From Candidatus Saccharimonadota bacterium (GTDB taxonomy: Bacteria > Pseudomonadota > Alphaproteobacteria > Rickettsiales > Anaplasmataceae): DNA of 32,000 nt. Within the stretch, counting starts at the first letter, position 1, and the number at the start of each line of letters is the position of its first letter. The notes under the pieces are model-generated. The model was not told the DNA's origin. It made no database searches and saw only the letters and a list, made by a program, of their open reading frames with translations. The translations under genes were made by a program, and so were the position numbers. This document shows, piece by piece, positions 1 to 32,000 of the stretch. The stretch covers positions 450,001 to 482,000 of the forward strand of contig NZ_CP046579.1 in NCBI RefSeq assembly GCF_013365475.1, read 5' to 3'.

Positions 1-268
1 TCTTAAAATAGTGTGTGATGTTGATTTGCAAGGGTATCAGATAAAACATATCTGCAAGGTTTTTACCTTTTTATTTAGTAAGTTTTTTGATCTCTATAGT
101 TAGATTAATTCAAGAACTGTCCAACAAACAAACTCAGCGTATGGAATAACAGACTTACATTTCTTTTTAGTGAATTGTGTTCTTGATCTATTTGTATGGT
201 AAAAAGAGAAAATGCAATGCTAGGATAGTTAATATCTCTTTGTAAAGAGGTAGATGAGAAACTTATTA

Positions 269-1699
269 TCAAAAGATTAAAATCTTGATCATTAATACTA
301 TAATTATAGACCATAACAAAAAGTAAGTCTTTGCACTTGATTTAAGTTTAACTTGAATATTCTCTAATTTTTGATCAGCTATTAAATTTAATTTTTCTAT
401 AAGGTTGAATACTTCTTGAATTGCTTTTACAGGGTAAGAAGTTCTTATTTTTTCTCTATAATCTGTTTTATTTTTATGTTGATTCTTTATGCATGATTCA
501 ACTACCTTCCAAATATTGATTTCTGGGCAGGTTTTTCTGCAGATTCCTTCTAGCAAAATCATAGTTTTCTGCAAAAGTAACAATTGTGTTTGAACCTTCA
601 TATTAAAATCACTAGTTATTTTGAATAACTGGGCAAGTAAATTAGCAAAAGAGATTTTCTGTATAGGTTGCCCTATAATAGGTTCACCTATTGCCCTACA
701 TGCTGCAACAAAATTTTTGTGTTGTGGGGAAACATAGCCAGCTCTAAAATGTATCTTTGCAACATGGTCATAATTCCGATTTAAAAATCCTCTTAGTATC
801 TCTACCACACAGTAACACGTTTCGCGATCTATTCGACCCATGATTCCAAAATCTAGAGCAATAATATTGTTGTTAATATCGACCATTAGATTCCCAGGAT
901 GCATGTCTGCATGGAAGAAGCAGTCTCTATATACTTGATTACAAAATGATTCTATAAGATTGACAGCTACCTGTTTACGATTATTTAGTTTCTCAACTTC
1001 GTATATTGGTGTTGCTTCTACCCATTCTGATGTTAAAACCTTCTTCGAAGTCCTGTGCCAATCTACTTCCGGTACATAGAAGCCTCTATCATCTCTTGTA
1101 TTTTCTCTCAATTCTGAAGAATGAGCAGCTTCAAAACGTAGATCAAGCTCTAATCGACAGATCTCAGCGAAAGTTTTAACTAACTCAATCGGTTTTAATC
1201 TCTTTGATTTTTTGCTAAACCTCTCTATAATTCCTGCAAGCCAAAAAAGCATTTTTATATCTTTCGAGAATATTTCTTCAATATTTGGCCTTAAGATCTT
1301 TACTGCAACTTTTTTACCTTCAGTTGTAGTCGCTCTATGTACTTGAGAAATTGAGGCAGCTGCAATTGGATCCTCAGAAAAATTTAAAAAAATATCGCTT
1401 AGTTTGCAATTAAATTCGCTCTCTATAGTTCTAATTGCTATCTTGTGTGAAAATGGTGGTAATCTATCACATATCAGCAGCAAGTTATCCGTTATATCTT
1501 CGCTTAAAATATCTGTGCGTGATGAAATAGATTGTCCAAATTTAATAAAAACTGGACCTAACTTTTCAAAAGCACACTTTAATTTATAGCCACGTATTTT
1601 ATTTATTGACCTCTGCGAGGTAGAAAATAAACTGCATGATATCCTATAACGGATTAATATCCAAGTTATATATATAAGGCGCAAAATGTTACAAATCAT
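269..1699 (-). CDS. ubiB: UbiB/ABC1-family atypical kinase (ubiquinone biosynthesis protein UbiB)
   Basis: 476-aa ORF with ABC1/UbiB-type motifs 'KLGPVFIKFGQSISSRTDIL', 'AAASISQVH', 'FHADMHPGNL' and 'ALDFGIMG'. C-terminal hydrophobic helix. Its start overlaps the znuC stop by 4 nt (ATGA), suggesting co-transcription. Confidence 0.9.
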   Translation of the reverse strand: MICNILRLIYITWILIRYRISCSLFSTSQRSINKIRGYKLKCAFEKLGPVFIKFGQSISSRTDILSEDITDNLLLICDRLPPFSHKIAIRTIESEFNCKLSDIFLNFSEDPIAAASISQVHRATTTEGKKVAVKILRPNIEEIFSKDIKMLFWLAGIIERFSKKSKRLKPIELVKTFAEICRLELDLRFEAAHSSELRENTRDDRGFYVPEVDWHRTSKKVLTSEWVEATPIYEVEKLNNRKQVAVNLIESFCNQVYRDCFFHADMHPGNLMVDINNNIIALDFGIMGRIDRETCYCVVEILRGFLNRNYDHVAKIHFRAGYVSPQHKNFVAACRAIGEPIIGQPIQKISFANLLAQLFKITSDFNMKVQTQLLLLQKTMILLEGICRKTCPEINIWKVVESCIKNQHKNKTDYREKIRTSYPVKAIQEVFNLIEKLNLIADQKLENIQVKLKSSAKTYFLLWSIIIVLMIKILIF

Positions 1700-2436
1700 T
1701 TTGCTATATAGCTACTAAATATTTCGCTTAAAGTCTTATTCTTCATAATTTCACCAGGTTTCCCTTGGTAATATATAATATGGTTTATACAAACTATGTA
1801 ATCTGAACATGGCACTATGGATCCTAAATCATGAGATGTCATGAGGATTGAAATCGATCTTTTTTTTGCTATTTTATCTATGATATCGTAGAACTTGGCT
1901 CGAGCATTAATGTCCATTGCACTAACTGGTTCATCTAAGATAATCAAATCTGGTTCTGCGATTAAGCATCGTGCAAGTAATAATAGTTGTGTCTGCCCTG
2001 CAGAAATTTCCAATACCTGACTTTTTAAAATATTTCTAATACCAACTAATCCTACTACTTCTGTGAGAAGTGATTGATTTTTCTCCAATTTTTTGGAAAA
2101 ACTGTTTAAAAGGAGGTATTCAACTGTTATTGGCATCAAATTGCTAATGCTAAAATTTTGTGGCATATAACTAATTTTTATGTCATCAGCAAACACAACA
2201 TTACCAGTAGAGTTCTTATTTATACCAGCAACTACCTTAAGTAGTGATGTTTTACCTCCACCATTTGGACCAAGTATAGTAACTACATCTCCTTTTTTTA
2301 TTGATAAGTTGATACCATCAAGAACTTTCTTATTATCATATACAAGAGCAAGGTTTTCTATTTTTAGAATACTACTATTGACAGTGTTTAACTTTTTGAC
2401 GAAACTTAACTCTTTTCCGATATTTTCATGAGACAT
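1696..2436 (-). CDS. znuC: Metal (Zn/Mn-type) ABC transporter ATP-binding protein
   Basis: 246-aa ORF. Walker A 'GPNGGGKTS', ABC signature 'ISAGQTQ', Walker B 'LIILDEP', H-loop 'TSHDL'. Divergently paired with a ZnuA/TroA-like binding protein. Confidence 0.85.
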   Translation of the reverse strand: MSHENIGKELSFVKKLNTVNSSILKIENLALVYDNKKVLDGINLSIKKGDVVTILGPNGGGKTSLLKVVAGINKNSTGNVVFADDIKISYMPQNFSISNLMPITVEYLLLNSFSKKLEKNQSLLTEVVGLVGIRNILKSQVLEISAGQTQLLLLARCLIAEPDLIILDEPVSAMDINARAKFYDIIDKIAKKRSISILMTSHDLGSIVPCSDYIVCINHIIYYQGKPGEIMKNKTLSEIFSSYIAK

Positions 2437-3312
2437 TTACTGGCTTCTTTTCTATTGCTTTTGGTTACACTATACCATAGTAGTGCTTTCTCATCCAATC
2501 TAAAAGTTGTAGCTACAATAAAGCCTATACATTCACTTGTAGCTTCTGTTACAGATAAAATCTTAGAGCCAGTTTTATTAGATTATACAATGTCTGCACA
2601 CGATTACATATTAAAACCCTCTGACGCGAGTAGTTTGGAATCAGGTGATATCATATTTTATGTTGATGATAACCTAGAAACCTTTGTTAAAGCCTTTGCT
2701 AAGAATAATAAAAAACTTGTGCAGTTATCGAAAATAGTTAATCTACTTCCTGCTCGTCCACATTCATTTTCAAAGCATATTCTTCATATTCAAGAAGGAA
2801 AAGATCTGCATATTTGGCTTAGCCTTGAAAATGCAAAAAACATGATACACTTTATCAGTGCAACACTATCTGATGTAGATAAGAAGAATGCGCATTGGTA
2901 CCATTATAATGGAGAAAAGGCTATAAAGAGAATAGATCAAGAGATAGAAAAGGTTGCAAATGAATTAAGTGACTTTAAAAATAGAAAATACATAGTTACT
3001 CACGATGCTTACCAATACTTTGAAAAGTATTTTGGCTTAAATTATCCAAGTGTAATCTTATCTATAGAAGAAGATACTTATATAGGAATGAAAAGTTTAA
3101 TGAAATTAAAAAAAATAATGGAAAAAGAAAATATTAAATGTATAATTTCCCCTTCACGAGAAGATAGTATACAGCCTAGGTCTTTTTTAAATGATATAAG
3201 AACTGTAATTCTTGACCCTATTGGATCAGATATAGAACCTGGAAAGGACGCGTATCTAGCTATAATAAATAGCATCACACAAAGCTTCAAGTCTTGTTTT
3301 ATCGAGAAATAA
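2428..3312 (+). CDS. znuA: Periplasmic metal-binding protein, ZnuA/TroA (cluster 9) family
   Basis: 294-aa ORF. N-terminal signal peptide 'MRHLLASFLLLLVTLYHSSAFS'. Family-typical 'DLHIWLS' and 'THDAYQYFEKYFGL' motifs. Adjacent to znuC. Confidence 0.8.
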   Translation: MRHLLASFLLLLVTLYHSSAFSSNLKVVATIKPIHSLVASVTDKILEPVLLDYTMSAHDYILKPSDASSLESGDIIFYVDDNLETFVKAFAKNNKKLVQLSKIVNLLPARPHSFSKHILHIQEGKDLHIWLSLENAKNMIHFISATLSDVDKKNAHWYHYNGEKAIKRIDQEIEKVANELSDFKNRKYIVTHDAYQYFEKYFGLNYPSVILSIEEDTYIGMKSLMKLKKIMEKENIKCIISPSREDSIQPRSFLNDIRTVILDPIGSDIEPGKDAYLAIINSITQSFKSCFIEK

Positions 3313-3554
3313 ACCTTAGTTAGCAAAGATTGTGAATACCTGTTAAAAACGAGGTCATAATGTACAAGCATTAAAGAATTGAGTGACACTTATAAAGTGA
3401 AGAATATCACCTAATAGAGCTTGCTGAGCTGGAATCAATTCATTGCTATACCTAATCTGCTTCATGAATATCTTACATACTACCTTATTTGTTTTACTTC
3501 AATGTTTTCCTAAAAAGACAAGATTATATGATGGAGCAGCTTTGTTCAGTCGAC

Positions 3555-3980
3555 TTAAGGCCACATTAGTTCATATTTAGCGAAAAAGAAAGGTATTTCT
3601 CTGTAAGCATCTTCTAGACTACCTGAGCCATGAACTCTGTTTTCACTAATATTGCCAGCAAAATCACCTCTAATTGTACCTTTATCTGCTTGTTTTGGAT
3701 CTGTGGCTCCCATAATTTGCCTGTACTTATTTACTGCACTTTCACCGGCTAAAACTTGGACTATTATAGGATCAGAAACCATAAATTCTACTAGCTCCTC
3801 AAAAAAAGGCCTATCTTTATGAGCTTCATAAAGAAATTCTGCCTGTCTTTTTGTTAGTAACATCATTTTTTGCCCTATAATTTTTAGCCCAGATTTTTCG
3901 ATATAGGAATTTATATTACCTGTAATACTGTTTCTTACTGCATCAGGTTTTAATATCGAAAGCGTTTTCTCGATTGCCAT
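3555..3980 (-). CDS. ndk: Nucleoside diphosphate kinase
   Basis: 141-aa ORF starting '[15 protein letters not shown]', with 'GATDP..A..GTIRGDF' and the active-site His context 'NRVHGSGS'. Confidence 0.95.
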
Positions 3981-4100
3981 GTTATTTTTTCATATAGATA
4001 GGATTAGGATATTTATGGACTTATTTTATTACTAATTTTTATTTTATCAAGACTGTTTTTCATTTATAGTAAAAAATAAACTATTAATAGAGTATACTGC

Positions 4101-4871
4101 ATGAGCAAGTGTTGTTGTAATGATAAGCAAGGTAAGTCCATTAATAGGCAGCAATCTAAAATTGGCATTACCGCTGAAAAAATTGTCAATGACTTGAAGT
4201 CATCAATTTTTTGTGGGATAAAAGGCTTCTTAACTTTTAACTTGGCTTTTTTGAGCTATTTAGAATGTAGTTTGCGTCACAATGCAAAATTGCAGGGTAG
4301 TGCTGCTTTCGCAATGAAAAGTAATGCTATTCCATTCCTTGAGATGCTAATTATAACTCCGCTTGTTTGTTTCGTACTACCAGCTATGATAGGTAATATA
4401 AGTATTATGAAGCGTATACTTATATGTGCTATATCAATGATAGTACCATGTTTCCTTGTAAGGAATTTTTATGTGCGTGAGAAGTTACTAGAGAAAATTA
4501 CTGATTATAGTAAAAAAACAGTAGAGACAGAATTTAAGGAAAGCACTATAAAATTTCCTATCTTCTATCAAAAAAGAGAGTACAACGAGCCAAGCAATAC
4601 TTCCTTTTTTGTTGAGTCCTTAATTTTCCCTCTCAAATTCTCTCAAAGTTGCTTCATGCTATCCTTAGCTACTGTTGAGCTTCTTGAGGTAATACCAATT
4701 TTTTTTGTTGATTTGTGTTTTGATAGAGATTCTTTTATATCTACAAGTAATAACCTTCATAGGTCTAGTAATTTATTATATGCTAGTGTAGAAAATCTAG
4801 TGCCTGTCTCTATATTTGATGGACTTGTAGCTGAGTGTGTAAGTACCTTAGCAACTTGTTGTAGTATATAG
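4101..4871 (+). CDS. Hypothetical membrane protein with cysteine clusters at both termini
   Basis: 256-aa ORF with several hydrophobic helices. N-terminus 'MSKCCCND', C-terminus 'ATCCSI'. The stop TAG (4869-4871) directly abuts the hemH GTG start (4872). No family recognised. Confidence 0.55.
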   Translation: MSKCCCNDKQGKSINRQQSKIGITAEKIVNDLKSSIFCGIKGFLTFNLAFLSYLECSLRHNAKLQGSAAFAMKSNAIPFLEMLIITPLVCFVLPAMIGNISIMKRILICAISMIVPCFLVRNFYVREKLLEKITDYSKKTVETEFKESTIKFPIFYQKREYNEPSNTSFFVESLIFPLKFSQSCFMLSLATVELLEVIPIFFVDLCFDRDSFISTSNNLHRSSNLLYASVENLVPVSIFDGLVAECVSTLATCCSI

Positions 4872-5891
4872 GTGAGAAGGGCAATTATCTTATTTAACTT
4901 TGGTGGACCTGATTCACTGAGTGATGTTCGTCCCTTTTTATTCAATCTTTTTTATGATAGAAGAATAATAAATTTACCAAATCCTTTTAGGTTCATTTTA
5001 GCAAAATTTATATCTGCAAAACGCGAAAATACTACACAAAAAATATATAAGCAAATTGGAGGGAGATCACCGATTCTAGAGAACACAAAAATGCAGGCTA
5101 AAGCGCTTGAGTATGAACTCAATAAAGCTGTATTTTATAGTTCTAGTAGTACAGTTTCAGAATCTAAAAAAGAGAATTTGGTTCCAGCATCATGTACTGA
5201 AATGCCAAAGCTAGCTAAGGTATTCATATGTGTGCGTTATTGGCATCCATTTGCTGATGAAGTTATTAAAGATGTAAAGCGATTTGATCCAGATGAGGTA
5301 ATTTTGCTACCTCTATATCCTCAATATTCAACTACTACAACTTTGTCATCTATCGATGATTGGCAGAAGAGTGCTAAAAAACATGGCTTTGAATGCAGAA
5401 CAAAGATAATTCATCATTATTATGATAATAAAGACTTTATTGAAGCTCACGCCCGCTTGGTAGCAAAGTACTATAAGCTGGCTAGTAGAATTGATAAGCC
5501 AAGAATACTATTTTCAGCACATAGTTTGCCACTAAGCATTATTGAGAAAGGTGATCCTTATGCTTTGCAAATAGAAAAAACAGTGAGATTAATAGTAAAA
5601 AAATTAAATATTAAAGCCCTTGATTGGGCAATATGTTATCAGAGCAAGATTGGACTTGTAAAATGGCTAGAACCTAGCATAAAGAGTGAACTATTGCGTG
5701 CAAAAGCTGATGGGGTACCTGTAGTTTTATCACCTGTATCTTTCGTTTCTGAGCATTCAGAAACACTTGTTGAACTTGACATAGAGTATAAAGCACTAAT
5801 CAATAGTGGATGTTACTTTCGTGTGCCAACTCTCAGTACCGATTCTTTATTTATTAAATGTTTAGCTGATTTGTGCAGAAATAGCTTTTAA
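4872..5891 (+). CDS. hemH: Ferrochelatase
   Basis: 339-aa ORF with a GTG start. Motifs '[17 protein letters not shown]', 'RYWHPF', '[11 protein letters not shown]', 'FSAHSLP' and '[14 protein letters not shown]'. Confidence 0.93.
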
Positions 5892-5967
5892 AATTGTGAT
5901 TTATAGGACTTTCCTTTTAGGATTTTTTGTGATAGAATAATAAAAAATTATTATTTCATTAGCAACT

Positions 5968-6816
5968 ATGCTAAATGAGCTAAAAAAGAAACAAAACACT
6001 TTTGAACAAAAGGTACATGATGCCTATAACCATGACATCAAAAAGATAATTTGTATCACAGCTGGCTTAACAGCCTTACTATGTAAGGTTTCACTACAAT
6101 TTTGTTGTGAATTTATTAATAATAATAGATCTAACATTCACCTTATACATGAGATTGCTCAATGGGCAAAGTTTCCGACATTCGTTCTATTAATTGCTCA
6201 TTCTGGATTCACTTTACGTGACCTAATTGAAGATTATATGGAGCCTGATGGTAAAAAAGAACTATTGAAAATAGTTGGTAAGTTAGCTGGCCTTTTAAGC
6301 AATGCTATAGAAGTGTCAATTATGTTACAAATTTTTCATCTCTTAACTGAAGGTAATGCAAACATAATAAATTATGTCCACTTAACATCAACAATTCTAT
6401 TCTTATTCATTTCAGAACCGATAAGCTGTTATTATACATGTAAAAGGCATCAAGAAGTATATAGAAAATGCCATGATAAAAGTGATACTAACAAATTTGT
6501 TGAATCTAAGAAAGAACTTTCTGAGTGTAAGAAAGATCTTATCGTTAGCATATTAACTTTGTCATTGGGTTTATTAAACTTCATATTTAAAAGGATTGAT
6601 ATTGCAGCTACACCTATAAACCTGGGTAATGGTATAGTTTATAGTTTCAATTTAAGTGTGACAGTCAGTATAATATGTAGTGCAGTATTGCTGTTAGTCT
6701 GGCTTGATAAATTATTCAATCAACCTACAAGTGATGATCTTTCTACTGGACTTAATAGAGCTCATCATACACAGCTTAGTAGTAATTTGCCAAATGGGCA
6801 TACTCTATCTATATAG
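5968..6816 (+). CDS. Hypothetical multi-pass membrane protein
   Basis: 282-aa ORF with at least 5 hydrophobic segments. A soluble loop carries 'SCYYTCKRHQEVYRKCHDK...ECKK'. No family recognised. Confidence 0.5.
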   Translation: MLNELKKKQNTFEQKVHDAYNHDIKKIICITAGLTALLCKVSLQFCCEFINNNRSNIHLIHEIAQWAKFPTFVLLIAHSGFTLRDLIEDYMEPDGKKELLKIVGKLAGLLSNAIEVSIMLQIFHLLTEGNANIINYVHLTSTILFLFISEPISCYYTCKRHQEVYRKCHDKSDTNKFVESKKELSECKKDLIVSILTLSLGLLNFIFKRIDIAATPINLGNGIVYSFNLSVTVSIICSAVLLLVWLDKLFNQPTSDDLSTGLNRAHHTQLSSNLPNGHTLSI

Positions 6817-6825
6817 AGTGAGAAA

Positions 6826-7989
6826 TTAAATGTGAAAAGACCTCATTTCTACTGCCAATGCTAGCACCGCTAGTTTACTAACTATATTCCACAGTGGTAG
6901 GTTTTTGTTTTCTTCTACAATTTGGCTAATATCGTAAAATTCACAATCAGAAGAATTTAAGCTGGAATATATACTTCTTTTACTATTGCATCGGTACAGA
7001 TAGCATGTTGGTGTATTTCCTATATAGTATATTAAAGGTTCTGCAGGTCTGTGATCAAGTGCATCTATAGTTGGTACACCTTCTTGTATGATAACGCTAT
7101 TGATTTCTATTCCATCCTTTATCTTTTTCATTCTATGACGCTTTTTTTTATTGAGGGTTAATATTTCTTCTCCACTTATTGCTGTTATAATGCCCATTCC
7201 ATATGTTCCGTTATTTGCCTTGATAAAAACATAAGGCTGAGTTTTTATTTTATATTCCTCATATTTTTTCTGTACTAGAGACAACACTTGGTCAACTTTA
7301 GTTGCAACTGTTTCTAGCGATGAAGCATCATCAAAATAGACTTCCTTACAGCTTTTTGTAAATGTAGAGATAAGCCATGGGTCTATTTTAAATTCGCTAC
7401 AAAATTCAGATACTAACTCTTGATAAATTTCAAAGTATCGAAATTTTTTTCTACTATGCCAGCCGTATAGTGGGCTCGGTACTGTTTCTTGTTTTACATT
7501 TTCTAATACTTCTGGAATGTGGCTTGTCATATCACGATTTAGTACAACAACATCTGGCACAAATCCTGAAGTTGTCTTTAATAAAAAGTTGTCCCTTACA
7601 ATAATTTCGTATGTCTCTATTAGATTAGATGCTTCGCTGTGAAAGAGTCCAATTTTTGTTTCAAAACCTGCTAGTCGTAGTATCTTTTCTATGGCAAATA
7701 CATTTTCTATATACATTTTATTCCTTGTATAGTTTTCTGGTATTACAAGAGTTTTTTTATATCGTTTTTTTTTAAAGTAGCTTTTTATCAATCTTGCAGC
7801 TGTTGTTTTTGAATGCTCACTTAAATTATTAAACCCTGCAGGGAATAAATTGGCATCTATTGGAGCAATTTTGTAACCAGAGTTTCTAAGGTCTAAAGAG
7901 CTATAAAATGGTAATGCAAAGTCATTAAATTTTGTTTCAAACCAATCATTTACATTTTTTTCTAAACTTAGATGAATTATGTTTTGCAT
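6826..7989 (-). CDS. gshA: Probable glutamate--cysteine ligase (GshA, ATP-grasp-like proteobacterial type)
   Basis: 387-aa ORF. 'LDLRNSGYKIAPIDANLFPAGFNNL' and 'VFIKANNGTYGMGII' resemble the GshA (Pfam GshA-type) family as I recall it. Assignment is from memory only. Confidence 0.55.
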   Translation of the reverse strand: MQNIIHLSLEKNVNDWFETKFNDFALPFYSSLDLRNSGYKIAPIDANLFPAGFNNLSEHSKTTAARLIKSYFKKKRYKKTLVIPENYTRNKMYIENVFAIEKILRLAGFETKIGLFHSEASNLIETYEIIVRDNFLLKTTSGFVPDVVVLNRDMTSHIPEVLENVKQETVPSPLYGWHSRKKFRYFEIYQELVSEFCSEFKIDPWLISTFTKSCKEVYFDDASSLETVATKVDQVLSLVQKKYEEYKIKTQPYVFIKANNGTYGMGIITAISGEEILTLNKKKRHRMKKIKDGIEINSVIIQEGVPTIDALDHRPAEPLIYYIGNTPTCYLYRCNSKRSIYSSLNSSDCEFYDISQIVEENKNLPLWNIVSKLAVLALAVEMRSFHI

Positions 7990-8089
7990 CTACACTTTAA
8001 ATGTTATAAGGAAAGTACTATATTATACTCTATAGCTAAACATATTTAACTGATTATTGCAGTAGGGTTACTATTTAGAGTTACAAAAA

Positions 8090-8644
8090 ATGATTCAATA
8101 TGACAGCAATAAAATGCTTGGGACTACTATACTGTCAATTAGAAGGAATAAAAGTGTAGTAATAATAGGTGATGGTCAGGTTTCACTAGGGCACACCATT
8201 ATAAAGTCACGAGCGAAGAAAGTCAGGTGTCTTTCTGGTGATTCTGTGATTGCTGGATTTGCTGGAGCAACAGCTGATGCATTTACTCTCTTTGAGAGAC
8301 TAGAATCAAAACTTGACAAGCATCCAGGACAGCTAATGAGAGCATGTGTTGAGCTTGCAAAAGATTGGAGGATGGATAAATACTTAAGAAAATTAGAAGC
8401 TATGATGATAGTTGCAGATAAATCCATTTCATTAGTAATTACAGGAATGGGTGATGTACTTGAGCCTGAGGATGGAATCGCAGCTATTGGTTCTGGAGGG
8501 AATTTCGCTCTGTCTGCAGCAAGAGCGTTAGTTGAAGTTAAAGATATGTCAATAGAGGAGGTTGCGAAAAGGGCTATGAAAATAGCAGCTGATATATGTG
8601 TTTATACAAATCATAATATAGTTATTGAAAAAATAGAGGGGTAA
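8090..8644 (+). CDS. hslV: ATP-dependent protease subunit HslV
   Basis: 184-aa ORF. 'GTTILSIRR' (catalytic Thr region), 'GDGQVSLG', '[14 protein letters not shown]'. Immediately followed by hslU. Confidence 0.95.
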
Positions 8645-8645
8645 T

Positions 8646-10136
8646 ATGTCTTCTAAACAAAAATTTTTATGCACTAATTTCTCCAATCAATCAGCAACTT
8701 TTTCAGAAGGACAGCATTATAATAGTGATACATACAACGAGAAAAGCGGCTCTTGTAAAGATGTCAAAAATAGCTGTGATTTGAATGATAGCAGTGCTCA
8801 AGTCAATAATGGTAAACAAATTTTGTTAGATGATCTACCACCACAAAAGATAGTTAAAGAGCTGAATAGATTTATAATTGGACAAAATGATGCAAAACGT
8901 GCTGTTGCTATTGCACTCAGGAACCGTTGGCGTCGTAACAAAGTTCCTGTCCCTTTGCGTGATGAAATCATACCTAAAAATATACTGATGATTGGTCATA
9001 CAGGTGTTGGTAAAACTGAAATGGCTCGTCGCCTAGCGAAGCTTGCTGGTGCACCGTTTATAAAAGTTGAAGCGACGAAATTTACTGAAATAGGGTATGT
9101 TGGGCGTGATGTTGACTCAATAATACGTGATTTAGTTGATGCAGCAATAGTTTTAGTCAAAGAAAAGGCACGTAAAGCTTTGGCTAAAAAAGCTTTAGAT
9201 TTAGCTGAGAAGATAATAGTTAATTCCATGGTTGGTGAAGATGCAACTGAAGAAAATAAAGAGATTTTTAGAAAAAGATTGAGAAATAAAGAACTTGAAG
9301 ATGGAGAAGTTTCCATAGATGTAAAAGAAAGTAAGAGCGTATTACCAGCTTTTGATATACCAGGTGTACCAGGTGGGCAAGTTGGTATAGTAAATATAAC
9401 AGAATTAATGGGTAAAATGTTTAATGGTGGTAAAAAAACAAAAACTATTACAGTTAAAGTGAAAGAGGCACGTAAAATATTGATCAATGAAGAAAGTGAA
9501 AGGTTAATAGATGAAGATAAGATAATCAAAGAGGCTCTTGATCTTGTTAGTAATGAAGGTATAGTGTTTTTAGATGAAATAGACAAGATAGCAGCATGTA
9601 CAGAAGTAAAAGGTGAAGTCAATAGAGAAGGGGTACAACGTGATTTATTACCACTACTTGAAGGGACAACCGTTTCAACTAAATATGGGCATGTAAAAAC
9701 AGATTACATATTATTTATTGCATCTGGTGCTTTTCATCAATCTAAACCATCTGATCTCTTACCGGAATTACAGGGCAGATTGCCAATTAGAGTGGAACTT
9801 AAGGCACTAACTCAGAAGGATCTAATAAGAATACTAAAGGAACCAGAATCTAGCTTGTTGAAACAATATATAGCTCTGATGAAGACGGAGAACGTAACGC
9901 TTGAGTTTACTGATGATGGCATTGAGACTATAGCTGAAATAGCGTTTACAGTTAATAGGCAAGTAGAAAATATAGGTGCAAGAAGGCTACATACTGTCAT
10001 GGAGAAGCTTTTGGATGAGATAAGTTTTACCTCCTCTGAAAAAAGTGGTGAAAAATTTGTCATAAACAGCGAGTATGTGAAAGATAGGCTTGGATCAATT
10101 TCAAAGCAACTTGATTTATCTAAGTTTATACTTTAG
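8646..10136 (+). CDS. hslU: ATP-dependent protease ATPase subunit HslU, with about 60-aa N-terminal extension
   Basis: 496-aa ORF. '[21 protein letters not shown]', Walker A '[15 protein letters not shown]', Walker B '[11 protein letters not shown]', '[13 protein letters not shown]'. The ATG lies 1 nt after the hslV stop. Confidence 0.93.
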
Positions 10137-11707
10137 TAGAATATAATTATATATTAATATGTGATATAAGTATTTTAGATGATAGAAATTTTTCAAGATG
10201 TCTAATATAAAAGAAAAAGCTAAAGCAAAATTTTCTGAGTGTATTAAAGATAATACATAAAAGTTGCTGTAATGACAGTAATCACTTCAGTGAAAATTAT
10301 GCTGGATGATATCATAGGTAAAAATAACAAAACTAAAAATTTTTTAATGTCAGTTAATGATAGTAGAGAAGTTATAACTAGTTATACTACAATAATATGG
10401 GAATAGTAAAAAAGTTAGGTGTTATAGCTAAGTTAATTCTTCTTCACAAACACATAAATATGTGTGATAGAAAATGATACAGCGTTAACCCAAGCGCTGT
10501 AGCGATTACGCTACTTGAATAATAAAGTAATAAATTAAGTAGTAAAGATTTAGGAGAAAACGCAAATATGAAATAAAATATAGCGAGAGATTAAGTTTTA
10601 TCAATACTATCAAAGTACAAGAACAGCAGAGAGAACTAATGACTGAGAAATTAGCTTCACCTAATTACAGTTAAATACTGTAATCAAACTATAAAATAAC
10701 GAGAATAGTTTATATTACCTGTATAGGTGCTTTGTATTCTTAAGTAAAATTTTAGACTTTTTCTCATTCTTATAATCCTAAAGCTTGTTACAATAGTTGA
10801 CCTGCTTGCCCAAATTTCATAATTAAATCTAATAGTTCGTTTATATTTCTTAGTTGAGTTATGTCCCTCATGCTTTTATGAGCCTGTACATCTCTTTTGA
10901 GACTTTTTATCTACTTTTTCTTTAATATTACTGCTCCTTGCAATATAGCACTAGCTTTATATGTATTGTAAATCTGTGTATTTTCATACCATTCATATCA
11001 GATGACTAGATCTCTAACACTTTTTAGTTGTATATAATACTTGTGCTGCAAGATCTATAAAATATAAAGCTATTAAACTTTTGCATTTTAATATTTTCTA
11101 TCAGACTTAATTCCCCATTTTGATTCCTTGCTTTGGTTCTATTTTTTTGATTATAAGGGTAAATGATTTACTCTATCAGTTAGTCTTGATAAGCTTTTAT
11201 TACATGTTATTCTACTTATTCTTTATTTGAAGTGATTTTTTCATTAGTGAAATAAAGTTTTTTAACACTATTATAGGACGTGCTGAAACTTTTAAATTTT
11301 CCCTTAATAGGTAATTTCTGCTACTTGAAAGGGTTTAATAGAGGGAGGGTCTTTTGTTATTGTTAGTCTCCTTAACGGGAGGGGCATTCTACTTTTGATA
11401 TGTAAAGACTTCTTTATGATTTCTGTACTGAAATTTGATAATATCACTTCATCGCTTGATGCTCATACTATATTAAAATTAATGAGGTATCTCTCTGACT
11501 ATTTTAGATGTTCTGTTGCTTGTATTAACTTCAGGTCTCACTTCGTTTATTTTCAATTTGCTAGTAATACAACTTAGATACAAATGATTAAATATGACTA
11601 TACATGAATGCTGCTTTAGGAAGGCCTCTGTAGCGCTCAAATATAAAAAACAAAGACTTGATTTTATGCCTAAATAATAGATTATTGAGTACCATATAAG
11701 CATTCAG
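10137..11707. other. 1.57-kb ORF-free stretch, presumed decayed DNA of unknown origin
   Basis: No ORF of 60 aa or more except at its 3' edge. All six frames are full of stops. No tRNA-like or known ncRNA motif recognised. Confidence 0.5.
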
Positions 11708-13081
11708 ATGCAAGAAAAAATTTTCACAATTGTTGATGGTTATGGTTTTCTTTTCAGGGCTTATTATGTTTTGCATAATTTAATCACTACAACTGGCATC
11801 CCAATAGGGGCTGTATATGGCTTTCTTAATATGATTCTAAAGTATATTACATGTTCAGATTACTTAGTTATAGCACTTGACTCTGGGAAGAAGAATTTTA
11901 GGCACGATTTATATTATAAGTACAAAGCAAACAGAATAACACCCCATAAAGATTTAATCACGCAATTTGCAATACTGAAGGAAGCAATAGAAGCCTTTAA
12001 TCTTAGTTACGAAGAGGTTGAAGGCTATGAAGCAGATGATATAATTGCAACACTAGTTGCAAAATATGCTAACCATAAAGGCTTCAAAGTAGTAGTAGTT
12101 TCATCAGATAAAGATTTGCTTCAGCTGTTGAGTTACAATATTCTTATATTTGATCCTATTAAAAATATATATATAAATGAAAAACAAGTAATAGAAAAGT
12201 TTGGTGTAAATTCAAGTAAACTTCTTGATTTATTTTCTCTAATTGGTGATGTACCTGATAACATTCCTGGTGTTCCAGGAATAGGTCCAAAAACCGCGAT
12301 TAAACTTCTAGATGAGTTTAATTCGGTAGATAATATTATGGAAAATATTAATAACATCAAGCAAACAAGGATTCGTAATATTTTCACTGAACATAAAGAA
12401 AAAGCATTGCTTTCAAAAAAACTTTTTTCTCTATGTGAAAAAGTAAATCTTCAGTGTGATATTGCAAAATATGAGGTCTATTCTCCAAACACAAGGGAAT
12501 TGCTACCCTTTTTGAAGAAGTATGAATTTCATTCTTTAGTATACAAAATAGAGAAGCTTTTTCCACAAAGTAAACCTGGAATAAAAGATAAAATAGAATA
12601 TGGAAGCGAAAGATTAGAAAAATTTTTAGAGTGTTGTAGATATAATGGTAAAATTGCAATCTACTGTCATTTTGAAAATAATGTATTAAACATGGTTTCC
12701 TTATCTTATAGTGAGGATAGTATTTTTTATATAAACCAAAATTGCCTGCAAGATGCATTGGTTATAGTAAATTCAACTCTGCTTTTAAGAGGAGTACTTA
12801 AAATAATATGCAACATTAGGGAAATAAGAAAAATATTTCCTGTAATAGAAAAAGTGCTAAGCTCAGTTGACGATTTGATGATAATGTCATATAGTCTTGA
12901 TAGAGAGAAGCATGATCATAGTATCTTGAGCATAGTTATTCATAACTTAAGTGGAAGTATAAAAACTTTTTCAGCAAAAACATTAGTAGTGATCTATAAA
13001 AAGCTAACGCAAAGACTATTTCAGGAAAAGCTTTTTACAGTCTATGAGCGTTTTGATAAGCTGCTTATGAATGATGTTTAA
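11708..13081 (+). CDS. polA: DNA polymerase I N-terminal fragment: 5'-3' exonuclease (FEN-like) domain plus vestigial 3'-5' exo-like region; polymerase domain missing from the ORF
   Basis: 457-aa ORF. 5'-nuclease motifs are intact: 'IVDGYGFLFRAYY', 'ALDSGKKNFRHDLYYKYKANR', 'EGYEADDIIATL', 'VSSDKDLLQL', H3TH 'LIGDVPDNIPGVPGIGPKTA'. The ORF ends at TAA 13079-13081, about where the polymerase (thumb) domain should begin. Confidence 0.85.
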   Translation: MQEKIFTIVDGYGFLFRAYYVLHNLITTTGIPIGAVYGFLNMILKYITCSDYLVIALDSGKKNFRHDLYYKYKANRITPHKDLITQFAILKEAIEAFNLSYEEVEGYEADDIIATLVAKYANHKGFKVVVVSSDKDLLQLLSYNILIFDPIKNIYINEKQVIEKFGVNSSKLLDLFSLIGDVPDNIPGVPGIGPKTAIKLLDEFNSVDNIMENINNIKQTRIRNIFTEHKEKALLSKKLFSLCEKVNLQCDIAKYEVYSPNTRELLPFLKKYEFHSLVYKIEKLFPQSKPGIKDKIEYGSERLEKFLECCRYNGKIAIYCHFENNVLNMVSLSYSEDSIFYINQNCLQDALVIVNSTLLLRGVLKIICNIREIRKIFPVIEKVLSSVDDLMIMSYSLDREKHDHSILSIVIHNLSGSIKTFSAKTLVVIYKKLTQRLFQEKLFTVYERFDKLLMNDV

Positions 13082-14140
13082 CTAGAGAGAAAGTGTAGTA
13101 TTGCTAAATGTTCAAGGTGATAGAAATTCTTAGTAAATTTTAGTAGTTACTCTTCTCACTATATTTGGAAGTGATATATCAAGCATCAGTTGGAGGTTTA
13201 ATATTTGCTTTACTAAAAAATCAAGTTGAGTTTTGTTTTTAGGACATGTCCATTCCAGAAAAAAGAAAGGTCAAAATTTGGACTTATACATAGACTCTGA
13301 AGTTTTGGAATGATTTAGAATGTAAGTGGCTAAAATTATAAGTAATATTTTAGATTGTTAACACTCAAATAAACTAGATGGTACTTGCACTGGCGCGTTT
13401 AATAGATGGTTAATCCTCTCATAGAGTAAAGTGCATGTAGGTTTTGATAGTTTCAGTAGAAATCCCTCAGTCCTAGTAACTCTCTAATCTAGATGGTATT
13501 CCTATAAGGAGAGCGGTGAAATCTGACTGGATAAGTATTCATTGGAGCGAAAAGGTGATAGTTGTGTGTTTTATCAATTGTTCGAATAGGATTGAGACTT
13601 TTGGTACACGGTGCAGCATCTTTAAGATATTTAGATTACTAATGTCACTATAAAGCAAGTTTTCGAGTACAAGAAGAAGGTACAGATAAACAAATAAGAT
13701 AAAAAATTCCAATAGTTGTCTTAGCCATTATATAGCGTAACCTGTCCTGCTTTAGAAGCAGTTTTAAAGCTACCTGCTTAAGAGGCTTCTGAATATATTA
13801 GTCATTATTTCTTCTTTTATCTAGGATAAAGATCTATATGAATGGAGGGTAGGTACTTATTTATTGCAAGTAAAGAAGCAAAATAATTCTCCAGGTTCGT
13901 AGTAAACTACTAATTGAGTTATAGGCAATAATGCACAAGAAGTAGTAAAACACATGAAATGTATGGTAAGAAATATAGTGAAAATTTTTGTACTATTTAA
14001 GATGAAGGTCAAATCAACTGTAATTGAGGTTTTAATCTTAGTTATGATTTAAGTGATAAAATTTTGAGGAAAAGATTATTTGAACTGATATGAAAAATAA
14101 GATATAATTTAAATATATATGAGTACACGGGTCAGTATCG
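13082..14140 (+). pseudogene. polA: Decayed DNA polymerase I polymerase domain (frameshifts and stops)
   Basis: Hand translation finds collinear Pol I motif relics in different frames. 13230-13310: 'VLFLGHVHSRKKKGQNLDLYIDSEVLE*' (cf. ILFEKLGLP..KKTKTG.YST..EVLEEL). 13483-13509: 'SNLDGIPIR' (cf. PNLQNIPIR). 13579-13599: 'CSNRIET' (cf. motif A DYSQIELR). 13725-13811: 'PLYSVTCPALEAVLKLPA*EASEYISHYF' (cf. motif B region GxxYGxSxFGLAxxLxIxxxEAxxYIxxYF). Possibly 14002-14031: 'MKVKSTVIEV' (cf. motif C QVHDE). The 3' boundary is approximate. Confidence 0.8.
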
Positions 14141-14147
14141 AATCTCT

Positions 14148-14660
14148 ATGCGTGAGGAATTTGAGCCTTTTAAAGTTTTAAGTAAAGATAGTGAAGTAAT
14201 CCCCGAAGGGAAGTATAAGGTAATATATTATACCTTTATGCAATTGATAAAAAATAAAGTGCTCTCTGAAGAGATAAAAGAAGAGGATAAGGTTGCATTT
14301 ACTTTCATGCTAGATCAAGGCAAGTTTGTATTCAAAAATGCTAAATTAAAATATATAAAATTACTAAGTGAAGAAAGTTTTCTTCAGTTTTTGCTTTCTA
14401 TACTTGAGAGAGTTAAGAAAGGGAATTTAGCAAGCAAAGAAAATTTAAAGAATGGTGAAGTAGAGAAAATAATTGATGAATGCATGTCTGATATATGCAA
14501 CACGGAAGCTAAAGATTCTTTTGTGAAGCTTATTGGGTGGCTATTTGGGATCAACATAGATCCTAATTTTTTTTTGGTTCTTTCAAGTGTGGATTGTTAT
14601 TTCCTAATAAAGGCAAAAAAGAAAATGATGGATTACTACTTGGTGATGAAGGGATGGTAA
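14148..14660 (+). CDS. Hypothetical protein, possibly the 5' part of a frameshifted gene
   Basis: 170-aa K/E-rich ORF with no recognisable family. A T9 tract at 14567-14575 lies where the next ORF's frame opens. Confidence 0.35.
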   Translation: MREEFEPFKVLSKDSEVIPEGKYKVIYYTFMQLIKNKVLSEEIKEEDKVAFTFMLDQGKFVFKNAKLKYIKLLSEESFLQFLLSILERVKKGNLASKENLKNGEVEKIIDECMSDICNTEAKDSFVKLIGWLFGINIDPNFFLVLSSVDCYFLIKAKKKMMDYYLVMKGW

Positions 14661-15049
14661 TGATATTCTTATGCAAATTTTTATCCCATATTATCCTTTT
14701 TGCTTTTTCAACACTGGTATTTAGCATTAGCCCAGTTATGTCAACAATCAATTGTATTCTTCTTATATTATCCATATCAGTAGCAATAAAGAGCCTCTTT
14801 TCAAATGATAAAAAAGATACCTTATATAATCCTAATTCGTTAGATAAGATGAAATGGAGCGATAAAATTAGTGATGGTATTAGTAAAATTTTAGGAACAG
14901 AAATTGAAAAGGACAAATTGCCTGTCAAAACAAGAGAAAACAGTAAGCTATTTACTATGTTTGATAAAGTTAAGGCCAACCAAAATAAATCCTTTCAGTG
15001 GAAAGAAGATGATCGTAGAAAAGTAGTAGGAAATCAGCATGGTTTATAG
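14594..15049 (+). CDS. Hypothetical membrane protein, possibly the 3' part of a frameshifted gene
   Basis: 151-aa ORF with a TTG start in the track; its frame is open from 14567. Hydrophobic segments followed by a K/D/E-rich tail. The composition is more protein-like than the antisense ORF 14563-14979. Overlaps the tldD 3' end by 6 nt. Confidence 0.3.
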   Translation: MLFPNKGKKENDGLLLGDEGMVMIFLCKFLSHIILFAFSTLVFSISPVMSTINCILLILSISVAIKSLFSNDKKDTLYNPNSLDKMKWSDKISDGISKILGTEIEKDKLPVKTRENSKLFTMFDKVKANQNKSFQWKEDDRRKVVGNQHGL

Positions 15050-16471
15050 CTCAGTTCCCCCTACTGTGATTGAATCGATCTTGAGTGTTGGTTGACCAAC
15101 GCCAACTGGTACATCTTGCCCATTTTTTGAACACGTGCCAATGCCAGGATCTAGCTTTAAATCGTTGCCAATCATAGATATTTTCTTCAGTACTGTTGGA
15201 CCATCACCGATTAGTGTCACACCTTTGACAGGCTGTGTAACTTTACCATTTTCTATTAAATAGGCTTCTGAGGATGAAAAGATAAATTTCCCTGAAGTTA
15301 TATCAACTTGCCCGCCACTAAAATTTACTGCATATAGACCTTTTCTTACACTAGATATTATTTCTTCTGGTGTATACTTGCCTGGTAACATATAGGTATT
15401 TGTCATGCGTGGCATAGTAATTTTTTTATAGCTTTCCCTTCTGCCATTACCAGTTGTGTTGACACCCATGAGTTTAGCGTTCATATAATCCTGCATATAT
15501 CCCTTTAAAATTCCATCTTCTATCAATACGTTATAACTAGCAGTTGTGCCTTCATCATCTATACTAATAGAACCACGTAAGTTAGGTAAAGTTCCATCAT
15601 CAACTACTGTAATGGCGTCAGATGCTACTTGCTTGCCAATAGAATCTGAAAATGCTGAAACTCCTTTACGATTAAAATCACCTTCAAGCCCATGACCTAC
15701 AGCTTCATGTAACAAAACCCCAGGCCAACCTGAACCTAGGACAACCGTCATCTCTCCAGCTAGAGTTGGAACTGCTTCAAGGTTTACTAATGCTTGTTCT
15801 AGCGCTTGGTTTGCAACTCCTTTCCATTTTTTTTCAGAGATAAATTTACTATAAAAGTTCCTTCCTCCATGCCCAGCAAAACCCCTTTCAGTACGGCCAT
15901 TTTTCTCTACAATAACTATCACATTAAAACAAACCAAGGGCCTGATGTCACTTAATCTGTAATCGTCTCTTATTATTTGTATAACTTGCCACTCTCCACT
16001 CAGAGTTACCTTTACTTGCTTTACACAAGTATTCTTAGACCTTACATACTCATTAACTTCATTAATCAGCTTTATTTTTGAGGTCAGATCTATTTCATTT
16101 ATTGGGTTAATCCTATGATATAGATTCTTTGTCTCATCTTTTAATCTTGTGAAATTTGCTTTGTTTAAAGATGTTGAACTTCTCACTATAGAAGCAGCGT
16201 TACTAATTTCTTTTTCACTGATCTCAGAAGAGCATATAAAGGACGTATTACTCTCGCAAAAAGACCTCAGGCCAAAACCTTTTCTGGTATTCAAATTCAT
16301 ATGCTTCAGTATGTTATCATTAAAAATCAAAGACTCTGATTGGCAAAACTCTAAGAATAGCTCACCACCATCACTATTGCTCAGAGCATTACTGACTATT
16401 TTATGTATATTACTAATATTCACATCATTTTGAGCAAAAAATATTTGATCTATGTCTATGTTATCTGGCAT
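15044..16471 (-). CDS. tldD: Metalloprotease TldD
   Basis: 475-aa ORF. 'HEAVGHGLEGDFNRKG' zinc motif and C-terminal 'GxC.KxGQ..PVG.G.P...I..ITVGG' typical of the TldD/PmbA family. Confidence 0.9.
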   Translation of the reverse strand: MPDNIDIDQIFFAQNDVNISNIHKIVSNALSNSDGGELFLEFCQSESLIFNDNILKHMNLNTRKGFGLRSFCESNTSFICSSEISEKEISNAASIVRSSTSLNKANFTRLKDETKNLYHRINPINEIDLTSKIKLINEVNEYVRSKNTCVKQVKVTLSGEWQVIQIIRDDYRLSDIRPLVCFNVIVIVEKNGRTERGFAGHGGRNFYSKFISEKKWKGVANQALEQALVNLEAVPTLAGEMTVVLGSGWPGVLLHEAVGHGLEGDFNRKGVSAFSDSIGKQVASDAITVVDDGTLPNLRGSISIDDEGTTASYNVLIEDGILKGYMQDYMNAKLMGVNTTGNGRRESYKKITMPRMTNTYMLPGKYTPEEIISSVRKGLYAVNFSGGQVDITSGKFIFSSSEAYLIENGKVTQPVKGVTLIGDGPTVLKKISMIGNDLKLDPGIGTCSKNGQDVPVGVGQPTLKIDSITVGGTEL

Positions 16472-16531
16472 TGCCTTGAACTAAAAGTTACTTAAGTGTA
16501 TTATTTAATTTTAATATAGTAAACTACAAAA

Positions 16532-16616
16532 AGCCAGGGTGGCGAAATTGGTATACGCGCTAGCTTCAGGTGCTAGTAACTTTTCAAGTTATGGAAGTTC
16601 AAATCTTCTCTCTGGC
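16532..16616 (+). tRNA. tRNA-Leu (anticodon CAG), type II with long variable arm
   Basis: Hand-folded. Acceptor GCCAGGG/CTCTGGC (one G-T pair), anticodon stem CTAGC/GCTAG, loop TTCAGGT, variable arm AACTT-TTC-AAGTT, T-loop TTCAAAT, discriminator A. CCA is not encoded. Confidence 0.85.
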
Positions 16617-17112
16617 ACTCTTAATTTTTTATTTTTAAGCAAAGTAACTTTGTAACGTATATGCTTGCTAAGTTTGAATTTATGAGGGAAGAGAGGCTTT
16701 CTTACAGGAAAACATGAACTCGCTAAGGATGCTAGGTTACATATAGCTTAATATGGTAATTCATCTTAGATTACCTAACTTTTTATGGAATACAAGTTAT
16801 GTAGTGCCTAAGTAGTAAGAACAATTGAAGCAGACTATATTGTATAATACTTGATCTCAAATCTATAGTAAAATAATAAAAAAGCAGATAGAAATTAGTA
16901 GCATACCTATTATACAAATGTGCTGTTGAAGTAATAGGTAACTAAGAAGGGAAGGGATCAATGTTTATATTTAGTATGACAATTTTACAAAAAAATAGTA
17001 AAACTCTAAGTTATTAAAAGTACCAGTAACTATCATTGCTATAGCTAGAAAATTTTTATTTAGTAATTTATTTATAAAGGTATTATTTTTATCTATAGTA
17101 AAACAAGTTAGA

Positions 17113-17820
17113 ATGAAGTCCATCTTATTAACGAGACCTTTATCAGATTCATTGAACACAAGAAATACGTTGAGAAAATATGGATATAAAGTATATATAG
17201 AGCCGGTGTTCACAATAAAGTACTTACAGCCTGATATATCTACATATGAATTTGATGTAGTAATATCTACAAGCAAGAATAGTGTAAAGGCATTTACTCA
17301 AATATGTAAGGTAGATGATATTCAGATTGTTGCAGTTGGCAACTCGACTATGCAAACTGCAAAGGATTTAGGATTCTCTAATATTATATCAGCAGATAGC
17401 AATGTTGATGGTCTGGTATCATTTATAAAAAATCACTATTCAATAACAGTAAAGTTTTTGTATATAAGAGGGCAAGAAGTATCGTGCGATTTAAAGAAGA
17501 GGTTATCTGAAGAAGGTTTTTATGTGAGAGAAGTCATACTCTATAAAACAATCATTAAAAAGAGCCTAACCAATAGGTGCAAAAACTTATTATCTGGTAA
17601 TAAAGTCAATAGTATTGTTTTTTTTTCCTCACAGACAGCAAGAGTGTTTTGTTCTTTAGTCCTAAAAAGCGGTCTATCATATACAATGGCGAGTATAATC
17701 GCATATACTATGAGTAAGAATATTGCTGATAGTTTAAAGTTAGTCAAGTGGAAAAAGATTATGACATCGAAGCTACCTACCATGGAAAGTTTAATTAATA
17801 TAATTAATAAAGATCACTAA
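17113..17820 (+). CDS. hemD: Probable uroporphyrinogen-III synthase
   Basis: 235-aa ORF. The 'ILLTRP' N-terminus and overall size and pattern fit HemD. Overlaps the xthA start by 1 nt (TAATG). Confidence 0.6.
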   Translation: MKSILLTRPLSDSLNTRNTLRKYGYKVYIEPVFTIKYLQPDISTYEFDVVISTSKNSVKAFTQICKVDDIQIVAVGNSTMQTAKDLGFSNIISADSNVDGLVSFIKNHYSITVKFLYIRGQEVSCDLKKRLSEEGFYVREVILYKTIIKKSLTNRCKNLLSGNKVNSIVFFSSQTARVFCSLVLKSGLSYTMASIIAYTMSKNIADSLKLVKWKKIMTSKLPTMESLINIINKDH

Positions 17821-18599
17821 TGTTGAAAGTTGCAACTTGGAACGTGAACTCTATACGCAGGAGGATTGGCCAAGTTTGTGATTTCATAATTGATGATCAA
17901 ATAGATATAATTCTACTGCAAGAGATAAGATGCACGGAGAAGCAGTTTCCTTATGATGAGATAGAAAGGCTTGGATATAAATGTGCTGTCTATGGACAGG
18001 TTGCAAGGAATGGCGTTTGCATTTTATCTAAACATCCAATACTCGAGACATTTACAATTGATATTGTAAAGGATTACAAGGAAGCACGTTATGTAGAATG
18101 CGTAATAAAATACAATAATCAAAAGGTAAGAGTGGCAAGTATATATATTCCAAATGGTCAGAGCCCTGATTCTTGTGCTTTTGCATATAAGCTTAAGTTT
18201 TATGATAACTTATATAAAAAAACAAATGATTTATTGAAAAATGAAGAGCTGACTATTGTAGCCGGTGATTATAATGTTGCGCTAGATGAAATTGATGTTT
18301 TTGATCCTGTTTTTTTTAATGGCAAAATATGCTTCCATATAGAAGAGCGTGAAAAGTTGAGGGCAATTTTAAATCTTGGGTTCAAAGATGCATTTAGAAT
18401 ATCTCACCCAGATTTACAGCAATTTACTTGGTGGGATTATAGATGCAATTCATTTCTAAGGAACCAAGGAATGCGAATAGATTATATACTATTATCACCA
18501 CAGGCTGCAGATAGATTAGAAATGTGCTACATAGAAGATAAATTTCGAGAACTAAGAAATCCATCTGATCATATACCTGTTGTATGTACTATATGGTGA
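17820..18599 (+). CDS. xthA: Exodeoxyribonuclease III (AP endonuclease)
   Basis: 259-aa ORF. 'ATWNVNSIRRR', 'LQEIR', 'AGDYNVA', 'TWWDYR', 'PSDHIPV'. Confidence 0.92.
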   Translation: MLKVATWNVNSIRRRIGQVCDFIIDDQIDIILLQEIRCTEKQFPYDEIERLGYKCAVYGQVARNGVCILSKHPILETFTIDIVKDYKEARYVECVIKYNNQKVRVASIYIPNGQSPDSCAFAYKLKFYDNLYKKTNDLLKNEELTIVAGDYNVALDEIDVFDPVFFNGKICFHIEEREKLRAILNLGFKDAFRISHPDLQQFTWWDYRCNSFLRNQGMRIDYILLSPQAADRLEMCYIEDKFRELRNPSDHIPVVCTIW

Positions 18600-18893
18600 G
18601 TAGTTCTTTCGAGAGAAGAAAGGGAAGTATAATTGTTGTGTAATGTCATAATGGGAGTTATAATAACTATATTAAATACTTTTTGTATATGGAATAGATA
18701 ATAAATAGAGATCAATAAAACTAATTTTATGAAGAAAGATAAAATCTGGAGTTCAAAATATTGAAGGTATTAGTAAAGTTGTATACTATATGGTTTAGAA
18801 GTTTAGTGGGATTTTAGCAATTTTAGAGTTAATACTTGTTGAATATTTAGTACTCTAAAATTTAGATTACGCTTTAATTATGTCAGGGGGCCC

Positions 18894-32000: not shown

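Follow-up and report, generated by a model that had tools for sequence, protein, structure and literature searches.

The polA locus of wCtub

The window analysed here is a 32-kb stretch of the genome of wCtub (CP046579, 863,988 bp), the supergroup J Wolbachia of the filarial worm Cruorifilaria tuberocauda. wCtub and wDcau had the two smallest Wolbachia genomes as of 2020, according to their genome paper. An ORF of 457 aa, present as claimed in an earlier note on this DNA, is followed by about 1 kb of debris that still resembles DNA polymerase I (Table 1). In nr, a protein of the Wolbachia endosymbiont of C. tuberocauda matches the 457-aa sequence at 100% identity; its NCBI name is "5'-3' exonuclease H3TH domain-containing protein". 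wCtub and other Wolbachia have in common the gene order hslV-hslU-polA-hypothetical-tldD, which identifies the locus as the syntenic polA orthologue. Seventeen intact Wolbachia polA loci were retrieved by a contig scan with a chimeric full-length PolA. Residues 1-454 of the wCtub ORF are 64-77% identical to these genes and contain neither a stop nor a frameshift, and the wCtub polA slot is shorter than the intact loci by only about 217 bp. Rfam and tRNA scans of the window reveal two tRNAs only, and nothing inside the polymerase relic.

Table 1. Features of the wCtub polA locus. Positions are those of the 32-kb window; an asterisk in a peptide marks a stop codon.
Feature	Position	Strand	Basis or remark
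Live ORF, N-terminal PolA part, 457 aa	11708..13081	+	Stop TAA at 13079-13081
5'-nuclease N-terminal (resolvase-like) domain, aa 7-166	11726..12205	+	Pfam PF02739 (5_3_exonuc_N), E 1e-48
5'-nuclease H3TH/SAM-fold domain with GVPGIGPKTA, aa 168-261	12209..12490	+	Pfam PF01367 (5_3_exonuc), E 7e-27
Middle domain, vestigial 3'-5'-exonuclease-like, aa 263-453	12494..13066	+	Catalytic DEDDy residues replaced
2-bp deletion site, intact ATGAAAGTGAT -> here ATGAATGAT	13070..13073	+	Bases lost between 13071 and 13072
Polymerase (palm/fingers/thumb) relic	13082..14147	+	Collinear with intact PolA aa ~456 to end; ~16% shorter
TAG TAG on former CAG CAG (Gln-Gln of "DKFQQ")	13141..13146	+	DNA alignment
Relic SNLDGIPIR of SNPNLQNIPIR, ahead of motif A	13483..13509	+	Alignment and translation
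Motif A relic, DYSQIELRLLAH -> ..IVRIGLRLLVHG, catalytic Asp lost	13577..13612	+	Alignment and manual three-frame reading
Relic of motif B end and next helix, IIYGISPFGLAKRLGI..AEYINYYF -> PLYSVTCPALEAVLKLPA*EASEYISHYF	13725..13811	+	HMM E 2e-6
Faint C-terminal relics including motif C region	13874..14016	+	Weak HMM/tblastn pieces, collinear; alone not significant

That wCtub has another polA, still intact, or a different family-A polymerase at some other place in its genome, so that this locus would be a decaying paralogue, is highly improbable. Other Wolbachia have a single polA, and by position this locus is its orthologue; the rest of the 32-kb window holds no other PolA-like sequence, and the KEGG table of the genome authors contains a single K02335 gene for wCtub and a single one for wDcau. 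Duplication would also be unlikely in a shrinking 864-kb genome.

Domains of the 457-aa protein

Both halves of the 5'-nuclease are recognized well above threshold. The PF02739 match scores 165.6 bits (cut-off 34.3) and spans profile positions 3-164 of 164, and the PF01367 match scores 94.2 bits (cut-off 40), with GVPGIGPKTA at aa 188. All five nuclease motifs that had been quoted from the translation are in the ORF, at aa 9, 56, 105, 132 and 188. In phmmer alignments to 1TAQ/1BGX, the equivalents of Taq D18, D67, E117, D119, D120, D142 and D144 are all conserved; the H3TH domain keeps the GD..DN..PGV motif, of which the GD..DN pair is identical to 1TAQ/1BGX. The metal-binding carboxylates fall among the nearly invariant columns of the PolA protein alignment. 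An AF2 model of the 457-aa protein has a mean pLDDT of 89.8, with a confident H3TH domain, and its top Foldseek matches are ExoIX, FenA, plastid exonuclease 1 and T5 FEN; Pol I is also among the structural matches. Judged from its sequence, the FEN-type 5'-nuclease is intact, and the protein is predicted to have flap endonuclease/5'-3' exonuclease activity.

The nuclease is followed by a middle domain for which no Pfam match is obtained, even at E up to 1. The catalytic residues of Exo I (DxE) and Exo III (Yx3D) are absent from it: AIYCHF replaces AIDxET and FSAKTL replaces YAxxDA of the alphaproteobacterial consensus. The proofreading site is degenerate in every Wolbachia PolA examined, the intact ones included, so the middle domain was already vestigial before the truncation. 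It has a confident AF2 fold, after a flexible linker at aa 288-295, and the whole model aligns to the Pol I of Taq and M. smegmatis. The pentapeptide QEKLF (aa 439-443) was considered as a QxxLF beta-clamp motif and rejected; it aligns with a conserved hydrophobic helix of all Pol I.

The polymerase domain

The 457-aa ORF has no Pfam match to PF00476 (DNA_pol_A), and the locus does not encode in an open frame the motifs A (DYSQIELR), B (RRxAKxxNFGxxYG) and C (HDE) of a functional family-A polymerase. A profile HMM built from the 17 intact Wolbachia PolA proteins and run on the window DNA gives matches on the forward strand only, all of them collinear. HMM positions 456-581 match 13071-13448 (E 7e-13), positions 653-721 match 13632-13832 (E 2e-6), and weak pieces extend to 14016. 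In its best frame the relic scores 49.8 bits, whereas none of 200 dinucleotide shuffles exceeds 1.6 bits, so that similarity to PolA downstream of 13081 is significant. Frameshift-aware alignment places 16-21 stops and 9-13 frameshifts in the relic, and no forward frame of 13082-14147 stays open for more than 57 codons. Amino-acid identity to intact PolA is 0.34-0.41 up to 13840 and about 0.24-0.34 thereafter. Nucleotide identity by codon position (1/2/3) is.85/.92/.68 in the live part and approximately.55/.61/.49 in the relic, where the excess at positions 1 and 2 is gone. The relic alignment was built to maximise amino-acid score, so its identities err on the high side; misaligned stretches pull them down, and 4-fold sites show partial saturation. 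The polymerase domain of wCtub polA is dead, and it is collinear and frame-hopping just as the earlier note described it.

Four peptides proposed there as traces of the polymerase motifs are exact translations, correct in coordinates and frame, and the frameshift-aware alignment sets them against the expected PolA motifs. The relic of motif A is indeed present, but CSNRIET is not its best reading, since IVRIGLRLLVH in the third frame fits IELRLLAH better. No HDE triad (motif C) is recognisable in the relic.

As had been suggested, the ORF stops at the boundary of the polymerase domain. DNA alignment with wDcau, wDimm, wLsig, wLbra, wStri and L017 places a 2-bp deletion just ahead of the stop. 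The deletion shifts the frame and thereby brings the TAA into frame. Past the deletion, the +1 frame reads MMFN*RESVVLLNVQ; the counterpart in intact genes is VIFDMEKNGILLNIQ. The frameshift lies at aa ~454, 15 residues ahead of the expected start of the polymerase domain (in wDimm, whose intact PolA has 861 aa, PF00476 begins at aa 470). Farther downstream are two consecutive TAG codons, the first of which (13141-13143) is the codon at which the wDcau ORF stops (TGA). With about 6% of relic codons being stops, chance coincidence has a probability of approximately 0.06-0.1, and the alignment is suggestive of a nonsense mutation at this codon that both strains received from the ancestor of supergroup J.

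PacBio CCS reads, in which homopolymer indels are possible, underlie the genome assembly, and a sequencing or assembly artefact could in principle have broken a true gene of one ORF of about 850 aa. This explanation has next to no probability. The Logan assemblies SRR10898807 and SRR10898805, from other runs, are 100% identical across 11076-15667, which confirms the lesions and speaks against any error of assembly. About 45% of the relic's nucleotides differ from those of intact genes, and its stop codons number 16-21; no correction of indels could restore a continuous ORF of about 850 aa from it.

Selection on the part that remains open

Between wCtub and wDcau, dN/dS is 0.215 for the nuclease part and 0.261 for the middle domain, values that point to purifying selection on the live part. 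The rate of the middle domain relative to the nuclease domain is 1.54, and the intact genes give 1.31-1.79. By these sequence measures the middle domain, too, is held open under purifying selection. The view that decay has been domain-selective with the nuclease kept thus stands, but the live part is not the nuclease alone: about 190 further residues are open and under purifying selection.

The possibility that the whole gene is a pseudogene, and the 457-aa ORF a functionless part not yet disabled, is very unlikely. It would agree with the decaying flanks, where the downstream hypothetical gene is frameshift-split in wCtub and the 1.57 kb upstream of polA contain faint gene relics only, and with a published pseudogene screen in which the truncated polA genes of louse Wolbachia are candidates. 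Against it, 454 codons are free of stops and frameshifts while the relic has about one stop per 17 codons; had the ORF decayed at the rate of the relic, such a run would have a probability of roughly 1e-5 or less. The dN/dS values of 0.21-0.26 were obtained against wDcau, which independently keeps both domains open, all catalytic carboxylates are retained, and the same N-terminal part is kept in three or four reduced Wolbachia lineages.

Age of the loss in supergroup J

The sister strain wDcau also lacks the polymerase domain. Its ORF has 477 aa and loses homology at profile position 459 (456 in wCtub), and just 508 bp separate it from the next gene. The distance between wCtub and wDcau is nearly as large as that of either to the intact wDimm. 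The earlier note had called the loss comparatively recent, a dating that does not agree with the low identity of the relic (about 35-40%), its many lesions, and the cut at the same boundary in wDcau, where the relic is mostly deleted. From these alignments, the loss is old and probably predates the split of wCtub and wDcau. It may have started with a CAG-to-TAG nonsense change, 11 residues into the polymerase domain. A later 2-bp deletion in wCtub moved the stop to codon 458, and the approximately 1 kb downstream has drifted neutrally since then, still undeleted.

A recent loss specific to wCtub, with wDcau losing its polymerase domain independently, is possible but doubtful. The stops differ, since wCtub has the 2-bp deletion with a stop at codon 458 and wDcau is in frame to codon 478. 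The length of the domain is still about 84% held in wCtub, compared with only the 508 bp in wDcau, and any shared supergroup J stem must be short if the two strains are almost as distant from one another as from wDimm. On the other side, homology is lost within about 3 profile positions in both ORFs, and the same former Gln codon is a stop in both. Decay of the relic amounts to about 0.5 substitutions per site where codon positions 1 and 2 used to be, compared with a total 4-fold distance between wCtub and wDcau of about 0.37; these are back-of-envelope values with a multiple-hit correction, the relic value is inflated by misalignment, and the comparison is used only against a recent date. The loss in wCtub would be old even if the two losses were independent. 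In a shared-indel comparison of the wCtub relic with the wDcau remnant, the alignment is ambiguous past the shared stop codon.

Relation to known systems and predicted role

The Buchnera precedent invoked for this locus is real: 16 of 18 strains have the 5'-3' exonuclease part only in a 2019 survey (PMC6403173). Of the 81 endosymbionts surveyed there, 23 have the PolA 5'-nuclease only, and all 8 Wolbachia genomes have full-length PolA. The "PolA.1-only" Buchnera (PMC6403173; Shigenobu 2000 cited there) resembles wCtub in being an obligate intracellular symbiont of reduced genome in which the nuclease ORF survives and the polymerase domain does not, and it leads to the same conclusion on which Pol I activity is indispensable. 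The Buchnera product, however, has about 290 aa and is nuclease only, whereas those of wCtub and wDcau have 457 and 477 aa and include the middle domain. A polymerase relic is unmentioned for Buchnera in PMC6403173, while the 1-kb debris in wCtub is recognisable, and Wolbachia, unlike Buchnera, is an alphaproteobacterial lineage. wCtub is a host-restricted obligate symbiont with a reduced genome, and its polA locus encodes the 5'-nuclease and not the polymerase domain. On this locus, wCtub polA joins the Buchnera-type "PolA.1-only" class as a Wolbachia member.

Two other families share part of this architecture. Stand-alone FENs (E. coli Xni/ExoIX, B. subtilis FenA (YpcP) and M. smegmatis FenA) have the fold and metal motifs of the wCtub protein; they are its best structural matches after plastid exonuclease 1 and are sequence matches as well. 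Their presumed role is the removal of RNA primers and flaps (PMC10191290). They are paralogues that exist beside a full Pol I, whereas the wCtub protein is a truncated Pol I orthologue with an extra C-terminal domain. Taq-type Pol I, composed of a 5'-nuclease, an inactive 3'-5'-exonuclease-like domain and a polymerase, represents the ancestral Wolbachia PolA architecture, and about 465 columns align to 1TAQ; the wCtub protein lacks the third (polymerase) domain.

The 5'-3' exonuclease is near-universal in bacteria and Pol I's function as a polymerase is dispensable (PMC12926913); Okazaki-fragment repair is feasible for B. subtilis DnaE with FEN (PMC13082043). The genome authors' table lists dnaE for wCtub. 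The reading that best accounts for the data, at a probability of about 0.8, is that the polymerase domain of the syntenic wCtub polA is anciently dead and that the 457-aa FEN with its vestigial domain is kept by selection, likely as a flap nuclease, with Pol III filling the gaps. The 457-aa protein would most likely be the cell's flap endonuclease/5'-3' exonuclease. At repair patches and at the junctions of Okazaki fragments it would clear away RNA primers and flaps that have been displaced. The Pol III alpha subunit DnaE would have taken over the filling of gaps, and LigA would seal the nick.

We found no paper describing a nuclease-only PolA in Wolbachia. The genome paper of wCtub and wDcau scores polA simply as "present". 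In the main text of that paper and of the louse genome paper (PMC9903615), polA, polymerase I and exonuclease are unmentioned, and polA occurs in supplementary tables only. The present data add Wolbachia, with at least two independent occurrences, to the bacteria that lack Pol I polymerase and have a flap nuclease. They support the 5'-nuclease as the indispensable activity of Pol I and imply that in these symbionts the filling of Okazaki and repair gaps may fall to Pol III (DnaE) alone. Because filarial Wolbachia serve as drug targets, a lone conserved FEN without a polymerase partner is of interest as a candidate essential enzyme.

polA in other Wolbachia

Two louse symbionts of supergroup F (PMC9903615) share genus, locus and outcome with wCtub. 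In wMeur1 the polymerase part is deleted and a nuclease-only ORF of 292 aa remains, and in wMmer an ORF of 313 aa for the nuclease is accompanied by fragments of a freshly broken polymerase part. Unlike wCtub, both are cut about 150 residues earlier and have lost the middle domain as well, which supergroup J has kept. The louse losses are independent of the one in supergroup J, with another supergroup and other break points.

Two further observations concern polA elsewhere in the genus. The wMpe gene is frameshifted and probably freshly broken, and the catalytic Asp of motif C is changed to Asn, so that HDE reads HNE, in wLsig and one MAG, C61_2.

The loss of Pol I polymerase activity appears to be under way more widely among obligate-mutualist Wolbachia (the louse strains, wMpe, wLsig and the MAG). 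If this wider trend is true, Pol III is the sole DNA polymerase left in such Wolbachia. A broader proposal couples this trend to the idea that supergroup J Pol I is a distinct two-domain protein, FEN plus dead exonuclease-like domain, which purifying selection has maintained from a time before the split of wCtub and wDcau. We consider it tentative and rather unlikely as a whole. If it holds, the "vestigial" domain would have a polymerase-independent function of its own, such as DNA-junction binding or replisome-partner tethering.

The polA genes form a decay series: wDimm has the intact gene, wMmer and probably wMpe have a freshly broken one, wCtub has an eroded one, and in both wDcau and wMeur1 the deletion has taken place. 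The series provides calibration material for pseudogene erosion in Wolbachia.

Nuclease-only polA of wCtub

The genome of wCtub, the Wolbachia of Cruorifilaria tuberocauda, is a PacBio CCS assembly of 863,988 bp (CP046579) from supergroup J. As of 2020, no Wolbachia genomes smaller than this one and that of the sister strain wDcau were known (PMC8116671). The 457-aa ORF described in the earlier note was found at 11708-13081, and is a 100% match to an nr protein from the Wolbachia endosymbiont of C. tuberocauda, named "5'-3' exonuclease H3TH domain-containing protein". Pfam recognizes both halves of the 5'-nuclease in this ORF (Table) and no polymerase domain. All five nuclease motifs quoted in the note are present, and alignment to Taq polymerase reveals that the metal-binding carboxylates D18, D67, E117, D119, D120, D142 and D144 (Taq) are all kept, as is the GD..DN pair. 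Judged by its sequence, the FEN active site of wCtub PolA is shown to be intact.

The locus is the polA ortholog. The gene order hslV-hslU-polA-hypothetical-tldD is common to wCtub and other Wolbachia, and the gene after polA lies just ~217 bp nearer to the polA start than at intact loci. No second PolA-like sequence occurs elsewhere in the 32-kb window.

Relative to intact genes, which read ATGAAAGTGAT, wCtub reads ATGAATGAT, a 2-bp deletion at 13071/13072. The frame shifts at aa ~454 and the ORF stops three codons past the deletion. The +1 frame beyond it reads MMFN*RESVVLLNVQ, corresponding to intact VIFDMEKNGILLNIQ. Because PF00476 starts at aa 470 in the intact ortholog of wDimm, the ORF does end at the polymerase-domain boundary, as had been proposed. 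A sequencing or assembly artefact is ruled out by two Logan assemblies from different sequencing runs, which match the window at 100% identity over 9351-15667 (SRR10898807) and 11076-15667 (SRR10898805). Sequencing errors could in any case not yield ~45% nucleotide divergence.

Features of the polA region and its surroundings. Positions are those of the window unless marked aa.
Feature	Position	Strand	Evidence or remark
5'-nuclease half 1	aa 7-166 of 457-aa ORF		PF02739, E 1e-48 (Pfam)
5'-nuclease half 2	aa 168-261 of 457-aa ORF		PF01367, E 7e-27 (Pfam)
Relic piece, profile 456-581	13071-13448	+	E 7e-13
Relic piece, profile 653-721	13632-13832	+	E 2e-6
Hypothetical gene between polA and tldD, split	14148-15049 (ORFs 14148-14660 and 14594-15049)		two overlapping frames
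tRNA-Leu(CAG)	16533-16618
tRNA-Gln(TTG)	28652-28725

Relic of the polymerase domain

A PolA profile, built from translations of 17 intact Wolbachia polA loci, was searched against three-frame translations of 13060-14160. Matches are on the forward strand only and strictly collinear, with further weak pieces as far as 14016 beyond those in the Table. The relic scores 49.8 bits, against a best of 1.6 bits among 200 dinucleotide shuffles. The four relic peptides quoted in the earlier note translate exactly as given.

Frameshift-aware alignment to five intact proteins counts 16-21 stops and 9-13 frameshifts, with amino-acid identity of 0.34-0.41 to 13840 and about 0.24-0.34 thereafter. The longest open stretch in any forward frame is 57 codons. 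In the alignment, the aspartate of motif A has disappeared and an HDE triad cannot be recognized. Nucleotide identity at codon positions 1/2/3 is about.85/.92/.68 in the nuclease versus.55/.61/.49 in the relic, a drop that leaves no signature of coding constraint. These analyses show that the kilobase 3' of the ORF is a relic of the polymerase domain, which is gone from the protein.

Middle domain and selection

Residues 263-453 have no Pfam match. In the AlphaFold2 model (mean pLDDT 89.8), a flexible linker at aa 288-295 connects two domains, and residues 263-453 fold confidently. Foldseek hits of the N-terminal domain are ExoIX, FenA, plastid exonuclease 1 and T5 FEN; those of the complete model are the Pol I of Taq and of M. 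smegmatis. Other residues stand in place of the proofreading motifs (AIYCHF for AIDxET, FSAKTL for YAxxDA), as they do in all Wolbachia PolA examined. The confident fold and the replaced motifs together identify the middle domain, as modeled, as a vestigial, Taq-like exonuclease fold.

The ratio of middle- to nuclease-domain divergence is 1.54 in wCtub, within the intact-gene range of 1.31-1.79. Between wCtub and wDcau, the nuclease has a dN/dS of 0.215 and the middle domain one of 0.261. The ORF has 0 stops in 454 codons versus about 6% stop codons in the relic. Sequence comparison thus shows a retained ORF that is under selective constraint and comprises more than the nuclease.

Timing of the loss

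The polA loci of other genomes were reached via their TldD proteins. PolA is intact in wDimm (supergroup C, 861 aa). wDcau (supergroup J) has a nuclease-only ORF of 477 aa, followed by only 508 bp to the next gene, and profile homology is lost at position 459, versus 456 in wCtub. The wDcau stop (TGA) occupies the codon at which intact genes encode the first Gln of "DKFQQ"; at 13141-13146, wCtub has TAG TAG on both Gln codons. Since the two stops share one Gln codon, a CAG-to-TAG mutation ancestral in supergroup J is suggested. The 2-bp deletion in wCtub would have come later and trimmed the ORF further.

The loss had been described as comparatively recent. It is old rather than recent: excess change in the relic is about 0.5 substitutions/site at former codon positions 1+2 (a back-of-envelope multiple-hit correction, inflated by misalignment), versus a total wCtub-wDcau 4-fold-site distance of about 0.37 by the same rough estimate.

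Comparison with known nuclease-only PolA

Nuclease-only PolA is already well known as a kind, so the wCtub case is an addition to it, which departs from the kind only in keeping the middle domain. In a 2019 survey, 23 of 81 endosymbionts, among them 16 of 18 Buchnera strains, had the 5'-nuclease part alone; full PolA was stated for 8 of 8 Wolbachia genomes examined (PMC6403173). A 5'-3' exonuclease is present in 99.8% of bacterial genomes according to a 2026 survey, and given that exonuclease Pol I's role as a polymerase is dispensable (PMC12926913). Loss of polA leaves B. subtilis close to wild type, and Okazaki fragments can be repaired there by DnaE together with FEN (PMC13082043). In wCtub, the 457-aa protein would remove RNA primers and flaps, DnaE/Pol III would fill the resulting gaps, and ligase would then seal the nick.

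The wCtub genome paper lists polA and dnaE as present, and its main text makes no mention of polymerase, polA or pseudogenes (PMC8116671). Its supplementary KEGG table has no ftsZ, ftsA or ftsW entry for wCtub or wDcau, and gives 11/12 homologous-recombination genes for wCtub versus 3/12 for wDcau. Repair capacity is therefore very different in the two supergroup J genomes, though polA has lost its polymerase part in both.

polA in other Wolbachia

In wMeur1, a louse symbiont (733,850 bp; CP085695.1; locus L022, 5001-6656), polA is a nuclease-only ORF of 292 aa in the same gene neighborhood; a 778 bp remnant is left and nearly all else is lost. wMmer, also from a louse (L024, 5001-7572), has a 313-aa nuclease ORF and polymerase fragments that are still very similar although their frame is broken; one of them is a 127-aa ORF carrying PF00476. 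The main text of the paper on both strains does not mention polA, polymerase I or exonuclease; polA is in supplementary tables only (PMC9903615). In wMpe, from Mansonella perstans, polA (JACZHU010000005.1; L028, 9544-12104, minus strand) is uncalled as a gene, and its match to the profile is spread over two frames (positions 1-621 in one, 604-856 in the other). This single frameshift near motif A points either to very recent pseudogene formation or to an error in the draft assembly. The intact polA genes of wLsig (L009) and MAG C61_2 (L011) have HNE in place of the catalytic motif C HDE (E. coli D882 equivalent), together with INFE for motif B INFG in wLsig and SISIKSK for NIPIRSE in C61_2; both products may be polymerase-dead although their ORFs are intact. 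From these cases, Wolbachia that depend on their hosts seem repeatedly to have lost or weakened the polymerase and to have kept the nuclease.

A Wolbachia-type polA on a 9.9-kb contig (WNGO01005776.1; L029, 1666-4245) consists of two neighboring ORFs, one of 438 aa (nuclease and middle domain) and one of 418 aa (polymerase), with adjoining transposase fragments. The break is close to the same domain boundary as in wCtub. Such a split could reflect insertion into a nuclear genome, a gene that is genuinely divided, or faulty assembly.

Flanking region

No RNA genes were detected in the window beyond the two tRNAs in the Table. The conserved hypothetical gene downstream of polA is split at a run of nine T (14567-14575), and its sequence is identical in two independent Logan assemblies. 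It is a single 301-362-aa ORF in wDcau, wDimm, wMpe and L029. Either this is a further pseudogene in wCtub, or the homopolymer is prone to slippage.

Between hslU and polA, 10137-11707 (1.57 kb) has no ORF of at least 100 aa. On the minus strand, tblastx aligns it weakly and collinearly with a gene for a 396-aa hypothetical protein (L004, 2642-3832) that stands upstream of polA in other Wolbachia; the stretch is probably what remains of a second eroded gene. At that place, 1.6-2 kb without a called gene are also present in wDcau and wDimm.
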